Source: a virus
Taxonomy: Duplodnaviria > Caudoviricetes
Strand: one strand, 5' to 3'
IMG/VR virus record: IMGVR_UViG_3300031965_000034
Location: 1 to 57,819 of that record
DNA length: 57,819 nucleotides
Shown: positions 1-57,819 of the stretch, one piece after another
How the letters are laid out: each line of letters opens with the position of its first letter
Numbering within the stretch: position 1 is the first letter of the stretch
The notes under the pieces: model-generated
Seen by the model: the letters and a program-made list of their open reading frames with translations, nothing else
Database searches by the model: none
Told to the model about the DNA's origin: nothing
Made by a program: the position numbers and the translations under genes

Positions 1-2
1 GA

Positions 3-770
3 TCATGAGTACGGCACCGTGGCGTAGTCGAAGACCGGGGGCGGCAATCCCGCGACGTCGTCTTCCCCTCCGGTGAGGCGGAGGACGAGTTCGCGGTCTG
101 AGCAGAACGCTCGGCTTGCCCGCGCTTGCTCTGGGGTGCGGAACAGGCAACGGTGTTCGATCTCGTATCGCGCCTCAAGCCGGTGCTGGGGCAGCACCCG
201 GCGCCGCGGCCGGAAGCCGCGCATCGCCCAGACCCGCTCACCGTCGACGAGGGCCGAGTACCAGGCGTGCTTCGTCTCGGCGCGCAGCTCGGGCAGCGGC
301 CGGAAGAGGTGGGGCTGCTGGCTCCGGCTGCCTGCCACCTTGCGATGCCACCCGGTCGCCGGCTCGCGACCGCTGTCGGGCGTCCACATCGGCACGCTGA
401 CGACGTGCTCGCGGACCGTCCCGAGTTCGGCCCGTGCGGCGTCGCGGTCGGCGTGGATGATCCAGTCGGCATCGACGATGGCGATCCAGTCGGAGCCCTT
501 CGCGGCCTCGGCGAGGAGGAACGTGCGCTTCTCGACCTGTCCTGCCCACAGCCTGTTCGGCTCGACGATGACGCAGCCCAGACCGGCCACATGCGCAGTG
601 CCGCGGATAGCCTCGGCCTGATCCGGCGGGCTGGTGACGGTGGCACCGGGATAGCGGGCATAGGCTCCGTCCACGGCCACGATGCGGTCGGCGATCTCGG
701 CCGCACCGAGGACGCAGGCCACGAGATCCTCGGGTCGTTCGTTCCACCAGGACAGGGCGGCGGTGATCAT
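3..770 (-). CDS. GT-A fold (GT2-like) glycosyltransferase
   Basis: MITAALSWWNE...IVAVDGAY...WIAIVDAD (DxD motif); ATG 770 overlaps upstream stop (ATGA). Confidence 0.7.
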   Translation of the reverse strand: MITAALSWWNERPEDLVACVLGAAEIADRIVAVDGAYARYPGATVTSPPDQAEAIRGTAHVAGLGCVIVEPNRLWAGQVEKRTFLLAEAAKGSDWIAIVDADWIIHADRDAARAELGTVREHVVSVPMWTPDSGREPATGWHRKVAGSRSQQPHLFRPLPELRAETKHAWYSALVDGERVWAMRGFRPRRRVLPQHRLEARYEIEHRCLFRTPEQARASRAFCSDRELVLRLTGGEDDVAGLPPPVFDYATVPYS

Positions 771-1648
771 CGACGCAGCCAGTACACGCCGGCGACGCCG
801 GCCAGCAGTCCGCGATAGGTTGGCGGATCCCCGCGCAGCGAGACGAGGAAGTCGCGTTGCTCCGACCCGAGCCGAGGGTCGGCAATAGCCCGGTGACCCT
901 CCCGCCGCCACAGGTCGAGCTCGGACTGGTTGAAGTAGCCGCCGCGATAGTCGGCCGCGAAGCCCGCCGCCTCGCACATCGCCGTGAAGTCGGCTTGGCG
1001 CCACGCCCGCGAGATCGGGCAGCTCTCGCCGTCGGTGGACCGCGAGAACGCCCGCTCGATCGCCAGCCCGGCGTCGATGCCCTCGACGATCTGCCGCTGC
1101 CACGCGACGTAGAGGTGGACCCACAGGCTGTCGCGCGAATAGGCCATGATCGACACCGTGCCGCCCGGCCGGAGAACGCGACGGAACTCGGCTAGGATCG
1201 CGGCCGGATCGGAGACGTGGTGCAGGACGCCCTGGCAGTAGATGTGATCGATCGAGCCTGTGGCGAGCGGAATGGTCGGATCGGCGTCCGATACCTTGAC
1301 CAGCCGCCAGCGATCACTGTCATGCAGTCCTAGTCGCGATCGGGCGAGGGCGAGCGCGGTCGTCGACACGTCGGCCCCGATGACCTCCCGCGCCTTGCCG
1401 TGGACGAGGAAGCCCGTCATGTCGTTCGCCGGTCCGCAGCCGTAGTCGAGCACGACGTCCCGCGAGTGCTCGCCCCACAGACCCATGAGCTCATGGAACA
1501 GCGGGTACTTGGCTGAGCGCCAGTCGAGGAAGGCGAGAGACGCCGCGGCGGTCGCAAACGGCCTCGTCCGGACGGTGTGTGCCGACCAGTACCGATCGAC
1601 GGCGGTCACGGCTTGCGGGTCATAGTTGGTGGCGTAGTCGGCTCTCAT
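767..1648 (-). CDS. Class I SAM-dependent methyltransferase
   Basis: VVLDYGCGPA motif I, IGADVS, IYCQGVLHHV, RRVLRPGG; ATGA-coupled start at 1648. Confidence 0.9.
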   Translation of the reverse strand: MRADYATNYDPQAVTAVDRYWSAHTVRTRPFATAAASLAFLDWRSAKYPLFHELMGLWGEHSRDVVLDYGCGPANDMTGFLVHGKAREVIGADVSTTALALARSRLGLHDSDRWRLVKVSDADPTIPLATGSIDHIYCQGVLHHVSDPAAILAEFRRVLRPGGTVSIMAYSRDSLWVHLYVAWQRQIVEGIDAGLAIERAFSRSTDGESCPISRAWRQADFTAMCEAAGFAADYRGGYFNQSELDLWRREGHRAIADPRLGSEQRDFLVSLRGDPPTYRGLLAGVAGVYWLRR

Positions 1649-2358
1649 GCCGCCACCTCGGCCTGCCGCTCCATGAGGAGGCGCGCCCGCTCGACGAGGT
1701 CCGGCGGATAGACGGCCGCGAGCCGCTCCCACGGGTCGGTCCGCTCGACGACGCCCCACTTCCGCCACATGCCGTCGTATCCGGTGATGAGCGGCCGGTA
1801 GCGGAAGCCGATGTACTGCAGGGGGTGGACGTCGCGCCACTCCAACCGGATCGGGCGCTTGAACCCGCGGATCGTGTTGTGGTCGCAGTTCTTGTTCAGC
1901 GTCTCGGGCAAGGGCCGGAAGCCGACCGGAGCCATGAGCGAGCGGTGGAACATATGCGGCCCGGCGCCGACCTGTCCGACCTTGAGCTCCGCCAGCCGGT
2001 CCAGTTGGACGGGCGCGTACATCCCCGAGGTCCGGGTCATTCGCGGATAGGGAAGTGGCAGGAAGTAGGCCGGGTCGACGAACGAATCGGAGCCGATCGG
2101 CACGATCCACTCGGCACCGTGCCGACCGGCGTACTCCTCGCCGTCATTGAACTTCCGCGACAGGAAGATATTGTCCTGCTCGATGGTGTGCATCCCGAGA
2201 CCGCGGGCCACATCGAGGTTCTCGTCGTCCGCGATGACGACCTGATGCGCCTCGACGCCAACTCGGGCCAGCGCCTCGATGACCTGCTGCCGCTGCTCGA
2301 GACAGATGGCCGTCAACTCGAAGCGTGCGAAGGCGGGGGTAACGAACCAGACGCTCAT
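1645..2358 (-). CDS. GT2-like glycosyltransferase
   Basis: MSVWFVTPAFAR...LSRKFNDG...IGSDSFVDP; ATGA-coupled start. Confidence 0.65.
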   Translation of the reverse strand: MSVWFVTPAFARFELTAICLEQRQQVIEALARVGVEAHQVVIADDENLDVARGLGMHTIEQDNIFLSRKFNDGEEYAGRHGAEWIVPIGSDSFVDPAYFLPLPYPRMTRTSGMYAPVQLDRLAELKVGQVGAGPHMFHRSLMAPVGFRPLPETLNKNCDHNTIRGFKRPIRLEWRDVHPLQYIGFRYRPLITGYDGMWRKWGVVERTDPWERLAAVYPPDLVERARLLMERQAEVAA

Positions 2359-3020
2359 GCCGCGACCCTCGGAGACAAGAGGTCCCAGTCCACCGGGAAC
2401 GTCGCCCGGAGCTTCGGCGTGATGAGGTCGTGCGCCCGGCGGAACCGGCTCTGCGCGTCCTGGTGCCGGACCCACAGCCACGCCGGGGCCTTGTCGAGGA
2501 ACCGCACCGGGGCGAGACGGGCGATCTGCGGGTGGACAGCCTGCTTGACGTGCGCCCTGTCACCCTCGGGTACGTACAGCGACGACCACGCGTTGCGGAT
2601 GTGGACGATCCGCTCGGCCAGACCATCGTTGATCCGGTAGCCGACGGGGAACACGAGCGCCGTCCGCTTCCGCAGCGGCGAGGCCGCCGCGTACAGCCGC
2701 GCGAAGGCGTCAGCGGAGAACCCGTCGTCGTCGTCGATCCGCGTCGTGAGGACCGGCCCGGACCAGTCGATCGCCGTCTCCGCTTCCGCGGTGCTTGTGA
2801 CGGGGATGACCGTATGCCCTGCCGACCGGAAGGCATCGAGCCGGTCCTCACGAAGGGGATCGTCGGGCGCGACGAAGGCCAGCCACGTCCAGTCACCGTC
2901 CTGCGCGGCGAGGGATCGGGCGGTGATGCCCCGGAGGAGGCCTATCCGGCGGGCGTTCGCATCGAGCGGGTAGTCGGGGCCCCGGTACGAGCGGGTCATG
3001 AGGTAGTGACGGAGGGTCAC
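2355..3020 (-). CDS. Putative rhamnosyltransferase-like GT-A protein
   Basis: SLAAQDGDWTWL...TTRIDDDD motif typical of the putative rhamnosyl transferase family. Confidence 0.7.
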   Translation of the reverse strand: MTLRHYLMTRSYRGPDYPLDANARRIGLLRGITARSLAAQDGDWTWLAFVAPDDPLREDRLDAFRSAGHTVIPVTSTAEAETAIDWSGPVLTTRIDDDDGFSADAFARLYAAASPLRKRTALVFPVGYRINDGLAERIVHIRNAWSSLYVPEGDRAHVKQAVHPQIARLAPVRFLDKAPAWLWVRHQDAQSRFRRAHDLITPKLRATFPVDWDLLSPRVAA

Positions 3021-3352
3021 GCAGGCACCGCCTCACGCGCGACTCGCGCACCTTCCTCCACGCCGTTGAAGAACGTCCACCCCTCGTCGAGAGTGAAGGC
3101 GACGTGACCGACATTGCCGATCGTGATACCGAATAGATCCTTGCGGAACCGCTGTCGGCCGCGCCAATCCGGCTCGCTGTAGCAGTTGGTCGTGATCGTG
3201 GCGAAGATCCCGGTGTCAGCGAGCAGCAAGCCCGCCCGCCACCGCAGCTTCGTCAGGTCGTCCCATCCTTGATCGAGGGGCGGCTGAACGTGGCCCTCAC
3301 GGTCATGGATCACGATGAGCGGATCGTGGATGTCCAAGTCGTCGTCGTTCAC
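3017..3352 (-). CDS. Hypothetical protein
   Basis: GTGA-coupled ORF with coding-like composition. Confidence 0.6.
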   Translation of the reverse strand: MNDDDLDIHDPLIVIHDREGHVQPPLDQGWDDLTKLRWRAGLLLADTGIFATITTNCYSEPDWRGRQRFRKDLFGITIGNVGHVAFTLDEGWTFFNGVEEGARVAREAVPA

Positions 3353-3489
3353 GCCGCAACGTCCTGACAGAAGCACGGATCGCTGCCGTGCTCCCAATAC
3401 GGCCAATAGCAGCCACTCGACAGGTGGTCATCGGTTCTGTGCCAGCAAACAGCGCACCGACCCAGGAGGAACGCGATCAGCGCTCTCAC
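3349..3489 (-). CDS. Small Cys/His-rich protein (46 aa)
   Basis: Read by hand: MRALIAFLLGRCAVCWHRTDDHLSSGCYWPYWEHGSDPCFCQDVAA; coupled at both ends. Confidence 0.6.
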   Translation of the reverse strand: MRALIAFLLGRCAVCWHRTDDHLSSGCYWPYWEHGSDPCFCQDVAA

Positions 3490-4313
3490 GCTGCTACCTC
3501 CTGACCGACCTTCGCTCGGAGCGCCTGCACCTCGGCGACGAGCGCGATCTTGAGCGGCGCCGGGATGAGGGTCTCGCGGTAGGCGCGGATCGCGACGGCA
3601 CGTTGGGCCGGGTCCGGGATGCGGCGGGCGATGTGCTCGCAGCGGGCCACGATCTCGCGGTTGCGTCGGCGCATCTGCTGGCGAGCCGGGGAGTCGCGCC
3701 GGGTGTCTGGGTGGGTGCAGAGCGAGCCCTCGCGGCCGAGGCGGTTGTACGTCATGAAGTCCGACACCGCGACCGGCCGGACGTTCCGCATGACCCGGAG
3801 CGTGAGCGAGTCCTGGCCCAGCCTCTCGGCCGGGTTGTGGGCCCCGATCTCCGTGTAGCGCGACGTCCGGTAGATGCCGACCTCGTATGCCTTGCGCTGG
3901 CCGCGGGCGAAGTCTCCGGGGACCGGCGTCCCATGACAGCGGAGGTGGCCGGGGTCGCCGGGGCAGTAGGCGTCGTTGTGGTAGCGGACCCCGCCCGAGG
4001 CCACGTCCTTGCCGTACGCGAGGAGGCGCTCGATGTGGTCGGGGTCGATCCAGTCATCCGCGGCCACGGGCGCGTACCAGGCGTGGGGGCTGGCCCAGAT
4101 CGCCACGTCCTGCGCGAAGTACGCGCCTCGGTTGACGGGGTAGCTGTGGACGATGAGTCGGTCGTCGCGGATCCCCGAGAGGGGCGGCTCATCGCCGTCG
4201 CCGATGACGACGCACACGAGGTCGCGGTAGGTCTGGGCGAGGACGCTCTCGACCGCACGCCGGACGTACTCGCGGGTCGGGGCGTAGTGGGTGACGCTGA
4301 CGAGGACGGTCAT
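3486..4313 (-). CDS. GT2 family glycosyltransferase
   Basis: YVRRAVESVLAQTYRDL, NRGAYFAQD, AADDW motifs. Confidence 0.9.
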   Translation of the reverse strand: MTVLVSVTHYAPTREYVRRAVESVLAQTYRDLVCVVIGDGDEPPLSGIRDDRLIVHSYPVNRGAYFAQDVAIWASPHAWYAPVAADDWIDPDHIERLLAYGKDVASGGVRYHNDAYCPGDPGHLRCHGTPVPGDFARGQRKAYEVGIYRTSRYTEIGAHNPAERLGQDSLTLRVMRNVRPVAVSDFMTYNRLGREGSLCTHPDTRRDSPARQQMRRRNREIVARCEHIARRIPDPAQRAVAIRAYRETLIPAPLKIALVAEVQALRAKVGQEVAA

Positions 4314-4416
4314 CGTCGCGCCGCCCGAAGCAATCCGAACTCCGGTCGGAGAACGATCTTCCAGCGGCCCAGCTTGAGCATCAGGCAGCGCACGCCATTG
4401 AGTTCGAACCGTTGGA

Positions 4417-4608
4417 TCACGACGTCACCAGCGCTTCCGAGTGGGACTGGTGCTGCCAGCAGAAACGCTCTCCCTGCCCGGTCCGTCGCTCGCAACGATG
4501 GACGCCGTCCGGCTGGGCGTAGCCCCGCGGCCACGGCCCAGCGGTGTGCCATTGGCACTGCCGATCCGGCGGGCCGAAAGGCACGGGGGCCACGTTGTAC
4601 GACCTCAC
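4417..4608 (-). CDS. Small hypothetical protein
   Basis: GTGA-coupled; C...C...CWQH; ends SEALVTS like the upstream gene. Confidence 0.5.
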   Translation of the reverse strand: MRSYNVAPVPFGPPDRQCQWHTAGPWPRGYAQPDGVHRCERRTGQGERFCWQHQSHSEALVTS

Positions 4609-4976
4609 GATGTCACCAGCGCTTCGGACCGGACGCGCTTGCAGTCCACTTCCAGGTGGTCAGAGACCGTGCCGTATGCGAAGTCCCGGATCCCCGTGAC
4701 CTCGTACCGGTCGCCGTCGTCGGTCGCGTACCGGATGTAGCTCGCGTTCTCGACCGGGGCGGTCCGCAGCAGGAAGACGGTGTGGTCCGACACCTGCGCC
4801 CCGGCCTGGCTGATGAGCGCGATCTCGCGGGCCGACTTCGGCTGGATGAGCCCCGAGACGAGCGTCACCGTCGGCTCGCCTGGGATGGGCTGGCCGTACT
4901 CGTCCGTGGCCGTGCCGACGTCGTCGGTCGGAGTGACGATGGCGAGGGCGTGGATCAACCTGTCGCTGATCGGCAT
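4605..4976 (-). CDS. Head closure / head-tail adaptor (SPP1 gp16-like)
   Basis: DEYGQP...YEVTGI...HLEV pattern; size and position after connector. Confidence 0.75.
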   Translation of the reverse strand: MPISDRLIHALAIVTPTDDVGTATDEYGQPIPGEPTVTLVSGLIQPKSAREIALISQAGAQVSDHTVFLLRTAPVENASYIRYATDDGDRYEVTGIRDFAYGTVSDHLEVDCKRVRSEALVTS

Positions 4977-5350
4977 CAGCTCGGCCCGCTCGTGCGCGTG
5001 GTGTCGGCGCTGATCGCGAGCCGCCCCGACAGCGGGGTCCGCACGTCGCCGGCCATGTCGTCGATCTGCACATCCCAGTAGAGGGAGCGGGCGATGACGT
5101 GGTCGGTCAGATCCTCGGTGTCCTCGGGGTCGAGCGTGATCGTTGCCGTCCCGAGCGTCGGGTCGTAATCGGTCACGATCCCGGAAGCGGTCGAGAGGCT
5201 GATGACAGCCTGCGCGTCGGTGTCGGTTCGGCGGCGCTTGGCGGTGAAGGTGATGGTGATCCCGGTCAAATCAACAGCCACACCGTCGGCATCGACGACG
5301 GCGATGTCGAACGCCTGCTTGTCGCCCCGGACCATCGAGAGGAGGCTCAT
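4976..5350 (-). CDS. Virion protein with BppU-N-like domain
   Basis: RGD...VDLTG...FTAK...TITLDPEDT...YWDVQI pattern. Confidence 0.6.
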   Translation of the reverse strand: MSLLSMVRGDKQAFDIAVVDADGVAVDLTGITITFTAKRRRTDTDAQAVISLSTASGIVTDYDPTLGTATITLDPEDTEDLTDHVIARSLYWDVQIDDMAGDVRTPLSGRLAISADTTRTSGPS

Positions 5351-6639
5351 TCGATCTCCCCGCTGTACGTCGCCGGCGTGATCGTGCCGCTGTAGGCGTC
5401 ACCGAGGACGGCACCGCTCATGCGCCCGGGCGGGAGCGTGGCTCGCAGGTGCTCGATGCGGACCACCTCGCCGCCTGCCCGGCGTCCGAGGATCGTGGCG
5501 AGAACGACGGCGGGCAAGCCGGGACCCGTCACGTCTCGGATGAACGTCGCCGACCCTCCGCCCGTGGCGGTGAGCACGCCACTGCGGGCCGTCGAGGTGA
5601 GCGACGTCAGCACGCCGCCCCCGGACATCAGCGCAGCGCCGTAGCGGGCCGATTCCACGGACAGCGTGGCCACGCCGCCGCCCGTGGCCGTCAGGGCGAA
5701 GCGCCGGTCGGCCATGACTGCGAGGGTCAGGACGCCGCCGCCAGTTGCGACGAGCGCGCCGGAATGGCTCTCGGCCGAGCCCCCGTTGAACGTCGCGACA
5801 CCGCTGCCGGTGCCGGTGAGGGTGCCGGCCCGCGCGGTCGTCTCCGCCACGGCGAACACACCGCCTCCGGCCCCGGTAAGGGTCGCGGCGCGGTCCGTGG
5901 ATCCGGAGAGGGTCGCGGCCCCGGCGCCGGTCCCGGTGAGCGCAGACGATCGCTCAGAGGTGGGCGCGAACGTCCCCACGCCGCCGCCGGTCGCCACAAG
6001 GGCGGTCGGGCGGTCGGTCGTCGTGCCGAGTACCGCCACGCCGCCGGCCGTGGCGACGAGCGCACCCGAATGGGCTTCACTACCCGAGCCCGTCTCGTAT
6101 GTGAAGGTGGCAACGCCGCCGCCCGTGCCGACGAGAACCGCGTTCCGTTGGCTATCGGCTGGGGAGGTGAACAGGCCCGCGCCCGTCCCGACGAGCGGAC
6201 TCGTCGCGCCCTTCCTGGCACTGGTGGTCAGGACCCCGCCACCCGTGCCCGAGAGCGTCCCACTATGGAGCTCCGGTCCGGCGGAGACCTCGACGGTCTG
6301 TGTCGCCGAGAACACGGTGTAGCTGCCGCCGGTCGCCGGCGCACCGGCCATGCGGACCGTGTAGGAGCCGGACGTATCGCAGGTGACGGTGATGCTCTGC
6401 TGGGCCTGTGAGTTGCTGTTCGTGACCGGGTTCGTGTCCGCCGTGATGAGGCCCGTGCCCGAGGCTCCGATCGTCACATATCCGCCGCCGTCGTCGACCT
6501 CCCATTTGAAGTCGTACCGGGTGACCCCGCCAGACCCACTGAACGCAGGCGTGCCCGAGAAGGCGAACGTATCGGTGACGTCCGCCGTTACGGGCGCTGC
6601 TGGCGCGTCCAGCGAGATGCTGTCGAGGACCTTGGCCAT
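5347..6639 (-). CDS. Gly/Thr/Ala-rich repeat virion protein (possible head or neck fibre)
   Basis: Ig-like N-terminal part, then repeated SG(A/T)L(V/T)(A/G)TGGGV units; lies among neck genes. Confidence 0.6.
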   Translation of the reverse strand: MAKVLDSISLDAPAAPVTADVTDTFAFSGTPAFSGSGGVTRYDFKWEVDDGGGYVTIGASGTGLITADTNPVTNSNSQAQQSITVTCDTSGSYTVRMAGAPATGGSYTVFSATQTVEVSAGPELHSGTLSGTGGGVLTTSARKGATSPLVGTGAGLFTSPADSQRNAVLVGTGGGVATFTYETGSGSEAHSGALVATAGGVAVLGTTTDRPTALVATGGGVGTFAPTSERSSALTGTGAGAATLSGSTDRAATLTGAGGGVFAVAETTARAGTLTGTGSGVATFNGGSAESHSGALVATGGGVLTLAVMADRRFALTATGGGVATLSVESARYGAALMSGGGVLTSLTSTARSGVLTATGGGSATFIRDVTGPGLPAVVLATILGRRAGGEVVRIEHLRATLPPGRMSGAVLGDAYSGTITPATYSGEIE

Positions 6640-6642
6640 GTG

Positions 6643-7014
6643 CTACGCGTCGTTCAGATCGAGCGAGGAGCCGGCCGCCGTGATCGTGTACGTGCCCTGC
6701 GCGCCGAACGCCTCGTCGGTGACGTCCTTTTTGAGGTAGCGCACGGTCCCCGCGGTGTTCCACAGGGACAGCCAAGCCACGGTCGTCGCGGCCGGGATGT
6801 CAACGACGACGTCGCCGTTCTGCGCGGCGGCGCCGGCGGCGGCAGCGCTCCACGCGATGGCCTTGCGGGCATACGCCGGGGAACCCCCGGACACCTCGTT
6901 TGCGGCGGTGTTCGCTGCTCCGGGATCGCCGGTGTGGGCGGCCACCCTGACCGCGAGGGCCGCGAGGGCGTCGAGCATGACGTTCTTGGCTTCGGCGTCG
7001 TAATCGTTCGCCAT
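6643..7014 (-). CDS. Small virion structural protein
   Basis: AHTGDPG...ANEVSGGSPAYARKAIAW motif common in siphovirus neck-region proteins; RBS AGGAG. Confidence 0.7.
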   Translation of the reverse strand: MANDYDAEAKNVMLDALAALAVRVAAHTGDPGAANTAANEVSGGSPAYARKAIAWSAAAAGAAAQNGDVVVDIPAATTVAWLSLWNTAGTVRYLKKDVTDEAFGAQGTYTITAAGSSLDLNDA

Positions 7015-7028
7015 CGGGGTCTCCTAAC

Positions 7029-7571
7029 TCACCAGATGCCCACGGTCTGTGGATTGAGCGACGCGAGGATGTCGGCCCGCTGCTCGGGGTACGAACGGCC
7101 CTGCTGGTAGGACTCGGACCACGAGCCGATGGTCTGGGTGACGAGCGTCGGGTTGAACGCGATCTCGAGCTTCACGAGCTCCAGCTGGGCGACGTCTCGG
7201 ATGGCGAGGTCGGACTGGGGGAGGTACGTCACGAACGTCCGGTATCGCCAGTAGAGGGCCGCGTTCGTGCCGTCGCTGAGACGGCGGAGGATGTTGCCCG
7301 ACTGACTGAGTTCGTAGTCATCGGCCGCCAGCGTCGTCGCGCTTGCCCCGGTTCCCTCGATGACCTCGCTCACCGATTCGGCCTGCCGCGAGAGCATGAG
7401 CAGGGGGCCGATACCACGCGGGGTGAGGATCTCGGTGATCGTCCCGTCCGAGGCGTACGGCCCGGCGGCCAGGATGATCGACTCGTAGGCGGCGTCGAGG
7501 AGACGCTGGATCGCCTCGTCGCCGAGCGACGAAGTGACGTGCTCGCGGAACTGGTCGACCGTCAGCGTCAC
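7029..7571 (-). CDS. Head-tail connector (HK97 gp6-like)
   Basis: TVDQFREHV...DEAIQRLLDAA...TIGSWSESY; follows capsid gene. Confidence 0.7.
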   Translation of the reverse strand: MTLTVDQFREHVTSSLGDEAIQRLLDAAYESIILAAGPYASDGTITEILTPRGIGPLLMLSRQAESVSEVIEGTGASATTLAADDYELSQSGNILRRLSDGTNAALYWRYRTFVTYLPQSDLAIRDVAQLELVKLEIAFNPTLVTQTIGSWSESYQQGRSYPEQRADILASLNPQTVGIW

Positions 7572-7769
7572 TCAGCCCTCCGCGCGAGGCGCGGACTTGG
7601 CGAACGAGAGCGGCTCGAACGCGTCAGGCCGGACGCGGAGCAACGGATGGTCGGCCGGGAACGTCTGGCCGCGAATGTACTGGTAGATGACGCCCTTGAT
7701 TTTGAACACGCCTGAGGAACGGGCGCGGAAGATGCCGGTCGGACTGATCGGTGGTGTGTAACGAGCCAT
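7572..7769 (-). CDS. Small capsid-region protein
   Basis: AGGAGG RBS; GQTFPADHPLLRVRPDAFEP. Confidence 0.7.
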   Translation of the reverse strand: MARYTPPISPTGIFRARSSGVFKIKGVIYQYIRGQTFPADHPLLRVRPDAFEPLSFAKSAPRAEG

Positions 7770-7775
7770 GATGCG

Positions 7776-7830
7776 CTGGCCTCCTGTGTGGCCCTGTCTC
7801 TCCGGAGGCCAGTCGCGGAGAGACAGGGCC
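7776..7830 (-). promoter_or_regulatory. 15-bp hairpin after capsid gene whose loop can pair with the downstream SD (pseudoknot)
   Basis: Perfect stem 7790-7804/7816-7830; 7804-7812 is complementary to 7776-7784, the SD of gene 7769. Confidence 0.7.
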
Positions 7831-7846
7831 GGGATGTCTGTTGGGT

Positions 7847-9349
7847 TTAGATGCCGGTTGTCACGACGCCGATGGTCAGCACGCGGAACGCGCTGTCGAC
7901 GAGGACGACGGAGCTGTTTCGCCAGTAGGCGAACAGGCCGCGCTCACCGGTCGGGTTGCCGTCACCGTTGACCATGTGCGGGATCAACTCGACGGTGAGG
8001 CCGATCTTGTTCACGATCAGGAACTGGTTGAAGTCCCCGAAGATCGCGACCCGGCCTGCCGCGGTCGTGAAGTCCGACTCCATCGCTGAGCTGTTGTGGC
8101 GGGGGTAGCCGAGCAGCCCCAGGGGCTCGCCGGCCGCGAGGGGCCGGTAGTCCGACGACACGCCTGCGGCGTGATCGAGGCGCTCGGATTCGGTGTAGAC
8201 CGCGCGATGGGCCAGCCACCGTGCACGCGGCTCCCAGCGGTCGCCCAGGCGGGTCGTCAGGACCCGCAGGTCGCCCGTGTCGAAGCCGTCACCGGTCGTC
8301 CCGACGTTGTACGCGGCGGCGATGCCGTAGAGGACACCCTCCGGCTCGTTGGAGCCGGTGCCGTTGACGAACTTCTCGGCCTCGAGGGTGTCCTTGGCGT
8401 CCTGGAGCAGGCGCGCCATCTCGCCCTGGAGCCGCGGCCAGTCGCCGTCGGACTCGATGCTGAACTTGATGAGCGCCTTTGCCTTACGGACGGTCACCTC
8501 AGGCTGGCCGAACGACGGGGCCCCGTCCGTGACGGCCACGGCCTCAGTGCCGTACGAGGCGGTCACGCCGGAGGTCGTGACGCCCTTCCACGTGTTGCCG
8601 ACGTTGAGCTGCTCGACGCGGGCAATTGTGGGCAGCGGGTTGACCGAGCCGTCCGAGGTCAGGATGACCGTCGGGTCGAGCTGGAACGGGACGTTGTACC
8701 CGCCGGTCGTCGTGGTGCCGACGGTGGCGATTGCCGCGCGCTCCCGCTCGGTCAGATGCTCGGGACCGAACGCCAGCACCTTGGCGAATGCCCGGTGGTA
8801 GTCGGGCGAGCCCGTCGCCATCATGTGGCGGGCAAGGACCGACGGGTCGAAGCCGTTCTCGATCTGTCGATCGGGCACGGGCAACGCGAGCAACTTGTGG
8901 ATCCGCGCCACCGACCGCTCCGGCGTCGCCGCTTCGTGGGGGTAGAACGCCTGCTCGGCGATCTTCTTTGCGCCGTCCACCATGAGCGAGCGCATCGCGG
9001 TCTCGCTCGATGTCCGTCCGCGGTACTCGGGGATGTCGAACAGATTGTCGGGGAGCTTGGTCACCGCACGAGGGCCGCGCGAGGCGAGGTCGATGCCAGA
9101 GCGCTCGACGTGCCGCTCGTCACCGGCAAGGACCAGGAGGCGCGCCTGCCGGGCCTCGAATTCCTTCTTGCGTTCCACGGCCCTCTTGCTGAGGTCACCG
9201 AGGTCAGCGAACTCCTCCTGAGCCGGTTCATCGAACTGGCGACCGGTGTACTCGCCCTCGAGTTCGTTGGAACGGGCCTTGACCCGCTCAATGAATCCTT
9301 GGACATCCTCGGGCGTCTTGGTCGCCTCGAGGTCGTTGAGAGTCAGCAT
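7847..9349 (-). CDS. Major capsid protein, HK97 fold, with N-terminal scaffold (delta) domain
   Basis: GGYNVPFQLD, FVNGTGSNEPEG, LLGYP, IFGDF motifs. Confidence 0.95.
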   Translation of the reverse strand: MLTLNDLEATKTPEDVQGFIERVKARSNELEGEYTGRQFDEPAQEEFADLGDLSKRAVERKKEFEARQARLLVLAGDERHVERSGIDLASRGPRAVTKLPDNLFDIPEYRGRTSSETAMRSLMVDGAKKIAEQAFYPHEAATPERSVARIHKLLALPVPDRQIENGFDPSVLARHMMATGSPDYHRAFAKVLAFGPEHLTERERAAIATVGTTTTGGYNVPFQLDPTVILTSDGSVNPLPTIARVEQLNVGNTWKGVTTSGVTASYGTEAVAVTDGAPSFGQPEVTVRKAKALIKFSIESDGDWPRLQGEMARLLQDAKDTLEAEKFVNGTGSNEPEGVLYGIAAAYNVGTTGDGFDTGDLRVLTTRLGDRWEPRARWLAHRAVYTESERLDHAAGVSSDYRPLAAGEPLGLLGYPRHNSSAMESDFTTAAGRVAIFGDFNQFLIVNKIGLTVELIPHMVNGDGNPTGERGLFAYWRNSSVVLVDSAFRVLTIGVVTTGI

Positions 9350-10524
9350 CAGTGGGTAATCTCCTGGAGGTAGGCGGACCAGTCCGCAGAGGACCGGAAC
9401 CGTTTGGCTTGTGCCGGGGCAACCGGCAGGACGGAGGCGACCGGGGCAGGCGGCTCGACCGTCGCGGCGGGCGCAGGCTCCGGTAGCGGGTCGTCCGCCG
9501 TCAGGAGCGCGGAGATCGCGTCGCGGATGGACCGCAGTGACGCTTCGACAGGTTCGGAGAACGCGCGGCGTCCCTCCTTCGCGCGGAGAGAAGCGCGGAT
9601 GGTGGCGTGTTCCGTGAGGTGGACGAGTTCTTCCGCGGCCGTCTCAACGCGGACGCGGAACGGGAGATCGACCTCGGCGGGATCGGGTTCATCACCCTCA
9701 GCGCGCGCAGGCGCGGCGGGGCGGTTGGCGAGGCGGAGTGCGTCATCCAGGGTACCGATGCCATCGGCCAGACCGGCTGCGACGGCATCCTTCGCGAGCA
9801 GGACAGCACCCTGTCCGTAGTCGGAGCGGACCTTGGACTCGGGCACGCCCCGGCCCTTGGCGACGTCGCCCACGAACTGGGCATCGAATGAGTCGACACG
9901 CTTCTGCATCTCGGTTCGCGCGTCATCGGTGAGCGGCTCGAATTCGTTGCCGTCGGTTTTGTGATCGCCGGCGCTGATGATCGTGACCTTGACGCCCTCG
10001 GCATCGAGAGCGCGGCTGATGTCCACGTGGATGGCGTAGACGCCGATCGAGCCGACCTGACCCGATGGGGTGACGAGGATCTGATTCGCCTGACTGGCGA
10101 GCCAGTACGCGGCGGATGCGGCGGTAGTGTTGGCGACGGCGACGATACGCTTCGCCCCACGCGCGGCGCGGATCTCCTGTGCGAGTTCCGTGACCCCGGC
10201 CACGCCTCCGCCGGGCGAGTCGATGTCGAGGACGATGGCGCTGAATTGGGGATCCGCAGCCGCCTGACGGAGCATCCCGCGGATGTCTTCGACAGAGGAC
10301 CCGCCGAACAACTCTAGGAGGAATGACGACCGGTGCTCGATGACGCCGTGAATCGGGATGACCGCCACGGCTCCGCTGTTTCGGCGAGGCTCGGGGGGGC
10401 GGGTCGCGGCCACGATCGGCTCGCCGTTCTGGGCGTAGTTGATGAGTTGGCTGAGGACCGCGCGATCCAGCGCCCACGGCGCGGATGCGAGCCCGTCGAG
10501 GGTGAGGGCGGGAACGGTTCTCAA
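9349..10524 (-). CDS. Prohead protease, S49/SppA family
   Basis: LDIDSPGG, AASAAYWLASQA, GSIGV; likely TTG start 8 nt after GGAGG. Confidence 0.92.
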   Translation of the reverse strand: MRTVPALTLDGLASAPWALDRAVLSQLINYAQNGEPIVAATRPPEPRRNSGAVAVIPIHGVIEHRSSFLLELFGGSSVEDIRGMLRQAAADPQFSAIVLDIDSPGGGVAGVTELAQEIRAARGAKRIVAVANTTAASAAYWLASQANQILVTPSGQVGSIGVYAIHVDISRALDAEGVKVTIISAGDHKTDGNEFEPLTDDARTEMQKRVDSFDAQFVGDVAKGRGVPESKVRSDYGQGAVLLAKDAVAAGLADGIGTLDDALRLANRPAAPARAEGDEPDPAEVDLPFRVRVETAAEELVHLTEHATIRASLRAKEGRRAFSEPVEASLRSIRDAISALLTADDPLPEPAPAATVEPPAPVASVLPVAPAQAKRFRSSADWSAYLQEITH

Positions 10525-10529
10525 GAGTG

Positions 10530-10581
10530 CGGCCTCCAACTACCGCGCTCTGTGCGGACGATTCCGCGCGGGTGGAGGCCG
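10530..10581 (-). promoter_or_regulatory. Stem occluding the protease SD
   Basis: 10530-10538 pairs with 10573-10581; inner helix 10543-10548/10566-10571. Confidence 0.6.
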
Positions 10582-10639
10582 ACTGTTGGCCCGGCTCGGA
10601 CGATGACGTACTGGCCGGGTAGATATTCAGTTGTCGGGA

Positions 10640-12298
10640 TTATGCGGCCTCGATGACCGCCTTGCAATGACTATTCGTGCACGTGAATCGGTACGGCGGC
10701 GACGCCTGCTCGGCGAGCAACTTCCCGCACGCACAGCGTACCTCCGCTCCGATTCGAACCGCAGTGGCCTCGATGGTCATCGCCCGCTCGAACATCTGGG
10801 GGAACGCCCGCACGAGGTAGTGATCGGCGGGCAGGATCATGCCCTGCTCCACCGTCAGGCCAGAAGCGACGCCGGAGACCGGCCAGAATGTCTCGCGCGC
10901 CGCGCACTGCCAGCCGGGCGTAGGGAGCGTCGGGCGTAGGAGCGGCTCACTCATCTGGGCATACAGGACTGGACGGGCCTCAGCATCCTCGACCTGTCCG
11001 CCCTGAATCGGCTGGACCTGTACGGGCAGATAGCCAGCGTGCTCGAGAAGCCGGACATCACGTGAAGCCGTCGCGTTGACCACGGATGGAGGCTTGTACC
11101 CACCGTCCGTGAGAGTGCGAATCGCCTGCGCCTCCCTGGAGAACACGGCTGCCGCATCCTTGAGGTCCTCGGCGAGGAACGGAATGTGGCGGTCGTCGTA
11201 CCAGAGCTGCGCCCCACCAGGGACCGTGAGGATCGGCTGTAGCGAGCCCGACAGGTTCTGCCACAGCGGGCGGATCGTGCCATCGCCGAACTGGCGCTTG
11301 ATGGTGCTGTAGTTGCCGGCGTTGAGACTCGAACCCTGCATCCCCTCCGACAGCCCCACGATCACGGGATGGACCCGGCCCGCTGCGGCGATGATCGTCT
11401 CGTCCACACCCTGCACGGCCTTGAGGTCGAGCTCGCTCATCTTCGACCCGACCGGCGTCGCATCCGCACCCGCGCCGAGATAGGCGGTGCGGAAGGCATT
11501 GAGTGCTCCGGTGTGCTGCTGCTCAAAGATGTCGATCCACTCTGTAGCCTTGTCCTTCGGCAGGGTCGGCGGAAACTTGATCAGAAGATTGGGCGTTGCT
11601 GCGTTGGCGAAGAACTTCTCCTTGAACGTGGCCGCCGACGAATAGCTGCGAACGTGGCGGATGATCGGGGTCAGCCAGCTCATACCCCGGTACTGGGCGA
11701 GGGGATCGGGGATCGGGGCGAAGTGGGCGAATGTTCCGGGCAGGAACGTCTCGGGCTCGGCCGAAGACAAAGGCCCGCCGGGCTGGTAAACGAGGCCCAG
11801 CACTTCGGCATCCACGTCGTTCGGATCATTCTCGGCATCGCGGTTGCGCGTGCCCATGACGAGGTAGCACCAGTGGGGGAAGAGACGCTTGATGCGATCC
11901 TTCCGGCGTACGGCGAACCAGTTGCCAGCGAGGTCCGCATCGCCGATGACTCGTGTCAGCAGGTCGTTGGTGGTCTTCGTGGGCTCGGGCTTTTCGAGGA
12001 TCGATAGCTCAGCGGTGCCGAACAAGTCGCCCGGCTGACCTCCCCGGAGCTGTTGCCACTGGAACCGTGCCTGGTTGAACAGCATCATCCGGGCGACCAT
12101 GCAGGCGAATACGACGCCATTGGCGCGATAGGCTCCTTGCACGAGGCCCATGAAGTCCCCCCCGACCTCCTCGCGGTCAGGGTTCATCGTCATGCTGAAA
12201 GACAGACCCGCGTTGCGGAGCATCTCGACGTAATCGTCGATGGTGTAGGTCTCCGCGTGCATCGACGGTTGAGTAATGAGGGAGCGGATCAGGCTCAT
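10640..12298 (-). CDS. Portal protein (HK97-type) with C-terminal extension ending in a Com-like zinc ribbon
   Basis: VVFACM, GMSWLTP, FFANAATP motifs; C-terminal VRCACGKLLAE...FTCTNSHC. Confidence 0.93.
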   Translation of the reverse strand: MSLIRSLITQPSMHAETYTIDDYVEMLRNAGLSFSMTMNPDREEVGGDFMGLVQGAYRANGVVFACMVARMMLFNQARFQWQQLRGGQPGDLFGTAELSILEKPEPTKTTNDLLTRVIGDADLAGNWFAVRRKDRIKRLFPHWCYLVMGTRNRDAENDPNDVDAEVLGLVYQPGGPLSSAEPETFLPGTFAHFAPIPDPLAQYRGMSWLTPIIRHVRSYSSAATFKEKFFANAATPNLLIKFPPTLPKDKATEWIDIFEQQHTGALNAFRTAYLGAGADATPVGSKMSELDLKAVQGVDETIIAAAGRVHPVIVGLSEGMQGSSLNAGNYSTIKRQFGDGTIRPLWQNLSGSLQPILTVPGGAQLWYDDRHIPFLAEDLKDAAAVFSREAQAIRTLTDGGYKPPSVVNATASRDVRLLEHAGYLPVQVQPIQGGQVEDAEARPVLYAQMSEPLLRPTLPTPGWQCAARETFWPVSGVASGLTVEQGMILPADHYLVRAFPQMFERAMTIEATAVRIGAEVRCACGKLLAEQASPPYRFTCTNSHCKAVIEAA

Positions 12299-12465
12299 CG
12301 TCGCCACCTAATATCAACAGCCGACAAGATGATCGTGAGTCCGGCGAGGATGCCGGCCCAGCGCCAGTCGAAGGTCGCCACGAACACGACGACGATGGCC
12401 GCGCCGATGAGAATCACGAGCGACTCGATCTGGCGAGGCGCCAGGCGCGATCGGTTCAACATCAT
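12295..12465 (-). CDS. Small two-TM membrane protein
   Basis: Read by hand: MMLNRSRLAPRQIESLVILIGAAIVVVFVATFDWRWAGILAGLTIILSAVDIRWRR; ATGA-coupled on both sides. Confidence 0.7.
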   Translation of the reverse strand: MMLNRSRLAPRQIESLVILIGAAIVVVFVATFDWRWAGILAGLTIILSAVDIRWRR

Positions 12466-13961
12466 CGCGCGCGTCCCATGATGATGAACGGCTCCGGCTC
12501 AGGCGGCGCGGTCGCGTAGAACTTCGCCCGATCGAACGCAAGCACCGCCGCGACCGCGAGGTCGATCTTTCGCATGGAGTTCTTCGACTCCTTGACGATA
12601 CGCGGGCCATACCGGTCTTCTTTGACCACGGCGTTCGCAATGTGCTGAGTCAGGACCGCCGACCCATCGTGGGCCAGCGCCTTATCGATGACCGCGGTAT
12701 AGAACTCCTGGCACGCCGGCACCATCCGCACGCGGGAGTTGGTCGGCCACTCGACCACCGGGAAGCCCTCATTCTCGAGCCGCGCATAGAAGTCCTGGTA
12801 GCGGGCCGGATCGAACGCAAGCTCGCGCACCGTGAACGTGGCGAAGACGGAGCGGATGCGCGTCTCGATCTCCTCCATGTCCACGTGCCCACCTTCAGGT
12901 GGGTACCAGTGACCGAGCACGAACAGATACGGATGGTTGATCGTGCAACCGACAAGAGCCGTCGAGTCATTCGACCAGGCCCCATCGAAGCCGAGCACGA
13001 TCGGCTCATCAGGAGCGACCGGCCGCGGCTGCGCGCAGGCGTCCCAAGTCCCGAAGGGAAGCCATGCCTGCGAGGTCTGTGTCCACTGGTTCAGGAAGTA
13101 GCGGCGGAACACGGCCTCGGGCTTGCGTAGCTGATCCTCGAAGAACTCGGAATGAACCGTCGTGCCGAAGCTCGGATTGGCGGTCTCCCAGACGGCTGGG
13201 TCGCGATAGTCCGCATCCTGCGGCGCCTCTTGGACCCATGCGAAGTACGTCGGATCCTCGAGCGAGCCGTCCAGGATGCTCTTGGCCGTCACGTACTGGC
13301 GCCAACAGACCGTCTCCCGGTCGAAGCCGGCCGTGGTGATCTGCACGACCATCGGCTGGCGCCGTGCCCCGGTACCGTTCGTCAGGACGTTCCAGACGTT
13401 CTCGCCACGGGGCCCCGTCCACTCGTGCAGCTCGTCGCAGATGACGGCATGGATGTTCTTGCCGTCGTTCGTTCCGGCGACTGCCGCCACTCGCAGAAGC
13501 CGCGCACCCGGCACGGATGGCACGAGGATCTCGCGATCGAAGCATTCAGTGACGAGGCTCAACGTTGGCGACAGTTCGCACATCTTGCGAGCGGCGCCGA
13601 ACACGAGATCGGCCTGGTCATCGGAAGCCGCCGAGCACACGACCAGCGGACTCGGCTCGCCATCGCCGATCAGGAAGTACAGCGCGAGCGCCGCTGCGAG
13701 CTCCGTCTTGCCGTTCTTCTTCGGAACGCTGATGTAGGCCCAGCGATAACGCCGCAGCCCGGTCTCCCGGACCTCGAACATGCTCTTGATGAGATCCCGT
13801 TGCCAGGGCAACAGGACGAAGGGCTGCCCAATCCACTCGCCGTTCGTGAACCGGCAATGCTTCTCGATCCAGGCGATGACCTCGAAGCCCTTGGTTCGTC
13901 GACGCGACGTGATCTCGCCGGGCGGCGGGGTGATGATCGTGGTGGGCGGGGGAGCGATCAT
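12462..13961 (-). CDS. terL: Terminase large subunit
   Basis: VPKKNGKT Walker A, ICDELHE Walker B, ITTAG, LGFDGA and KIDLAVA nuclease motifs. Confidence 0.97.
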   Translation of the reverse strand: MIAPPPTTIITPPPGEITSRRRTKGFEVIAWIEKHCRFTNGEWIGQPFVLLPWQRDLIKSMFEVRETGLRRYRWAYISVPKKNGKTELAAALALYFLIGDGEPSPLVVCSAASDDQADLVFGAARKMCELSPTLSLVTECFDREILVPSVPGARLLRVAAVAGTNDGKNIHAVICDELHEWTGPRGENVWNVLTNGTGARRQPMVVQITTAGFDRETVCWRQYVTAKSILDGSLEDPTYFAWVQEAPQDADYRDPAVWETANPSFGTTVHSEFFEDQLRKPEAVFRRYFLNQWTQTSQAWLPFGTWDACAQPRPVAPDEPIVLGFDGAWSNDSTALVGCTINHPYLFVLGHWYPPEGGHVDMEEIETRIRSVFATFTVRELAFDPARYQDFYARLENEGFPVVEWPTNSRVRMVPACQEFYTAVIDKALAHDGSAVLTQHIANAVVKEDRYGPRIVKESKNSMRKIDLAVAAVLAFDRAKFYATAPPEPEPFIIMGRAR

Positions 13962-14455
13962 GCTGGCTCCCACTCATCATCGTCATGACCGACCGTCAGG
14001 TCATCGTCGTCGATCATCTGGTTGAGGCGAGCGGCAGTGAGCTGTACCTGCCCGAATGTCAGACCGAGGTGCAGCCGGCTCTGCGGGTCCATGCCGAACG
14101 CCCGCTCGAGCCGTGAGATCGTCGCCTCGAGCCCCGACACGTAGGACGCCAGGGGCGAGAGGACCGGCTGCCCCGTGGAGCCCTTGACCAGCCTGACCTT
14201 ACGGAGCGCAGGCAACGTCCGCTCGTACTCGTCGACCGCCTTTATCCAGCGGGTGAGTGCGTGCATGTCGCTCCGCCGATCGACCGCCCGCGCCACATCG
14301 GATTGCCAGAACTCGGTCCATAGCTTCTGCGACACCTGGAGCAGTCCGGCCGGCGCCGGGGGTGGCTCGATGCCCTGCCCGGCGATAAGCGCCAGTGACG
14401 GACGCGACCGATGACCCTGCCTGGTGAGGGCTGACTTCATGGGCGAGCCGGCCAT
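13958..14455 (-). CDS. terS: Terminase small subunit (P27-like)
   Basis: GSTGQPVLSP...FGMDPQSR; directly upstream of terL. Confidence 0.85.
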   Translation of the reverse strand: MAGSPMKSALTRQGHRSRPSLALIAGQGIEPPPAPAGLLQVSQKLWTEFWQSDVARAVDRRSDMHALTRWIKAVDEYERTLPALRKVRLVKGSTGQPVLSPLASYVSGLEATISRLERAFGMDPQSRLHLGLTFGQVQLTAARLNQMIDDDDLTVGHDDDEWEPA

Positions 14456-14465
14456 CAGGAGGACC

Positions 14466-14494
14466 TTGCCAACATGGCCGACAGCGTGTAGACT
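14466..14494 (+). promoter_or_regulatory. Sigma70-type promoter of the rightward gene at 14503
   Basis: TTGCCA-17 nt-TAGACT; spacer nearly identical to the 17771 promoter. Confidence 0.6.
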
Positions 14495-14502
14495 TGGGGA
14501 GC

Positions 14503-14928
14503 ATGAACAGCTACAACGGGTTCACACCCAACCAGCGCATCAAGGCGCTCCGGTGGCTCAATGAGGAGTACGCCCAGGGCCGGCGGACGCGACCCACGTC
14601 CTGCGACGTGTGCGGCCAGACCCGCGGCCACCTCGAGGCCCACTCGGAGGACTACTCCGGGCCGCCCTTCGGCGACAACATCGGGGCCTTCGGGCTGTGC
14701 TACCGCTGCCATATGATGATCCACTGCCGCTTCTCGAACCCGTGGGCCTTTGAGCGGTACGTGCAATCGCTGGAGCTGGGCCAGGTCTGGCCGCCAATCG
14801 GCCGAAGCTGGCCGACCATCCAGGCGATGCTCAACGGACCCGCGCAGGATCCGCCCCTCGACGAGCGCGCCGGCGGGGACCCGGGCCTGTTGCGGGCGAT
14901 TGCGGCGGGTCACTACCGGCCTCGGTAG
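14503..14928 (+). CDS. HNH-like zinc-binding protein (moron)
   Basis: CDVCG...AHSEDYS...LCYRCHMMIH; has its own promoter. Confidence 0.7.
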   Translation: MNSYNGFTPNQRIKALRWLNEEYAQGRRTRPTSCDVCGQTRGHLEAHSEDYSGPPFGDNIGAFGLCYRCHMMIHCRFSNPWAFERYVQSLELGQVWPPIGRSWPTIQAMLNGPAQDPPLDERAGGDPGLLRAIAAGHYRPR

Positions 14929-15293
14929 AAGACCAGCCGGGAGACGCCCGGCCGGGTCTCTTTGATGAGGTCGAACCCGCGCCCCTGGTAGAACGCCGGC
15001 GAGTAGGCGAGGACCTCCACCGTCAGGTCGTCTGGCGCCGCGGCAATGACAGCCTCGGTGAGCTCCGTCCCGATCCCGTCCCCGCGGTACGCGCGGGGGA
15101 CGAAGACGCCTTTGACCCGGGCCATCTTGCCGACCCGGATGAGCCCGGCGACCCCGACCATGACGTCACCTCGGAAGGCGGCCCACCATGTCGTATTCGA
15201 CGTGGGTCCCAGGGCGACATGATCCCGCGCGGCCGCGCTGCGCCACTTGGCGACGACCTCGTACTCGACCTTCTTGATCTTGAGCTTAGGCAT
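14913..15293 (-). CDS. GNAT family acetyltransferase
   Basis: VFVPRAYRGDGIGTEL acetyl-CoA motif A; FYQGRGF. Confidence 0.85.
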   Translation of the reverse strand: MPKLKIKKVEYEVVAKWRSAAARDHVALGPTSNTTWWAAFRGDVMVGVAGLIRVGKMARVKGVFVPRAYRGDGIGTELTEAVIAAAPDDLTVEVLAYSPAFYQGRGFDLIKETRPGVSRLVFYRGR

Positions 15294-15846
15294 CGGCCTT
15301 CACCTCCTGCGGAACCCATGCCTTTGAGTAGGACCAGCTCGCGATGTCGCGGGCCTTGAAGACGTCGTCCTGGTAGAGCAGGTCGACCTCGGCGCGAGTC
15401 GCGCCGATCAGCCGGGCCACCTCGTCGGGCTCGATGCCGCCCTCGTCGATGACCGACTTGACCAGCTCGGACAGTCGGATCGCGACATGCGTTCCCTTGG
15501 CGCGGTTGATCCGAACGGTGAGCATCTTGGCCTCGGCCTCGGGGATGTCGAGGACGGCGCACGGCACCCGGCCGGCGTACTTCGCGCGGAGTGCCTTCGA
15601 CGACCGGGCCAGCATCCAGCGGTTGAAGCCGTCGATGATGAGGTCGTCGCGAGAGATCAGGAGCGGCTGGACCCAGCCGTTCTCCAAGATGCTCGTCTCG
15701 AGGAGACGCAGCTCGGGGGTATGGACGACGTTCGGATTCCAGCCGTTGGCGATCAGGTCGTCCGCGTCGCGCCAGACGATCGCATCGATGGGGTCCGTTT
15801 TATGCACCGGGAGCGGAGCCGCCTGAGTCAAGCGTGAACGGCTCAT
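15286..15846 (-). CDS. ParB/Srx-domain protein (IbrB-like)
   Basis: ANGWNPN, SILENGWVQP, IIDGFNR, TVRINRAKGTH. Confidence 0.85.
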   Translation of the reverse strand: MSRSRLTQAAPLPVHKTDPIDAIVWRDADDLIANGWNPNVVHTPELRLLETSILENGWVQPLLISRDDLIIDGFNRWMLARSSKALRAKYAGRVPCAVLDIPEAEAKMLTVRINRAKGTHVAIRLSELVKSVIDEGGIEPDEVARLIGATRAEVDLLYQDDVFKARDIASWSYSKAWVPQEVKADA

Positions 15847-16037
15847 GAGGCCCTCACGCTGCCGTGAGGGAGGGCGATCCGCTCACCCATGCCCGTACAC
15901 TCGTTTCCCGTCGAGACGGCGTGACGGTACCTCTCGGCAGAAATGGCATGTTGAATGCACAAACGGGTCACGTTGTCAACCCCCTGAGCCCCGAATCCGG
16001 CTGTATATTTCGCAGCGGATTTATGCAGTCCGGTCAT
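15843..16037 (-). CDS. Small hypothetical protein
   Basis: ATGA-coupled on both sides; lower GC than flanks. Confidence 0.4.
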   Translation of the reverse strand: MTGLHKSAAKYTAGFGAQGVDNVTRLCIQHAISAERYRHAVSTGNECTGMGERIALPHGSVRAS

Positions 16038-17128
16038 GCCGCGACGCCCGCTTTCTTCGGTTGCAGCATCCGCTTGAAGCTGCCATTCATGAACTGACTG
16101 AGGACGTACTCCGGCGGCCAGACCTCCGGTCGCTTGCTCGCCAATCGCTCCACCTGGTCGAGCCGGCTGAGCGCCAGGTCGAGCGAGTGCGGATCGTCGA
16201 TGCTGTCGAGGACCCACTGGCGCACGCCGTCGAGTGACATGCCGTAGCGGCGGGTCATCGCCTTGCGATCGAGCTCTGACCAGTAGCGTTCCTGGAGGAG
16301 CATCTCGGGCCAGAGCGCGATGCACCCGGCGTACAGGTCGGGCTCCGTCTCGCGCAGCTTGCCGAAGTGCTTGGCGGCCTCCGCGTGGAGCGGGGTGGAG
16401 ACGCGCAGCCCGACCCCGGCGAGATGCTGCGAGTCATAGGCGGGCGCGTAGTCGAGCTCGTGCTCCCAGATGTAGCGGAGCACGTCGTTCTCCATCCAGT
16501 CGTAGATCGGCTTGACCAGACTGACGTTCGGGGCGGCGTATCGCTTGCCGCCGGTGACGCCCTGGAGGAGGGACCCCGACGCGGTGATGTAGTTCTCGTT
16601 CAGCTTGTTGACCGAGGCCCGGTAGCGGACCAGGGACTCGGACGCGCGGATGCCGGTGACCGCCGCGATCCGGCCGCGGAAGTAGCGCGACAGGATGTAG
16701 TCCATCTGGTACTGCGAGTAGATCGTGCCGGGCGGATCGCCGACGTCAGTGATCGCCCACTCGGGCAGCTTGCGGACGTGCTCGCGGGCCGGATCCCACT
16801 GGACGTACTCGCGCACGGACCCCAGGACGAAGAGGCTCGAGCGGAGCGGCACGCCGAACCAGAGGAGTTTGACCCAGTCCTGCTGTCGGTAGTGGTCTAC
16901 GAGCCGGATGACCGAGTCCGGGATCAGTTCCTCATCGCGGAAGACGACGTTGACCGGCAGGGCGCCATATTCCTCGGCGATCTCGCGGACCAGGTGCATC
17001 GTCACGAGGCTGTCCTTGCCGCCGGAGAACATGACGACGACGGTGTCGAACACGTCGTAGACGTGGCGCAGCCGCGCGCGCGCCTCGGTCAGCACGTCAC
17101 TGTCGATGTAGAGTTTCTGCCGGCTCAT
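16034..17128 (-). CDS. PAPS-reductase-like PP-loop protein (IbrA/DUF3440-like)
   Basis: FSGGKDS PP-loop, FRDEE, TGIRASES, KPIYDW, LRVSTPLHAE. Confidence 0.88.
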   Translation of the reverse strand: MSRQKLYIDSDVLTEARARLRHVYDVFDTVVVMFSGGKDSLVTMHLVREIAEEYGALPVNVVFRDEELIPDSVIRLVDHYRQQDWVKLLWFGVPLRSSLFVLGSVREYVQWDPAREHVRKLPEWAITDVGDPPGTIYSQYQMDYILSRYFRGRIAAVTGIRASESLVRYRASVNKLNENYITASGSLLQGVTGGKRYAAPNVSLVKPIYDWMENDVLRYIWEHELDYAPAYDSQHLAGVGLRVSTPLHAEAAKHFGKLRETEPDLYAGCIALWPEMLLQERYWSELDRKAMTRRYGMSLDGVRQWVLDSIDDPHSLDLALSRLDQVERLASKRPEVWPPEYVLSQFMNGSFKRMLQPKKAGVAA

Positions 17129-17736
17129 GCTTCCTGCTCCGCCAGGAACAGCGCGATACGGAAGGCGTGCGTCTGGTCGCCCTGATCGGGGTATCGCTTG
17201 CGGAGCGCCTTGAGCCAGCGCGTCCAGAGATCCTGCTGCGTCTCGTCGTCGAAGATCAGGACGTACTGGATGATCGGATTGCCGCCGTCCGACTTCCATT
17301 CAAGGTGCTTGAGCAACTCGTCGACATCCTCGCCGTCGTACCCGGTCCCGGCGAGGTCGTCGTCGACAGCCATCTCGCGGAGCATCGCCGCCAGCTCGTC
17401 CTGGTCGTAGGTCCCGAGGTCGGCCGTCCGGTTGTCCGCGATCATGAACGCCTTGGCGTCGCGATCGGTCATGTCGACGACGTTCGCGGCGATCTCCGTC
17501 CAGCCGAGGCCCACGGCCGCCCGGTAGAGGTGATTGCCGGCAACGACGTTCCCGGTCGACTTCTGGACCACGATCGGCTTCTGCTGGCCGAACCGGCGGA
17601 GGCTTTCGCTGATCGCACCGACGTCGCCCTCCCTGGGATTGCGCGGGCTGGGCTGGATGCTCTCGATCGGCACTACGAGCCCGGCCAGGCTCGAGGCGAT
17701 CCGCCCGCCGTCCTCCGTGCGCGTCTTCACCGTCAT
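17125..17736 (-). CDS. ParB N-terminal domain protein
   Basis: PRNPR, SLRRFGQQKPIVV, VAGNH, IADNRTAD. Confidence 0.88.
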   Translation of the reverse strand: MTVKTRTEDGGRIASSLAGLVVPIESIQPSPRNPREGDVGAISESLRRFGQQKPIVVQKSTGNVVAGNHLYRAAVGLGWTEIAANVVDMTDRDAKAFMIADNRTADLGTYDQDELAAMLREMAVDDDLAGTGYDGEDVDELLKHLEWKSDGGNPIIQYVLIFDDETQQDLWTRWLKALRKRYPDQGDQTHAFRIALFLAEQEA

Positions 17737-17770
17737 GCCGAAATACCCTCCGGCAGTCGTCCGAATATGC

Positions 17771-17799
17771 TTGACAATCTGGCCGACGGCGTGTAGATT
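17771..17799 (+). promoter_or_regulatory. Near-consensus sigma70 promoter of the rightward island
   Basis: TTGACA-17 nt-TAGATT, then AAGGAGG and ATG 17822. Confidence 0.8.
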
Positions 17800-17821
17800 G
17801 TAGGTACACAAGGAGGCCCCA

Positions 17822-18103
17822 ATGACCGAGCACCAGGTAACCCGAATCCGAAACCAGCATGGTCCAAAGGCCACATGCGGCGTGCCGCAGTGTGGCCGTG
17901 CCGTTCAATGGGATGTGATGGGTGATCGGTGGCTGCACACCTACACCGTGGCCCAGCACCAGGCCAACCAGGCGCAAGCGGTGGAATCAATCGTTGAACT
18001 GATGCGCGGCCTGGCCGCCTCGTTGCAGCCCCTACGGGCAGGCGCACCCAGCCCGGATCAGGTTGAAACGTACCTCCGTGGCCGCGGCCCGCTGCCGCGC
18101 TAA
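17822..18103 (+). CDS. Hypothetical zinc-binding protein
   Basis: Strong RBS; CGVPQC...WLH. Confidence 0.75.
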   Translation: MTEHQVTRIRNQHGPKATCGVPQCGRAVQWDVMGDRWLHTYTVAQHQANQAQAVESIVELMRGLAASLQPLRAGAPSPDQVETYLRGRGPLPR

Positions 18104-18131
18104 TCCCCGCCAGTCCTGAAAGGGGCACACC

Positions 18132-18473
18132 ATGATTCAGACCCAGCCAACCCCCCGCACTAAGCCCGGCCTTACGCCGAGCCTGCTGAACCCGGCCTGG
18201 ACGGCCGGCCGCGAGACCCCGGTCCAGGGGCTCTATGCGGTGGTGACCCTGGACGGCCTGACCGCCGAAGTCTCCAAGATGGCCGGTGAGACGGCCTGGA
18301 CGATCGACGCGCTGTGGAGCGCCCACGGCGGCCCGATCTTCTCGAACGGCTACGGCGCCCGCTACCTGATGACCCGGAAGCTGGCCGCCGACGTGGCGCG
18401 CGAGCTGGACGCGGCGACTCCGCGCTGGCGCCCGGTTGCCAAGGACTACACGAACGCGGCCGCGGGGATCTGA
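18132..18473 (+). CDS. Hypothetical protein
   Basis: AAGGGG RBS; coding-like codon bias. Confidence 0.75.
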   Translation: MIQTQPTPRTKPGLTPSLLNPAWTAGRETPVQGLYAVVTLDGLTAEVSKMAGETAWTIDALWSAHGGPIFSNGYGARYLMTRKLAADVARELDAATPRWRPVAKDYTNAAAGI

Positions 18474-18476
18474 ACG

Positions 18477-18692
18477 ATGACCACCCCGACCTGCCGCGGA
18501 AACCTGGCCCACCAGAGCCGGCCCGCCGTTGCCCGAGTCTGGTTCTACGAGCCGCAGGGGACCCCGATCGACACGACCGGGATGCCGGTCTGCAAGGCGT
18601 GCTCGAAGGAGATGCTGGCCTGGATGAAGGACGGAACCGTGAACTGCGTTGGGCAATACCCGACGGCCCATTACCCGATCGAGAGGAGCTGA
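18477..18692 (+). CDS. Small hypothetical protein (CxxC)
   Basis: Tightly packed in operon. Confidence 0.65.
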   Translation: MTTPTCRGNLAHQSRPAVARVWFYEPQGTPIDTTGMPVCKACSKEMLAWMKDGTVNCVGQYPTAHYPIERS

Positions 18693-18695
18693 GCG

Positions 18696-19316
18696 ATGAC
18701 GTACCGAGAACGCCGAGAGGCCCGCGCTGAGCGGCTGCGCGACTGGGCGGACAAGCGGACCGCCAGCGCGACGGCGGCCCTGAACTCCCAGCCCGAGCTG
18801 CGCCACGACTGGGCCTTCATTACCCAGCCTGGCCGGATCCCCGAGCGGGACCGGATGAACCGGAGCGATGAGCGAGCCTTCCGCAGCATGGACAAGGCCG
18901 ACAGCATGCGATCCCGAGCGGCCAGCATCGAGGCCGCCGCTGACCACGCGATCTACAGCGATGACCCCGACGCGATCGAGCGGCTGCGGGCCAGGATCGC
19001 TGAGCTTGAAGCCCGGCGCGAGGCGCAGAAGGCGGCGAATGCCGAGTACCGCAAGGCGCACCGCGCCGAGCTGGCGGCGATGACGCCCTACGGCCGGAGC
19101 CAGTCCGTGCCGTGGCCGACCTACTCCCTGACCAACCTGGGCGGCAACATCTCCCGGCTGCGCGCCCGGCTCCACGAGCTCGAACACCCGCGCCCGACCT
19201 GGTTCCATGCCAGCCGGCGCGCGCCCGACGTCTGCTACAAGTGCGACCGCCGGCAGTCCGAGCACACGGCCCACGCGACCGTGACCAGCATCCTGATGTG
19301 CCCGAAGGGAGCCTGA
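18696..19316 (+). CDS. DUF3560-like protein
   Basis: YRERREARAER...IYSDDPDAIERLRARIAELE...YSLTNLGGNISRLRARL. Confidence 0.75.
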   Translation: MTYRERREARAERLRDWADKRTASATAALNSQPELRHDWAFITQPGRIPERDRMNRSDERAFRSMDKADSMRSRAASIEAAADHAIYSDDPDAIERLRARIAELEARREAQKAANAEYRKAHRAELAAMTPYGRSQSVPWPTYSLTNLGGNISRLRARLHELEHPRPTWFHASRRAPDVCYKCDRRQSEHTAHATVTSILMCPKGA

Positions 19317-19319
19317 CCG

Positions 19320-19649
19320 ATGGGCCTGATCGTTGAGATCTTCCGCAACGACTACCGATCCGACCTCTGCGTGTTCAACGAGGTGCGCCAGTTGACCATC
19401 GAGAACATCCCCGGGCCGTTTGACCCGGCCCCGAACCGGCCGGCCGCCAGGCTGGTCCGACGAAGCGGGAACCTCGTGGTGATCCCCGTCGGTGAGGACG
19501 GCGTGCCGGCCCTGCTGAGCGAGGTTGCCTTCGGCGGATCCTACGCGGCCACGAGCGACAGCCGGTTCCGCGAGGCGGTGCCTTTCTACGGGGCGGTGCC
19601 GATCCACGACTACGCGATTGGCCTCGAGAACCAGGAAGGGATGGACTGA
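19320..19649 (+). CDS. Conserved hypothetical phage protein
   Basis: FGGSYAATSDSRF...AVPIHD motif. Confidence 0.75.
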   Translation: MGLIVEIFRNDYRSDLCVFNEVRQLTIENIPGPFDPAPNRPAARLVRRSGNLVVIPVGEDGVPALLSEVAFGGSYAATSDSRFREAVPFYGAVPIHDYAIGLENQEGMD

Positions 19650-20698
19650 TGACGACGATGGAGCGTGAGCTGGCACGACACGAGGAGTGGCTCGCAGGAG
19701 ATTGGGACTCCCGATCCGCCCGCGGCATTGCCGCGATGGAGCGCCACCGCGCAGAGCGCGATCGACTCCGGGCAGCCCTGCGGCCGGCGACCGCGGCACT
19801 ACGAGACCTGCCGATCGACGCGGTAGGGCCGAACCCCGGCCAGCCGCGGAAGACCTTTGAGCGCGTGCCACTCGAGGAGCTGGCCGCGAGCATCGGGGCC
19901 ATGGGGATCGTCGAACCCCTGATCGTCCAGCCGATGCCGTGCTGCGAGGCGCCTGACCGGGCGCACGTCCATGAGATCAGCTGGCCGGAACGCTGGCGCA
20001 TCGTTGCCGGCGAGCGCCGCTGGCGAGCGGCCAAGATGGCCGGCCTGTCCGTGGTGCCGTGCCTGGTCCGGGACGACCTGGCCGACCATGAGGCGTTCGA
20101 GCTGAGCATGGTGGAGAACGTGCTCCGGCGGGACATGAACCCGCTCGAGGAGGCCGAGGGGTACCAGCGCCTCATCGACGCCGGCATGACCGTCGAGAGC
20201 ATCAGCGCCCGGCTGGGCAAGCGGGCGAGCGCGATCCGATCGAGCCTGACCCTGCTGAAGCTGGAGCCCGGGATCCGGGACCTCGTTGCCAAGGGCCACC
20301 TGACCGCCTGGGACGGCACGCGGCTGACCACCCTGAGCTGGAACGGCCAGTGCCGGGCGCTTGACACGATCAACCGGAACGGCCTGACGGGCAATGACCG
20401 CGACCGCCTGATCGGCCAGGTCTGGCGCGAGGAGCATGAGCAGCCGATGTTCTCCGACGCTGAGGCGCCCACTGGCGGGACCGCTGCCGACCGGGCCGCT
20501 ACCCTGCGCGCCGAGATGGAGCGCGCCATGCGCGCCCTGACGCGGGCGACGGAGAACCTGGACGGCGTGCTGCCCGATGCCCTGACCATCGAGCTGGCGG
20601 AGGCCGTGAACCGGGCCGCCGGCGTGATCGTCAAGGTGACCCGTCAGGCGAAGGTCGTTGGAATGCTGACGCAGAATGGCCGAGGCCGTGTATCCTGA
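19649..20698 (+). CDS. ParB/RepB/Spo0J family protein
   Basis: PNPGQPRKTF, IVAGERRWRA, VENVLRRDMNPLEEA, then HTH. Confidence 0.92.
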   Translation: MTTMERELARHEEWLAGDWDSRSARGIAAMERHRAERDRLRAALRPATAALRDLPIDAVGPNPGQPRKTFERVPLEELAASIGAMGIVEPLIVQPMPCCEAPDRAHVHEISWPERWRIVAGERRWRAAKMAGLSVVPCLVRDDLADHEAFELSMVENVLRRDMNPLEEAEGYQRLIDAGMTVESISARLGKRASAIRSSLTLLKLEPGIRDLVAKGHLTAWDGTRLTTLSWNGQCRALDTINRNGLTGNDRDRLIGQVWREEHEQPMFSDAEAPTGGTAADRAATLRAEMERAMRALTRATENLDGVLPDALTIELAEAVNRAAGVIVKVTRQAKVVGMLTQNGRGRVS

Positions 20699-20702
20699 CG
20701 GG

Positions 20703-20909
20703 GTGAAGACCCTGACCCTCACCGAGGCGGCCGTGGAGCTCGACATGGCCTCAAGCACGCTTCGCCACCAGATCCACAACGGTCGCCTCAAGGCGACCAG
20801 GGTCGGACCACTCTGGGTCGTCACCGCCCGGGAGGTCGCCCGCTACCGGCTGCAGAGCCGGGGCAAGTCCGGGCGCCCGGTCAAGATGCGAGATTCGCAC
20901 CGCTCCTGA
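20703..20909 (+). CDS. Excisionase-like (HTH_17) DNA-binding protein
   Basis: LTLTEAAVEL...TLRHQIHNGRLKATRVGPLWVV. Confidence 0.8.
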   Translation: MKTLTLTEAAVELDMASSTLRHQIHNGRLKATRVGPLWVVTAREVARYRLQSRGKSGRPVKMRDSHRS

Positions 20910-21019
20910 CCAGGGCTGCATAAACCCCCGCTGGGACACTGATCCCGAGACTCGCACTGACGAGCGTGAGGACTGCGGATTTCGTGCTCGCGGACCACCT
21001 GATGTGCGACTCCCGATCC

Positions 21020-21125
21020 TCAAAAAAGCGGAATGCAAGTGGGCAGGTCGGAAGAAGGGGGCGAGGGTGCTCAGGTAGGTGACCGCGACCCGTCTCGGCC
21101 CCGCCCCCCCCATACGTGGCAGCCC
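21020..21125. other. Possible cos / packaging initiation region
   Basis: Non-coding gap with a G-run downstream of an HK97-gp74-like HNH in a phage with P27-type terS; inference from position only. Confidence 0.25.
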
Positions 21126-21206
21126 TGTATACGCTATTCGCATCATTGCGCCTCGCTAGATGCGAAGTTCGCACTGTATGCAGTCACCTGCCGATTATGC
21201 ACTCGT

Positions 21207-21542
21207 CTACCGAGCCTGACCGACAGGTGCGATATTCGCACGGTAGAACCAGGTACCGTCCCCCCGGGATCCGTTGCACCGCCGGCACAGCGGGACGAGC
21301 TGACTCGAGCCTCCACCCTGGGCCAGGGGCACCGAGTGGTCAGCTGTCAGCGGGTTGGCCGGGGTACCGCTATCGGGATACGGACATACGGGCGCCGTGT
21401 GACACCAGGGCTCCGCCTCGATGACTGCCGCACGACGCGCACGGTACCCGGGTGTCGTATAGGGCAGGCGGTAGGCGCGCTCATGCTCCGGGCACCGCGT
21501 CCCGAGAGTGGGGCGCCCACAGTCCAAGCATGGACGCTTCAT
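21207..21542 (-). CDS. HNH endonuclease (packaging-associated, gp74-like)
   Basis: CLDCG...CPEH; TADHSVPLAQGG...LCRRCNGSRG. Confidence 0.85.
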   Translation of the reverse strand: MKRPCLDCGRPTLGTRCPEHERAYRLPYTTPGYRARRAAVIEAEPWCHTAPVCPYPDSGTPANPLTADHSVPLAQGGGSSQLVPLCRRCNGSRGDGTWFYRANIAPVGQAR

Positions 21543-21871
21543 TCCGCCTCCGGCTCGGGCAGGATCTCGGCGACCTCATCGACCGGGAGGACGGGGGGCT
21601 CGGGGTCAGGCTGCCGACGCCAGCCAGCGGCGCGGACCTCGGCCGCGGTGTCACCGACGTTGGTGCCATACGCCACCCGTGCCTTCCTCGGTGGGGGCGG
21701 GGGTGGATAGCACACGTCGCAGGGCTCGAGCGTCCTGCCGCCTGCGATCGCCATGACCCCGACGAAGGTGCGCGTCCGCTGGCCCGTCGTGTGGGCGGCA
21801 TAGCGGGAGTGAACGATGCCCGATGGGTCGACCGCGTAGCCGCGGTCATCGATGGGGATGGGGCGAGTCAT
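21539..21871 (-). CDS. Hypothetical protein
   Basis: AAGGAG RBS; H...H...CDVC. Confidence 0.65.
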   Translation of the reverse strand: MTRPIPIDDRGYAVDPSGIVHSRYAAHTTGQRTRTFVGVMAIAGGRTLEPCDVCYPPPPPPRKARVAYGTNVGDTAAEVRAAGWRRQPDPEPPVLPVDEVAEILPEPEAE

Positions 21872-21899
21872 GTCACTCCTTTTCCAGACGGCCGGGCCA

Positions 21900-22007
21900 T
21901 CACACCCTCACCGCAGCGAAGCCGCCTGACAGCAGCAGCCACGTGAGGACCCCGCCGGACAGGAACCCGAGGGCGAAGGTGATGAAGTCGTGGGCGTCAT
22001 GCTTCAT
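21900..22007 (-). CDS. Tiny membrane peptide (35 aa)
   Basis: MKHDAHDFITFALGFLSGGVLTWLLLSGGFAAVRV; ATGA-coupled. Confidence 0.45.
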   Translation of the reverse strand: MKHDAHDFITFALGFLSGGVLTWLLLSGGFAAVRV

Positions 22008-22192
22008 CGGGTGTCCTGTGACGGGGGGATCGCCGGCGCGAGACCACTGCGGCCGTGGAGGAAGGCGCGCCGTTCGGGCGGGATGTCCTTGCCCTTGCCG
22101 TATGTGGCCCAGAGGTAGGTGGCGTGGTCACGCGGCATCCCGAAGCGATCGAGGTTCGGACGGAACGGCGGCGGGAGCGGCACGTAGCCCAT
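22004..22192 (-). CDS. Hypothetical protein
   Basis: Adjacent coupled ORF. Confidence 0.5.
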   Translation of the reverse strand: MGYVPLPPPFRPNLDRFGMPRDHATYLWATYGKGKDIPPERRAFLHGRSGLAPAIPPSQDTR

Positions 22193-22510
22193 CTACGTGA
22201 TCCCCACCTTCGTCGTGGTCAGGTCGTGGATGCCGATGGCGGCGAGGCCCGCGACACCTCCCGTGAGGGCCGCCTGGAGGACGTCGAGGCGGGTGATGCC
22301 GATGGACGCGGTGACCCACAGGGTGACCTCGGCGAGGACGATGGCCGCCACGACCGCGACGATGGGGCCGAAGCGGCTGCGGATCGCGTCGTTGGCGCCG
22401 TCATGGCCCGCCGTTCGCCAGATGAGCTGCGACAGCATCGAGACGATCGGCGCGAGGCCCGCCACGGTCAACAGCGCGGCGGCCTGGGGATCAAGGTCTA
22501 CGTTGGGCAT
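22193..22510 (-). CDS. Putative holin
   Basis: About 3 TM helices, GLAAIGIHD ending, near endolysin, strong RBS. Confidence 0.6.
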   Translation of the reverse strand: MPNVDLDPQAAALLTVAGLAPIVSMLSQLIWRTAGHDGANDAIRSRFGPIVAVVAAIVLAEVTLWVTASIGITRLDVLQAALTGGVAGLAAIGIHDLTTTKVGIT

Positions 22511-22519
22511 GTCCCTCTC

Positions 22520-22738
22520 CTAGTAGCAGGGTGAGATGAAGTTGTCGAAGAAGTGGGCCGACAGGTACCCCAGCACGAACATCGAGATCACGATGACGAT
22601 CGTCGCGCCCCGTCCGATGGAGCGGACCCGGGCCGAGATCGTGGGCTTGCCGGTGATGACGGCCCGGGCCTCGATGACGAACAGCAGCAGGACCCACAGG
22701 CCGGTGCCGATGAGCAGGGCCACGCCGAGGTTGTCCAT
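22520..22738 (-). CDS. Two-TM membrane protein
   Basis: Hydrophobic segments; lysis region. Confidence 0.65.
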   Translation of the reverse strand: MDNLGVALLIGTGLWVLLLFVIEARAVITGKPTISARVRSIGRGATIVIVISMFVLGYLSAHFFDNFISPCY

Positions 22739-22741
22739 GTC

Positions 22742-22933
22742 CTACCTCACGAGGATCGCGACGAGGGCGGCGATCCAGCCGCCGGCCCCGAAGATGTAGG
22801 GGAGCCAGTCGCGCTTGGTCTCGAGGAGTTCGCTCACCGGCTGGGCCGCGTCGGAGAGGTCCCGGAGGCGGGCCATCGCTTCGGCGGTGTCCAGGTCGAA
22901 CTTGACGGAATAGGTATCCGGTGCTGTTGCCAC
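22742..22933 (-). CDS. Small protein with C-terminal TM helix
   Basis: VATAPDTY...GGWIAALVAILVR. Confidence 0.5.
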   Translation of the reverse strand: MATAPDTYSVKFDLDTAEAMARLRDLSDAAQPVSELLETKRDWLPYIFGAGGWIAALVAILVR

Positions 22934-23100
22934 TACGACTTCCTCCCGAACTCGAAGCGCACCCTGTCTCGGATGCGGGCGATGATCCGTTCCACCTCTA
23001 CCGCGTCGGCGTGCTCGGCGGCCTCTTTGAAGCAGCGCGTACACAGCAGCCAGCCGTACTCGGCGTTGCTGGCGATGAAGCCGTGACGGGGGCAGATCAC
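22933..23100 (-). CDS. Small zinc-finger-like protein
   Basis: Read by hand: ICPRHG...LCTRC; GTGA-coupled. Confidence 0.5.
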   Translation of the reverse strand: MICPRHGFIASNAEYGWLLCTRCFKEAAEHADAVEVERIIARIRDRVRFEFGRKS

Positions 23101-23387
23101 CGGCTCGCCTCGATCTCGCCGAGGGCGGCGTACTCCCGCTTCTCAAACCGATCGAGCGAGCGCCGGGTCTTCTGTGACATGTGGCCGCGAGCGACGGCGA
23201 CGACCCGGTTCCAGTCGGATGCTTTGAGGCCGTACTCCTCGACCGCGCCGTCCTTCTCGGTGACGGGCCACGTCCTCGTATCGGCCAGCTCGACCGCCGT
23301 CGAAAGGTCCACGCATCGCTGCGCCAACTCCTCGCGGACACGGACGCGGGCCTCGGCCATCAGCGCATCGAAGGGATCCAACGGCAT
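23097..23387 (-). CDS. Hypothetical protein
   Basis: GAGG RBS; coding-like. Confidence 0.6.
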   Translation of the reverse strand: MPLDPFDALMAEARVRVREELAQRCVDLSTAVELADTRTWPVTEKDGAVEEYGLKASDWNRVVAVARGHMSQKTRRSLDRFEKREYAALGEIEASR

Positions 23388-23441
23388 CCTCAGCCTCCCA
23401 ACAGCACGGCTGCGTTGACCGCCGCGTCCTTCACGGCCCAA

Positions 23442-23660
23442 TCACCGCGAGTCGATCGGACGACGCAGCGATCGAGGCAGAACGGACCGCGGTCGCTTCG
23501 GGATCGGCAGCGCGTCGGCTCGCATCTGCCGGAGGCTTTCGACCCGCACTTCCCTTTCGAGGCGCTGGAGCTGTTCGGCTTCGTCTGAGGTCAGCTTGAA
23601 GTGGCCGACTTTCAGGCGCTCCTCGACGCTGAGCGTGTAGACGTTGCCGCTCGTGTCCAT
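23442..23660 (-). CDS. Hypothetical protein
   Basis: GGAGG RBS; MDTSGNVY... Confidence 0.55.
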   Translation of the reverse strand: MDTSGNVYTLSVEERLKVGHFKLTSDEAEQLQRLEREVRVESLRQMRADALPIPKRPRSVLPRSLRRPIDSR

Positions 23661-23662
23661 GG

Positions 23663-24604
23663 CTAACCTCCGTACTGCGCGGCGGAGCGATCCGCCTCGT
23701 TCTTGACGTCGTCCTTCACGGCCCGGGAGCCGTCCCGGAGCCCTGCCGCTACCCCTTCTTGGCGGGCGGCGTTGACGAGCGGGGCGCAGTCGATGGGCGG
23801 CTTCTGGTTGAGGTAGTCGGTGAGCTGCGCATTGACCGCCGGATCGCCTCCGGGGACGAGGGGCACGAGGTCGGCCCGGAGGAAGTAGGCGGGGTCGGTC
23901 CCGATCATCGAGAGACGCCAGTCGTTGCCATCGGCCTTGACCTCGGCGATGGTCCGGATCACCGTGCCGGCCGGGAGGCGGGCGACGATTGACGCGCTCC
24001 GGTCCGGGGTGGCCCGGTAGACGCCGTTCGACTGCCCGTTGGTGACGGTCGGCTTCCAGTCCTCGCCCTTGATCGCGGTGATCACCTCGTCCTCCTCGAT
24101 GTAGCCATGCCCGCCGATCTCTGCCCAGGGGATGAGCGCGCCGGGGCACGACTTGTCCTGTACGTCCCGGTGGCCCAGGAGACCCCGGATCGACGGGAAC
24201 CGCTTGCGGAGGTCGGCCACGAGAGCCTTGAGGGCGACCTTCTGCGCGGCGTTCGGCCCCTTGGCCCGGAAGCCCTCGAGCTCGACCGCGAACACGTAGC
24301 GGTTGACGTCGGCCCAGCCGTCCGCGCCCAGCACCGCCCGTCCCGTGAGCGAGCTGTAGATGCCGTAGTTCTCGGACGTGTAGGGCTCGGGGCTCACGTG
24401 CTGGCAGTGGCTCGCGTCGCCATCCTTGACCATCTGCACGATCCGGCCGCTGTATTCGATGACGTGGCTTGCGGACACGTCGCGGGTGACGGTGGTCAGG
24501 TACTTGACCGTGCCGCCGCCTTCCGCCATGTGAACGACGATGGCGCGGTACTCGGTGATCGCCCCGGGCGTGAACCAGCGGGCCGCGACGAAGGGGTACG
24601 TCAT
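23663..24604 (-). CDS. Endolysin: N-acetylmuramoyl-L-alanine amidase (Amidase_2) with SH3-like C-terminal region
   Basis: IVVHMAEG, SASHVI, AVELEG, LLGHRDV...KSCPG zinc-amidase motifs. Confidence 0.9.
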   Translation of the reverse strand: MTYPFVAARWFTPGAITEYRAIVVHMAEGGGTVKYLTTVTRDVSASHVIEYSGRIVQMVKDGDASHCQHVSPEPYTSENYGIYSSLTGRAVLGADGWADVNRYVFAVELEGFRAKGPNAAQKVALKALVADLRKRFPSIRGLLGHRDVQDKSCPGALIPWAEIGGHGYIEEDEVITAIKGEDWKPTVTNGQSNGVYRATPDRSASIVARLPAGTVIRTIAEVKADGNDWRLSMIGTDPAYFLRADLVPLVPGGDPAVNAQLTDYLNQKPPIDCAPLVNAARQEGVAAGLRDGSRAVKDDVKNEADRSAAQYGG

Positions 24605-24966
24605 CCGACCGTCCCTTCGAAGATCGTCGGGGCCTCTGACTGCACGCCGAGCCGATCCTCGCCGGTCAGAGACCGCGGCTGCCCGTCGCCGTCAAGCCGC
24701 TCCTGAAGCGCCTTGAGCTGTCGCCACTTGAGGTAGGCGTAGTTCCCGAGGTCCACCATCTCGGCCATCGCCTCGGCGAGCATGTCGTGACGGCCCCATG
24801 AATCCGGGCCGTACTTCTCGTCTCCGAACCGGAGCTTTTCGTCCATGAGGCGGCGATACTCGGCGATGCCGTCGTACTTGGACCCGAGCGGCCGACCCTC
24901 ATACTCGGCACGACCGACGGCCCACGAACGCAACCGGGCGCGCTCGTCTTCGGCGACGCTCGTCAT
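24601..24966 (-). CDS. All-alpha NTP pyrophosphatase-like (MazG-superfamily-like) protein
   Basis: GDEKYG...AEAMAEMVDLGNY. Confidence 0.45.
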   Translation of the reverse strand: MTSVAEDERARLRSWAVGRAEYEGRPLGSKYDGIAEYRRLMDEKLRFGDEKYGPDSWGRHDMLAEAMAEMVDLGNYAYLKWRQLKALQERLDGDGQPRSLTGEDRLGVQSEAPTIFEGTVG

Positions 24967-25256
24967 ACCGTCGCCCGCCCTTCCCGGAGATCGAAGTAGA
25001 GGAGGAAGGCCGTCACCGCGAGGAGGGCGCCCTTGCCGAAGCCCACGAGGAGGCTCACGGTCTGGACGAGATCCCCGTCGTTGGAGAGCGCCCACGTCGC
25101 CACCCCGAGGGCGATGGCCGCGAGGAAGAGGCCGAAGTCGCCGATGAGGGCGCGGACCTCGCGGAAGTCGCGGTACCGCTGCCAGCGCCGGAAGCTGTGG
25201 TAGGTGACGACCGCGAGGCCCCCGAGGATGGCCGCGACGATGATGATGTCCCTCAC
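24963..25256 (-). CDS. Three-TM membrane protein
   Basis: Hydrophobic helices; coupled. Confidence 0.65.
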   Translation of the reverse strand: MRDIIIVAAILGGLAVVTYHSFRRWQRYRDFREVRALIGDFGLFLAAIALGVATWALSNDGDLVQTVSLLVGFGKGALLAVTAFLLYFDLREGRATV

Positions 25257-25591
25257 GCCGCGGCCCATGCGTGCGGCCCTTCGTGGCCTGTCGGATCGAG
25301 GCAGAGGAGTTCGCCATCGGGCGAGGGCGCCATGTCCGAGATGACGCGGCCCCAAGGCACGGACCGTCGATGAGAGCACCCGCCGCGCGGACCGACCCAA
25401 CCTAGATGCGCACCGCAGTAGTACCGGCCGCAGCCTGGCTCGTCATCCCGCTCGTCATGGGGATGCACGCCGCAGAGGTAGCCCATTCCCCGGTCGATGA
25501 CCGTCTCGCAGCCGCGGGAGTCACAGGTCGCAATGACCATGTAGCCGCACGGCCGCTCGGCTCGCCCGATGGTGTAGAAGCCATACCCCAT
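25253..25591 (-). CDS. Cys/His-rich conserved phage protein
   Basis: CDSRGC...IDRGMGYLCG...GCGRYYCGAH. Confidence 0.7.
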   Translation of the reverse strand: MGYGFYTIGRAERPCGYMVIATCDSRGCETVIDRGMGYLCGVHPHDERDDEPGCGRYYCGAHLGWVGPRGGCSHRRSVPWGRVISDMAPSPDGELLCLDPTGHEGPHAWAAA

Positions 25592-25601
25592 CAGATCGTC
25601 C

Positions 25602-25796
25602 TCATCCCCGGAGGCTCCGAATGAGCCGGCCGAGCCCCACGACACCGAAGAGCGCCCCGACCTCGATCGAGAGGGCCCCGAGATCGACCGGCAGATGGCT
25701 CACGGTCGGGAACCCCACGGTGCCGAAGATGAGCACGGTGAGGACCCAGGCCGCGATCCGTCGTTCGAGGCGGTAGTCATACGGCTCACGAGCCAT
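25602..25796 (-). CDS. Two-TM membrane protein
   Basis: First ORF after the intergenic leader. Confidence 0.55.
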   Translation of the reverse strand: MAREPYDYRLERRIAAWVLTVLIFGTVGFPTVSHLPVDLGALSIEVGALFGVVGLGRLIRSLRG

Positions 25797-25832
25797 CGGG
25801 GCGACGCATTACGCGGGCCTCGCTGTGGGGAG

Positions 25833-25870
25833 CCCGGCGACCGTCAGGGGAAGGTCCGACGGCCGCCGGG
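25833..25870 (-). promoter_or_regulatory. 15-bp hairpin in leader between early and lysis genes
   Basis: 25833-25847/25856-25870 with two G-U pairs on the minus strand; no U-tract. Confidence 0.5.
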
Positions 25871-25975
25871 GTGCGCCGGGCACTTGGCGCGGAGGATCGG
25901 ATCGCGCACACGCTGGCACATGCTAGTTTGAGGCTGCGTTGTCAAGCGGTTCCCGCGGCGCTTGCCCCGAAGGGT

Positions 25976-26332
25976 CTACTTCAGAGCGGCGTACTCGCGG
26001 GCGATGTCGATCGAGAGTTCAGCCGGGGTCTTCGGACGGGTCTTTGTCCAGTCGATGTCGTCCTGCCTGAATGTGCCCACGTAGTCGATTGCCCGCGCCA
26101 GCCGCTCCACGTCGAGTCCGGGGGCGGCTGGGAGTGAGACGAGGGCGGCTTCGTACACTTGAGCAGCGAGGACCACATCGGTGATGCGGTCCCTGAGCAA
26201 CGACCCATCGACAGACAGGCCGCAGCCGTCCTGGACATGGATCGCCTCGCCCGTGATCTTCATGAGGGTCGCGGTGTCGAGCGCGGCCGTGATCTGATCG
26301 CGTGTTAGGGCTCGGGCTACGGGGTCAGTCAT
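25976..26332 (-). CDS. Hypothetical protein carrying repeat modules A and B
   Basis: MTDPVAR...PAAPGL; GGAGG RBS. Confidence 0.7.
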   Translation of the reverse strand: MTDPVARALTRDQITAALDTATLMKITGEAIHVQDGCGLSVDGSLLRDRITDVVLAAQVYEAALVSLPAAPGLDVERLARAIDYVGTFRQDDIDWTKTRPKTPAELSIDIAREYAALK

Positions 26333-26628
26333 CGTGCCTCCCAGTCTACCTGCACGTCCAGCGGATCGGCGATCGGCGGCTCGTTCGCGACGAGGTAGCA
26401 GCCCTCGCAGATCGTGTACGCCCCCGCCCGCTTGCCTCCGAGGTAGAGGTCGAAGTCGACGAGGCGGTTGCCCCGAAGGTCGGGCCGCCCGCACGTCCGG
26501 CAGCGCGGCACGCTCTCGCCGTTGGCGGGGTCGGCGAGGCTCTGGTCGGGGCGCTCCTCGCGGATCGTGGAGGGGTGGCGCGGCCCCGAACGAGGGTTCC
26601 ACGCCCCGACCGGGAACCGTCCTCTCAT
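26329..26628 (-). CDS. Zinc-ribbon protein
   Basis: CRTCG...CEGC. Confidence 0.6.
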   Translation of the reverse strand: MRGRFPVGAWNPRSGPRHPSTIREERPDQSLADPANGESVPRCRTCGRPDLRGNRLVDFDLYLGGKRAGAYTICEGCYLVANEPPIADPLDVQVDWEAR

Positions 26629-26662
26629 CGGGGCTGCTCGACACCGCGACGGGGGGTGATCA

Positions 26663-27190
26663 TCACGCGCCTAGACCGAGGGGCGCTTGATTGCGCCATG
26701 ACTCCCACGCCCGGGCGACGGCCCCTGAGCCCGGGAACAGGTCCACGAGCTCGTCATCCGCCTGCATTCCCAATACGTCGAAGAGCCAGTAACACAGCTG
26801 CTCAGGTTTCTGGCCCGTGAACGCGCGCCCTCGAACATGGGGTGACGGCAGCGCGAGCCAGTCACGGAGGGTCGGGCGGTCAAGCCCTCTCTTTCGCCCA
26901 CCGTAGACGATGATCGGCTCCCACGAATAGGCGGGGTTTACGCCTTTCAGGAACATCGTGTACGTCTTGGCCCACACCATCACCCGTGAGCCACCCGGAC
27001 AGAGCGGCAGGAGTTCTCTGAGATTCGTGGCCGCCATTGAGAGCGCCCAGCCGTCGGGGAACTCCGTGACGAGCCGGTCGATCAGCTGGTGATGACCCTC
27101 GACCGTGTCATAGACCCATGACTCGGGATGGTCGGGGTAACGCTTCTTGGCGACGCCGAGATAGGGCGGATCGGCGTAAGCGAATCTCAC
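26663..27190 (-). CDS. DNA amino-methyltransferase (beta-class order)
   Basis: YADPPY catalytic motif first; QKPEQ and VDLFPGSG SAM motif at C-terminus. Confidence 0.8.
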   Translation of the reverse strand: MRFAYADPPYLGVAKKRYPDHPESWVYDTVEGHHQLIDRLVTEFPDGWALSMAATNLRELLPLCPGGSRVMVWAKTYTMFLKGVNPAYSWEPIIVYGGRKRGLDRPTLRDWLALPSPHVRGRAFTGQKPEQLCYWLFDVLGMQADDELVDLFPGSGAVARAWESWRNQAPLGLGA

Positions 27191-27312
27191 GGTGCCATCC
27201 CAGCAACCGAGAACAGCCCGTAGAAGAACGCCCCCACGATGGCACCGGACACGAGGGCGAAGGCCAGAAGGGTCACGATGAGGCTCAGGACGTTGAGAAA
27301 GTCCCGGATCAA
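27187..27312 (-). CDS. Small TM peptide
   Basis: TTGA-coupled; hydrophobic. Confidence 0.45.
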   Translation of the reverse strand: MIRDFLNVLSLIVTLLAFALVSGAIVGAFFYGLFSVAGMAP

Positions 27313-27515
27313 CGGGGCTCTCCCGGTGTCTCGGCCAGAACGGCGGAGCGGTTGACGGCATCGACGAACACCATCGCGTCGCGCAGCCAGCGCGGCTCTG
27401 GCTCTGCTTCGCTGATCCGGCTGTCTTCGACGTCGGCAACAATGCGGGCGACGAGACGCCGATCTAGCCAGAGGCCCGCCCCGAACTTCACGCTCCTGGT
27501 TAGTTCTGCTCTCAT
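27309..27515 (-). CDS. Hypothetical protein ending in repeat C
   Basis: ...LAETPGEPR. Confidence 0.6.
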   Translation of the reverse strand: MRAELTRSVKFGAGLWLDRRLVARIVADVEDSRISEAEPEPRWLRDAMVFVDAVNRSAVLAETPGEPR

Positions 27516-27649
27516 GATCTCGCTCCGCACCACACACATCGATACCGAGTGACGCCCCAGCGGACGCGCTCCCAGCTATGTCCGGTCGTCTGAATGCAAG
27601 GAACCGCACGGGGCCTGTCTTGGGCTACGGGGTTGGTCACGGGGGTCAT
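27512..27649 (-). CDS. Small zinc-finger protein beginning with repeat A
   Basis: C...GHSW...CVWCG. Confidence 0.55.
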   Translation of the reverse strand: MTPVTNPVAQDRPRAVPCIQTTGHSWERVRWGVTRYRCVWCGARS

Positions 27650-28002
27650 CGCCCGTTGATCCGATCGACTTCGGCGCCACCGGCCTCGGTATAGGCGGGG
27701 ACGAACCCGACTTCCTCTAGGCGCTCGTCCAGCGAGTCCTCGTCCGGCGCCCACGCCATCTTCGTCGGGGCCTCAAGGACCCAACCGTCACGGTCGAAGT
27801 CGAAGTGGACGATGAGCGTATTGGCTGCCCGCACGTCGTCTAGGTCGATGCGAACGTATCGGGGCGCACGATTCCGATACAGATCGACGTGGGCGGCGCT
27901 CATCTCGTCCATCCCGACGGTGAACAGGCCGACACCCGCGGTCGCGAAGAAGGTCAACCCTGCGAGGGCCGCGAGCTCGCCGTGGGACAGGCGGCTACTC
28001 AT
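27646..28002 (-). CDS. Hypothetical protein
   Basis: DVRAA...FDFDRDGW motif. Confidence 0.7.
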   Translation of the reverse strand: MSSRLSHGELAALAGLTFFATAGVGLFTVGMDEMSAAHVDLYRNRAPRYVRIDLDDVRAANTLIVHFDFDRDGWVLEAPTKMAWAPDEDSLDERLEEVGFVPAYTEAGGAEVDRINGR

Positions 28003-28186
28003 GGGGCTCTCCCGGTGTCTCGGCCAGAACGGCGGCAGGATCAGGGTCGTTCTCGGCCGGACCGTAGATCAGGTCAGCCGCCTTCTGAGCCTCGGCCCAT
28101 AGGCGGGCGTCCTCCTCCTCGGACTGCGCCTCGAACGCGCTGATCTGGACCGATCGCATCCACAGGAACCGCTCGCGCTCATGCAT
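27995..28186 (-). CDS. Hypothetical protein ending in repeat C
   Basis: ...LAETPGEPHE. Confidence 0.6.
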   Translation of the reverse strand: MHERERFLWMRSVQISAFEAQSEEEDARLWAEAQKAADLIYGPAENDPDPAAVLAETPGEPHE

Positions 28187-28481
28187 CTGGCTCTCCCGGT
28201 GTCTTGGCCAGAGCGGCGCGGGCACGCTCAACGACGAGCGGATATGCCGGGGTCGGGCTATCGAACTCATCGAGCAGCGCCATCAGCGCCTCTCGGAGTC
28301 CGGGGGCGGCTGGGGGTGGGACGGGGGCCGGGGCTTTGTCGAGCGTCGCCAACCAGCGAGCTTCCCGGCACTCCGACATCGACACGGACGCAGCGCATGA
28401 CCACCCACATGGCTGGTGGTATGAGCGGAGATCGTCCAGTTGTTTGGCGCTCCACGGTTCAAATCGACGCTCGTCATTCAT
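28179..28481 (-). CDS. Hypothetical protein with repeats B and C
   Basis: ...PVPPPAAPGLREAL...LAKTPGEPDA. Confidence 0.65.
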   Translation of the reverse strand: MNDERRFEPWSAKQLDDLRSYHQPCGWSCAASVSMSECREARWLATLDKAPAPVPPPAAPGLREALMALLDEFDSPTPAYPLVVERARAALAKTPGEPDA

Positions 28482-29100
28482 GGGGCTCTCCCGGTGTCTC
28501 GGCCAGAGCGCGGACAAGGGCTTGGAGCGCGGCGGCGGGAGTCGAGCCGTAACCCGCAATCGCGATTGGCCGCGGACCCACCCACGCCTCGAAGGCATCG
28601 TCGGGACCGAGGTCGGGACGCTGTTCAAGATGCAGGACGCGCCCCAACGGCCGCGCCGCCTCAGCTTCTCGCCACGCCTCGTCGAGGGTCGGGAGTCCGG
28701 GGGCGGCTGGGGGTGGGACGGTCCCGGTCGCTTCGGCTCGAAGAACGGCGCGCAACTCAGCGTAGGCGAGGCGGCGATCCACGAGGCGATCCCGGTTGCC
28801 CGCCCTCGTCTTGCTGCCGCTGATGTTCCCGGCTGGTGTCGCGGCGACCGCCCGGGCTGCCCGGAGGAGGCGGTTCAGCCGGTCCTCGACGTGGCCGCGA
28901 AGGAGAATCGTGTCAACGGCCAGTTGCTCCGCCGCCAGCACGTCGGGTGGGAGGACACCGGCTGCTCCGCAATGTAGAGGACAGTCGAACGAGTGACCAT
29001 CGCGGACGAACTGAGCGTCACAGACCGGGCAGATGCCGAGGCTCGCCGCAATCAGAGCTGCGGTCCTCTCGGGCCTGTCTCGGGCTACGGGGTCGGTCAT
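28474..29100 (-). CDS. Mosaic protein with repeats A, B and C
   Basis: MTDPVARDRP-CPVC...-VPPPAAPGL-LDEAW...TPAAAL-LAETPGEPHE. Confidence 0.7.
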   Translation of the reverse strand: MTDPVARDRPERTAALIAASLGICPVCDAQFVRDGHSFDCPLHCGAAGVLPPDVLAAEQLAVDTILLRGHVEDRLNRLLRAARAVAATPAGNISGSKTRAGNRDRLVDRRLAYAELRAVLRAEATGTVPPPAAPGLPTLDEAWREAEAARPLGRVLHLEQRPDLGPDDAFEAWVGPRPIAIAGYGSTPAAALQALVRALAETPGEPHE

Positions 29101-29378
29101 CGGGATACCTCCAGAGCAGCGCGGAGGGCGGCGAAGTCCTCATCGCTGATCCACCAACCATCGGTTAGGGGTGCGGCCCGAAGGGCAACGATGTGGTCCG
29201 CCGCTTCCTCGATAGCCCGATACCGCGCTGCCTCGTCCGGGATGAGGTAGACAGAGCCGTCGGCGAGGATCAGAGTCGCTTCGCGTTTGTCGCGGTCTGG
29301 GCTGAAACCATGACTACCGTTGCGGCACAGAATGACGTGGAGCCTCTCGGCTAGTGCCTGTGTCCCGTCAGTCGCCAC
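29097..29378 (-). CDS. Hypothetical protein
   Basis: Coupled ORF; GTQALA N-terminus. Confidence 0.6.
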   Translation of the reverse strand: MATDGTQALAERLHVILCRNGSHGFSPDRDKREATLILADGSVYLIPDEAARYRAIEEAADHIVALRAAPLTDGWWISDEDFAALRAALEVSR

Positions 29379-29652
29379 GGTGAACCTCCCACGGACCGAC
29401 GCGACGCACTTGGACGGTCGGCCCTTCGATTACGGGCGGCATACAGGAGTAGAACGGGCCATCGGGCCCCCCGGACTGGTAGCCGTGGCCCTCATCGCAC
29501 ATCCAATGCAAGTCGTCGTCGGTCTCCCCCGCGACCCTCGCCGCCCTTCGTTCGGCTGCCGCAAGCGTCACGAATGTGACCCACTTCCGACGCCGTCCCT
29601 CGCGCTTCCAACCGACGCGGTACTCGGGGGCTAGTGCCTGTGTCCCGGTCAT
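29368..29652 (-). CDS. Hypothetical protein
   Basis: Coupled ORF; GTQALA N-terminus (19-bp repeat shared with next gene). Confidence 0.65.
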   Translation of the reverse strand: MTGTQALAPEYRVGWKREGRRRKWVTFVTLAAAERRAARVAGETDDDLHWMCDEGHGYQSGGPDGPFYSCMPPVIEGPTVQVRRVGPWEVHRGD

Positions 29653-29731
29653 GCTTCCACCCCTTCGTTGACTTCGGCGAGATACGCCCGGATGGCGGTT
29701 CGTTGTACCTTCGTCGGCGGTCCGAGATTGC

Positions 29732-30400
29732 TCATCCCTTGGTCCACGGCTGCGCGACAGCGATCTGGAAGGACCACATCTCGAGGACGTCGCCGCGGAG
29801 GTAGCGGAGTTCTAATCCGACCTTCCGGCCATGGCAGGTGTCGCACAGGGCAACCAGGTTCTCGGGCCGGTTGGCCTCGTCTGCCGTGTCGAACGTCCGC
29901 CACGGGATGATGTGGTCGACGGGAAGCCGCCTCAGGTTCTCAGCTTCCGTCTTGCCGCAGCGTCGGCAGCGGCGACCGTCACGTTCCCGGATGGACTCCG
30001 CGAGCTGCGGCCATCCTGGCCCTCGATATGAGGTCAGGTGACCGCCCCTATAGGACGGCCCGTCTGCGCCAGACTGCCGGATGCCGTTGCACCTGATGCT
30101 GCACGTCGGCGTGCCTTTGACGCGCGCCACGACCGCTCGAATCCGCCTGAACGACCGGCCACACACGGGACACGTCAGCTCCAAGAAGAGCGGTCGCCGT
30201 GCAGCCGCAGTTCGATAGCACGCCATCGAGCAATACTTGGCTGCCGATCTCGCTATCGCGGACGGCGGCGGCGCAAAACGGACACCGCACTCAACGCACT
30301 CTCGCATCCGCTTTGCCTTGGCGGGCTCGTGGTTGTGCCTCGTGCAAGCTGTCGCGCCCCAAGAGATCGGCTTGCTGCAAACCACGCACGCGCGGCTCAC
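29732..30400 (-). CDS. HNH endonuclease with zinc-finger repeats
   Basis: CxxC...YCS repeats; RERDGRRCRRCG...VDHIIP...NLVALCDTCH. Confidence 0.9.
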   Translation of the reverse strand: MSRACVVCSKPISWGATACTRHNHEPAKAKRMRECVECGVRFAPPPSAIARSAAKYCSMACYRTAAARRPLFLELTCPVCGRSFRRIRAVVARVKGTPTCSIRCNGIRQSGADGPSYRGGHLTSYRGPGWPQLAESIRERDGRRCRRCGKTEAENLRRLPVDHIIPWRTFDTADEANRPENLVALCDTCHGRKVGLELRYLRGDVLEMWSFQIAVAQPWTKG

Positions 30401-30834
30401 GCCTTCTTGCCCTCCGCCGCTGTCCGCCTCTCGGCCAGTTCATCGGGCGTCATCTCCCGCATCGGCTGGCCCCCGCCGTGCTCGTGTGGTTCGACGATCC
30501 GGCAGCCGACCATCTCGCAGCGGTAGTAGACCCAGAATGACGCCATCAGCTCCAGGGTCTCGGGATCGACAGGTGCCTCGATGGGCGCTCCGCTCGGCTT
30601 GGACGGCACATGCGCCTTGGCGTCGAGGTCGGCCAGCGCGTACCGACCGTGAGCGTCGAGACGGAGCAACAGGTCGTCGGCGCACTCGATGCGGTGGCCG
30701 TCACTCGGCTCGCGCCACTCAGATGAGAAGCGGTTGTTGCGGTAGCTCATCAGAGCCTCGCGGAGGACGAGCGCCTCGGATGGGTTGATTGCGAGTTTCA
30801 CCACAGCCTCCCGGTCTCGGAACCTTTTGAGCAT
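30397..30834 (-). CDS. Hypothetical protein
   Basis: Coupled ORF; exact start uncertain. Confidence 0.55.
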   Translation of the reverse strand: MLKRFRDREAVVKLAINPSEALVLREALMSYRNNRFSSEWREPSDGHRIECADDLLLRLDAHGRYALADLDAKAHVPSKPSGAPIEAPVDPETLELMASFWVYYRCEMVGCRIVEPHEHGGGQPMREMTPDELAERRTAAEGKKA

Positions 30835-31340
30835 GTCGCGCAGATTCCAGAAATGCCCGTCTCACAGAGGTTGACGTTCCATCCCATCAGGACGGAAGGG
30901 TGTGACGCAGCGGCCTGTCGGCGGTTCGGACGAAGGACGCCGAACTTGACGCGGCCCCGGATGAACAGGATCGAATCGGCCGTCTCTGCGGTCTGTTGAA
31001 AGACTTTGGTGTCTGTGTGGGCGGGCATGAGCAGGACGACGTAGCTCCCGGCCGCGCCCGCCTCGATGCAGCGGAGGACCCAGCGTTCGCGGGCCTTGCC
31101 GTAGGGCGGGTTCACGAAGATGGTGGCCGCGTCCCACGGCTCCGCCGCGCCGTCGACCGGCGGCGCATAGAAACGATCGGCGTCAGTCGGGTTATCCGGT
31201 TCCGTGCAGGGGTCGAGTTCGATCCCGCCAAGAATGTATTTGATTGGCTCCAAGATGTAGGGTGGTGTCAGTTGCACCTGTCGCGGATCGGCCTCGTCTC
31301 GATACCGGAGCGCATTGCTAAACCGCGATGCGGCGCTCAC
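30798..31340 (-). CDS. Phage N6-adenine DNA methyltransferase (Dam_phage-like)
   Basis: LTPP...IELDPC...FVNPPYG...PAHTDT...GRVKF. Confidence 0.88.
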   Translation of the reverse strand: MSAASRFSNALRYRDEADPRQVQLTPPYILEPIKYILGGIELDPCTEPDNPTDADRFYAPPVDGAAEPWDAATIFVNPPYGKARERWVLRCIEAGAAGSYVVLLMPAHTDTKVFQQTAETADSILFIRGRVKFGVLRPNRRQAAASHPSVLMGWNVNLCETGISGICATCSKGSETGRLW

Positions 31341-31525
31341 CGGACGCCCATTCGGAGATCGGTCTTGACGTGCTCCAACGTGCAAAGATGGAGCGCCGTG
31401 GGCATGTGGGGCTGGCCCCAGACGTCCCGGCAGACGTGCTCGGGGTCGAGCCGGTTGAGGATGCAGCGCTTGTCACGAGCGAAGACCTCGGCTCGGACTT
31501 CGGAGGTGACGCGGTCCCGGCTCAT
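31337..31525 (-). pseudogene. Truncated HNH-like ORF
   Basis: VRAEVFARDKRC...TLEHVK, stopping before the N/CxxH half. Confidence 0.45.
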
Positions 31526-32388
31526 GCCACGACCTCGACCTTCGGACGCGGGCCGTAGAGGGCTTCGTCCCATTCACCCGTGAAGCGATAGCGTTCGATG
31601 GCCCGGGCCATCACCTGGGTCTGGATTTTCTCTCGGCGCTTCTCTCCGGCGTGACCCGCCTCGGCCTTGCGAGCCTCGGCCTCGAGCCGACCGTTGACCC
31701 GTGAGAGGAGCGTGCCGGGGTTGGCGTCCTTGGCGTGCTCCTCCCGGAGGGCCTTGGCGGCAGGGGCAAGGCCGAACGTCGATTCGATGCGGTCGAGCCA
31801 GTCGAGGGCGGCGGGCTTGACGGTCGCGGCTTTCGTCAGGCCGCGGTAGAGCGCCCACAGGTCGTCGTCGGTTTCCTTCCCCGGACCCCTACCTTCCGTG
31901 GAAGGGAGTTGATTAGAGTTGATAGGAGTAGAAGGCTGGACCAGCTTCCCCAGCGGGTCCAGCGCGCTGGACGTGAATTCGTGTTCAGGGTCCAGCGGAG
32001 TACCAGCGTCATCCAGCGGGCCCAGCGTGCTGGTATCGCTGGGCAGCAGCCGGCCCTTATCGTCCCTCTTCCCCTGAGCGGCGCGGGCCTGACCGGCGAT
32101 GACCTGGGGGCTCTTGGGTGCCCACGCATCGAAGGGCTCGGGGCGGAACCCGTCATCGATGAGGAGCCCGACTGCGAGGAGGTCGGGCAGGAACCGGGAG
32201 CCGGTCTCGGTATCGAGGTCGAGTTCGGGACGACCGTTCCTCCGGGCGGCGGCGAGGGCGATCCAGTACGCCCCGACGGCGCTGTTGAAGTCGTCGGGAT
32301 CGGGCAGACGCCGGGCGAGCTTACGGAACTTGCCGTCCGAGAGGAAGGCGGTATCGCCGAGGAAGAAGCCGGCGGGTCGACGCGGCAT
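31522..32388 (-). CDS. Putative replication initiator protein
   Basis: N-terminal D..F..D.KFRKL domain, disordered linker, helical C-domain; position in early operon. Confidence 0.55.
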   Translation of the reverse strand: MPRRPAGFFLGDTAFLSDGKFRKLARRLPDPDDFNSAVGAYWIALAAARRNGRPELDLDTETGSRFLPDLLAVGLLIDDGFRPEPFDAWAPKSPQVIAGQARAAQGKRDDKGRLLPSDTSTLGPLDDAGTPLDPEHEFTSSALDPLGKLVQPSTPINSNQLPSTEGRGPGKETDDDLWALYRGLTKAATVKPAALDWLDRIESTFGLAPAAKALREEHAKDANPGTLLSRVNGRLEAEARKAEAGHAGEKRREKIQTQVMARAIERYRFTGEWDEALYGPRPKVEVVA

Positions 32389-32669
32389 CAGCCGGCCCTC
32401 GCCGCGTCCAGCATTTCCGCCAACTCCTGAGACCGTCGCCAGCGCCAGCGTCTGGCCGCCAGACGATTACGCTCCCGCCTTCCAAGCGGCGTCTTCGGCA
32501 GGCGCACGGGCTCACCGGGCTCACCGTTGCACCTGCCCTGCGCCCGCATCGCCTCGGCCCACGCGAGCGGGCAGTCCTGGCAGGGCGTCGTCGCGGGGTT
32601 GCTCGTGACGAGTGCGTTCATGGCGTGCCAGCCGGCGAGCTCGTCCGGGGTCATGCAGAGCGGGATCAC
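32388..32669 (-). CDS. Cys-containing hypothetical protein
   Basis: PLCM...PCQDC...GRCNG. Confidence 0.65.
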   Translation of the reverse strand: MIPLCMTPDELAGWHAMNALVTSNPATTPCQDCPLAWAEAMRAQGRCNGEPGEPVRLPKTPLGRRERNRLAARRWRWRRSQELAEMLDAARAG

Positions 32670-33235
32670 AGCGAGAGGGCCATCTGCGCGGGCGTCTCAC
32701 GCAGCACGCGCCAGTTCCGGCCTGAGCAAAGGTGGCTGATCGTGGCGCGGCAGACTCCGAACAGGTCCGCGATCGCTTGGATCGTCAGTCCTTGTGATCG
32801 GAGCGCTAACGCCAGTCGTGCTTGGTCCTCGGTCAACTTGGCCGAGGGTGCGGAGGCCCCGGCTTGAATGCGGCGACGGGCCTTCGCATCGTTCGTGTTG
32901 TCCTGGTAGGTCCCGAGGAGTAGATGATCCGGTCGGACACAGGGCGGGTTGTCGCACTTGTGGCGAACGATCAACCCATCTGGAATCTGTCCGTGCGTCA
33001 GGATCCACGCGACACGGTGGGATGACTCCTGTCGTCCTCGGCACTTGACGCGCCCATATCCAGCACCAGACCCGTAGATCCAGCACCCAGCACCGCGCTT
33101 GACCCTTGACCAGAAACGCTCGGACTCGGACGGTCCGGTGGGCTTGTCAGTCGACCCGAACCGACGCAGTCGATACAGATGCATGCCGCAGAACCCATGC
33201 GCCGAATGCGGACGCTCGCAGAGCGAGCAAGTCAT
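32666..33235 (-). CDS. HNH homing endonuclease (HNH_3) with C-terminal HTH
   Basis: SHRVAW...VRHKCDNPPCVRPDHLLLGTYQDN; AKLTE HTH. Confidence 0.92.
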   Translation of the reverse strand: MTCSLCERPHSAHGFCGMHLYRLRRFGSTDKPTGPSESERFWSRVKRGAGCWIYGSGAGYGRVKCRGRQESSHRVAWILTHGQIPDGLIVRHKCDNPPCVRPDHLLLGTYQDNTNDAKARRRIQAGASAPSAKLTEDQARLALALRSQGLTIQAIADLFGVCRATISHLCSGRNWRVLRETPAQMALSL

Positions 33236-33432
33236 CGCAGCACCGCCGCATCCCTGACCACGCGATACCGGGCCGGCCTACCCGACGCCTCGATGACGTA
33301 GCCCGCCGCCCGGAGGTCGCTGATCCGCGCTCGCGGGTTCGACACGAAGGGGTACAGGCCGTAGGTCAGGTCGAGCATGGTGCAGTCGGGGTGTGAGCGG
33401 ATGTAGTCGAGGACCCGTTCGGCTTGAGTCAC
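33232..33432 (-). CDS. Small winged-helix DNA-binding protein
   Basis: TQAERVLDYI...RARISDLRAAGYVI. Confidence 0.75.
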   Translation of the reverse strand: MTQAERVLDYIRSHPDCTMLDLTYGLYPFVSNPRARISDLRAAGYVIEASGRPARYRVVRDAAVLR

Positions 33433-33821
33433 AGCGAATACCTCCGTCGCCGTGCCCAGGGAACGAGGTGGGGTTTCGGGCAAGCGTGCCAGCCCCATCG
33501 TTCGATGCAGCACGCCGAGCAACCCAGATGACGCTTTGGCCCGAGGATCGGCGCTGAGAGCGCCCGCAACTCATCCGGGAGTCCGGGGGCGGCTGGGGGT
33601 GGGACGGGGGCGAGGATGGCGGGGTCCCATTGCTCACGGAGCTCCGCCACTCCAAGCCTCGGATGCACGAATGGTGGCCTCTCCTCAGCGGAATGGGCTT
33701 GCCGCTGCCGGTGATACACCACCAGTGCCTCATGCTCCGCAGTCGTGAGAGTGCAGATGCCGCCCCGGTTGTGAGTCATCGCTTCTGCGAGCTTCTCAGC
33801 AACCTCGCGCCACCCGATCAC
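33429..33821 (-). CDS. Hypothetical protein with repeat B
   Basis: PVPPPAAPGL followed by a Cys-rich segment. Confidence 0.55.
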   Translation of the reverse strand: MIGWREVAEKLAEAMTHNRGGICTLTTAEHEALVVYHRQRQAHSAEERPPFVHPRLGVAELREQWDPAILAPVPPPAAPGLPDELRALSAPILGPKRHLGCSACCIERWGWHACPKPHLVPWARRRRYSL

Positions 33822-34888
33822 CGGAGCGCCCCATCCAGCTCGGCCTCTGTCGCCTCATCAAACATCGGGACGGACGGAGCCGGGGGTACTGCGGCCGGCT
33901 CCTCTGACGGGACTCCCGCCGCGTCGGGTGAAGGGCCAGCCCCGTGTGTCTCGGCTGGCAGCTTGTAGTCGTGCGTCTCGAAGTGGTCGACCCGCATCCG
34001 GTGGAACGTCGCTCGGCCCGCCTGCCGGACGGCGTAGACCTTGCCTCCGACGCGGCACCACTGGCCCTTGAGCGCGAGGGGGTCGGGCGTGGCAATGAGG
34101 ATCGCCGCCGCAAGGTCGCCATCCACGAAGACCTGGGGGAGGTTCCCCTTGGCCGTTTCGAGGGCGAACCCGAACCACGGCCCGTCAGGGGCCTGCCGCA
34201 CATCGAGCTTTGTGGGTGCCCCTGACGACGCAGGACTGACCCGGACCGTGCCCTCGCGGGTCTGGATGCCAAGCAGCTCCTCGACCTCACCCTTCGGCTC
34301 GCCGGCGGGAGGGGCATCGTTGCCCGGCATCTCATCGGCGGGCGTGGGCTCGTACCCGGCCAGCGCCATGATCCACGAGTATTGCTGGCGGAAAGCCCGT
34401 GACGTGGCGCGGGTCACGGCCATCGAGCGCTTCATGTGATCCGGGCGGGCCGTCCATTCGCCATCGCCGGGTCCCCCGGCCAGCGCCGACCCGCGCCCGA
34501 TGATGAGCCCGTCCGAGAGGCGGATCAGCTCGACCGTGGCCTCGTATGCCCCGTTGTCCAGCGCCACGATCCCGTCCGGGACCTCCCGACAGACGACGTT
34601 GTCCATCCGAGCGATCGTCATCCAGGCTTCGACGTGCGGGTACTTCTTGCCCCGGATCGTCGTGAACAGGGCGCGCTTCTCGACGATGTCAGACAGGGCG
34701 TTCGCCATCCGGGTCGCCATCGCCACCATGTCCTCGGGCGTCGGCATTGCTGTCAGGCGATCGGGCTCCCGGATCACGAGGGCTCGCGGTTCGTCGTCGA
34801 GCGGCCCGTCGATGTCGAGGACCGTCCCGTCAGGATCCACGGTGATCGTGGTCGGCCCCTCGTCCGTCGCTGTTCGTCTCGGCGTCAT
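33818..34888 (-). CDS. Putative ssDNA-annealing protein (RecT/Red-beta/Rad52 superfamily)
   Basis: KYPHVEAW...SMAVTRATSRAFR...TPADEM; C-terminal OB-like region. Confidence 0.6.
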   Translation of the reverse strand: MTPRRTATDEGPTTITVDPDGTVLDIDGPLDDEPRALVIREPDRLTAMPTPEDMVAMATRMANALSDIVEKRALFTTIRGKKYPHVEAWMTIARMDNVVCREVPDGIVALDNGAYEATVELIRLSDGLIIGRGSALAGGPGDGEWTARPDHMKRSMAVTRATSRAFRQQYSWIMALAGYEPTPADEMPGNDAPPAGEPKGEVEELLGIQTREGTVRVSPASSGAPTKLDVRQAPDGPWFGFALETAKGNLPQVFVDGDLAAAILIATPDPLALKGQWCRVGGKVYAVRQAGRATFHRMRVDHFETHDYKLPAETHGAGPSPDAAGVPSEEPAAVPPAPSVPMFDEATEAELDGALR

Positions 34889-35121
34889 GCTTCCCCCGTA
34901 TGTCGTGCGGCGATCTCGTCGTCGCGGAACTGCTCAGCGTCGATGTGGCGTCCCGAAAGCTGTACGTCGAACTCCGCCACGAGGTGGCCCCCGAAGTCGA
35001 AGTAGCCGTAGACGAGCCGAACGGGGTCGCCCTCGACGCCCGCGCCTCGCTTGAACGTGACCCGGACCAGCTGCACGACCTCGGCCTTCGGGGTCGCATT
35101 GCACAAGCGGTGGTCAGTCAT
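34885..35121 (-). CDS. Hypothetical protein
   Basis: RGAGVEGDPVR...YFDFGG.LVAE motif. Confidence 0.7.
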   Translation of the reverse strand: MTDHRLCNATPKAEVVQLVRVTFKRGAGVEGDPVRLVYGYFDFGGHLVAEFDVQLSGRHIDAEQFRDDEIAARHTGEA

Positions 35122-35885
35122 CGCCGCGCCTCTCGTTGCTCGTCGCGGTACTGCTCAAAGCGCCGGTCCTCTTCGATGGCGGCGGCGTCCTGTTCGTCGT
35201 ACTTGACGGCCATGAGTTCGGCGAGGCGGCCTTGGTAGACCAACTCGGCCTCGGCCGGCGACCAGCCGACGATCGCTACCGGCAGCGGCTCGACGATGCC
35301 GTCCTGCGCCCAAACGCCGGCATTCGACATGAGCGCGTTGCGCTCGGTGAGAATGATTCGGTTGTCGGCCTCTTTGACCTCAGCCGGCAGGTCGCCGGCG
35401 ACGTGAAAGCGGAGGCAGATCGCGTTCCACACCGCATCCTCGATGGAGCGGTACTCGGGGAGGTATCGCTTGAGCGGCCGCGGCACGTCGACGACATACG
35501 CCTCGGTCGCGTCGTGCAGCAGGGCGGCCAGCGCGTTCTCGGGCGCGACCCACTCGGACATGAGGACGCAGTGCTCGGCCACGGAATAGAACCGATCGAG
35601 ATGCCCGCCGTACCGACACAGGAGCGAGAGGGCGTGGGCGATATCAGCCGGGTCGACCTCCTCCGGTCGCGGGTCCATCGGGTAGAACCGGCGGCCGGTG
35701 AACGTCTGCATCCAATCGCCGCGCGTCTGTTCCTCGCGTTCCCGGACGACCCGCTCCCAATCCGCCAGCTCATACGAGAGGTCCGCGGCGTCCTCGCCCG
35801 AGGCGTATCGCAAGCTCTTGCGGATCTGCTCCACGACATGGCGGGCTTCTTCGAGGGTGGCGGTGGCGGGGTTGTGGTAGGTCAT
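35118..35885 (-). CDS. HD-domain 5'-deoxynucleotidase (YfbR-like)
   Basis: [30 protein letters not shown]. Confidence 0.88.
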
Positions 35886-36193
35886 CGGACCGGCCCTCGC
35901 TCCCAACAGGGCACGTCCTCATCCGTTCGCGGATCGTGCTCGACGACGAACGCCCAGCCGCGACGCTCCAACATCCCGGCCAGTCGTGACGAGTAGACAG
36001 ACGCGAACACGATCCGGCGGTCGGTCGGCAGGCTGTCAAGCCATCGGCCTACGTCACCCTTGCCGGGACGCTCCGCCTGAACGATCGGGATATAGAGCCC
36101 GTCCGGGGTTTCGACGCTGTAGCCGAATACGCCAGGGCCGAGCGCCAGAGCGCCCTTGCGCATGTCAATGACGATTCCTTCGTCGAGCGTCAC
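35882..36193 (-). CDS. Hypothetical protein, possible minimal GNAT-like fold
   Basis: PGKGDV...LAGMLERRGW. Confidence 0.5.
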   Translation of the reverse strand: MTLDEGIVIDMRKGALALGPGVFGYSVETPDGLYIPIVQAERPGKGDVGRWLDSLPTDRRIVFASVYSSRLAGMLERRGWAFVVEHDPRTDEDVPCWERGPVR

Positions 36194-36396
36194 TTCCCGA
36201 AGGCCACAACTTTCTCGCCCTCGCTCATCTCCGCGACGTTGGCGAACAACAGCAGCCGGTCCAGCTCATCGAGGCGGACGCGGTACTCGGCCGCGAGGTC
36301 CGTCCAGCCGTGTTCCTCGTACATCTCCACGCAGCGGACGAGGTGGGCGCGGCGCTCGTCGGCCGCTGACTCCAGGCGCGTGGCGGTGGTGGTCAT
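36190..36396 (-). CDS. Hypothetical protein
   Basis: ATGA-coupled; helical. Confidence 0.6.
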   Translation of the reverse strand: MTTTATRLESAADERRAHLVRCVEMYEEHGWTDLAAEYRVRLDELDRLLLFANVAEMSEGEKVVAFGK

Positions 36397-36656
36397 GCGG
36401 GGACCGCTTCCTCGTCCGCCGGGTCGGTCTCGGTGGGGACGTACTCGCGCGCGGCGGTCAGGACGGTAATGAGGCGGTCGCACGCATCCTTCCGAGAATC
36501 CTCGTCAAAGCCGAGCCGGACATAGACGTTCGACCCGAAGAACTCCCCGATGCGGAGCCCGCAGCCGGAGCCGTATTCGTACAGGGCGATCTTGGTTCGC
36601 GGGTAGGCGTTGACTTCGACGCTGATGCGTGCGCCGGCGGTCGTTTCTGCGGTCAT
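36393..36656 (-). CDS. Hypothetical protein
   Basis: GAGGGG RBS. Confidence 0.65.
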   Translation of the reverse strand: MTAETTAGARISVEVNAYPRTKIALYEYGSGCGLRIGEFFGSNVYVRLGFDEDSRKDACDRLITVLTAAREYVPTETDPADEEAVPA

Positions 36657-36713
36657 CTACTTCCCCTCTGATACGGGGGCCGGCCGGACCTCCTCGCCCG
36701 ACCGGCGCCCCTG

Positions 36714-36866
36714 CTAGCCCGCCCGTGAGCGGGTCTGACTCCCCGGCGGTGTCGGGATGGCGTAGTGGTGGTCGTTCCGGGGGTTCGTCAGGTGACCCCA
36801 CACGACGACGGTGCCGACGAAGCGTTGGGCGATCTCGCGGCCACAGATGCGGCAGGTGGAGGTCAT
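36714..36866 (-). CDS. Small zinc-binding protein
   Basis: Read by hand: MTSTCRICGREI...WGH...HHYA. Confidence 0.5.
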   Translation of the reverse strand: MTSTCRICGREIAQRFVGTVVVWGHLTNPRNDHHYAIPTPPGSQTRSRAG

Positions 36867-36984
36867 CGCCCGTTCCGCCTCTGAGCGTCGCGCCGCTCCC
36901 GTGGCACAAGGCGCTGGGCAACCCGGAGTACGGCGAGGGTCACGGCCCCGACGAAGACGACCGCGACGATCCAGGACTCGCCGA

Positions 36985-37239
36985 TCAGATCCACGGCCAG
37001 TCCCCGTGGGCGTCCTCTACGCCGTGATCGTGGAACCCAGTGAAGGCCGCCCACCACGGACGGGAACAACGGGTATGGCGCTCAAACCGACGCTCTCCGG
37101 TCTCAGCGTCGAAGGGCTGGTATCTGTCCGTCTCGACGCTGATCTGCATCGAGCGTCCGCACTGACGACAATGCATCGGGGGCGTGGGACCACGGTGCGA
37201 TCCGTGCCGGTACTGGAGGCCGAAGTTCGGGGGGGTCAT
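36985..37239 (-). CDS. Small zinc-binding protein
   Basis: HCRQCG...C...HDH. Confidence 0.55.
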   Translation of the reverse strand: MTPPNFGLQYRHGSHRGPTPPMHCRQCGRSMQISVETDRYQPFDAETGERRFERHTRCSRPWWAAFTGFHDHGVEDAHGDWPWI

Positions 37240-37736
37240 CGGATCGTGCTCCGGAGGACGAAGCACGCGATGTGCCGTCCGGTGCCGTTGCCGGGAGTCC
37301 CGTCCTCAGTGGCGAGCCACCGCACGTCCCCGAGGTTGCGGACCTCCGCTCCGACCGCGTCCAAGAGCATCAGGACCCACTTGTCGATCGGGTAGACGAA
37401 GACGACCGTCTTGCCCTTCCGATGCTCGGTGATGGCCTTGCGAACCCAGGCCGTCGGCCCCTTCTTTCGACCTTCGTGGATGATCGAGCCGAACGGCGGG
37501 TTGACGTAGTTGGAGGAACCCCACTCGCACGTCAGCCCATCGAAGCCGTCGGGTAGGGGATAGGGGCAGGGATCGAAGTCGAAGTGGAACTCGGCATCGA
37601 GGGCCGCGTACAGGTCGGGCGGAGTCAGCCAGTAGTGCTTGCCGTCCGCCCCGTTCCCGGCGTGAAACTTGTTCGTGATGACGAGCTTCGTGATGATCGG
37701 CTCGGGATCCCAGAACGTCCGCGCCGAGGTGTTCAT
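37236..37736 (-). CDS. Phage N6-adenine DNA methyltransferase
   Basis: WLTPPDLY...FDFDPCP...YVNPPFG. Confidence 0.85.
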   Translation of the reverse strand: MNTSARTFWDPEPIITKLVITNKFHAGNGADGKHYWLTPPDLYAALDAEFHFDFDPCPYPLPDGFDGLTCEWGSSNYVNPPFGSIIHEGRKKGPTAWVRKAITEHRKGKTVVFVYPIDKWVLMLLDAVGAEVRNLGDVRWLATEDGTPGNGTGRHIACFVLRSTIR

Positions 37737-37830
37737 CGGATCGCCCCGAGCGCCCATCCAAGGAAGAGGAGCGCGCCCAGCCAGAAGGCCGCGAGTCCGG
37801 CGGCGAGGAGGGCGTAGGTCTTGGTGCGGG

Positions 37831-38040
37831 TCATCGGTGAGCGTCCGACCGAATGCGCCAGTCAAGGCCAACGCGGACGAACGCCAGCACCCACCACACC
37901 GCCATGAGGAGCGCCCCGACGAAGACCGACAAGAGAACGCCGCGCCAATCGCCAGCGAGCCCGGCATCCCATGCGCGGGCAAACTGGTTGCCGAACACGA
38001 CCCAGGGAATGAGGTAGTCGCGCTGTCGAAGGGCGCTCAC
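37831..38040 (-). CDS. Small membrane protein
   Basis: TM helix; coupled. Confidence 0.5.
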   Translation of the reverse strand: MSALRQRDYLIPWVVFGNQFARAWDAGLAGDWRGVLLSVFVGALLMAVWWVLAFVRVGLDWRIRSDAHR

Positions 38041-38533
38041 CGGATCACCCCCACCGTCTGTCCAAGAACGGCGTAGACCCAGATCAACGACCCGTGGAGG
38101 GTGGCGGTACCCATGACGAGGGCTGCCCGGAGAACCGCGCGGGTTATCACGGGAGCCACCGACCGGGCGGCACGATCCCGTCGTAGAAGTCGTCGACGTC
38201 CTCTTGGAGGATCGGCCCGGTCCGCTGCATCTGGTAGACGTTCGGGTCGACCCAGCGGGCGAGGGCTCGGAGGAAGTCGGCGATCCGGCGCCTCACAGGA
38301 CGCCCCGGAGGAACAGCGCGAGGCTTCCGAGAGCGAGCGCCAGTGCGCCGACGCGCATTGCGAGAGCAAGCCGGGGCCGACCCATTCCGGCCCAGATCGC
38401 CCCGCACATGGCCCACGCCAAGGCGCAGGCAATCCAGCCGAAGGCGAGGACCACGAACGTGTTCATCGTGCCCCTCCCCCGACCGGCACTCCGCCGTCGA
38501 TGACGAGGGCTGCCCGGAGGAAGGCGCGGGCGA

Positions 38534-38926
38534 TCACGACGGGTCCTCCACCGGCTCTCCCGGGTGGACGCGGGCGACGTGGCGCGCGAGGTCCCGGAGG
38601 TGCTGGCCGCACAGCGGGCACTCGCCCTCGATGACGCGCTTGCGGAGCCGCGTGACGTGGCCCTTGGTCGCCCGCAGGGACGCCTCAGCGCCGTCAGCAC
38701 GGGCACGTTCGGCGGCGAGACTGTCCTCGGCCCACTTCCGAAGTCGGGCCTGCTTCTGCGCCTCCGTCTCGCCGATGTAGTGGCGGGCGTGACCATTCGG
38801 GCAGTACCAGTCGCGGGTGTGGTCCCGGTGGCACTGGTCGTCCAACTCCTGGGGCATCGCGAACGGGACACCGCAACCGCCGCAGACCATGTCCACGAGG
38901 ACTCCGGTGTAGTAGCGCGTGGTCAT
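38534..38926 (-). CDS. Zinc finger / coiled-coil / C2H2 protein
   Basis: CGGC...YCPNGH; coiled coil; CPLC...HVARVH. Confidence 0.75.
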   Translation of the reverse strand: MTTRYYTGVLVDMVCGGCGVPFAMPQELDDQCHRDHTRDWYCPNGHARHYIGETEAQKQARLRKWAEDSLAAERARADGAEASLRATKGHVTRLRKRVIEGECPLCGQHLRDLARHVARVHPGEPVEDPS

Positions 38927-39135
38927 CGCTGCGTCCCTCCCGCGACCGGCACTCCGCCGTCGATACGCGCCGGCAGCTCGTTCTCACGGGCAAGCCGGAC
39001 CCACGTCGGGACGTAGGGGCCGATGAGGATGGCGTCCGTGCATTCGCGGCAGAACGTCGCTCGGAGTTCGGGGTCGCTGGGCCAGTAGGGGCTACGGCTG
39101 CAGCCGGGTGTTCGGCAGGGACGGGGGGCGGTCAC
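38923..39135 (-). CDS. Small zinc-binding protein
   Basis: CRTPGC...FCREC. Confidence 0.55.
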   Translation of the reverse strand: MTAPRPCRTPGCSRSPYWPSDPELRATFCRECTDAILIGPYVPTWVRLARENELPARIDGGVPVAGGTQR

Positions 39136-39431
39136 GGCTGGGTCTCCGAGAGGCGAGCAGCGAGAGCTCGGAGAGCAGCGGCGGGGGTGTCGGCGTCGGC
39201 ATCGACGAATACGGCCGTGCCCATGACCTCGGGGCAGGCGTGGGCACGCGGCCCATCTGCGCCGCCGCTATCAACGTTTAGGTGCCACCCGTCCGGTAGC
39301 GCCGCCTCGGCCTCGGCCCACGCCGCGTCCAGCGAGTCCACTGGCGCGTAGGACTGCGTCCCTTCGTCGGAGGACACGACCCGGACCGGGGAGCCGCAGC
39401 ATCCACAGGTCCGGGGGAGGGGAGCGGTCAT
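39132..39431 (-). CDS. Hypothetical protein
   Basis: SLDAAWAEAEAALP...TPAAALRALA domain. Confidence 0.65.
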   Translation of the reverse strand: MTAPLPRTCGCCGSPVRVVSSDEGTQSYAPVDSLDAAWAEAEAALPDGWHLNVDSGGADGPRAHACPEVMGTAVFVDADADTPAAALRALAARLSETQP

Positions 39432-39763
39432 CGGGGGACCTCTCGCTCACCGTGTGTGCGCTCGTGCTCGGCCTGTGCGACACCGTCCCGCCAGCCCCGC
39501 TGGTACGGCGCGGTTCGACCGACATCGTCGTGCGGGTAGAACCGGATGCGACAGTCAGCACACGCCCACAGGACAGCGCCCGGTGCGAGCGCATTGCTGA
39601 ACGTCACGACCTGTTCATGGCGGCAGGGGAGGGGAGCGGTATCCAGAACGGGCTCCAAAACACCATCGGACGGCAGCGGGTGAGAGCCGACTGGGGCGGT
39701 CGCCGCCGCACGAACCGGGGTGTCCTGCGAGGCCGTGGAGAGGTCTGCAAAACCTCTATTCAT
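39428..39763 (-). CDS. Hypothetical protein probably starting inside attP
   Basis: ATGAATAG overlap with upstream stop; CRH...CADC; start uncertain. Confidence 0.45.
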   Translation of the reverse strand: MNRGFADLSTASQDTPVRAAATAPVGSHPLPSDGVLEPVLDTAPLPCRHEQVVTFSNALAPGAVLWACADCRIRFYPHDDVGRTAPYQRGWRDGVAQAEHERTHGEREVPR

Positions 39764-39789
39764 CGGTTCGAATCCGATCGTCGCCTCCA
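39738..39789 (+). other. attP core: 3' two-thirds of a tRNA-Cys(GCA)
   Basis: Anticodon arm GAGGT-CTGCAAA-ACCTC, T-arm ATCGG-TTCGAAT-CCGAT, CGTCGCC-T-CCA; no 5' acceptor strand or D-arm upstream. Confidence 0.85.
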
Positions 39790-39968
39790 CCATTCCGGTT
39801 CTTGTGACCAGAACGGAGGGCAGATAGGCCCGCACTACCCTGCGGGAGCAGCATCACGGCGAGACGGCGCAGGACCGCGGGATCCTGAACGTGTCGTGGC
39901 AAACCCTGGGCCAATCGTGACCGCTCCACGAGGTTAGCAGCAGCCCGGCGGAGCTCGTCTTCCGTCAT
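39756..39968 (-). CDS. Hypothetical protein ending within attP
   Basis: MTEDELRRAAA...; ATGA-coupled. Confidence 0.55.
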   Translation of the reverse strand: MTEDELRRAAANLVERSRLAQGLPRHVQDPAVLRRLAVMLLPQGSAGLSALRSGHKNRNGGGDDRIRTDE

Positions 39969-40162
39969 CCGCCCGCCGCCAATCGTGCCTCTTCGGCATG
40001 CTTGCGGGCGTTGAGTAGGGCCATGATGACGGCGCGTTCGTCGGGGTCGAGCGAGTCCAGCCGCGGGGGGCCATCGGTGCACACATGCTCGGGCGCATGA
40101 GGATGGGGCTTGTCGCAACTGCATCGGTACATGCGTGGGACTCCGTGAGAACAGGTGCTCAT
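39965..40162 (-). CDS. Small hypothetical protein
   Basis: Coupled ORF; Cys/His-rich N-terminus. Confidence 0.55.
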   Translation of the reverse strand: MSTCSHGVPRMYRCSCDKPHPHAPEHVCTDGPPRLDSLDPDERAVIMALLNARKHAEEARLAAGG

Positions 40163-40896
40163 GCCGCGAACCTCACGTCATTCAGACAGGCTGCATGTCG
40201 TTCAGCCAGGATCTCGATCGCCTTTTCGTGGAGTGCGAAGGTCCGGGCACTTCCCTCTAGGCCCTTCATGAGCAGAGCCATCCGCTGGTGATGATCCTCG
40301 ATGCTCGCGGCACCCCATGTCGTGGCACGGCCGTCGCCGAGTGAGAACGAGGAGCCGAGCAACTCCACGGTGAGCTCCAAGCGGACGTTCTGACGGAAGT
40401 CCTCCATGAAGGCCGCGATGCGTCCCCAGCCATACCGGCGGTCGTATTCGAGCGGATCCTCTTCGGCGAGCCGTTCTCGCTCCGCCCTGGATTCTGCGTC
40501 GGCCTTCCGCTGTTCCTCGTGGCGCTGACCTTCGGGTGTCTCAGTCACCCAGCGTCGATACTCCCGCGAGTTGCGGGGAGCGAACCATGGGCTCGCCGCC
40601 CATTCCGCGCGCCTAGCCTCCCGCTCTGCCTCATTGGCGGCCTGACGTTCAGGCCACGATGCAATCGCCGCTTCCCTCTCGGCCGCCAACGTGGCGCGAT
40701 GCTCAATCTCACGCGCCCGACCTCGCCGTCGCCACTCAATCCGGTCGGCCAGCAGCGCCGCCAACAGGGCTGTGCGCTCGCTAGCGCGCAGCGTCCTCAC
40801 GGCCTTGTCAGCGACCCACTCCGGGGCATGGTCGGGGAACTCATCGTCGAAACGTGCGGCCAGCAGTCCGACGGTAAGATCAGGGCTTTCGCTCAC
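40159..40896 (-). CDS. Hypothetical protein
   Basis: 245-aa coupled ORF; coiled coil. Confidence 0.7.
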   Translation of the reverse strand: MSESPDLTVGLLAARFDDEFPDHAPEWVADKAVRTLRASERTALLAALLADRIEWRRRGRAREIEHRATLAAEREAAIASWPERQAANEAEREARRAEWAASPWFAPRNSREYRRWVTETPEGQRHEEQRKADAESRAERERLAEEDPLEYDRRYGWGRIAAFMEDFRQNVRLELTVELLGSSFSLGDGRATTWGAASIEDHHQRMALLMKGLEGSARTFALHEKAIEILAERHAACLNDVRFAA

Positions 40897-41432
40897 GCCA
40901 GCGCCTCCTGCATCCGCTCCGCGGCATCCCGCGAAAGCTCGGGGACCCGGTGCCCTCCGAGTGCCGCTTGGAGCCGGTTCGCCGCGTCGACCTTTCGATG
41001 CCAGCGGAGATACTCGGAGGCGGCCAGGGCGATCTCGGGGCTATCCGACATAAGAGCGATCGCCGTGTTGCATCGAGAGCAGAGGAGCGCCCGCGACCGG
41101 GAACTGTCGTGGTCGTGATCGATGCTCAGACGACGCACTCGACCCTTCGCGCTCTTGGAACTCTCCGGCCGGCGGCAGATGGCACAAAGCCCGCGCTGTG
41201 CTCGGAAGAGTCGCTCGTACTCATCTCTCGGCAAGAGCGTGACGGTATGGATACCAGCATCCCGGCGGCGTTGCGTGTTCAGACGCTTCAGCTCATGGGC
41301 TCGGGCCTTCTCTTCCGGGGTCCGCTTCTGGCGACGTGCCCGCTCCTGTTCCAACTGGCGAGCCTTGACGCCCGGACGGCGGCGATACTCGGCCATATAC
41401 AGCCGGCGGCGCTCAGTCTGTTCGGGCGTCAT
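40893..41432 (-). CDS. Endonuclease VII-domain protein (probably a free-standing homing endonuclease)
   Basis: QRGLCAIC...LSIDHDH...RALLCSRCN. Confidence 0.88.
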   Translation of the reverse strand: MTPEQTERRRLYMAEYRRRPGVKARQLEQERARRQKRTPEEKARAHELKRLNTQRRRDAGIHTVTLLPRDEYERLFRAQRGLCAICRRPESSKSAKGRVRRLSIDHDHDSSRSRALLCSRCNTAIALMSDSPEIALAASEYLRWHRKVDAANRLQAALGGHRVPELSRDAAERMQEALA

Positions 41433-42691
41433 CCGAGGGCCTCTTGCATCTTGTCGGCTGCTTCCCGGGCCATCTCAGGGATACGCCCGACGTAGATGTC
41501 CATCGTGACCCTCACGGTCGAGTGGCCCAAGATCCGACTCACGACCGGCAGCGGCACCCCGACCCCAAACAGGACGGTCGCGCACGAGTGCCGGAGGTCG
41601 TGCAAGCCAACCCGAGGCAGCCCCGCCGCCGCCAGGTCCGCCCGCAGTCGCGGCAGGAGGTTCGTCGCGTGGTGCGGCATCCCCCGCTCGGTCGTGAAGA
41701 CCAGCCCCTCGAGGCCAGTCGCGCCGCGGTCGGATGCCTGCTGCTCGCGCTGCGTTCGGAGGGCGTCGACGCCGAGCTGAGTCAGCGGGATCGTTCGCCG
41801 GCCCTTGGCCGTCTTCGGTGGGCGGAGCTGCCACTCGCCGTCGACCCGCTGGAGGGCGTGGCGGACGGTGATCGCGGCGGAAACACCTCGTCCACCATCG
41901 TCTGCGACAACCCGGCTTTGACCGCCTCCGACCGCATCGCTTCGTAGATCCGATCCTGTATCTCGCGTTCTAGCTCCGGCGGCCAGCGTCGCGGCATGAG
42001 CGGCATCGGTCCCTCCAAAGGTGACGTCCCCCCACGCCAGCCCCAGCGCCTCGGAGATCCGCAGCCCGGTCGTCACGAGGATCGTCCAGAGCGGCCCGTA
42101 GCGGGTGCCACGGGTGCTGTCGAGGAGGACGCGGGCCTGGGCGGCGTCGAGGATGGGGCGCTCGCGGTGGGGGAGTTTCGGTGCTTCTGCGAGAGCCGCA
42201 ACGTTTCGAGAGACAAGTCCATCTCGGACAGCATCGGCGAGTGCCCGGCGGAGAGTGGCCCGATGATGACGGCGTGTTTGTCCGTCGAGTACGGGTAGAC
42301 GTTGACGACCGTCCATACCGCCGCTTCGATGGTCCGCCTCTTGGTCCAGGAACTCACGAACGTCCCCGATTGACAAGTCGGACAACCGACGAGCACCCAA
42401 TATCGGCGCGATGTGGACGCGGATGATCGACTCGTGCTTTCGCCACGTCGCCGGAGCGAGTCGAGGACGGACATCACTCACCCACCGCTCTAGGTAGTCC
42501 CCAAGCCGGATACGGCTCGCGTCGATCGCCTCGGCGCTGAGGGCGCGCTGCATGGCGCGGAGTTCGGCGAGGGCTTCGGGCCGCGTCTTCGCCTGCCGCC
42601 GTCGGCGACGTCCGTCGGGCAGACTGATCGCCGCCACCCAGACGCCCCGCGCCTTGTGCCAGTACAGGGACCCCTCGTGGTGCGAACGCAC
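41429..42691 (-). CDS. int: Tyrosine integrase
   Basis: EGSLY arm-binding start; TGLRISE, KT, HDLRH, LGHS and Y catalytic residues all present. Confidence 0.95.
   Translation of the reverse strand: MRSHHEGSLYWHKARGVWVAAISLPDGRRRRRQAKTRPEALAELRAMQRALSAEAIDASRIRLGDYLERWVSDVRPRLAPATWRKHESIIRVHIAPILGARRLSDLSIGDVREFLDQEADHRSGGMDGRQRLPVLDGQTRRHHRATLRRALADAVRDGLVSRNVAALAEAPKLPHRERPILDAAQARVLLDSTRGTRYGPLWTILVTTGLRISEALGLAWGDVTFGGTDAAHAATLAAGARTRDTGSDLRSDAVGGGQSRVVADDGGRGVSAAITVRHALQRVDGEWQLRPPKTAKGRRTIPLTQLGVDALRTQREQQASDRGATGLEGLVFTTERGMPHHATNLLPRLRADLAAAGLPRVGLHDLRHSCATVLFGVGVPLPVVSRILGHSTVRVTMDIYVGRIPEMAREAADKMQEALG
41782..42006 (-). CDS. Candidate overprinted ORF inside int (+1 frame)
   Basis: GGAGG RBS; amphipathic LEREIQDRIYEAMRSEAVKAGLSQTMVDEVF coincides with an insertion in Int. 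Confidence 0.55.
   Translation of the reverse strand: MPLMPRRWPPELEREIQDRIYEAMRSEAVKAGLSQTMVDEVFPPRSPSATPSSGSTASGSSAHRRRPRAGERSR
42073..42477 (-). CDS. Candidate overprinted ORF inside int (+1 frame)
   Basis: GTGA-coupled to xis stop; genome-typical codons; CPTC; protein-like core. Confidence 0.55.
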   Translation of the reverse strand: MMSVLDSLRRRGESTSRSSASTSRRYWVLVGCPTCQSGTFVSSWTKRRTIEAAVWTVVNVYPYSTDKHAVIIGPLSAGHSPMLSEMDLSLETLRLSQKHRNSPTASAPSSTPPRPASSSTAPVAPATGRSGRSS

Positions 42692-42854
42692 GCCCGGTAT
42701 CGTACCCCCCGAGGTAGGCCCGGAGCGCGTCTTCGGAGAACCGCAGCGCCCGCCCGAGCCGGGCATGGGGAAGCCGGCCCGCTCGTGCCTCGGCGTACAC
42801 CGTGTCAGTCGAGACACGAAGGAACGCGGCGGCTTCGCGGGCGTTGAGCGTCAC
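42474..42854 (-). CDS. xis: Excisionase-like HTH_17 protein
   Basis: LNAREAAAFLRVSTDTVY...GRLPHARLGRALRF; GTGA-coupled to cro. Confidence 0.85.
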   Translation of the reverse strand: MTLNAREAAAFLRVSTDTVYAEARAGRLPHARLGRALRFSEDALRAYLGGYDTGRAFAPRGVPVLAQGAGRLGGGDQSARRTSPTAAGEDAARSPRRTPRHAARPQRRGDRREPYPAWGLPRAVGE

Positions 42855-43072
42855 GCCACGGCCCCATCGACCACGTCGGGGTGGAGGCGCGACAGCGCGC
42901 GGCATAGGTCGATGACTGACGCCTGCCAGTCCTCAGGTGCCCGTCGCTGGCCCTTGCTGTAGGCATAGACGGTGTTGACGGATCGCCCGGTGGCGGCGGC
43001 AATCTGGGTGAGCGTCAGGCCGCTGTCGTGAACAGCTCTGCGCCACGGGTCCATCTCGCTGCGTCTCTTCAT
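42851..43072 (-). CDS. Cro-like HTH protein
   Basis: GLTLTQIAAATGRSVNTVYAYSKG; divergent from repressor. Confidence 0.8.
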   Translation of the reverse strand: MKRRSEMDPWRRAVHDSGLTLTQIAAATGRSVNTVYAYSKGQRRAPEDWQASVIDLCRALSRLHPDVVDGAVA

Positions 43073-43080
43073 GGCACAGA

Positions 43081-43110
43081 ACAGTAACGGTACCGGCACA
43101 GGTCTGTCAA
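43081..43110 (-). promoter_or_regulatory. Leftward early promoter, probably near-leaderless cro mRNA
   Basis: TTGACA-18 nt-TACTGT, with ATG 8 nt after the -10 box. Confidence 0.7.
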
Positions 43111-43166
43111 CCCGATTGCACAGCGCGTTCGCGCTCAGGCGGTGCAGCGGTGCACCGGAATGATGG

Positions 43167-43195
43167 TTGCATTCTTGTACCGCGCCCGGTACAGT
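43167..43195 (+). promoter_or_regulatory. Repressor promoter with overlapping palindromic operator
   Basis: TTGCAT-17 nt-TACAGT; TGTACCG-CGCC-CGGTACA at 43176-43193. Confidence 0.7.
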
Positions 43196-43234
43196 TCGCG
43201 CCTGAGCGCGCGTCTAGGTCAGGAAGTACCCCCG

Positions 43235-43669
43235 TTGACTGACGACCAGATCAAGCCCGGCGAGCGGTTCAAGCGCGCGGTCTTCGCGGCTGCCGCCTAC
43301 CAGGGCATCAAGGGCTCGGAACCGGCGATCGTACGCGCGACCGGCGTAGCCCGGAACACGCTGCGCCGACTGTTCGCGGGTCAATCGCCAGATGGGCAGA
43401 CCCTGGAGAAGATCGCGGCGGGCCTCAATACAACGCCGGGACGCCTACTTGCAGCGAGGGAGGGGCGGTCTACTGGCGGTCTAGAGCAGATCGCTTTGGA
43501 AATCCAGTGGCTCCGCGAGGCACTCGTGCCGGGTCTGCTCGATGATGTCGTCGAGGCCGGCGACGTGGAAGGAAGTCGTCGACTTCGTAGCCGAGCTCGA
43601 TCAGGGCCACCCCGGCCCGCTCGACAGCCTGGGCGACGTCCTCTCGCAGACGGAGCAGAACGCGGATGA
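43235..43669 (+). CDS. CI-like XRE-family repressor
   Basis: AIVRATGVARNTLRRLFAG.SPD..TLEKIAAGL; AGGAAG RBS with TTG start. Confidence 0.8.
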   Translation: MTDDQIKPGERFKRAVFAAAAYQGIKGSEPAIVRATGVARNTLRRLFAGQSPDGQTLEKIAAGLNTTPGRLLAAREGRSTGGLEQIALEIQWLREALVPGLLDDVVEAGDVEGSRRLRSRARSGPPRPARQPGRRPLADGAERG

Positions 43670-43810
43670 CTCGCGGATCAGACCACACGGATAAGACCTC
43701 CGCGCGCGCTCGGAATGGATGATTCCGGCGGGGGTTCCCGGACCTCCGCGATGAAGGGCTAAGGGTACGCCGTGAGGGAGCGGGGGACAGTGGGGAAAAC
43801 CCTCACGGAC

Positions 43811-44722
43811 ATGCCGAAACAGGCCCCCGAGGGGGCGGTCCGGGGTACGTTCGCCTGGCGCGTGCTGGCGCCGCTCCTCAGCCTCGGCGGCTACGCCCTG
43901 ACTCTCGGCATCCTCGCCTGGGGCTTCAGCACGGGCGCGTTCCACATTCCCGGCGGCGACGCCCTGATCTGGGACCGGGTAGGGGATGCCCTCCGCTCGG
44001 GCGCCGAGGTCTACGTCCGAACCCCGACGCTCTCGGACACCTTCTGGTACTCCCCGCCGTGGGCCGTCCTGTTCGCGGTCGTCTCGTGGTTGCCGGTGCA
44101 GGTGACGGCCCTCGCCATCATCGTCTGCGAAGTCGCGTCCCTCCGCTACATCGCCGGCTCGTGGCTCCGGGTCGGCTACCTCTGCTGGTTCCCGCTCGTG
44201 GCCTTCGAGCTGCCGTCGTCGCAGTTCAACCTCATCATGGCCGCCGCCATCGCCGCTGCGCTCCGGGGTGATCCGCGGCTCGCGGTCGTGATGGGCACAG
44301 CAAAACTAGGCCCCATCCTAGCGATCCGCGACGGCTGGCGTCGGGCGGTGCCGGTGGGGCTGCTGCTCTGTGTGGTCACGATCCCGTGGCTCGGGCTCTG
44401 GCCGGCGTGGGTCGGGCACCTCATGTCGAGCTACGGGGCGAACCTCGCGCCGGGTGCGACGATCCTCATCCCGTTCGCACCCCGACTCATGGTAGCTCTG
44501 GCACTGGTCCTGTACGGCCGCCCGTGGGCGCGGGGCCTCGCGGCGATGGTCGCGGTGCCGTCGCTCTACTGGGTGTCGGCGGTCATGCTGCTCGGGCTCG
44601 CTGGCGATGCTCGTCGGGGTGGTGCCGTTGCTCAGGCCAGCAGCCCGCTCACCAGTCCCCCGGGAGTTTTAGGTAGGTCACGGTGCCCCGACCCTCCGCC
44701 TGTCCGACGCCCTGGATCTTGA
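43811..44722 (+). CDS. Multi-pass membrane glycosyltransferase (GT-C, GT87/DUF2029-like)
   Basis: GGD..I, FWYSPPWAVLF and AKLGP motifs; many TM helices. Confidence 0.7.
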   Translation: MPKQAPEGAVRGTFAWRVLAPLLSLGGYALTLGILAWGFSTGAFHIPGGDALIWDRVGDALRSGAEVYVRTPTLSDTFWYSPPWAVLFAVVSWLPVQVTALAIIVCEVASLRYIAGSWLRVGYLCWFPLVAFELPSSQFNLIMAAAIAAALRGDPRLAVVMGTAKLGPILAIRDGWRRAVPVGLLLCVVTIPWLGLWPAWVGHLMSSYGANLAPGATILIPFAPRLMVALALVLYGRPWARGLAAMVAVPSLYWVSAVMLLGLAGDARRGGAVAQASSPLTSPPGVLGRSRCPDPPPVRRPGS

Positions 44723-45377
44723 TGTTCGGGAAGGTCGTTCGCTTGAACGGGAAGAGGGTCGGCTGGGCGAACCGGATTCGGCTGGCGTCGCTGATCTCGT
44801 TGAGGGTGTTGATCCCGCCCGCCGCGCCTGATTCCAGGAGGATCGTCCAGGCCACGTCGTGGCTGGATGTGTGGAGCATGAGCCCGTCGGTGAAGTCGGT
44901 CGGGAAGGGAACGGTCGTGTCGTTCGTGGTGGTCTCGGTATCCCCGAGCTGGTAGTGGGTGAGCTCGCTGATCCGGGTCAGGCGATCGAAGAACAGCGCC
45001 CGCGGATCGGAGGCGTATCGAGAATCGCCGCCCGTCACGAGGTTGGGCTGGCAGATGTAGAACGACGAGCCGGCGTTGCTGGCGTCGGTCGTCACCGTGG
45101 CGCCGGCCGAGAGGAGGTGCGCGTCCCAGATGTGGCAGACGCGGTGGAACCAGGACACCCCGCCCCCGGTCGCGGCGAGGTACCAGCCGTTGACGAGATA
45201 GTCCCGCTCTCCGGCGCCCACGGTGTGGGTCTGGGAGGTGCCGATGTCGAAGACGTAGGCATCGGGATCGAGGAGGGCGGCGAGGTCAGACCAGTAGTTG
45301 ACCTCGTCGGCGGACATCGAGTAGCCGGGCACTTCGAAGCTCCCTCCTCCTCCTACCAGCAGCAGGCGTCTGAGCAC
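44649..45377 (-). CDS. Tail-end protein, possibly receptor-binding
   Basis: Last gene of the tail operon; beta-rich. Confidence 0.55.
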   Translation of the reverse strand: MLRRLLLVGGGGSFEVPGYSMSADEVNYWSDLAALLDPDAYVFDIGTSQTHTVGAGERDYLVNGWYLAATGGGVSWFHRVCHIWDAHLLSAGATVTTDASNAGSSFYICQPNLVTGGDSRYASDPRALFFDRLTRISELTHYQLGDTETTTNDTTVPFPTDFTDGLMLHTSSHDVAWTILLESGAAGGINTLNEISDASRIRFAQPTLFPFKRTTFPNIKIQGVGQAEGRGTVTYLKLPGDW

Positions 45378-45525
45378 ATTCAGCCGCCCGCGACCTTCGC
45401 CGCGGGGATGACTCGCCATCCGGTCCCCGCCACGACAGAGCCACCCCTTGGGAACTGACCGAACAGATCCCAGACGATGGTCCGCGGCTTCCCCACGATC
45501 AGGACCGGGAGGCTCCGCACCTTCA

Positions 45526-46353
45526 TCACTGCCACGGGTTGCCCGAGACGTTCAGGTCGCCTTCCAGGTAGCACATTCGGAACGTGCTGTTGCCCGCGCC
45601 CCAGCCGGTCACGAAGGTCGGCGTGTCGTCCCAGGTGTAGGCCGCCTGAAAGTGGTTCCACGGAGCGGCCGTGGTGATCGCCGCCGCCTGCCAGATCGGG
45701 ACATTGGCCGCGGCGTTGAGGGTCACGAGCATGTATGCCCCGGCCGCGATGAGGACCGGCGCCCCGGTCGCCGCGATGGCCCGCCAACCCGTCCCGCCCG
45801 GCGCCGCCGAACCGCCACAGAGCAGCGTCGCCGCGGTGTCGCTCGCGGAGTAGTCGAACAGGCCCCAGCGGATGACCCCGGTGTTGCTCGTCTGGATGTT
45901 GCACTGGAGGGAGGTCACGTACATCGGGGCCGGCACGATGATCGGGATCGCCTCGGCCTGATCGGCGGAGCTGTTCGTCGTCGTCGCGAGGAGCGGCATC
46001 CCGATCGGCAGCACCGCCACGACGAAGCCGGTTGCTCCTCCCGCTGATGGCGTCTCCCATGTCGGGGCCACCGTCGTTCCGGCGGAGGTGAGCACCTGCC
46101 CGGCCGACCCGTTGGCGAGCCGCGTTGGGGTTCCCGATGCGCCGCCGTAGATGACGTCGCCGCCGGTCGTCATGGGGTTGGTCATGCCGCCGCTGATCGT
46201 GGCCCACGCCGCCCAAGTGGAGACGCCGTCGGACTGCGTGATTGCCCCGGTGTCGGTGGCCGAGTAGAGGGTCCCGCCGCCAACGGCGTTGGCTGCGGGC
46301 CGGGAGGCCGCGACCCCCTTGAGCAGGAGGCCCGGAAGACTCGTGTCGGTCAT
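45526..46353 (-). CDS. Tail fibre-like protein
   Basis: NPMTTGGDVIYGGASGTPTRLANGSAGQVLT fibre repeat; RPAA.GTLY..TDT. Confidence 0.75.
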   Translation of the reverse strand: MTDTSLPGLLLKGVAASRPAANAVGGGTLYSATDTGAITQSDGVSTWAAWATISGGMTNPMTTGGDVIYGGASGTPTRLANGSAGQVLTSAGTTVAPTWETPSAGGATGFVVAVLPIGMPLLATTTNSSADQAEAIPIIVPAPMYVTSLQCNIQTSNTGVIRWGLFDYSASDTAATLLCGGSAAPGGTGWRAIAATGAPVLIAAGAYMLVTLNAAANVPIWQAAAITTAAPWNHFQAAYTWDDTPTFVTGWGAGNSTFRMCYLEGDLNVSGNPWQ

Positions 46354-46517
46354 CGTCGTGCCCTCGCCGCCGCCTCGGCGACCTTGTAGAGCCTCTTCCA
46401 GAGCCGGACTTCAGCGGCGCTGGCGCCGGCTCCGAGGAAGGCGGGGCACGGGCACTTCGAGCAGGTGTCGTGCCACTTGCGTTCGTGGGTGCATCGGCAC
46501 CGCTCGTCTGGGTCCAT
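46350..46517 (-). CDS. Small Cys/His-rich protein (55 aa)
   Basis: Read by hand: MDPDERCRCTHERKWHDTCSKCPCPAF...; coupled. Confidence 0.6.
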   Translation of the reverse strand: MDPDERCRCTHERKWHDTCSKCPCPAFLGAGASAAEVRLWKRLYKVAEAAARARR

Positions 46518-49358
46518 CTAGGCCTCCACCATGATCTGGTTGCCGCTCCCGTCCACGGCCGGGAGATAGTTGCCGGTCGTCGGATCGAAGACCGTGGCCG
46601 GCGTCCAGCGGAGCGCCGAGTTGCGCCAGACCGAGCCGTCGTACCGGAGCCGGTCGGCGGTCGCCGGGGTCGTGATCGTTACGTCGGAGAGATCGTCGAG
46701 GGCCGCGACTGACGCCCCGCCCCACGGCCCGCCGACCCAGTTGGCCCCGCCATCGACGGACGTCAGGACGATGACGGTCGTCAGGGTGTTCGCCGGTGGG
46801 TCGGGTGCCGTCCCGGCCAGCCACGTCACCGAGCCCGGCCACGTCCACGTGTTCGTCCCCGAGGCGGTGATCCAGAAGGTCAGGGTCGAGGCCCCGGACC
46901 CCACGGGCGCCGAGATGGTGAAGACGCAGTTGGCGTCGAGGGTGCCGGTGTGGACGTTGCCCGCCGTCGGGTCGAAGGTCTCCGTGGCGCCCATCGCGCC
47001 GTGGGCGGAGATGACCGACTGGCCGCCCTCGATGTTCAGCTCGGCGTTCGAGGTGCCGGAGATGTCGGAGAACACGAGCGCCGTCGTGCCGAGGGTGATC
47101 GTCGCGTTGGTCGTGCACTTGTAGATGCGGTCGGCGTTGACCGTGCCCTCGGAGACGAGCGTCGCGGCCCCGACCGCCTGCGAGCCGGTCGAGAAGTCCG
47201 GGGCGCGCACCGCTGCCACGGCGGCGCCGAGCCAGATGTAGATGCCGTTCTCGGCGGGGTCCGTCTGGTCCTTGGCGAGGAAGCGGTCCTGGAGGGCCAT
47301 CGTGACGCCGTCGATCGTTGCGCCCGGTCCCGAGATCGTGAGGTTCCCGGTCGAGGCTGCGCGGACAGGCTCCTTCCACGCCGAGACCGTCGATGACGAG
47401 GGGTGGGTGTGCGCAGGAACCGCGGACGATCCGCCGCCGGGCGAGGCCGATATGCCGGTCGTCCCGTTGCCTCCGGGGGCGTCGACCATCTGCGTCGACC
47501 CGAGCTCCACCTTGATCTCGAGATCGGTGACTTCCTTGGCCGCCGCCGGCTCGATGACGTTGATCGCGGCGATCTCGATGTCCACGTTGTCGAAGTCGAA
47601 CTCGCCCGTCCCGGTGTCGAGGGAAACGGTGTCGCCCACCCAGTAGTGCTGCCAGGGGAGATAGAAGCCGAGCGACTCGTCTGGCCCGACCCCGTCCTCA
47701 TCGCACGACGAGACGCGCACGATCAGCGATTCACTCCGCAACTGGCGCTCGGCGAGGTCCGCGTCCCCGACCGCGTCGAGGGTCGCCGTGATGCTTCCGG
47801 TCGTGGTGATGAACGCCTCGCGCGTGACCCGGCTCGCGGCATCCGCGAGGGACGACACGGTGGACGCTTCCGCTTCCCCGTAGACCCACTCGTGCGTCGC
47901 CACCCGTGACGGGCGGATCTGCCGGGTCAGGCCCTCCGCGATGTTCGTGCCTGCGACGAAGCGGACCTTGCCCGCGGCGAAGGTCGCGCTGCTTCGGTCG
48001 GTCCCGAAGCTGTTGTACGCGGAGAGGACGAAGGTCGGGGACATCTGAATGGTGATGGCCCCGGTCCCGATCAGCCTCCCGGCCACCGATAGCAGGCTCT
48101 CACCGATCTGCGCGCTGAACTCGTCCGTCGCCGTCGAGCTGGCCCACGCCGCGGCGTTGCTGTCGTTCGTGTAGTCGAAGTCGATGGTGAGAAGCGGCAG
48201 GGGGACTGTGGGCCGGTCGCCGTCCTGCGCCTCCTCGATGATGCGGCGGAGCATCTGCCCCGGCTTCGATCCCGTCCCGGCCTGGTACAGCCTCCACAAG
48301 CCCGTGTACGGGTCCATGCCGCCCGTGATGTAGGAGTGAGTCGCCATCCTCGCGAAGTCGAGGTAGTCGAGGCTCCCGTTGCCGGAGAACGTCAGGGTTT
48401 CGCCGCCCTGTTCCGCGGAGTCGAGGAGCCGGAAGTTGCCCTCCTTGAGGAAGAAGCCGTGTCGCGCGGTGTCCCAGCCGATGATACCGGGGATGCGGAC
48501 ATGGACGAATCGCACGTCCCCGTCACCATCGCCGAGGATCGCCGCGGTCGCGTCGGATGAGCTGCGGTTGATCGAGAACTTCCCCGAGCCCGTCCCGTCC
48601 TTCTCGATGCGGAACGACTTGTCGAAGGCGTCGCAGAGGGTGGCGAGGTACGTCAGGGCCGGAGTGGTGGCGTCCCCGAGGGAGTAGACGTCGAACGCCA
48701 CCGGGGCGTCGCACGTCGCCAGTGGCGAGGAAGCCGTCTGGATCATCACGCCCGCGTACGGGTACGCCGAGCCGATCGTGGCCGAGCCCGTCAGCGGCGT
48801 TGTCGTCCCGTTCCAGCGCATGACGAGCGTGTGCGGGTGCTGATCGCCCGAGCCCGCCGGGGGAGACGATGCGTCCTTGTCCGCGTTGTAATCGAGGGTC
48901 CAGCCCGTGCCGGGTGTCGCGGGGACCGCTCCGCCGAACCCCGTGTCGTACGTCGCGCCGTAGAGGATCAGTTGGCTGCTGGTCGGCGCTGTCACCGCCC
49001 CGAGGCCGAGCGTCGCGCTCGTGCCCGCGTTGTCGGATTCGTAGACCACGACATCAGTCGCAGGATTGAAGGTCGCGAAGTCGATGTCCGTCTCGTGGAC
49101 GAAGTTCCGCGAACTCGCTGTCGGGTAGGTAGCCGTAGCCGTCGAGGCTCGGTACCACCATCGACCGTGGTCTCCGTCGGCCGCGCCGTTCGTCGATACA
49201 TCGGCCGACACGGCCGTCCAGCCCGAGCCACCGTTGCTCGCGACGCCGTCCCGCTGTGTCTCATAGCAGAACAGGACCTTACCCGCGACGGTCGGCGCGT
49301 CAAACACGACCTCGCTGATGCCGTTGGCGTTGGCCTTCGTCTGGACGCTCGTCGCCAT
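46518..49358 (-). CDS. Tail hub (Tal-like) / fibre fusion protein
   Basis: DGTGSGKFSI hub motif; WKEPVRAAST...KDQTDPAENGIY fibre domain; follows Dit. Confidence 0.8.
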   Translation of the reverse strand: MATSVQTKANANGISEVVFDAPTVAGKVLFCYETQRDGVASNGGSGWTAVSADVSTNGAADGDHGRWWYRASTATATYPTASSRNFVHETDIDFATFNPATDVVVYESDNAGTSATLGLGAVTAPTSSQLILYGATYDTGFGGAVPATPGTGWTLDYNADKDASSPPAGSGDQHPHTLVMRWNGTTTPLTGSATIGSAYPYAGVMIQTASSPLATCDAPVAFDVYSLGDATTPALTYLATLCDAFDKSFRIEKDGTGSGKFSINRSSSDATAAILGDGDGDVRFVHVRIPGIIGWDTARHGFFLKEGNFRLLDSAEQGGETLTFSGNGSLDYLDFARMATHSYITGGMDPYTGLWRLYQAGTGSKPGQMLRRIIEEAQDGDRPTVPLPLLTIDFDYTNDSNAAAWASSTATDEFSAQIGESLLSVAGRLIGTGAITIQMSPTFVLSAYNSFGTDRSSATFAAGKVRFVAGTNIAEGLTRQIRPSRVATHEWVYGEAEASTVSSLADAASRVTREAFITTTGSITATLDAVGDADLAERQLRSESLIVRVSSCDEDGVGPDESLGFYLPWQHYWVGDTVSLDTGTGEFDFDNVDIEIAAINVIEPAAAKEVTDLEIKVELGSTQMVDAPGGNGTTGISASPGGGSSAVPAHTHPSSSTVSAWKEPVRAASTGNLTISGPGATIDGVTMALQDRFLAKDQTDPAENGIYIWLGAAVAAVRAPDFSTGSQAVGAATLVSEGTVNADRIYKCTTNATITLGTTALVFSDISGTSNAELNIEGGQSVISAHGAMGATETFDPTAGNVHTGTLDANCVFTISAPVGSGASTLTFWITASGTNTWTWPGSVTWLAGTAPDPPANTLTTVIVLTSVDGGANWVGGPWGGASVAALDDLSDVTITTPATADRLRYDGSVWRNSALRWTPATVFDPTTGNYLPAVDGSGNQIMVEA

Positions 49359-49817
49359 CTAGGCCCAGTCCGGCGGGTTGCCCACCGCTTCGAGCTCAAC
49401 GTCCACGGTTCGGAAGACGTCCCCGATGGGGTCGCCCCATATCGCGTTGACGAAGCGGGCGGTGATCGACTTGGAGCCTGACGGGAGCCCGAGATAGGGA
49501 CTCGTGGCGACGAGGGACTTCGCCGCGTCGGTGGGATCAAAGAGGGCCTGGAAGATGACGACCGTCGCGCGGTAGCTCTCGCGCTCGGATTCCCCGGCCG
49601 TGCCGCTGCCGGAATAGGTGCCGCCGCCGGCGAGGAACCCGCGGAGCCGGAGAGGACGGCGGTGCGCGGTCCGGCTGAGGGGTGTCTGGCCGGGACGTCC
49701 GGGGATCGTGAGGTCCGAGCCCCTGACCTCGGCCATTCCATCGAAGCCGCCGACGAGTTCGAGGTAGATGCCGTTGACATCGTGGATGTCCGTCCCACCG
49801 AAGGTGAGGTCAGCCAC
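49359..49817 (-). CDS. Distal tail protein (Dit)
   Basis: VRGSDLTIPGRPG; follows tape measure. Confidence 0.7.
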   Translation of the reverse strand: MADLTFGGTDIHDVNGIYLELVGGFDGMAEVRGSDLTIPGRPGQTPLSRTAHRRPLRLRGFLAGGGTYSGSGTAGESERESYRATVVIFQALFDPTDAAKSLVATSPYLGLPSGSKSITARFVNAIWGDPIGDVFRTVDVELEAVGNPPDWA

Positions 49818-52401
49818 GACTGAACGACGCAGCGCGCTGGAGCGCAGACACGACGTCCTCCTTCTCATCGCCGATGCGGCCGGTGAACGTGAGGTTCAGG
49901 TTCGTCACCGAGGAAGCGGCATCCTGGGTCGGAGTGATGAGGGTCCCGCCCGGGATGGACTTGATCTGTTCGATGCCCGACTCACCGACCCAGCCCGTCC
50001 CGCCGGTCGGGAGGAACCCGCCCTCCGCGAATGTCGAGAGCGCGCCGCGGGGTGCCGAGGTCGTCGTCGTCGTCGGGAAAGAGCCCGGCTTCGGGAGCGG
50101 TGGCGGGCTGTCCTGCTTCTCCCGCCGGCCGGCATTCGATTCGAGGTACGTCACCCACGTGTCGAGGAGGCGCTTGGCGAGCTTCCGCGCAGCGTCGCCG
50201 ATGACGGACTCCTTGCTCTCCATGCCCTCCGCGATGCCTTCGACGACCGCCCCGCCGACGTCGCGATGCTGCGAGTGGTTCGCGAACTCCTGCTCGATGA
50301 TGTCGTTCGTGCGCTCCGCCTGGGCGCGGATCGCCGGATCCTTCGACGCGAGCCCCGCCGCGAGCGCGTCAGCCGAATCCTTGCCCCAGCTCTTCGCCTC
50401 GACGCCGAGTTGGCGGAGTCGGTCCTCGATGATGGCCCGGGTCGCCTCTGCCTGGGCGATGACGATGGGATCGTTGGCCGCGATCCCGGCTGCGAGTTCC
50501 TCGCCCGTGAGGAGCCCGATGAGCTTCGCCACCTCGGCGACCCGGGACATCGTGTTCTCGACGGCCGTGCCGAGCGATTCCATCGCCTTGTCCACCGCGC
50601 TCCGCTTGTCGAGGAGCCCGCTCGCATACGCCGACAGCGTGTCGAGGCCCGCCTGGCGCGCGTCAGCCTCCGTGTCCTCGAAGGTGTCGTCGAGGCCGTC
50701 GAGCATCTCCTCGCCGCCCGCGGTCACGACACCCTCGCCGTCCGCCAGGGCATCACCGATGGTCGGCGGCAGTCCGGCGGCACGCCGCGCGAGTTCTGCG
50801 TCCAACGCCGCCATCTGCGCTTCGAGACTCTTGCGGGTATCACCCGTGAACAGTCCAGCGTCCCAGACGCCCTCGAGCTTCTCGAGCCCAGCCTTGACGG
50901 CGGCCCGCGATTGTTCGAGTTGGGTCGTCGTGCCCTTCGCGATCTGCTTCGCGATGTCCGCGCCGATCTGCTCGCTCTGATTGCCGAGCTCGCCCTTGAT
51001 CCGGTTGTACGTCTCGACCATCGCAACGACGGCGACCGCCGCGAAGGCGACGGCGGCGAACTTCCCGAGCGAGCTGCCCATGAAGCCGCCGAGCTTCGAG
51101 CCGGCCGCCACCGCGGCGCCCCTGACCGCACCCATCCCGGGGATCTTCATGAGGGTCGATGCGATCGCCCCGCCGATGATCTGGGCGCCGGCGAATGCCT
51201 TGGCGAAGAGGCCGCCGAGGAACGCGCCCGAGCGGTTGATCGCACCAGCCAGCCCGGTCTGTCTGCCGAGCGAGATGTCCTGGAAGAACCCCGCGAGCGC
51301 CGGGCCGGCCTTCCCGACGATGCTCCCGGCGAGCTTGCCGAAGCCCGCGGTCAGGGCCGGCAGGACGTAGAGCAGCGGCCCCAGCGTCTGGCCGATCGAG
51401 CCCAGGAAGCTGAACGCGTCGCCGAACTCGACCTTGGCCCTGTTGAACACCTTGGCGAGCGTGTCGCCGAAGTCCTCGGTGGCGGCCGTCGCGGTCGCGA
51501 TCGTCTCGTCGGTATTGTTGATGACCGCGAGCAGGTCCTCGGTCGCGAACCGGCCCTCGATGATCGCCGCGGCGAGGTCGGGTCCGGCCCGCAGGCCGAA
51601 GAGCTTGATCGATTCCCCGACCGGGTCCGCGGACTTCTTGATCGCGTCGAGCTTCCGGCGGAACGCCTCGCCCATGTCGGCGGCCTTGACGCCCTCCTTC
51701 GCCAGCGTCTTGACGCTGAACTTGAGGCCGGCGAATGCTGTCTCGGTGTTGACGCCTTCCTTCTCCCACTTGCCGAGGAGGGCGATCGATTCCTCGAACG
51801 AGAAGCCGAGCAGGCGCATCGGTGCGCCGAACTGGACGACCGTCTCCATGAGGTTGGTGACGCCGATGCCGGTCGCCTGACTGGTTCGGAAGAGCTTGTC
51901 GAGGGCACCCGTCTGGTCCTCGGTCGCGATCGACCAGTCGCCGAAGACCCGGGTGGCCGCGGCGACGTTCGCCACCGCGTCGGTCTTGGTGATCCGGGAG
52001 AGATCGAGGATGTCCTTCGCGAGCGTTCGCAGGCCCTCGCCGGTCTGGCCGGTGCGCGTATTGAGATCGGCGATCACCTGGCCGACGAGCCCGATGTCAT
52101 CGCGGACCGATCCGGCCACGGCCTTGAAGTCGCCCTCGAGTCCCTTCAGCGCCTCGCCGGTCGCGCCCGTGCCGATACGGATCGTGTCGAAAGCCGCGTC
52201 GACCTGGCCCCCGAGCTTGGCGGCGGCGACCGCGACCGCGCCGAAGGCCGCGCCGAGGGCGGCCCCGATCCGGGCCGGGGAGAGGGCCGACTTGAGCCGG
52301 CCCGCCAGCGACTGCCCGGCCTTGTCGCCGGCCTTGGCGACGTCGGCCGCGAACTTCTTGTCGTCGACCAGGAGCCGGAGAAAAACGTCTCCAATATTCA
52401 C
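49810..52401 (-). CDS. Tape measure protein
   Basis: 863 aa, Ala/Gly-rich helical, PhageMin_tail-like core, FAEGG...VGESG C-terminal motif. Confidence 0.93.
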   Translation of the reverse strand: MNIGDVFLRLLVDDKKFAADVAKAGDKAGQSLAGRLKSALSPARIGAALGAAFGAVAVAAAKLGGQVDAAFDTIRIGTGATGEALKGLEGDFKAVAGSVRDDIGLVGQVIADLNTRTGQTGEGLRTLAKDILDLSRITKTDAVANVAAATRVFGDWSIATEDQTGALDKLFRTSQATGIGVTNLMETVVQFGAPMRLLGFSFEESIALLGKWEKEGVNTETAFAGLKFSVKTLAKEGVKAADMGEAFRRKLDAIKKSADPVGESIKLFGLRAGPDLAAAIIEGRFATEDLLAVINNTDETIATATAATEDFGDTLAKVFNRAKVEFGDAFSFLGSIGQTLGPLLYVLPALTAGFGKLAGSIVGKAGPALAGFFQDISLGRQTGLAGAINRSGAFLGGLFAKAFAGAQIIGGAIASTLMKIPGMGAVRGAAVAAGSKLGGFMGSSLGKFAAVAFAAVAVVAMVETYNRIKGELGNQSEQIGADIAKQIAKGTTTQLEQSRAAVKAGLEKLEGVWDAGLFTGDTRKSLEAQMAALDAELARRAAGLPPTIGDALADGEGVVTAGGEEMLDGLDDTFEDTEADARQAGLDTLSAYASGLLDKRSAVDKAMESLGTAVENTMSRVAEVAKLIGLLTGEELAAGIAANDPIVIAQAEATRAIIEDRLRQLGVEAKSWGKDSADALAAGLASKDPAIRAQAERTNDIIEQEFANHSQHRDVGGAVVEGIAEGMESKESVIGDAARKLAKRLLDTWVTYLESNAGRREKQDSPPPLPKPGSFPTTTTTSAPRGALSTFAEGGFLPTGGTGWVGESGIEQIKSIPGGTLITPTQDAASSVTNLNLTFTGRIGDEKEDVVSALQRAASFSRG

Positions 52402-52402
52402 G

Positions 52403-52768
52403 TCAGGCCCCCATCACGACGTACTCGGGGTGCTGACGAGCGAGGCCCATGATGGCCGCCTCCAGTGCCTGTCCGGTGAACCCCTGCGTCCGGGACTGGG
52501 AGCGGTTCATGCGCGACTTCCAGCGTCGATAGGCGGCGGCGTCGTGGATGAAGCCCGTCCCGAGACGCACCGTCTCGACGGCACGCTCGAACTCGGAGAG
52601 CGACTGCTCGTTGCGCCGTTCGGAGGCGGCATCGAAGTAGGCGACCAGTTGCTCATCGGTCAGTTCACGCTCGACATACGCGTTGCTCCAGCCGTACTCG
52701 GCGGCAAGCCACTCGATGGACCGGGAGTGGTCGAACTGCCGGCCGCCAGACCGGCGACGGCTTTTGGG
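52403..52768 (-). CDS. Tail assembly chaperone, frameshifted (T) part
   Basis: -1 frame continues from the slippery site; LAAEYGWS...LTDEQL. Confidence 0.75.
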   Translation of the reverse strand, partial: PKSRRRSGGRQFDHSRSIEWLAAEYGWSNAYVERELTDEQLVAYFDAASERRNEQSLSEFERAVETVRLGTGFIHDAAAYRRWKSRMNRSQSRTQGFTGQALEAAIMGLARQHPEYVVMGA

Positions 52769-53244
52769 TTGGCGGCTTGCCACACGAGGAGGACGCCGCG
52801 CAGGATCTCCGAAGCGGTCGCGAGGCCCGTGACTTCATCCGCCGATGGCAGGACGCCGGACTGGTCGTATGAGAGGAGCAGCTCGTAGCACGCTTCGTGC
52901 TCCCCGAGCAACAGGCGCAGGATCGACTCGGGATCGGCAGACGACGCCTCGATCGCGCCCGCCACCGCGGCGAGCTGGCCTTCGAGCGTTTCGAGCCAAC
53001 GCCGGTTGTCCCTGATCGAGAGGACCGGCAGCTCATAGGTGATCCCACCCAACCGAACGCGGATGCGGTTGGACCAGATGTCCGCGAGGCTGCGCGTGGG
53101 GCCGGCCTCGGGCAGGAGCGGCGCGAGGGCCGCCCCTGCCGTACGGACCAGTCGCCCGCGCCTCACCTGGGAGGTGACGCGGGCAGCGCCGACGGCGAAG
53201 CCGAGGACGCCACCCAACGCGAGGGCGAGGACGATTTCCATCAC
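52660..53244 (-). CDS. Tail assembly chaperone (G)
   Basis: Between major tail protein and tape measure; slippery site near 3' end. Confidence 0.75.
   Translation of the reverse strand: MMEIVLALALGGVLGFAVGAARVTSQVRRGRLVRTAGAALAPLLPEAGPTRSLADIWSNRIRVRLGGITYELPVLSIRDNRRWLETLEGQLAAVAGAIEASSADPESILRLLLGEHEACYELLLSYDQSGVLPSADEVTGLATASEILRGVLLVWQAANPKAVAGLAAGSSTTPGPSSGLPPSTAGATRMSSVN
52762..52768 (-). other. Programmed -1 ribosomal frameshift site C CCA AAA
   Basis: XXXYYYZ heptamer in the correct phase (AAC CCA AAA) linking the G and T ORFs. Confidence 0.8.
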
Positions 53245-53768
53245 GAGACGCCGGTCAGGATCCGGATCCGATGCGGCGAGGCCGTCAGGTCGGCCGGGTC
53301 CCAGCGCGAGGCCAGGACGTAGCGGGGAGCGAATAGGCCGTCGTCGGTGAGGGTTCCCTCGTAGTTGCCGGACTGGATCGCGTTGTCGACCTCGAACTGG
53401 AACTCGCCGCCGCCGAGGCGCTCCACCTGGAGCTCCCAGTCGGCGTAGTCCGCCGTCGGGATGCGACGGGTGTCGTCCTCGTCGATGGTCGTGACCTCGC
53501 CCACGGTGGCCGAGGACGAACCCGGCAGGCCGGCCGAGAGGACGGTGGCCGAGACTTCGGGGAAGGTGGTCTCGAGGAAGCCCTCGGACCGGGTGATGTA
53601 GTCGGTCCCGACGAGCTTGCCCTTCACGCCGTTGAGTTCGGGCGTGAAGATGTCCCGCTCGATGCGGAAGACGTTGTCCTCGGTCGAGGCGCCGAGGCTG
53701 ATCTGGTTCCGGTAGACCTCACCGGCTCCGACTACCAGATTCGTCGGTGTGTCGCTGGTGACTGGCAA
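53241..53768 (-). CDS. Major tail (tube) protein
   Basis: NLVVGAGEVY...LGAST; acidic 175 aa; position; GGGAGGT RBS with TTG start. Confidence 0.8.
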   Translation of the reverse strand: MPVTSDTPTNLVVGAGEVYRNQISLGASTEDNVFRIERDIFTPELNGVKGKLVGTDYITRSEGFLETTFPEVSATVLSAGLPGSSSATVGEVTTIDEDDTRRIPTADYADWELQVERLGGGEFQFEVDNAIQSGNYEGTLTDDGLFAPRYVLASRWDPADLTASPHRIRILTGVS

Positions 53769-53775
53769 GAGAAGT

Positions 53776-53829
53776 ACCTCCCGCGAGTGGGGAGATCCCT
53801 GGTCCGGCGTTCACTCGCACTCGCGCCGG
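53776..53829 (-). promoter_or_regulatory. Structured leader occluding the major tail protein SD
   Basis: SD hairpin 53776-53782/53790-53796; upstream hairpin 53804-53809/53824-53829; complementary loops. Confidence 0.5.
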
Positions 53830-53846
53830 GGGGAGCCTTGGGGCCT

Positions 53847-54047
53847 CTAATACATAGGCTTCTCAGCCGTGATCTTGACTGTGCCCCTCACGAGGATGGT
53901 GATGACGCTTTCATCCTCGCTTCCGACATATTGGCCCACGATGTAGACCGTCGGACTGACAAGGTCGATGGTGAAACCGTCATCATCGGGGTCCAGTTCG
54001 ACGACCCGCGACAGATCGATCGGGAGCGTCAGGATCGGTGCCGTCAT
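53847..54047 (-). CDS. Small hypothetical protein
   Basis: ATGA-coupled; beta-rich. Confidence 0.55.
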   Translation of the reverse strand: MTAPILTLPIDLSRVVELDPDDDGFTIDLVSPTVYIVGQYVGSEDESVITILVRGTVKITAEKPMY

Positions 54048-54286
54048 GTCTCGCTCGTAATATCCGGATCAGGGGGTAGGTTGATTACGATGTTGACGGT
54101 CAGGTACGCGACCCCGTTCTCCGGGATCGTCAGTACCCAGTCATCGACCGTTGCCCACGGGAACGGCTGACCATCGATGGTCAGGCCGTCGAAACCGACG
54201 ATGAGCCGGTCGGGCTCTTTCTTCGGAGTCTCCGTCTCCATCCGCTTCAACGGAGAGGTGTATCCGAGCATCGGAATGTCCTGCAT
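54044..54286 (-). CDS. Small hypothetical protein
   Basis: AGGAG RBS; LTIDGQPFPW. Confidence 0.6.
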   Translation of the reverse strand: MQDIPMLGYTSPLKRMETETPKKEPDRLIVGFDGLTIDGQPFPWATVDDWVLTIPENGVAYLTVNIVINLPPDPDITSET

Positions 54287-54294
54287 GGCCGCTC

Positions 54295-55038
54295 CTACTG
54301 ATAGACCCGGTTCGCCGCGAGTTGCCGCGGCCAGAGCGCCTCTTGGCACTCCCACAGCTCGATGAGCGTTGCGCCCGCGTCCGCAGCAATGACACGAGTT
54401 CGCTCGTCGCGTTGGGCGGCACCACCGCGGCCGCGATACGGACAGGTCAGATCGACGGACCTGTGGTCATGCCAGAAGCAGCCGTTCACCTCTATGAGCG
54501 TGAGGCGATCGGGGCTTCCGTAGTCGAAAGCGTGGCGTCCGATGTATATCTGAGGCTCGAACCCCGGCAGTAGCGCCGCCGCACGGAGTTCCAACTTGGA
54601 GCGCCATACGCGCCCACCTGCGGCGCGCCAACGCTCCAGTCCGGCTTGCTGCTTGGCGAGATGGTCTGGCGAGGGCCGCCTACCAGCGAGCGTGGCCCCG
54701 ATCTTCGCGCGGGTCTCAGCACTGACCGAGTGGCCCATGAGCGACGCGCTCGTTCGCGCCTTCTGCGTATCGCTCTTCTGGACGCCACGATGCCGCCTAC
54801 TCACGGCCACACGAGTGGCCTCGCCGGGTGCGCGCCCACGCAGCGTGGCGGCGATCTTGGCCCGCTGTTCTGCGGGCATAGGTGGACGCGGACCCCGGAC
54901 GGTCCGAAGTTCGGATCGCTTCGGCCCTAGGTACCGAACACCCCGGCGCTCATTCGGGCGGCCAGGACGACCCTTCAGGGCAGCAGAAATCTTAGCCCGC
55001 CACTCCGGCGTGAGCGGTTGACCCAACCTATGTCCCAT
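54295..55038 (-). CDS. NUMOD3-repeat homing endonuclease with Vsr-like nuclease domain
   Basis: E.RAKI(S/A/G)A.L.GR repeats; IEVNGCFWHDH...RD...LWEC. Confidence 0.85.
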   Translation of the reverse strand: MGHRLGQPLTPEWRAKISAALKGRPGRPNERRGVRYLGPKRSELRTVRGPRPPMPAEQRAKIAATLRGRAPGEATRVAVSRRHRGVQKSDTQKARTSASLMGHSVSAETRAKIGATLAGRRPSPDHLAKQQAGLERWRAAGGRVWRSKLELRAAALLPGFEPQIYIGRHAFDYGSPDRLTLIEVNGCFWHDHRSVDLTCPYRGRGGAAQRDERTRVIAADAGATLIELWECQEALWPRQLAANRVYQ

Positions 55039-55423
55039 AGAATCGCCTCTGGTTGGCCCGTGCCCCGCTATACCAGCCCAAAACATGATCCCGCCGACGG
55101 GGCAGGCGGCTACCGGTTCGCAGCCCCGCCAGACGGTCGACCGAGACGTCACGGACGCAGACGCTCTCGCAGTCGGCGCACATGAGCAGGCGGAGGTCAC
55201 GCACGACACCGTCGCGGCCGACGTGGCGACCCTCGCGGAAGACCTGGAGCCGATGGACCTCGGCGAGACACACCGCCCGTGCGCCCATCGGTCGGACATC
55301 GGCGGCCAGCGTCACGACCATCTCCGCGAGCAGGCGGTCGAGCGTGCCGGGGATGGGCGGCGTGCGGTCCGTGACCAGCACGCGACGGCCCTCGATGACC
55401 ATGACGCGCGGCGGAGCCATCAT
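55028..55423 (-). CDS. Hypothetical zinc-binding protein
   Basis: CLAEVH...MCADC; ATGA-coupled. Confidence 0.6.
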   Translation of the reverse strand: MMAPPRVMVIEGRRVLVTDRTPPIPGTLDRLLAEMVVTLAADVRPMGARAVCLAEVHRLQVFREGRHVGRDGVVRDLRLLMCADCESVCVRDVSVDRLAGLRTGSRLPRRRDHVLGWYSGARANQRRFYGT

Positions 55424-55602
55424 CCGGTGACCGTCGCCGGCCACTCCGGCGTGTACCACGTGTGGTCCTCGATCCCGAGCGCCGCGTCGATCTCCAAGAG
55501 GAGCGCCGTCGGCTCGGGGAGCTTGTCGCGCGCCTCGCTACGCAACTCCACGAGGATGACGTTGCGAGCCCGCAAGAGCAGCGCGCGGTACTTGTCTTCC
55601 AT
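55420..55602 (-). CDS. Small hypothetical protein
   Basis: GGAG RBS. Confidence 0.5.
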   Translation of the reverse strand: MEDKYRALLLRARNVILVELRSEARDKLPEPTALLLEIDAALGIEDHTWYTPEWPATVTG

Positions 55603-55643
55603 CGATCTCCATTCGTCCACGGCCGGCGTACCGACCGGGATTG

Positions 55644-56060
55644 CTACGCGACGACCTGGGTCGGCGCGATGAGTTCGGCGATGAACGTGACGTAGGGCTG
55701 GCCGGTGTCGATGTCCTTCTCCGCTGTACCTCCCGTGGTGTCGAAGCTGATGTAGATGCCCGTGTCGGCATGGAGCCGCGGGCCGATGTTGTGGAGGGTG
55801 TCGGAGCACGCGCCATAGAGGGCCATCGCAGCCTGGGGTGTCGCGCCGTAGCAGCGGATGGCGTAGGTCGCCCGCTGGACGGGGGCGCGGCTCATCCGCA
55901 CGGTGTCGAGGGCGACGATGACGACGAACGCCTGGTAGCTGCCCTTCGGCTTCACGTCTCCGGGAGCAGGCTCGAACCCGCGCACCCGGCCGTCCACGAG
56001 GGCGTCAACCTCGGTGTCGTCGCGGAGCTCGATCAGGAGCTTGCCGGTGAGGTCGATCAT
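55644..56060 (-). CDS. Tail terminator / completion protein
   Basis: L..D..V.ALVDGRV...IRCYGAT...A. Confidence 0.75.
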   Translation of the reverse strand: MIDLTGKLLIELRDDTEVDALVDGRVRGFEPAPGDVKPKGSYQAFVVIVALDTVRMSRAPVQRATYAIRCYGATPQAAMALYGACSDTLHNIGPRLHADTGIYISFDTTGGTAEKDIDTGQPYVTFIAELIAPTQVVA

Positions 56061-56485
56061 CCGGCCTTCCTCAGTTCAGCCGCGACGATGGGCGCCATGA
56101 TCTCCGCGGCGTGATCGACGGTCCGGTTCGCCGCGGGGGTGAGGAACGGCTGCGCGGCGTGGTGGACGGTGCCGGTCTCCTGGAACCGACCGGGGAAGCC
56201 GAAGCCCGCGACGGCCATGATCTCCCCGCGACCCCGGACCTTGACCGCCCGCGGCTTCTTGGGCTGCGTGCCCCGCTGGGACCAGCCGCCGACCTTCTTG
56301 TCCCCGATGTAGGCGAGCACGCCGCCCTGCGTCACGAGGCCCACCCCGAACGGCGTCGCGTCCGGCGGATCGGCGACATCGACGATCGTCCGCGCCACCT
56401 CGAACAGGCCGTCGGCGATGGCGACCTGGACTGCCCGCATGGCAGCCCGGTTGAGCACGACCCGGGCCGACGGTCCGCGCGCCAT
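56057..56485 (-). CDS. HK97 gp10-like tail component
   Basis: RFQETGTVHHAAQPFLTPA motif. Confidence 0.8.
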   Translation of the reverse strand: MARGPSARVVLNRAAMRAVQVAIADGLFEVARTIVDVADPPDATPFGVGLVTQGGVLAYIGDKKVGGWSQRGTQPKKPRAVKVRGRGEIMAVAGFGFPGRFQETGTVHHAAQPFLTPAANRTVDHAAEIMAPIVAAELRKAG

Positions 56486-56595
56486 CAGATTGACCTCGGG
56501 GCGTACGATGTAGACCACGGCTGTTGAGGAGCCGTCTCCACATGCCCCGCTTGCGGCCTCAACCCGCGGGCGGGGCGACTCGTCTGGAGCATGGA

Positions 56596-56949
56596 ATGGG
56601 CGTATCGACCGACGCATCCGAGCATTGGCCCGAAATCCTCGGCTATTGGAGCGAGATGCCCACGCTCGGCTGTTCGGAGCGTGATTGGGAAGTAACAAGC
56701 TACGGCGAGTCGTGGTGGGAGCATCTGCCTCCCTCCCTCGACGCCGCGTGGGATCGGGCTGAGGCCGATGGCTGGGAGATCGTCGCGCTGATCCGCAGGC
56801 GCGGTAACCCTGACCGACAGCGGTGGCACGTCAACGCGATCCACTACGGCCACGGCACTCCACGTCGGGCTACCGCCTTCGGGCCGACCATCGAAGCGGC
56901 GCTCGACAATCTCGCTGACAAACTGCGGGATCACGCCGCCGCCTCCTGA
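56596..56949 (+). CDS. Rightward moron-like hypothetical protein
   Basis: GGAG RBS; SLDAAW...GPTIEAAL domain. Confidence 0.55.
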   Translation: MGVSTDASEHWPEILGYWSEMPTLGCSERDWEVTSYGESWWEHLPPSLDAAWDRAEADGWEIVALIRRRGNPDRQRWHVNAIHYGHGTPRRATAFGPTIEAALDNLADKLRDHAAAS

Positions 56950-57819
56950 CGCTCGGCGGCCCAGTCCACCAGCGCGTCCGCGGCCCGCTGCGCCCCGCCC
57001 GAGCGGTACGGGTAGACGAGGCCGAGGATGCGTTCGCGCTCGGCTGCGACTTCGGGCGGATCGGCCAGCGCCCGCGCGACGGTGTCCACGAGCGCGGCCG
57101 GGCGATCGACGTTGAGCCCGATGGTGGACCACGTCCAGAAGCGGCCGCCATGTTCGACGTTGCGCCGGAACCCGGGGTCGTTGAGCGGGACCACCGGCCG
57201 CCCCGTCGCCGCGAACTCGAACAGGGTCGAGCTGTTGTCCATGACATAGAGATCGGCCCGCCGGCAGACGTCGGCGAAGTCCTCGACGACCTCGATGCCC
57301 ATGCGGGCGTAGTACCGCGCGAGCATCCCGATCCCCTTGGGGTGGCCGTGGCCGATGACCTTGTACGCCTTCGCGAGATCGGGCAGGACCGGCTTGTACG
57401 TCGGCCACGCCCAGCGCGTCTCGGGGATGATGTTGATGTCGAAGTGCAGCGCGAACGCGACGACCGGACCGTCTCCGGGAACACGGGCCGGGAGGCTGTC
57501 GAGCTTCGCGCAGCCGATGACCTCCACCCGCGCTCCGGGATAGGACGCCTGCCAGCGGTCGGCCGAGTAGTCGTTCGGGCAGAGGAACAGCGACACGTCC
57601 CCGCAGTCCCGACCGCCCGCATACGAGGCGTTGCCGGCGAACTTGCTATCTGACCAATAGGATTGCCCGGCCCCGTGCTCGACCCGGGCGATGCGGGTCC
57701 GACCCAATCGACGGGCGCGCTTCTGGTCGCCGTACGACGCCACGAGCACGGGGCGGTCGGTGTCGTTCAAGAGGCCGGTCGCGGGGATGCCCCACTCCCG
57801 AGCGCGCTGCGCGATGCTG
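56931..57819 (-). CDS. GT-B / CDP-glycerol glycerophosphotransferase-like protein (5' truncated)
   Basis: EHGAGQSY, GHGHP, ADLYVMDNSSTLFEFAATGRPVV; frame is open to the window end. Confidence 0.75.
   Translation of the reverse strand, partial: SIAQRAREWGIPATGLLNDTDRPVLVASYGDQKRARRLGRTRIARVEHGAGQSYWSDSKFAGNASYAGGRDCGDVSLFLCPNDYSADRWQASYPGARVEVIGCAKLDSLPARVPGDGPVVAFALHFDINIIPETRWAWPTYKPVLPDLAKAYKVIGHGHPKGIGMLARYYARMGIEVVEDFADVCRRADLYVMDNSSTLFEFAATGRPVVPLNDPGFRRNVEHGGRFWTWSTIGLNVDRPAALVDTVARALADPPEVAAERERILGLVYPYRSGGAQRAADALVDWAAERQEAAA

Follow-up and report, generated by a model that had tools for sequence, protein, structure and literature searches.

The genome of an uncultured soil phage, considered here as a single window of 57,819 nt, raises the question of why a portal protein should end in a zinc ribbon and whether that ribbon has anything to do with the gene that follows, a prohead protease whose ribosome-binding site lies in an RNA stem. 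The arrangement recalls com and mom of bacteriophage Mu, a pair usually treated as a curiosity: no other zinc-ribbon protein characterised so far is known to switch translation on by opening a stem that covers a start. The zinc finger of Com binds RNA on its own, at a hairpin adjoining the stem in which the start of mom is buried (PMC6483171). An earlier note on this DNA had proposed that the end of the portal acts in the same way on the protease and capsid genes.

The genes involved, like all the features described here, lie on the minus strand. The portal gene (10640-12307) starts with GTG, stops with TAA (10642-10640) and encodes 555 aa. Residues 99-390 match PF04860 (E 7.7e-24; 84.9 bits against a cut-off of 39.1 bits), and this match together with the gene order terminase/portal/protease places the protein among HK97-type portals; annotated actinophage portals are 41-45% identical to it (tblastn). 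The protease gene (9349-10524), between portal and capsid, belongs to Peptidase S49 (PF01343, E 1.5e-36; 126.1 bits against a cut-off of 24.9 bits), the family of lambda gpC, and has a C-terminal extension. Its TTG start (10524-10522) is supported by the homologue in phage L016, which begins LLRTIPALTLDG at a TTG of its own. The major capsid gene follows (7847-9349; PF05065, E 4.6e-24), and the TGATG that the earlier note took to couple it to the protease is present (9351-9347), the capsid ATG overlapping the protease stop. The capsid gene also has its own AGGAG 11 nt upstream, and L016 has the same arrangement of capsid and protease.

That the portal ends in a four-cysteine ribbon is borne out by translation of the open reading frame, which terminates in ...AEVRCACGKLLAEQASPPYRFTCTNSHCKAVIEAA before the stop. 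In an AlphaFold2 model of the whole portal, residues 427-461 (10925-11029) form a predicted flexible linker, with pLDDT about 31-35, and after it comes a C-terminal module of residues 462-555 (10643-10924), with pLDDT 66-82, made up of a conserved FWP...DHYLVRAFPQMFE part and then the ribbon. The module is kept in relatives P0004-P0006, L016, P0031, P0032, P0051, P0087 and P0096, and reaches a mean pLDDT of 77 when modelled alone. A free ribbon protein might also have arisen from an internal start, either the ATG at 10840 with its GGAG (M490) or M510, a candidate rejected as a general feature because neither methionine is conserved in relatives P0005, P0006 and L016.

How close is this ribbon to the Com family? 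It spans V523-K549 (10661-10741), with cysteines at 525, 527, 543 and 548 in a CxC-x15-Cx4C spacing. All four cysteines are invariant among relatives, and their spacing differs from copy to copy: CxC and Cx4C in the window, CxC and CPRC in P0004 and P0005, and CxxC and CxxC in P0006 and L016. When five tails were aligned as a profile with 16 Com proteins, hhalign gave a probability of 97.3% and a score of 53.3. In a control of 120 shuffles with the cysteine columns held fixed, the mean score was 12.5 and the highest 24.7, as against 48.6 for the real ribbon part. The relatives share with Com the pattern R-C-x-x-C-x-K-L-L ... C-P-R-C-K, and P0006 is identical to Mu Com at 11 of 27 positions (BLASTP, pairwise E 3e-5). 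An HMM of Com run over 2802 six-frame open reading frames put P0006, P0005, P0004 and the L016 portal in the top four places (E 0.006-0.64).

The window copy itself is more distant. Its tail aligns with Mu Com at a BLASTP E of 6.1 and is absent from the matches of the Com HMM in those 2802 frames. Searches of the ribbon found no match in Pfam and NCBIfam at E<=10 and none in PHROG at E<=0.01, neither the window nor the L016 record was matched when PF10122 (Zn_ribbon_Com) was applied to them directly, and in the ESM Atlas the tail fell into unnamed clusters only (0.89, below the Atlas lead threshold). The portal-fused ribbon that comes closest to the curated Pfam threshold of PF10122, 22.9 bits, is that of L034, which at 22.1 bits (E 1e-4) stays below it. 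Nor does the ribbon, as residues 523-549 of a 555-aa portal, have the size of the free proteins of about 60 aa that make up the Com family, but its context is that of the family, since in the window and L016, and in the free reading frames L077 and L096 described below, the ribbon is encoded just upstream of a stem-locked start. The fold gives no evidence for the likeness because structural searches were unproductive: the module model had no Foldseek match in the PDB at E<=0.001 (best E 0.38); no Com structure was found in the PDB by sequence, the weak best matches of Mu Com being N-terminal ribbons of AccD (E 0.15-0.32); and the tail profile had weak ribbon matches only (E>=0.18). The likeness of the tail to Com holds for the alignment of profiles and its cysteine-fixed control; the window copy stays below every Pfam and NCBIfam threshold, and its four cysteines are spaced differently from the CxxC...CxxC that the earlier note gives for Com. 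At the profile level the portal tail is a Com-family-like ribbon, alike beyond its cysteines.

Between the portal stop and the protease start lies a leader of 115 nt (10525-10639). The mRNA segment CGGCCUCCA (10581-10573) is the exact reverse complement of UGGAGGCCG (10538-10530), giving a perfect stem of 9 bp whose 3' arm includes the Shine-Dalgarno sequence GGAGG (10533-10537), 8 nt before the TTG. RNAfold places both arms in one stem enclosing an inner hairpin (the whole masking hairpin occupying 10530-10581), and, just 5' of it in both the minimum free energy and the centroid structure, a separate hairpin CCCGGCC...GGCCGGG (10590-10619). What the earlier note had read from the sequence here is correct. 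A region of 161 nt folds with z = -3.44, none of 200 shuffles being as good, and a core of 86 nt with z = -2.21 (7 of 200 as good). Rfam has no family at E<=1 over 10350-10800. The Com motif CC(N)2-3GAG, looked for by eye in the leaders, gave short and unconvincing matches, none in a convincing hairpin loop.

Such a stem might in principle be an accident. The phage has a G+C content of 68%, and a Shine-Dalgarno pairing of at least 0.93 is found at 8 of its 51 putative starts, the protease having the highest value, 1.0. Paired Shine-Dalgarno sequences are frequent in phages of high G+C content, so pairing by itself is common in the window. This frequency and the missing Pfam match of the window ribbon are what one would cite for a reading by chance, in which the portal tail, being variable, happens to bear a generic zinc knuckle and the G+C-rich gap folds as its composition dictates. 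I regard that as very improbable, in view of the shuffles just described, the retention of the four cysteines and their flanking motif across many portals, and the behaviour of the stem in other phages. Ten leaders, those of the window and nine others with an equivalent stem, could be compared, with spacers of 5-9 nt between Shine-Dalgarno and start. Each of the five positions of the Shine-Dalgarno core pairs upstream in 9-10 of the 10, and at flanking stem positions one sees 3-5 kinds of canonical pair and 2-4 two-sided changes. Masking stems are maintained through compensatory changes, as the expectation of a stem conserved in homologues demands. A strict test, for a perfect 9-bp stem over the Shine-Dalgarno, is passed by only 8 of the 479 genes with a strong Shine-Dalgarno in all the loci compared; five of the eight are prohead proteases, that of the window included. 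Folding z-scores for whole leaders are unremarkable in L016 (-1.37) and L040 (-0.41).

A second reading takes the gap to be an internal promoter and 5' untranslated region of a separate protease-capsid transcript, with the ribbon, if it acts at all, binding promoter DNA. A promoter-like TTGCAA-17 nt-CATAAT does span the portal stop (10639-10667; a consensus match only), one being found where shuffles lead one to expect 0.1; other leaders show TTGAC(A/G) followed by hexamers resembling TAnnnT, and a motif CAAC.GAA.A comes after them in the window, L016, L048, L053 and L096. The gap is also better conserved than its surroundings, related metagenome contigs having far fewer differences in the leader than in the flanking coding DNA, and the NCBI name for the family is "Com family DNA-binding transcriptional regulator". 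The spacing of the hexamers, however, is 17, 19 and 18 nt in three leaders as against 8 in L040, L041, L048 and L053; the TTGACA of L077 and L096 lies within a Com-like reading frame, where it encodes LDKG; and a match to a consensus is no evidence of function. I judge this reading improbable.

Ribbons of this kind are found well beyond the window. A search of 1.84 billion proteins with the tail profile returned 209 at E<=1e-3. Among the small matches, 49 of the 85 scanned match PF10122 at E<=0.01 (whether below or above the family threshold); among the large ones, 17 of 19 are PF04860 portals and three of 19 match PF10122 at E<=0.01. At least two portal lineages, distant from each other, include members with Com-like ribbons. 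The Com-like ribbon is a recurrent portal appendage, for which this analysis found no prior description. Portals of the L034/L036 type, which carry ribbons, are not tied to any masked leader. Few close relatives turned up as DNA: a scan of viral contigs with the tail alignment found L016 alone and one of metagenome contigs none, scans with the portal alignment yielded no additional ribbon-bearing close relative, and the fused ribbon had no tblastn match at E<=0.01 in 50,697 phage records.

Do ribbon and masked start occur together? Eight distinct phages with both a ribbon portal and an S49 protease were examined (the window, L016, L049, L045, L044, which is the same record as L052, L047, L048 and L053), and every one has a compact hairpin over the ribosome-binding site of the protease. 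Of the 17 loci that combine an S49 protease with a ribbon-less portal, 13 have a protease start that overlaps the portal stop or adjoins it (L006, L007, L015, L017, L018, L019, L027, L046, L051, L054, L057, L060 and L061). The other four are L008, which is ribbon-less with a gap of 76 nt and without a clear masking stem; L055 and L056; and L024, which enters the count only. On a tree of portal cores the ribbon state changes at least five times, and the four independent pairs on well-supported branches all agree, though four pairs cannot reach significance (sign test, p = 0.125). A crude measure of start masking has a median of 0.765 in 12 ribbon-associated leaders as against 0.57 in the remaining 44 (Mann-Whitney p = 9.3e-5, uncorrected for kinship). 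Prohead protease genes that are uncoupled characteristically have masked starts, a conclusion that stands even if ribbon and hairpin travel together for no functional reason.

That last possibility deserves weight. Ribbon and hairpin may be unrelated and simply inherited together in one mosaic block that is exchanged whole. The ribbon would then be intrinsic to the portal, where it would clamp nucleic acid in the interior, make a contact in assembly or serve as adaptor for cargo packaged into heads, and the hairpin would be a self-contained device of the protease-capsid transcript that limits translation from the weak TTG or stabilises the mRNA. L047 and L048 differ by just such a block, which begins where the portal core ends, stops 16 nt short of the protease start and takes in the ribbon, the intervening genes and the leader; since ribbon and leader are exchanged in one piece, their co-occurrence could be due to physical linkage and nothing else. 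The two are 1.4-4.4 kb apart in L045, L047, L048, L049 and L053, and the ribbon of L052 and the leader of L044 occupy two separate loci of one record. The placement of the ribbon directly upstream of the stem, right for the window, is therefore not general, failing in six other distinct ribbon-portal loci. To this may be added that L055 and L056, with no ribbon in the 10-16 kb of their loci, still have the protease Shine-Dalgarno paired (0.81) with a distant pyrimidine tract; that some ribbon portals run on for 50-300 aa past the ribbon; that fusions of portals to packaged effector domains have been described (PMC5512222); and that the ribbon motif EVRC..C..LLAE.ATPPYRFTC.RCK is much more conserved than the leaders, which fits a constant partner better than variable RNAs. 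Against these stand the single characterised member of the family, an RNA-binding activator of translation (PMC6483171), and the comparison of the window with L016. These have sister portals, and the exchanged unit comprises ribbon and leader only, one break point falling within the portal gene, the other where the protease starts, and neither on the gene border.

The same separation of functions has to contend with Com-like reading frames that are free of the portal. L077 and L096 have portals without a ribbon and a free Com-like frame between portal and protease, here of the S78 family; 71 nt separate the frame from a TTG start whose Shine-Dalgarno is covered by a strong stem. In L104, L106 and L117, similarly, a Com-like frame precedes an S78 protease by 70-71 nt. 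Its place between portal and protease is that of the window, and the protease start is masked or partly masked, as it is there. The differences are that the ribbon is unfused, the protease belongs to an unrelated family and the leader measures 70-71 nt as against 115. The frames of L077, L104, L111 and L114 match PHROG 6417, "translational regulator", and such frames also precede genes other than proteases, in L111, L114 and Arthrobacter phage Ottawa. By tblastn the L104 type has matches in 14 records of Arthrobacter phages, the Ottawa copy preceding a nuclease rather than a protease; the L077 frame has none at E<=0.01 in 50,697 phage records. A literature search found no description of a free Com-like frame before a prohead protease. 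With evidence of this sort on both sides, I consider inheritance in one block without a functional tie a serious, if somewhat doubtful, possibility.

The reading that I tentatively prefer, while placing it a little short of an even chance, is that ribbon and leader make up a single translational switch on the model of Com and mom in Mu, now directed at the head protease and here fused to the portal. The last 30 or so residues of the portal are a Com-family-like C4 ribbon that ends a small folded module on a predicted flexible linker of about 35 residues, and a stem rich in G+C holds GGAGG, 8 nt ahead of a weak TTG. Ribosomes halting at the portal stop end 58 nt short of the masking stem and would be unable to open it. 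The ribbon would bind the leader RNA and displace the stem, most probably by opening it in the manner of Com, whereupon translation of the protease, and possibly of the overlapping capsid gene, would depend on a ribbon-bearing protein. In the window that protein would be portal not yet enclosed in a procapsid. It counts against the proposal that in established portal structures the C-terminus faces the capsid interior, so that a ribbon on an assembled portal could not reach mRNA. What the sequences show is the likeness of the domain, the stem and its retention through compensatory changes, and the repeated association of a ribbon with a masked protease start; that the ribbon binds RNA, which way control runs and its dependence on free portal are inferred. 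Together, the 94-residue domain and the 115-nt RNA make a testable system.

The likeness to Mu lies in a C4 zinc ribbon encoded immediately upstream of a gene with a hairpin-locked ribosome-binding site and in a second small hairpin just 5' of the locking stem, the place where Com binds in Mu (PMC6483171). Mu Com, on the other hand, is a free protein of 62 aa with a disordered tail, not the C-terminal end of a 555-aa structural protein; mom is a DNA-modification gene, not a prohead protease with a capsid gene overlapping its stop; and the window copy departs from Com in its CxC/Cx4C spacing, in scoring below every family threshold and in having no CC(N)2-3GAG in a convincing loop. Changes of target are known, as Com-like genes precede genes other than mom in Mu-like prophages, for example HI1522.1 before hin1523 in FluMu (PMC3299994). 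There too a Com-type regulator is coupled to varied genes that follow it, and putative Com sites lie where the target begins, at its 5' end; but as described there the homologues are free proteins of Mu-like prophages in Proteobacteria that act on DNA methyltransferase genes, unconnected with head assembly (PMC3299994). Extra domains C-terminal to the portal domain, as in ribbon portals, are seen in the portal-anchored polyvalent or head-packaged proteins of Iyer et al. (2017, PMC5512222), where, unlike the ribbon, they are effectors with enzymatic activity, presumed to enter the host by injection. The main text of that article contains none of the terms "zinc ribbon", "Zn-ribbon", "ZnR" and "Com".

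A still bolder scheme, which I think rather unlikely, would make free portal the activator of the protease-capsid operon, its ribbon opening the masked protease start. Closure of the procapsid would shut the ribbon in and end the signal, and synthesis of protease and shell would be metered to the number of free vertices; phages without a ribbon would achieve the coupling in cis, by overlap of portal stop and protease start, and ribbon plus leader would be a swappable replacement acting in trans, free or fused. Regulation of a related kind is familiar, in that the P22 scaffolding protein autoregulates and the zinc ribbon of AccD binds accA and accD mRNA. In both, a structural or enzymatic protein tunes translation to its unassembled pool, and in AccD the ribbon is fused, but the effect is repression, not activation, no portal is involved, and the portal has no sequence relation to the P22 scaffold.

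If the proposed switch is real, a device of the Com/mom type would be widespread among phages that have not been cultured, in soil and in other environments, controlling the head protease, and perhaps the capsid, instead of a DNA-modification gene, and in one form built into the portal. It would amount to direct feedback in the assembly of phage heads, one structural protein acting on how its partners are translated, and it would account for a common unannotated small open reading frame between portal and protease genes.

The head module of the window (a record of 57,819 bp, 68% G+C) lies on the minus strand and consists of a terminase (12462-13973), a portal of 555 aa (10640-12307, with PF04860 over residues 99-390), a gap of 115 nt (10525-10639), an S49 protease (9349-10524) and the major capsid gene (7847-9349). 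The portal's translation finishes in ...VRCACGKLLAEQASPPYRFTCTNSHCKAVIEAA, as described in the earlier note, which had likened this end to Com, the zinc protein of phage Mu, and had proposed that a stem in the gap hides the Shine-Dalgarno sequence (SD) of the protease. The elements of the proposed stem are all present. The mRNA segments 10581-10573 and 10538-10530 are exactly complementary, the latter containing GGAGG (10533-10537), 8 nt before the TTG start of the protease, and RNAfold gives one stem around an inner hairpin, with a second hairpin upstream. The protease stop is indeed overlapped by the capsid ATG; the capsid gene also has its own AGGAG, 11 nt upstream, and its dependence on protease translation is therefore partial at best.

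The proposed likeness of the portal's C-terminal tail to Com can be maintained at the level of profiles, though not for the window copy by itself, whose four-cysteine ribbon (V523-K549; spacing CxC and Cx4C) falls below the family's own threshold. The window tail found no match at E<=10 in Pfam or NCBIfam, and its BLASTP alignment with Mu Com is insignificant (E 6.1). The tail is common to three portal proteins (63-87% identity), with a more divergent version in the related locus L016, and the four cysteines are invariant among these relatives. One relative, P0006, shares 11 of 27 residues with Com (pairwise E 3e-5), and hhalign of five tails against 16 Com proteins gave a probability of 97.3% and a score of 53.3. 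In 120 trials in which the four cysteine columns stayed in place while the rest of the ribbon was shuffled by column, scores averaged 12.5 and reached at most 24.7, whereas the real ribbon part scored 48.6; the four cysteines alone therefore do not account for the likeness. Among 1.84 billion proteins, 209 matched a profile of the tail at E<=1e-3, and 49 of the 85 small proteins scanned from that search matched PF10122, the Com family, at E<=0.01. By reason of the relatives' alignments, the hhalign result, the shuffles and the matches of the small proteins, I place the tail, as a Com-like sequence at the profile level, with the Com group. AlphaFold2 gives a folded module (residues 462-555, pLDDT 66-82) after a disordered linker (residues 427-461, pLDDT about 31-35); Foldseek found no match to the module in the PDB. 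A free protein of 66 aa ending in the ribbon could start at an in-frame ATG (10838-10840, minus strand) that GGAG precedes by 6 nt; this methionine is conserved in neither P0006 nor L016.

The ribbon recurs on portals. Among the large proteins in the tail-profile search, 17 of 19 are PF04860 portals whose ribbon lies at the C-terminus or close to it, and the motif is strikingly constant among them (EVRC..C..LLAE.ATPPYRFTC.RCK). Searching with a DNA pattern for this motif gave 11 viral loci, and all eight of the ribbon ORFs scanned are portals. In a tree of portal cores, ribbon portals fall in two distant clades, interspersed with ribbon-less ones, with at least five changes of ribbon state and a single clade rejected (p-AU 1.6e-5). 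Some portals (P0054, P0087, P0118, P0076, P0069 and those of L034, L037, L038 and L042) extend 50-300 aa past the ribbon, with APQVTVNVPERT-like repeats in P0087 and a D..GRI.G.. motif at the end of several; here the ribbon may also be a hinge ahead of further cargo. In L036 (2999-3604), an HNH endonuclease gene lies 104 nt after a ribbon-bearing portal, and its own N-terminus is another Com-like ribbon (MDLVECRCPRCQKL...).

The 161-nt region containing the masking stem folds with z = -3.44 (none of 200 shuffles equally stable in RNAfold), and its 86-nt core with z = -2.21 (7 of 200). A paired SD is common in the window genome: eight of 51 putative starts have SD pairing of at least 0.93, the value for the protease being 1.0. 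A stricter test, demanding a perfect 9-bp stem over the SD, no more than one G-U pair and a loop not exceeding 50 nt, was passed by only eight of the 479 strong-SD genes in all loci examined, and five of the eight (in the window, L047, L049, L077 and L096) encode prohead proteases. Covariation, which the earlier note had suggested examining, is found: across ten SD-anchored leaders, each of the five core positions is paired upstream in 9-10 of the ten, and the flanks of the stem show 3-5 canonical pair types with 2-4 changes on both sides. This pattern is the signature of a stem maintained by selection.

Contigs from four other metagenome runs, aligned to the leader region, differ from the window leader at 10552, 10561 and 10634 and by a 1-nt deletion at 10617, and both substitutions within the hairpin region fall at unpaired positions of the predicted fold. 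One X3 contig has 39 differences in 10331-10540; another contig has 2 in 10511-10607. Over 10331-10696, divergence is ~2-4% for the leader together with the final ~50 nt of the portal gene, ~18% for the N-terminal coding DNA of the protease and ~10% for the upstream portal DNA. The low value could reflect either constraint acting on the leader or a boundary of recombination near 10510.

Ribbon and leader were then compared in every locus examined with an S49 protease. All eight distinct ribbon-portal loci (the window, L016, L049 [the same contig as L040], L045 [as L041], L044 [from one record with L043 and L052], L047, L048 and L053) have a compact hairpin with the SD in its 3' arm, 5-9 nt before a TTG, GTG or ATG. 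In each of the leaders of L041 (oriented 5430-5575) and L044 (oriented 950-1093) the anti-SD word GUGGCCUCC occurs twice, suggesting that the single SD can pair in alternative ways. Ribbon-less portals (17 loci, all but L024 inspected) are followed in 13 cases (L006, L007, L015, L017, L018, L019, L027, L046, L051, L054, L057, L060 and L061) by a protease whose start overlaps or abuts the portal stop, with no leader. Among the exceptions, L008 has a 76-nt gap in which no clear masking stem was found, and L055/L056, where no ribbon was found anywhere in 10-16 kb, have 1.07 kb between portal and protease, and there a distant pyrimidine tract pairs with the protease SD (0.81). The related portal of L008 (3700-3910) has an HTH-like tail (..LLNVSPSTIKRRRSAD) where the ribbon would be, and its gap holds CCCGTCCTGACCCCT twice as a direct repeat. 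Another kind of nucleic-acid-binding tail, with sites of its own, may be present here.

Leader-bearing proteases do not form one clade (p-AU 0.02, four changes). On well-supported branches of the portal tree, all four independent pairs agree, too few for significance in a sign test (p = 0.125). A crude masking index over 56 distinct protease leaders has a median of 0.765 where a ribbon is associated (n=12) as compared to 0.57 in the rest (n=44; Mann-Whitney p = 9.3e-5, uncorrected for kinship). That the ribbon and the masked leader are products of chance seems to me very improbable.

Com-like sequences also stand free before proteases. The strict-stem loci L077 and L096 combine ribbon-less portals with S78 (HK97-type) proteases. 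Their apparent gaps of 254-265 nt contain a small Com-like ORF that stops 71 nt ahead of a TTG start masked by a strong stem. In L104, L106 and L117 (G+C 0.42-0.43), a Com-like ORF of 44-50 aa lies 70-71 nt before an S78 protease, with a weaker stem that has the start codon inside it. The S78 assignments were confirmed, and the distance from ORF stop to protease start is constant at 70-71 nt in all five loci despite G+C of 0.42-0.67. ORFs of L077, L104, L111 and L114 match PHROG 6417, 'translational regulator'. Com-like ORFs also precede genes other than proteases, which weakens a functional reading: the gene that follows encodes a PD-(D/E)XK nuclease in L111 and a nuclease in Arthrobacter phage Ottawa, and is of unknown kind in L114.

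Further observations weaken such a reading. In five ribbon-portal loci, all of the second portal clade, ribbon and leader stand 1.4-4.4 kb apart with a cassette between them; in L040 (3625-8051) it has a collagen-like repeat ORF, which overlaps the portal stop by 4 nt, followed by glycosyltransferase genes. The sister portals of L047 and L048 differ in both ribbon and stem type, one combining a PPYRFTC ribbon with a GGCCUCC/GGAGGCC stem and the other a ribbon of the L016/L048 type with a GGACCU.GAGCC/GGCU.GGAGGUCC stem. The difference amounts to one replaced block, which starts where the portal core ends and stops 16 nt short of the protease start, so the joint switch can be one recombination event and not co-evolution. 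Inheritance of ribbon and leader as a block, with no interaction between them, is accordingly a serious contender, though I would not bet on it. It is rather unlikely that the gap serves as a promoter and the ribbon binds DNA, but a promoter-like TTGCAA-17 nt-CATAAT does span the portal stop codon (10639-10667, minus strand; one found as compared to 0.1 expected from shuffles), so that the gap may double as the leader of a transcript. Early in several leaders (window 10615-10627, L016:3594-3606, L048, L053 and L096) a CAAC.GAA.A motif directly follows a TAnnnT-like hexamer; the L096 copy of the motif and the stop of the Com-like ORF overlap.

In portal structures the C-terminus faces the capsid interior, which also weakens a functional reading, as only unassembled portal could act on mRNA. 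The stem would keep the 30S subunit off the weak TTG start, and since the portal stop lies 58 nt upstream of the stem, terminating ribosomes would be unable to melt it. Com is the only member of the ribbon's family known to have been characterised. It binds a hairpin beside a start-locking stem and frees the start, and its zinc finger alone suffices for binding (PMC6483171). Com/mom control and Com-like genes ahead of other targets are likewise known (PMC6483171; PMC3299994), as are portal fusions to packaged effectors (PMC5512222). A literature search, mostly at the level of abstracts and supplements aside, found no description of a Com-like ribbon on a portal or of a Com-like gene ahead of a prohead protease.

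The ribbon on the portal and the masked protease start are real, and comparison between phages makes the proposed mechanism plausible. Because Com binds a hairpin beside such a stem and frees the start, I consider the likeliest reading, tentatively and at slightly less than an even chance, to be that ribbon and leader form one Com/mom-type unit that would control translation of the protease and has here been fused to the portal.

Follow-up and report, generated by a model that had tools for sequence, protein, structure and literature searches.

A candidate gene overprinted on a phage integrase gene, with its start codon at the stop of xis

Does the integrase gene of this phage encode one protein, or does it also carry a second, overprinted gene in another frame? 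The window analysed here is the full 57,819-nucleotide stretch of IMG/VR record IMGVR_UViG_3300031965_000034 (Duplodnaviria; Caudoviricetes). In it, the tyrosine integrase gene int lies on the minus strand at 41429..42691, counted from its first in-frame start (GTG 42691), and its frame is open from 42817. An initial annotation, made from the letters alone, proposed true dual coding within int: a 134-residue ORF in the +1 frame, hereafter ORF-A, translated in coupling with xis. The identity of the host gene is secure. Its product matches Pfam Phage_integrase (PF00589; 6.1e-17, 62.4 bits against a gathering threshold of 27.1) and, at its N-terminus, the SAM-like domain Phage_int_SAM_3 (PF14659; 6.8e-10, 39.5 bits against 22.6), and 2197 of 8000 scored candidates are homologues at E<=0.001, with a top identity of 72%. 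R213, K295, H366, R369, H392 and Y402, which we take to be the catalytic R-K-H-R-H/W-Y set, occupy invariant columns of a 12-sequence alignment.

The int gene belongs to a leftward operon of tightly joined genes. A cro-like helix-turn-helix gene (82 aa, 42851..43099, minus strand; Pfam HTH_31, 2.4e-6) heads the operon and diverges from a Cro/C1-type HTH_3 gene (43142..43669, plus strand). The cro-like gene is joined to xis by a GTGA junction, in which its TGA and the xis GTG share bases, and at the far end of int the ATG of an endonuclease VII gene (40893..41432, minus strand; Endonuclease_7, 2.1e-16) overlaps the int TGA in an ATGA junction. Directly upstream of int, xis (42474..42854, minus strand) encodes 126 aa from GTG 42854, with an alternative in-frame ATG upstream at 42905, and its product contains an HTH_17 domain (1.2e-12; 48.3 bits against a cut-off of 27), as does the xis ORF of the related locus L001. 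The xis frame has no stop of its own before int: it enters int, overlaps about 72 of its codons and ends at TGA 42476..42474, so that the last 75 or so residues of its product, a basic tail rich in Arg, Pro, Ala and Gly, are read from the int +2 frame. This read-through is present in 7/7 loci that have xis upstream.

ORF-A begins where xis stops. It spans 42073..42474 on the minus strand in the int +1 frame, covers int codons of about 73-207, encodes 133 aa from its ATG (134 from GTG 42477) and terminates at TGA 42075..42073. In the hexamer GTGATG (42472..42477, minus strand), the xis TGA lies across both possible ORF-A starts, GTG 42477..42475 and ATG 42474..42472, just as the initial annotation had described for a xis frame running some 70 codons into int. 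The sequence GGTGGG lies 6 nt upstream of the ATG. With this stop/start overlap and the preceding GGTGGG, the ORF-A start has the form of a usable one, and its coupling to xis is putative.

To place these features in an evolutionary context, we compared int and its flanks with related loci. Alignment-based locus scans yielded 101 (80 kept), 18 and 25 loci; a DNA search of a phage collection with the int/xis stretch gave no match, and single-protein locus scans of viral and genome contigs gave no relative. Full-length clade members with DNA are L001, L002, L003 (= L081) and L082 only, L008 being partial and P0002-P0120 available as proteins only. Comparisons of the +1 frame thus rest on the window and four close int homologues (45-72% identity), five DNA sequences from about three lineages. 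The TGA/ATG junction is present in all five, in two codon contexts (AGT GAT and GAT GAT): TGG GTG AGT GAT is the same in the window, L001, L002 and L003, and L082 has TGG CTG GAT GAT with the overlap kept. The junction is built with T-ending codons, which are rare in this genome (T at 0.07 of reference third positions).

The composition of int changes sharply within ORF-A. Third-position GC (GC3) is 0.80-0.97 over most of the gene and falls to 0.40-0.55 in 90-nt windows at about 42365-42155, while GC at int position 1, which is ORF-A position 3, stays at 0.86-0.93 across the dip. In a hypervariable, low-GC3 core (42167..42400, minus strand) the +1 frame scores best, with a codon-usage log-likelihood per codon of +0.13 versus -0.33 for the int frame. 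These values bear out the early impression that int codons here become A/T-ending while the +1 frame uses codons typical of the genome. The dip is shared by 4/4 close homologues, and +1 is the best-scoring frame in 5/5 cores. Such inversions are infrequent: only 33 of 5401 windows of 150 nt, drawn from 249 ORFs of high GC content in the window and the loci, combine in-frame GC3 <= 0.55 with GC1 >= 0.80, and three of them fall in this int and two in that of L082. The signal does not extend throughout ORF-A, which resembles a shadow frame in its first 25 and last 45 residues.

Two readings of this composition have to be weighed. Across the five cores, int position 3 contains A at.18-.28, C at.29-.42, G at.18-.25 and T at.18-.27, which resembles reference position 2 (A/C/G/T.25/.28/.21/.25) and not reference position 3 (.05/.50/.38/.07). 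A position-2-like composition is what a requirement on the +1 protein predicts. Alternatively, ORF-A could be a functionless shadow ORF, and the core a hypervariable mosaic that confers specificity on int and is exchanged between relatives or driven to diversify by selection on att-site or arm binding; codon bias would be relaxed there, and third positions would therefore drift close to the non-coding baseline. Position-3 GC in the cores (0.50-0.63) is at or below the 0.60-0.70 of stretches outside high-GC3 ORFs, which fits the first reading, but the difference is small, which fits the second. What a shadow ORF leaves unexplained is why codon bias should be lost only here, given that GC3 is >= 0.82 in 46 of the window's stop-to-stop ORFs of at least 120 codons, and why the conserved TGA/ATG junction should be made from rare T-ending codons.

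The openness of ORF-A in the window alone is unremarkable (P = 0.13-0.29 by synonymous resampling), as a shadow ORF would readily have it; its signal comes from composition and from relatives. The initial annotation had named stops in close int homologues among the observations that would count against it. In 4/4 homologues with DNA, all found through Int alone, no +1 stop interrupts the homologous stretch; in L082 the ORF ends 39 codons sooner, within a low-complexity tail. Besides int itself, +1 is the sole frame that is stop-free in all five sequences. The probability of an open frame in the individual homologues was 0.028, 0.0006, 0.037 and 0.26 under a simple synonymous shuffle, 0.081, 0.0115, 0.048 and 0.12 under a context-aware null, and 0.04, 0.12, 0.20 and 0.15 under a piecewise context-aware null. 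Under this last and most conservative null the product over the four is 1.4e-4 (4.9e-4 for the core alone); across nulls, four open frames out of four have a probability of 1.4e-4 to about 5e-6 if the lineages are independent, and Fisher's p over homologues ranges from 0.002 to 0.05. In bulk the synonymous shuffle was calibrated, with 259 +1 stops observed versus 247.7 expected in 46 ORFs. Of 15 NTA codons in these regions, every one has C or T as its next base, versus 56% in control genes. A shadow ORF would have to be open in these relatives by chance, made easier by an Int sequence with few places where a +1 stop could arise.

Two more distant loci, L083 and L084, serve as a natural negative control for ORF-A. 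Their integrases are 33-35% identical to that of the window, and xis reads through and stops at the same column, without an ATG. Their GC3 is 0.83-1.0 with no dip (the exception is the last window of L084, at 0.77), and their +1 frames carry stops at codons 107/116, 165, 173 and 192. Four further high-GC relatives also show no comparable GC3 dip. The lack of a dip in distant high-GC integrases, and the joint presence or absence of dip, ATG and open frame, are not explained by a shadow ORF. ORF-A is open in relatives beyond expectation and has coding-type composition, two of the properties expected of a same-strand overprinted gene.

Evidence at the level of the protein points the other way. 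The synonymous constraint anticipated for a dual-coding stretch is absent: in the core, third-position synonymous identity is 0.29-0.54, near saturation. For the close pairs window-L001 and L002-L003 it is 0.32 and 0.29 there, compared with 0.64-0.94 downstream and 0.57-0.80 upstream. The core is the most variable segment of int, with amino-acid identity between window and L001 of 0.67 versus 0.87-1.0 downstream and 0.77-0.88 upstream. Nor is there +1-specific amino-acid conservation, since identity in the +1 frame (0.260 against a null of 0.202) is matched by the +2 control (0.265 against 0.214), and no purifying selection on the ORF-A protein is visible among the five sequences. ORF-A was also considered as a putative small protein of the zinc-ribbon type, with two conserved metal-binding pairs. 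A first CxxC is present in 8/8 +1 ORFs, but a Val pair in the +2 frame is equally invariant; both follow from the same conserved G. A second pair, CxxH, occurs in 4/8 (His alone in two more), the window having SAGH, with no Pfam match.

Searches with the ORF-A product were similarly unrevealing. Pfam and PHROG assign it to no family at E <= 1, a word-indexed protein search gave 208 word-sharing candidates of near length and no match, and its score in the Atlas (0.83) is at chance level. Three weak phmmer matches are +1 ORFs on other contigs that were gene-called by two archives. Single-sequence AlphaFold2 prediction gave a mean pLDDT of 45.6, no residue at or above 70 and no confident fold, as might be expected of a shadow ORF. 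Among the listed runs holding the stretch no RNA run is on record, and four marked 'RNA?' contain under a tenth of the words. Contigs from soil and sediment metagenomes keep the flanks and replace about 42165..42470, one of them joining 202 other letters in place of 244; this replacement of the core between kept flanks, the saturated synonymous sites and the unconserved +1 protein are all as a mosaic segment of int would have them.

Together, the open frame, the junction and the composition of the relatives uphold the idea of dual coding, while the absence of synonymous constraint and of +1-specific conservation does not. As the frame is open and coding-like but its protein is unconserved, a gene within a gene is credible and unproven. 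We put the probability that ORF-A is a translated, selected overlapping gene coupled to xis at about 0.5, judging from these sequence features; a shadow ORF in a mosaic core is a serious alternative to which we assign a clearly lower probability.

If ORF-A is such a gene, it would overprint the core-binding domain of Int and be expressed from xis by termination and reinitiation. On an early leftward transcript carrying the cro-like gene, xis, int and the endonuclease VII gene, ribosomes finishing the cro-like gene would enter xis at the GTGA overlap. They would then translate xis past the start of int, staying in the int +2 frame for its first ~72 codons, terminate at TGA 42476..42474 and reinitiate at the overlapping ATG to read 133 codons in +1. 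This would yield a small protein that evolves fast and is protein-like in its middle 75 residues, with a CxxC motif that is followed in most relatives by a (C)xxH. Ribosomes crossing the initiation region of int out of frame would, as a side effect, reduce the amount of Int made relative to Xis while the operon is on. Given this anatomy, the interference with Int synthesis that was suggested at the outset as a result of xis-coupled translation is plausible.

A variant of this mechanism is that the +1 frame is translated and its peptide is irrelevant, the act of translation setting the Int:Xis ratio or preventing polarity on int and the endonuclease VII gene. Conservation of the stop/start junction and the open frame, alongside an unconserved +1 protein sequence, would fit, as would the position of the xis stop: it stays at one column in three contexts (AGT GAT, GAT GAT and GCT GAC), and L083 and L084 keep it despite the great rarity of T-ending codons there. 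We nevertheless regard this variant as improbable. It does not explain A/T-rich int third positions, since G/C-ending codons would make it easier to keep +1 open, and the position-2-like composition noted above is the prediction of a requirement for the protein itself.

Less probable still, to the point that we give it little weight, is that the pattern reflects assembly or frameshift errors, a decaying int whose frame has changed, or a +1-frameshifted Int isoform. The window int has ATA at 42700..42698, where relatives have their ATG start, and it contains two insertions that are unseen in 11 aligned homologues. One, correctly noted in the initial annotation, is a short insertion of 12-16 codons (SGGMDGRQRLPV) in a core-binding domain loop (42290..42325, minus strand); the other, placed by alignment, adds 46 in-frame codons to the catalytic domain (41885..42022, minus strand). 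Against decay or error, int is open for at least 422 codons and homologous through the core (ATLRRALADAVRDGLVSRNVAAL), the six putative catalytic residues are in place, and four independent assemblies show the same pattern. By eye, no slippery heptamer is seen at the junction.

Other causes of the GC3 dip were also considered. An antisense ORF was rejected, as stops interrupt every antisense frame at positions that differ among the five sequences. So was an attP or tRNA fragment within int: the sole tRNA in the window (Cys, 39719..39789) has no convincing repeat to int, and a 36-nt, 78% repeat at 40007/42247 is probably due to chance. Rfam gave nothing meaningful over 40500..44000, no promoter-like site was found, a single terminator-like site is within shuffle expectation, and RNA folding over 42170..42480 is ordinary (z = -0.18).

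The 46-codon insertion contains a second +1 ORF, better marked than ORF-A and overlooked in the initial annotation. The insertion is missing from 11/11 aligned homologues, including two at 72% identity, is junk-like when read in the int frame, and its region (41873..42023/42031) is skipped by contigs of runs X3 and X4. Within it, ORF-B (41782..42016, minus strand) has a ribosome-binding site of its own, GGAGGG at 42016..42011, followed by ATG 42006 and 74 codons (42006..41782). Its first 42 codons are coding-type (GC1/2/3 = 0.67/0.40/0.81), and single-sequence AlphaFold2 predicts two helices with pLDDT of about 90 at residues 11-40. Relatives have different cassettes at this site, and their int genes contain four other +1 ORFs, each with GGAGG-ATG and coding-type periodicity. 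Pfam and PHROG offer no family for ORF-B either at E <= 1; a word-indexed protein search gave two candidates of near length and no homologue; Foldseek of the model against the PDB gave a best E of 2.7; and the best Atlas score, 0.89 to chorismate-mutase-like helical fragments, is at chance level. On the Pfam, PHROG, Foldseek and Atlas results, we rejected its assignment as a ribbon-helix-helix DNA-binding protein. For the counterparts in relatives, four resembling ORF-A and four resembling ORF-B, the only matches were three below threshold (phrog_1734, 0.11; DUF1990, 0.047; DUF6894, 0.15). By its signals, ORF-B is a clearer candidate for a nested gene than ORF-A.

A broader and more tentative proposal, which we think unlikely as a whole, is that int genes of this clade are used in three frames: the xis tail in +2 over the arm-binding domain, ORF-A in +1 over the core-binding domain, and exchangeable mini-genes like ORF-B in loops, making int a protected landing pad for accessory proteins. 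Each mini-gene would bring its own ribosome-binding site, and Int would be read through it as a junk-like insertion. The accessory proteins would be fast-evolving and made with Xis at induction, for example as directionality helpers or counter-defence factors.

If real, ORF-A would be a case of overprinting, an arrangement of a kind already known. In the spanin genes of phage lambda, Rz1 is embedded in the +1 frame of Rz and encodes a conserved lipoprotein that is the partner of its host gene's product. Like Rz1, ORF-A is small and lies on the same strand, wholly within a larger gene, in its +1 frame and with its own start; unlike Rz1, it is an orphan of unconserved sequence, its start overlaps the stop of xis, a third gene, and it is hosted by an integrase gene (the Rz/Rz1 spanins are among the subjects of PMC5295617). 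Overprinted genes of viruses, in which a new frame arises over an older gene, have been detected through ORF length under codon or synonymous permutation (a review, PMC8227390, and a method paper, PMC6188560). ORF-A was likewise tested by permutation of synonymous codons. In overprinted pairs, atypical codon usage usually marks the younger frame; in this case it is the older int frame that is atypical and the ORF-A frame that is typical, and int lacks synonymous constraint.

In high-GC Pseudomonas aeruginosa, long overlapping ORFs that annotation pipelines exclude are antisense and have evidence of translation and purifying selection, according to PMC8850804. ORF-A resembles them as a long alternative-frame ORF in GC-rich DNA and differs in being same-strand, known from sequence alone and free of visible purifying selection. 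The xis/int overlap is likewise distinctive, the corresponding overlap in lambda being short. In actinomycete integrative elements such as pSAM2, xis immediately precedes int within a single operon (PMC2440964); unlike there, xis here lacks its own stop and overlaps int by ~72 codons in all seven loci, and none such is described in the available text of PMC2440964. The closest cultured phages are Mycobacterium phage Giles and its relatives. The Giles tyrosine integrase is 32.7% identical over its full length, but its xis (gp30) diverges from int (gp29) with no overlap.

Should ORF-A prove untranslated, the locus would serve as a warning that a hypervariable, mosaic stretch of a gene can show both a local inversion of GC3 and an open frame that is conserved. 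If ORF-A and ORF-B are translated, one tyrosine integrase gene would give rise to up to four polypeptides in three frames, from coding that annotation pipelines never report, and insertions in Int loops would be hosts of nested genes and not features of Int. The overlapping rather than the ancestral frame would then have the typical codon signature, which bears on how overprinted genes are dated, and out-of-frame ribosome traffic from xis would offer a testable mechanism for setting the Int:Xis ratio at induction.

Between 43.1 and 40.9 kb, the window (67.7% GC over 57,819 bases) carries a minus-strand operon, transcribed leftward, comprising a cro-like gene (43099..42851; HTH_31), xis (42854..42474; 126 aa from GTG 42854; HTH_17), a tyrosine integrase gene, int (PF00589 and PF14659), and an endonuclease VII gene (41432..40893). 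Neighboring genes in the operon are joined by GTGA or ATGA overlaps, and a Cro/C1-type gene (HTH_3) starts divergently at 43142. In int, an ATA at 42700..42698 occupies the position of the ATG start in related integrases; the base that yields ATG is present in contigs from two sequencing runs (X4 and X5), and the first in-frame start in the window is GTG 42691, in a frame open from 42817. A single tRNA-Cys gene (39719..39789, +), flanked on both sides by phage-like ORFs, lies 1.6 kb past the point where int ends; attP was not located in the window, and no intergenic space adjoins int. Two repeat families occur in the 26-34 kb region (26094..33611 and 27314..28514), one with a 53-nt unit and a conserved GGAGTCCGGGGGCGGCTGGGGGTGGGACG core (4 copies), the other with a 33-nt unit (4 copies, including one identical pair).

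The initial annotation proposed that int contains an overprinted ORF, coupled to xis and representing true dual coding. Its observations hold, and its interpretation is partly supported. Reading of the sequence confirmed that xis enters int without a stop of its own, continues for ~72 codons in the +2 frame relative to int, and ends at a TGA (42476..42474) overlapping GTG 42477 and ATG 42474 of the +1-frame ORF, here ORF-A (42474..42073, −; 133 aa from the ATG). The low-complexity xis tail is basic.

A search with the Int protein scored 8000 candidates, of which 2197 reached E ≤ 0.001; the best matches share 72% identity and, at 362-368 aa, fall short of the window's Int by ~55 aa. Four full-length close relatives have DNA available (L001, 72%; L002, 51%; L003, identical to L081, 53%; L082, 45%), together with a partial member, L008. 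Because all were found through Int, the state of the +1 frame did not bias the choice of these four. In each, xis is read into int from upstream as far as a stop at a shared alignment column, overlapped by a +1 ATG. Read-through of ~70 codons into int in +2 occurs at all seven loci with xis upstream (window 42854..42474; L001:72-881; L002:1-372; L003:2829-3218; L082:2572-2988; and, in two distant integrases, L083:2676-3218 and L084:2589-3218), ending at one alignment column, where a T-ending codon precedes Asp (AGT GAT, GAT GAT or GCT GAC). The xis ORF of L001 includes an in-frame fusion to an HNH_3 endonuclease domain (7.6e-11) ahead of the point where it enters int.

Third-position GC is 0.80-0.97 across most of int and falls to 0.40-0.55 between ~42365 and 42155, in line with the A/T-ending codons that the initial annotation had noticed; within this dip, GC at int position 1, which is ORF-A position 3, is 0.86-0.93. 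In the core of low GC3 (42400..42167), the A/C/G/T composition of int position 3 (.22/.34/.18/.27) matches the genome's second codon position (.25/.28/.21/.25) and not its third (.05/.50/.38/.07). Codon-usage scores per codon are +0.13 in the +1 frame versus −0.33 in the int frame, and Int carries an insertion of 12-16 codons here (42325..42290) relative to 11 aligned homologues. Such inversion of periodicity is rare, occurring in 33 of the 5401 150-nt windows taken from 249 high-GC ORFs, a count of matches not individually inspected. All four close relatives show the dip at the same stretch, with +1 as the best-scoring frame of the core. We consider it highly improbable that the arrangement is an artefact, reflects decay or encodes an Int isoform.

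The distant integrases L083 and L084 (33-35% identity) serve as a natural control. Their xis extends ~71 codons into int and stops at the same column, the stop being built from a T-ending GCT before GAC in genes whose GC3 is otherwise 0.83-1.0. Both lack the +1 ATG and the GC3 dip and have +1 stops (codons 107/116, 165, 173 and 192); thus ATG, dip and open frame are all present together or all absent. No comparable dip occurs in four further high-GC relatives (L005, L007, L099 and L103).

Other causes of the dip found no support: RNA folding gave z = −0.18, no promoter, terminator or Rfam family was found to account for it, and an antisense gene was rejected, no antisense frame being open in all five sequences. 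Purely neutral relaxation of codon bias is possible, and position-3 GC is 0.50-0.63 in the cores versus 0.60-0.70 in stretches outside high-GC3 ORFs; however, relaxation offers no reason for bias to be lost only in the core and only in this clade, and leaves stop avoidance and the junction unexplained.

As anticipated under dual coding, the +1 frame is free of stops in all four close relatives, to the same TGA in LVTTG (L082 ends 39 codons earlier), and none of the remaining alternative frames on either strand stays open across all five sequences. When synonymous codons were resampled with the Int protein kept, the probability of an open frame was 0.13 for the window and 0.028, 0.0006, 0.037 and 0.26 for the homologues in a simple within-region shuffle; 0.29 and 0.081, 0.0115, 0.048 and 0.12 after correction for codon-boundary context (154 control ORFs); and 0.26 and 0.04, 0.12, 0.20 and 0.15 when separate 5', core and tail codon usage was added. 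If lineages are independent, openness in all four homologues has P = 1.4e-4 at its most conservative, or 4.9e-4 when only the core is counted. Within the core, sister pairs share a synonymous identity of only 0.29-0.32, which makes independence a reasonable assumption, but the relatives with DNA cover only about three lineages. Fisher's method gave 0.002 to 0.05. In bulk, the shuffle was calibrated at 259 observed versus 247.7 expected +1 stops over 11,062 codons. Most of the signal comes from NTA codons, which within these regions are followed by C or T in 15 of 15 cases versus 56% in control genes.

The comparative data do not show the synonymous constraint expected of dual coding. Third-position identity in the core is 0.29-0.54, close to saturation (0.32 for the window and L001, 0.29 for L002 and L003), versus 0.64-0.94 downstream and 0.57-0.80 upstream, and in amino-acid sequence, too, Int is least conserved in the core. 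Contigs from four other soil/sediment runs keep both flanks and replace ~42165..42470, in one contig joint with 202 letters instead of 244. Flanks of the variable segments (42165..42025 and 41880..41540) are near-identical at synonymous sites in members whose overall identity is just 51-72% (third-position identity 0.84-0.95 over int residues 177-207, window versus L001-L003), which suggests recent recombination or mosaic structure. On a plausible, if doubtful, alternative account, ORF-A is a shadow ORF that has no function and lies in a hypervariable, mosaic segment.

Conservation specific to the +1 protein is also lacking. Mean pairwise +1 identity was 0.260 against a resampling null of 0.202, and the +2 control frame showed an equal excess (0.265 against 0.214), so the +1 excess reflects residual common ancestry; an invariant +1 CxxC and an invariant +2 Val pair share the same conserved G's. 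ORF-A matched no Pfam or PHROG family and nothing in a word-indexed protein search. A phmmer search of 1.84 billion representatives gave three weak matches (2e-7 to 4e-5) and no others, all three being predicted +1 ORFs from other int-like contigs, 1.8-6.3 kb long. An AlphaFold2 model built without an alignment had a pLDDT of 45.6. That the act of translation matters and the peptide does not seems unlikely to us.

A second +1 ORF, ORF-B (42006..41782, −; 74 aa), is a clearer nested ORF than ORF-A. It lies at an in-frame Int insertion of 46 codons (42022..41885) that is absent from 11 aligned homologues, including two at 72% identity, and from contigs of two runs (X3 and X4). The int frame reads the insertion as Ala/Gly/Arg/Asp-rich filler. 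ORF-B starts with GGAGGG, 4 nt and ATG (42016..42004); its first 42 residues have GC1/2/3 of 0.67/0.40/0.81 and a codon score of +0.20 versus −0.39 in the int frame, followed by a shadow-like tail to 41782. AlphaFold2 predicts two helices (residues 11-40, pLDDT ~90). Family and fold searches gave no match, leaving a first impression of a ribbon-helix-helix protein unsupported. At this Int site, L002, L003 and L008 have different insertions, each with a GGAGG-ATG start and coding periodicity in +1, and L008 has one further downstream insertion with a +1 ORF (window 42022..41782, −; L002:786-1022; L003:3641-3841; L008:176-421 and 500-712). The L002 and L003 cassette ORFs share a CGH...HD...C pattern. 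The cassettes differ among relatives, and the Int frame reads them as junk-like loops. Since +1 coding in the integrase is therefore not a one-off, ORF-B and these cassettes raise the prior for ORF-A.

Overprinting is known in viruses, and lambda Rz1 is an embedded +1 gene. ORF-A would be of this kind, but synonymous constraint, one of its defining features, was not observed. The closest cultured phages are Giles-like (Int identity 32.7%), in which xis and int are divergent, whereas here they share an operon; DNA of the int/xis stretch had no match in the phage collection. In full-text literature searches, which covered main texts, and in passages from an AICE review, we found no integrase hosting a nested gene, no case of xis overlapping int by ~70 codons and no stop/start junction that couples xis to a third frame.

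Together, composition, junction and the open frame in relatives favor dual coding, whereas synonymous constraint and +1-specific amino-acid conservation do not. The best-supported reading, with a probability of about 0.5, is that ORF-A is translated by coupling to xis: its anatomy, composition and comparative pattern are observed, and its translation, coupling and function are inferred from them. On the early leftward transcript, ribosomes would carry xis translation past the int start and through the arm-binding-domain codons, terminate at 42476..42474, and reinitiate at the overlapping ATG to produce ORF-A. The product would be a small, fast-diverging protein; a need for protein-like residues in its middle part would account for third positions of int having a position-2 composition. 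Ribosomes crossing the int start out of frame would also reduce Int relative to Xis.

Follow-up and report, generated by a model that had tools for sequence, protein, structure and literature searches.

A Read-Through Insertion in a Phage Integrase Gene That Probably Conceals a Small Gene in Another Frame

Some +1-frame genes are wholly embedded in another gene, as is Rz1 in the Rz gene of phage lambda and comS in the srfA gene of Bacillus subtilis; both arose in pre-existing coding sequence and are conserved with the host gene. Rickettsia palindromic elements are in-frame selfish insertions that are translated as surface loops, and the ORF-less intron of cyanophage psbA, together with the free-standing homing endonuclease F-CphI, represents collaborative homing. 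Insertions of the ShiLan and Pacc40 type were reportedly treated in a paper that preceded the 2025 account. The latter describes the ShiLan domain and the Pacc40 insertion as out-of-frame HNH endonuclease genes in read-through insertions of mycobacteriophage DNA methylase (Arsenault, Gosselin and Gogarten 2025, PMC11855218). The closest known system to the insert described here is that of the ShiLan-type hidden HNH genes in actinophage methylases; nothing on point about nested or overprinted genes in integrase genes was found in the literature searched.

The window (the whole stretch of DNA that was analysed, 57,819 nucleotides) belongs to a virus that bears a tyrosine integrase gene and is a temperate phage. 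One loop of the integrase is enlarged by an extra segment, which, on the reading of its sequence, is probably a read-through insertion hiding a small out-of-frame gene. During synthesis of the integrase, the segment would be read as ~46 extra residues that form a disordered loop on the surface of the catalytic domain and leave the enzyme whole, as suggested by the AF2 model, by a frame that stays open, and by aligned catalytic residues that are intact. A second set of ribosomes would initiate at an internal GGAGG-N5-ATG in the +1 frame, yielding a 74-residue protein that consists of an insert-encoded 42-residue helical head and a floppy tail read from integrase strands. The insert would represent one filling of a slot that is used repeatedly in this integrase clade, and in which the 5′ "socket" appears to be retained (F/L-G-G-x-D in the integrase frame, equivalent to Shine-Dalgarno sequence and ATG in the +1 frame), with the cargo behind it differing completely between lineages.

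The integrase gene and its extra segment

The minus-strand open frame carrying the integrase extends over positions 41429–42817. Alignment to homologues that open with M-x-x-VR[GS]H puts the probable start at the GTG at 42691, with the ATG at 42766 as a less likely alternative. The core-binding part matches Phage_int_SAM_3 (PF14659; E = 7e-10, 39.5 bits, cut-off 22.6), and the match to Phage_integrase (PF00589; E = 6e-17, 62.4 bits, cut-off 27.1) falls into two stretches that are split by the insert. At least 611 homologues were found at E ≤ 0.001 among 8000 candidates scored, the best of them being 72% identical. Residues R214, K296, H367, R370, H393, and Y403 are invariant in a 20-sequence alignment, and we take these six columns to be the catalytic R...K...HxxR...H...Y residues of tyrosine recombinases. 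The AF2 model has a mean pLDDT of 77.9 and a confident core. As judged by the alignment and the model, the enzyme looks intact despite the insert, in agreement with the first-pass annotation, which had described it as a still-intact integrase.

An excisionase-like ORF is located upstream of the integrase gene (Table 1). Beyond its HTH domain (residues 20–65), about 75 stop-free codons run over the 5′ end of the integrase in another frame, and a like arrangement is present at locus L082 (HTH_17 ORF 2329–2718, 8e-07). On the downstream side, the ATG of an Endonuclease VII-family gene overlaps the integrase stop (ATGA); this gene is a possible partner in the spread of the insert.

Table 1. Features of the integrase region (positions in the window)
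Feature	Coordinates	Strand	Basis or remark
Endonuclease VII-family gene	40893..41432	-	Pfam PF02945, 2e-16; PHROG endonuclease VII, 3e-23
Tyrosine integrase gene	41429..42691	-	Pfam PF00589 and PF14659 above cut-offs; stop TGA 41431-41429
Extra segment, in the catalytic-domain loop that connects the box-I helix to the first β-strand	41873..42023	-	Alleles without the insert
Shine-Dalgarno-like GGAGG	42012..42016	-	Sequence; Gly-Gly (GGA GGG) in the integrase frame
Nested +1-frame ORF, 74 codons and TGA (41784-41782)	41782..42006	-	ORF list, sequence
Protein-like 42-residue head (MPLMPRRW...MVDEVF)	41881..42006	-	Wholly insert-encoded
Tail of the nested ORF, Pro/Ser/Arg-rich	41782..41880	-	+1 reading of the insert end and integrase strands ITVRH...IPLT
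Excisionase-like HTH_17 ORF	42474..42905	-	Pfam PF12728, 1e-12

Between ...LAWGDV and ITVRHAL, the integrase reads TFGGTDAAHAATLAAGARTRDTGSDLRSDAVGGGQSRVVADDGGRGVSAA. The spacing from GDV to ITVRH amounts to 50 residues here, to 4 in the nearest relatives, and to ~7 in most relatives. An insertion where a short loop is normal had been pointed out earlier, and 216 integrase-family ORFs with DNA (the window and fetched loci) bear this out: the loop comprises 0–4 residues in 18 of them, 5–9 in 192, 10–14 in two, and 40 or more in four. Loops of the last class belong only to the window's integrase (WIN), L210, L082, and L148, with L082 and L148 being one sequence taken from two collections.

Soil-metagenome contigs of relatives, from two other metagenome runs (X3 and X4) and ~98% identical in the flank, skip the stretch. 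In X3, position 41872 is joined to 42032, whereas in a contig of X4, with 111 of 113 flanking nucleotides identical, 41872 is followed by 13 other nucleotides and then by 42024; these 13 nucleotides read as the ERDS loop of homologue P0002. The extra piece therefore corresponds to 41873–42023, whose 151 nt take the place of 13 nt in the nearest allele without an insert and lengthen the gene by 46 codons net (138 nt), with no stop in the integrase frame. In the alignment, homologues P0001–P0008 are devoid of the insert. The upstream flanks of WIN and the insert-less L147 are identical at 118 of 120 nt, and the catalytic halves of P0007 and P0009, one with and the other without a 67-residue insert, are identical at 179 of 182 residues. 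Since alleles with and without the insert can be nearly identical, it would move, most likely, through recombination within the integrase DNA on either side, which is conserved.

An insert of at least 15 residues is present at this site in 37 of the 120 closest homologues listed, its size ranging from 19 to 110 residues. Close relatives were sparse in other collections: blastn among phages gave no match, tblastn in phages and plasmids reached at most 33% identity, and a single-protein scan of viral contigs returned none. Alignment scans of genome and metagenome contigs yielded, among the matches listed, mostly relatives at ≤38% identity, with inserts only in L082/L148 and L210. A search with P0013 at E ≤ 1e-45 was negative in all 401 sampled Actinomycetota genomes (four candidates scored per genome).

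In the AF2 model, the insert has pLDDT values of 39–55 by 10-residue block, falling below 50 for residues 246–270, as would be expected of the disordered segment that had been predicted. Searches for a recognisable element type were negative. The Pfam scan revealed no intein domain, Rfam returned for positions 41300–43100 at E ≤ 1 nothing but an unrelated chance miRNA model (19 bits), the RNA fold of the insert is no better than those of shuffles (z = −0.10), and no inverted or terminal repeats bound it. Intein junctions have the form Cys/Ser ... His-Asn plus a nucleophile; the junction residues of the insert are T/F at the start and A followed by I at the end. An intein, an intron, and a hairpin repeat were rejected on the results of Pfam, Rfam, folding, the repeat search, and the sequence, and a palindromic in-frame element resembling those of Rickettsia was rejected on the lack of an inverted repeat, the unremarkable fold, and the lack of further copies in the window and the fetched loci.

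The start signal and the nested reading frame

The nested ORF lies wholly inside the integrase gene, complete with a Shine-Dalgarno sequence and a start codon of its own. In WIN, GGAGG (42016–42012) is followed by five bases and by the ATG at 42006, the whole motif spanning 42016–42004; the ribosome-binding site, the ATG, and the peptide given in the first-pass annotation agree with this. The coordinates given there correspond to the entry in the ORF list, 41782–42018, which opens at an upstream TTG. The nested ATG is made up of the last two bases of a GAT (Asp) codon and the base that opens the following integrase codon, and the nested TGA falls inside CCG CTG ACT (P-L-T) of the integrase. 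That the protein-like part ends where the insert ends is also correct, as after ...VDEVF (41881) the peptide turns Pro/Ser/Arg-rich over conserved integrase strands. The single-sequence AF2 model of the nested peptide consists of a helix formed by residues 10–30 (pLDDT ~91), a short helix 35–41, and a tail with pLDDT of ~52–64. Among the listed holders of the sequence, none is an RNA data set.

All four inserts for which DNA is available, namely those of WIN, L082, L210 site 1, and L210 site 2, open YTKGGAGGKAMYGATG. Their lengths of 150, 126, 141, and 234 nt are multiples of three, and the integrase frame is free of stops in each. GGAGG-N5-ATG is common to all four, found on three contigs and in two different loops (L210 site 2 is in the other loop), with the ATG invariably 17–19 nt into the insert. 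The ORFs of WIN, L082, and L210 site 1 meet no stop inside the insert and continue for ~30–45 codons into the integrase; the +1 tail and the stop are the same in all three because the integrase sequence there is conserved. Such an extension at site 1, over ~32 integrase codons and without a stop of its own, is not what one would expect if an entire gene had been imported. The +1 ORF of L210 site 2 (70 aa), by contrast, has both its ATG and a TAG of its own within the limits of the insert, and it was called as gene P0122 by JGI's gene caller.

The frequency of GGAGG-N4-7-ATG places this coincidence in context. With both strands counted, the 57.8-kb window contains the motif 13 times, and 212 distinct integrase ORFs (254 kb) contain it 48 times. 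Thirty-six of the 48 matches are in frame, mostly representing the integrases' own start codons, and of the 12 out-of-frame matches four are found at the 5′ edge of the four inserts, more than expected by chance. Each junction uses both GGA, which accounts for 7.6% of the Gly codons in the window's genes, and GAT, which accounts for 22% of the Asp codons. The four start junctions may share descent, so four of four does not stand for four independent events. The integrase DNA adjoining the junctions is unusually conserved at third positions.

At the protein level, position 2 is Gly in 35 of the 37 insert-bearing homologues. A pair compatible with the ATG ([DNHY][GAVED]) occupies positions 5–6 in 22 of the 37, compared to 91 of 1367 positions (6.7%) elsewhere in the inserts, and is absent from the other 15. 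The absence of the ribosome-binding site and ATG in relatives had been named as evidence that would speak against a nested gene; instead, both are present in all three other inserts with DNA, and 22 of 37 are compatible with them at the protein level.

The SD-like GGAGG at the 5′ edge, with GGA codons near both ends of the insert and a +1 frame that at L210 site 2 ends at a stop at the 3′ edge, might also be taken as a sign of recoding. The insert would then be bypassed, or read in the +1 frame by means of two programmed frameshifts, giving a mature integrase without the loop or with a helical insert. We consider this hardly credible, as there is no stop after the candidate take-off codon, no RNA structure with the fold score given above, and no slippery heptamer at either edge. 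Furthermore, the integrase frame is open in all four DNA inserts as well as in all 37 protein-level cases, a property for which selection would be needless if the segment were skipped.

Coding periodicity, selection, and relatives of the peptides

In the +1 frame, GC contents at the three codon positions of the four inserts are 0.63–0.71, 0.41–0.52, and 0.81–0.83 (0.68, 0.41, and 0.83 in the WIN head). A codon model prefers the +1 frame to the integrase frame by 18.6 log units in the WIN head and by 14–39 log units in the four inserts, scores that are reached by no more than 0.7% of same-length windows in the window's genes. Integrase-frame GC3 is 0.41–0.53 in the four inserts (~0.41 in WIN); it is 0.83 and 0.97 in two ordinary in-frame inserts, those of the high-GC relatives L077 and L164. 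A stretch of the core-binding domain (...QT.RH.RATLRRALADA.RDGL...), in which coding by the integrase frame is beyond doubt and the +1 peptides lack conservation, served as a control. There, integrase-frame GC3 is 0.35–0.65 in every family member with DNA, including the insert-less L147, L149, L083, and L084, and the codon model prefers +1 by 10–26 log units. The composition test is non-specific, firing also on a stretch without an evident nested gene. Because this control is positive, the GC3 frame plot and the codon model alone were rejected as decisive proof of +1 coding.

The control bears directly on the explanation that the loop was merely expanded and tolerated, having captured foreign coding DNA that is kept only for being stop-free and hydrophilic for the integrase, with the +1 ORF being a non-functional shadow, unexpressed or irrelevant. 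High GC1 with low GC3 mimics +1 coding in a conserved stretch that contains no nested gene, and high-GC DNA keeps the +1 frame open over nearly the whole integrase, where +1 ORFs of 134 and 78 codons are found. By reasoning, filtering alone would predict the frame relation, since stops are seldom encountered when a high-GC gene is read from the third position of its codons. The orphan and mutually unrelated peptides, as well as the lack of an own stop at site 1, fit this explanation too. However, a random captured fragment would have no reason to begin with an SD-N5-ATG, as all four inserts do, with the rare GGA and GAT codons, and a loop under no constraint would be expected to become GC-rich at each of the three codon positions, in contrast to the integrase-frame GC3 observed.

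A further argument against such a shadow comes from the pair P0080/P0098. These two integrases differ in 71 of 183 catalytic-core columns and in 16 of 53 insert residues. Among the single-base changes in the insert, 11.3 need integrase codon position 1, which is the +1 wobble position, and 2.0 need position 2, while in the cores of the six pairs position 1 is needed by 245 changes and position 2 by 248 (binomial p = 0.011, Fisher p = 0.012). The changes include radical first-position replacements (W/G, R/G, and P/S). The insert is thus as conserved as the catalytic core, and its substitution pattern, as reconstructed from protein sequences of this one diverged pair of a lineage different from that of WIN, points to selection in the +1 frame. 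Conservation of the insert at the level of the integrase and not in the +1 frame, which the first-pass annotation would have held against its proposal, is not what this pair shows. The pair P0077/P0106 gave 7.0 and 6.0 for positions 1 and 2, respectively, and the other four pairs align poorly. Within 90% clusters, no changes were counted in 352 insert positions compared to 166 in 3147 (P0025 having been added to the set by hand), a comparison that has little power and is not a fair one of rates, because the differences are concentrated in the N-terminal half (only 20 of 109 variable columns are at column 180 or beyond). On balance, we regard a mere shadow ORF as unlikely.

The same observations allow an assessment of the idea that the insert, as read in the integrase frame, contributes to the function of the enzyme, for instance as a conserved low-complexity linker or a regulatory loop, and that the +1 ORF is a by-product. 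The open frame and the length divisible by three in every case, the identity of inserts within 90% clusters, the conservation of the P0080/P0098 insert, and the F/L-G edge residues common to the inserts would agree with it. Nevertheless, it appears very improbable: integrase-frame sequences of 19 to 110 residues cannot be aligned between lineages, the nearest relatives manage without the insert, the radical replacements listed above are unlike integrase-frame selection, the same edge motif is found in a second, unrelated loop, and the pLDDT of the insert is low in every 10-residue block.

The peptides themselves have no evident relatives. A phmmer search with the 48-residue WIN head against 1.84 billion representatives returned a single match, P0121, which is a 669-residue tandem-repeat protein that gives no BLAST alignment and was discarded as a repeat artefact. 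The WIN head hit no Pfam or PHROG family at E ≤ 10, and none of the four nested peptides scored above the cut-offs of these collections (best DUF1990, E = 0.047, and DUF6894, E = 0.15). ESM Atlas scores of 0.78–0.82 are at chance level, a search with the L210 site 2 peptide returned only itself, and when the window and ~230 fetched loci were searched by tblastn, the four peptides matched only themselves. The insert region of P0080 likewise returned P0080 only; P0098 was not among the results, possibly owing to composition filtering. Six pairwise comparisons show the nested peptides to be mutually unalike in any frame, with a lowest +1-frame p of 0.076; a likeness of the WIN and L082 peptides seen by eye (…MVDEVF and …IVDALS) corresponds to that value and is not significant. 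The suggestion that the peptide might be met as a free-standing phage gene was therefore not borne out by phmmer, Pfam, PHROG, or tblastn for any of the nested peptides. The broader proposal of a small gene accommodated in a permissive loop, as it can be judged from sequence, stands in part: the start signal in relatives and the intact integrase agree with it, whereas the peptide has no homologue and the argument from composition failed its control.

Spread of the insert and comparison with known systems

Small proteins encoded by such inserts would be accessory or selfish cargo, a reading that we favour over that of a dedicated integrase cofactor because the cargos are unrelated to each other. 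Alternatively, the insert could act mainly as DNA, interrupting the site of a neighbouring endonuclease such that an immune allele spreads together with the nuclease, as in collaborative homing without splicing, the nested ORF being incidental or a helper of the nuclease. An endonuclease gene is found just downstream of the integrase gene at all three insert-bearing loci: in WIN, it is the Endonuclease VII gene with its ATGA overlap; at L082, a PHROG endonuclease (3e-19) that overlaps the integrase stop; and at L210, an HNH_3 gene ~0.9 kb downstream. The presence or absence of the insert between near-identical alleles is in keeping with homing, and a precedent is provided by the read-through homing insertions of actinophages (PMC11855218). 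On the other hand, the insert-less L149 also has a downstream HNH_3 gene, and the insert-less L083 and L084 have no nuclease gene within 2 kb (L147 is too short to judge); an association with a nuclease at three of three filled and one of three empty loci is not significant. The nucleases at the three filled loci are of different families, their cleavage site is only postulated, and the conserved SD-ATG and the +1 periodicity are left unexplained. Altogether, we find this explanation quite doubtful.

We can speculate further that the clade, which consists of integrases of soil actinophage-like elements, has two surface-loop cargo slots with fixed SD-ATG sockets, in which unrelated +1 mini-genes are swapped, and that these spread by splicing-free collaborative homing, with the downstream endonuclease cutting empty alleles at the loop and repair copying both cargo and nuclease. 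Such a scenario is unlikely as a whole; if true, the integrase gene would be, beyond a tolerant host, a vehicle for hypervariable small accessory proteins.

Returning to the read-through insertion with a hidden gene as the preferred reading, nested ORFs of this kind, if real, would form a class of small phage proteins that gene callers overlook because they are nested inside a gene that is itself intact. The trick would recur in about one-third of a single integrase clade and at two separate loops, and it would extend hidden-gene insertions from nuclease genes in methylases to tiny non-nuclease cargos in integrases, the explicit Shine-Dalgarno start and the exchange of cargo behind a conserved start socket also being new. 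If not real, the locus would be a useful warning that, in high-GC DNA, a shifted frame can look protein-like and GC3 of the host frame can be low even where the host frame certainly codes. A change of GAT to GAC, silent for the integrase, abolishes the nested start codon and provides a clean handle for a test.

Among the systems introduced above, Rz1 and comS share with the nested ORF a short complete shifted frame on the same strand, with an internal SD and start codon, translation from which is presumed here. Unlike in these genes, the head of the nested ORF is located in DNA that is absent from the nearest relatives and is exchanged between alleles. Rickettsia palindromic elements resemble the integrase insert in being in frame, ~100–150 nt long, positioned in a permissive loop, and translated as extra residues, although the integrase insert has no hairpin or inverted repeat and no other copies in the window or the fetched loci, and another of its frames shows both a start signal and the periodicity of coding sequence. 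The psbA/F-CphI pair is similar in that an interruption lies beside a free-standing endonuclease gene and alleles exist with and without it; the integrase case, known from sequence alone, differs in that no intron is present and the interruption stays in the protein.

The resemblance to the ShiLan and Pacc40 insertions is the closest. Like them, the integrase insert lies in an actinophage-type gene, is patchy among close relatives, keeps the host frame free of stops, is predicted to loop out of the host protein, shows no intein or intron signatures, and contains an other-frame ORF that opens a few bases into the insertion. L210 site 2 additionally shares with ShiLan an ORF that stops in the last bases of the insertion. 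The differences concern primarily the cargo and its start. The integrase nested ORFs have heads of 35–70 residues with no HNH or other recognised domain, and at site 1 they have no stop of their own, any endonuclease being a separate neighbouring gene. For ShiLan and Pacc40, the account reports a GTG start with no detectable ribosome-binding site (PMC11855218), whereas the nested ORFs described here have a canonical SD and an ATG. Finally, the host gene is that of an integrase, in which the cargo varies by lineage behind a fixed start socket.

The insert in the integrase catalytic domain

In the window integrase, 50 Gly/Ala/Arg/Asp-rich residues separate GDV from ITVRH, and a +1 reading of this DNA presents GGAGG (42016–42012), five bases and an ATG (42006) opening an ORF of 74 codons. 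The first-pass annotation, which had reported a loop insertion with its own ribosome-binding site and ATG in the +1 frame, is correct on these sequence features in every detail. Residues 1–42 of the nested ORF look like an ordinary helical peptide, and its last 32 residues are a shifted reading of conserved integrase strands. Folded alone, the peptide is predicted to form a helix at residues 10–30 (pLDDT about 91) and a short second helix, followed by a floppy tail. The AlphaFold model of the integrase (20-sequence alignment) has a confident core, with 158 residues at pLDDT of at least 90, and for the insert, which had been expected to be disordered, pLDDT is 39–55 by 10-residue block, with residues 246–270 below 50.

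The loop had been described as normally short, and it is so in nearly all of 216 integrase-family ORFs with DNA, of which 18 have 0–4 residues here, 192 have 5–9, and two have 10–14. Only four reach at least 40 residues (the window and the related loci L210, L082 and L148, the last two being one sequence from two collections). The segment is absent from the eight best protein homologues (55–72% identical, 361–380 aa). In relatives' contigs from other metagenomes (soil and sediment), 41872 runs straight on to 42024 or 42032, and the extra DNA is therefore 41873–42023; one such contig matches 111 of 113 flanking bases, with 13 other bases at the joint that translate into the ERDS loop of homologue P0002. 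Upstream of the insert, the window and the insert-less locus L147 are identical at 118 of 120 nt. Almost identical alleles thus differ in whether they carry the insert.

Several other identities for the insert were considered and rejected. An RNA element or intron is opposed by a fold z-score of -0.10 and by the lack of any Rfam match, and a hairpin repeat by the lack of bounding inverted repeats and of other copies. For an intein, no intein domain is found by Pfam, and the junction residues are unlike those known for inteins. The annotation had also proposed looking for the peptide as a free-standing phage gene; Pfam, PHROGs, 1.84 billion representatives, a 5.8-billion collection and the ESM Atlas gave nothing usable, and by these searches the insert belongs to no known protein family.

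A recurrent start signal at the edge of variable inserts

Inserts of 15–110 residues occur at exactly the GDV/ITVRH site in 37 of the 120 listed homologues. In the integrase frame they cannot be aligned with one another outside the opening six positions, [LF]-G-[GD]-x-D-[GA]. The +1 frame turns this edge into a Shine–Dalgarno (SD) sequence and a start codon, with GGN-GGN yielding GGAGG and GAT-G yielding ATG. At the protein level, G stands at insert position 2 in 35 of the 37, and an ATG-compatible pair at positions 5–6 in 22 of 37, compared with 6.7% (91/1367) elsewhere in the same inserts, a comparison whose nominal p-value overstates the case because the sequences share ancestry. Even so, these inserts plainly show position-specific conservation adjoining hypervariable sequence.

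Four inserts with DNA are available, from three contigs, and all of them (window, L082 and both sites of L210) start with YTKGGAGGKAMYGATG. The second insert of L210 occupies a different loop of that integrase and has the same TTTGGAGGTACTGATG edge; its +1 ORF of 70 codons ends at its own TAG a few bases short of the resumed integrase core, and had already been called as a gene by JGI's gene caller (P0122). Extra residues near this position are also present in homologues P0011, P0013, P0025, P0048 and P0075.

The motif GGAGG-N4–7-ATG occurs 13 times on both strands of the window, roughly eight or nine of these being plausible gene starts, judged from the ORFs behind them. A set of 212 distinct integrase ORFs, taken from stop to stop (254 kb), contains it 48 times: 36 matches are in frame, mostly the integrases' own start codons, and 12 are out of frame, including the four insert edges. 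The junction codons are scarce in the genes of the window (GGA 7.6% of Gly, GAT 22% of Asp).

Composition and substitution in the +1 frame

The +1-frame GC1, GC2 and GC3 of the four inserts (0.63–0.71, 0.41–0.52 and 0.81–0.83) show normal high-GC gene periodicity, and this frame is favoured over that of the integrase by 14–39 log units under a codon model whose training set was 21 long window ORFs; stretches of equal length in the training ORFs score as well in no more than 0.7% of cases. In L077 and L164, two high-GC relatives with ordinary in-frame inserts, the integrase-frame GC3 is normal (0.83 and 0.97). The composition test, however, also fires on a control stretch that is certainly integrase-coding (...QT.RH.RATLRRALADA.RDGL...), and composition is therefore supporting evidence only. 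This stretch lies in the conserved core-binding domain (window ~42150–42400, minus; likewise in L147, L082, L149, L083 and L084), and in every family member with DNA, including insert-less ones, it has an integrase-frame GC3 of 0.35–0.65 and a +1 preference of 10–26 log units. At the protein level the integrase is conserved here (...LS.LS...QT.RH.RATLRRALADA.RDGL..RNVAAL), and the +1 peptides of family members with DNA show no conservation beyond that forced by it. Possible causes of the low GC3 are a constraint on the DNA itself, recombination and some further overlapping feature.

Within 90% protein clusters the inserts are identical (0 changes in 352 positions, nine clusters), which says little because the differences within clusters are nearly confined to the N-terminal half, where they apparently arose by segment exchange. 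Contigs of relatives from other metagenome runs replace window 42163–42472, in one case with a skip of 244 nt carrying 202 other letters and elsewhere with skips of 266–308 nt. Since both differences fall there, recombination appears to have made an exchanged mosaic of the N-terminal half in this integrase clade.

An informative substitution pattern comes from P0080 and P0098, homologues about 60% identical that have a homologous 53-residue insert in common. They differ at 71 of 183 columns of the catalytic core and 16 of 53 insert residues, so that the insert is conserved no less than the enzyme itself; the two proportions do not differ significantly (p=0.33). Of the single-base changes in the insert, 11.3 need integrase codon position 1, where the +1 frame has its wobble base, and 2.0 position 2, against 245 and 248 in the cores of six pairs (binomial p=0.011, Fisher p=0.012). 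Such a pattern would be expected under purifying selection on a +1 protein, and unexpected for a free or integrase-selected loop; it comes from one pair, in a lineage other than that of the window, and was derived from protein alone. The P0077/P0106 insert gives 7.0 against 6.0, and the remaining four pairs were left out because their alignment was too poor.

Gene neighbourhood, proposed mechanism and known systems

The window, a virus record 57.8 kb long with 67.7% G+C and a listed completeness of 55%, encodes tailed-phage proteins (major capsid, large terminase, minor tail protein and amidase), ParB and a PAPS-reductase-domain protein. The insert-bearing integrase belongs to a minus-strand gene cluster.

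Coordinates of genes and ORFs in the window and in related integrase loci
Feature	Locus	Position	Strand	Remark
HTH gene	window	42851-43099	minus	
Excisionase-like HTH_17 ORF	window	42474-42905	minus	upstream of integrase gene
HTH_17 ORF	L082	2329-2718		
Tyrosine integrase gene	window	41429-~42691	minus	
Endonuclease VII-family gene	window	40893-41432	minus	ATG overlaps integrase stop (ATGA)
PHROG 'endonuclease' family gene	L082	3697-4266		ATG overlaps integrase stop (ATGA)
Endonuclease gene	L210	1929-2453		downstream of integrase
Endonuclease gene	L149	1741-2040		downstream of integrase; insert-less locus
Second insert of integrase	L210	441-738		between QREWMAAK and IDGLVFT

In both the window and L082, the HTH_17 ORF has no stop past its domain and continues across the 5' end of the integrase gene in a different frame for ~75 codons. 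The L082 integrase has its ATG within this ORF, preceded by GAGG, and over this stretch the HTH_17 frame reads G-G-H-N-G, resembling the insert edge. One contig of a relative (metagenome run X3, depth 5.3) lacks two bases at 42682 and has CC added behind 42698, a compensating frame shift over 16 nt, right where the integrase presumably starts and the excisionase-like ORF has its tail.

A free-standing endonuclease gene directly follows the integrase gene in 3/3 insert-bearing loci, compared with one downstream in 1/3 insert-less loci with enough flank (present in L149, absent from L083 and L084), a hint that the insert and the neighbouring nuclease may spread together. The four downstream endonucleases are of three different kinds (Endonuclease VII, the PHROG 'endonuclease' family and HNH_3).

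As the most probable mechanism, we propose that ribosomes would read the integrase straight through the insert, which would loop out of the catalytic domain, and that separate initiation at the internal SD–ATG would yield a small protein. Unrelated cargo would refill the slot in different lineages, with the start signal kept, and would be exchanged by recombination in the conserved flanks, the simplest route because little else distinguishes filled from empty alleles. In pairwise comparison the four nested peptides show no relatedness in any frame, and since the cargos are unrelated, we would argue for an accessory or selfish cargo rather than a dedicated integrase cofactor. That the insert hides a small out-of-frame gene, as the annotation had it, holds up as the best explanation and is on balance probable; the reading is checkable by one silent base change. 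The sequences themselves show the layout of the insert, its recurrence, enrichment of the start signal, polymorphism for presence or absence and a single substitution pattern, whereas translation of the ORF, selection on the window's own copy and the way the insert spreads are presumed.

On nested or overprinted genes in integrases, the literature searched held nothing on point. Systems for comparison include Rz1/Rz, comS/srfA, RPEs, gene 60 bypassing and collaborative homing.

The architecture of the insert is common to the hidden out-of-frame genes of Arsenault et al. 2025 (PMC11855218). The present nested ORFs are much smaller and without the HNH domain that defines that system, the host gene is a different one (an integrase), the cargo is variable, and an explicit SD is present where none was found in theirs. 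The window insert is a variation on this recently described hidden-gene architecture.
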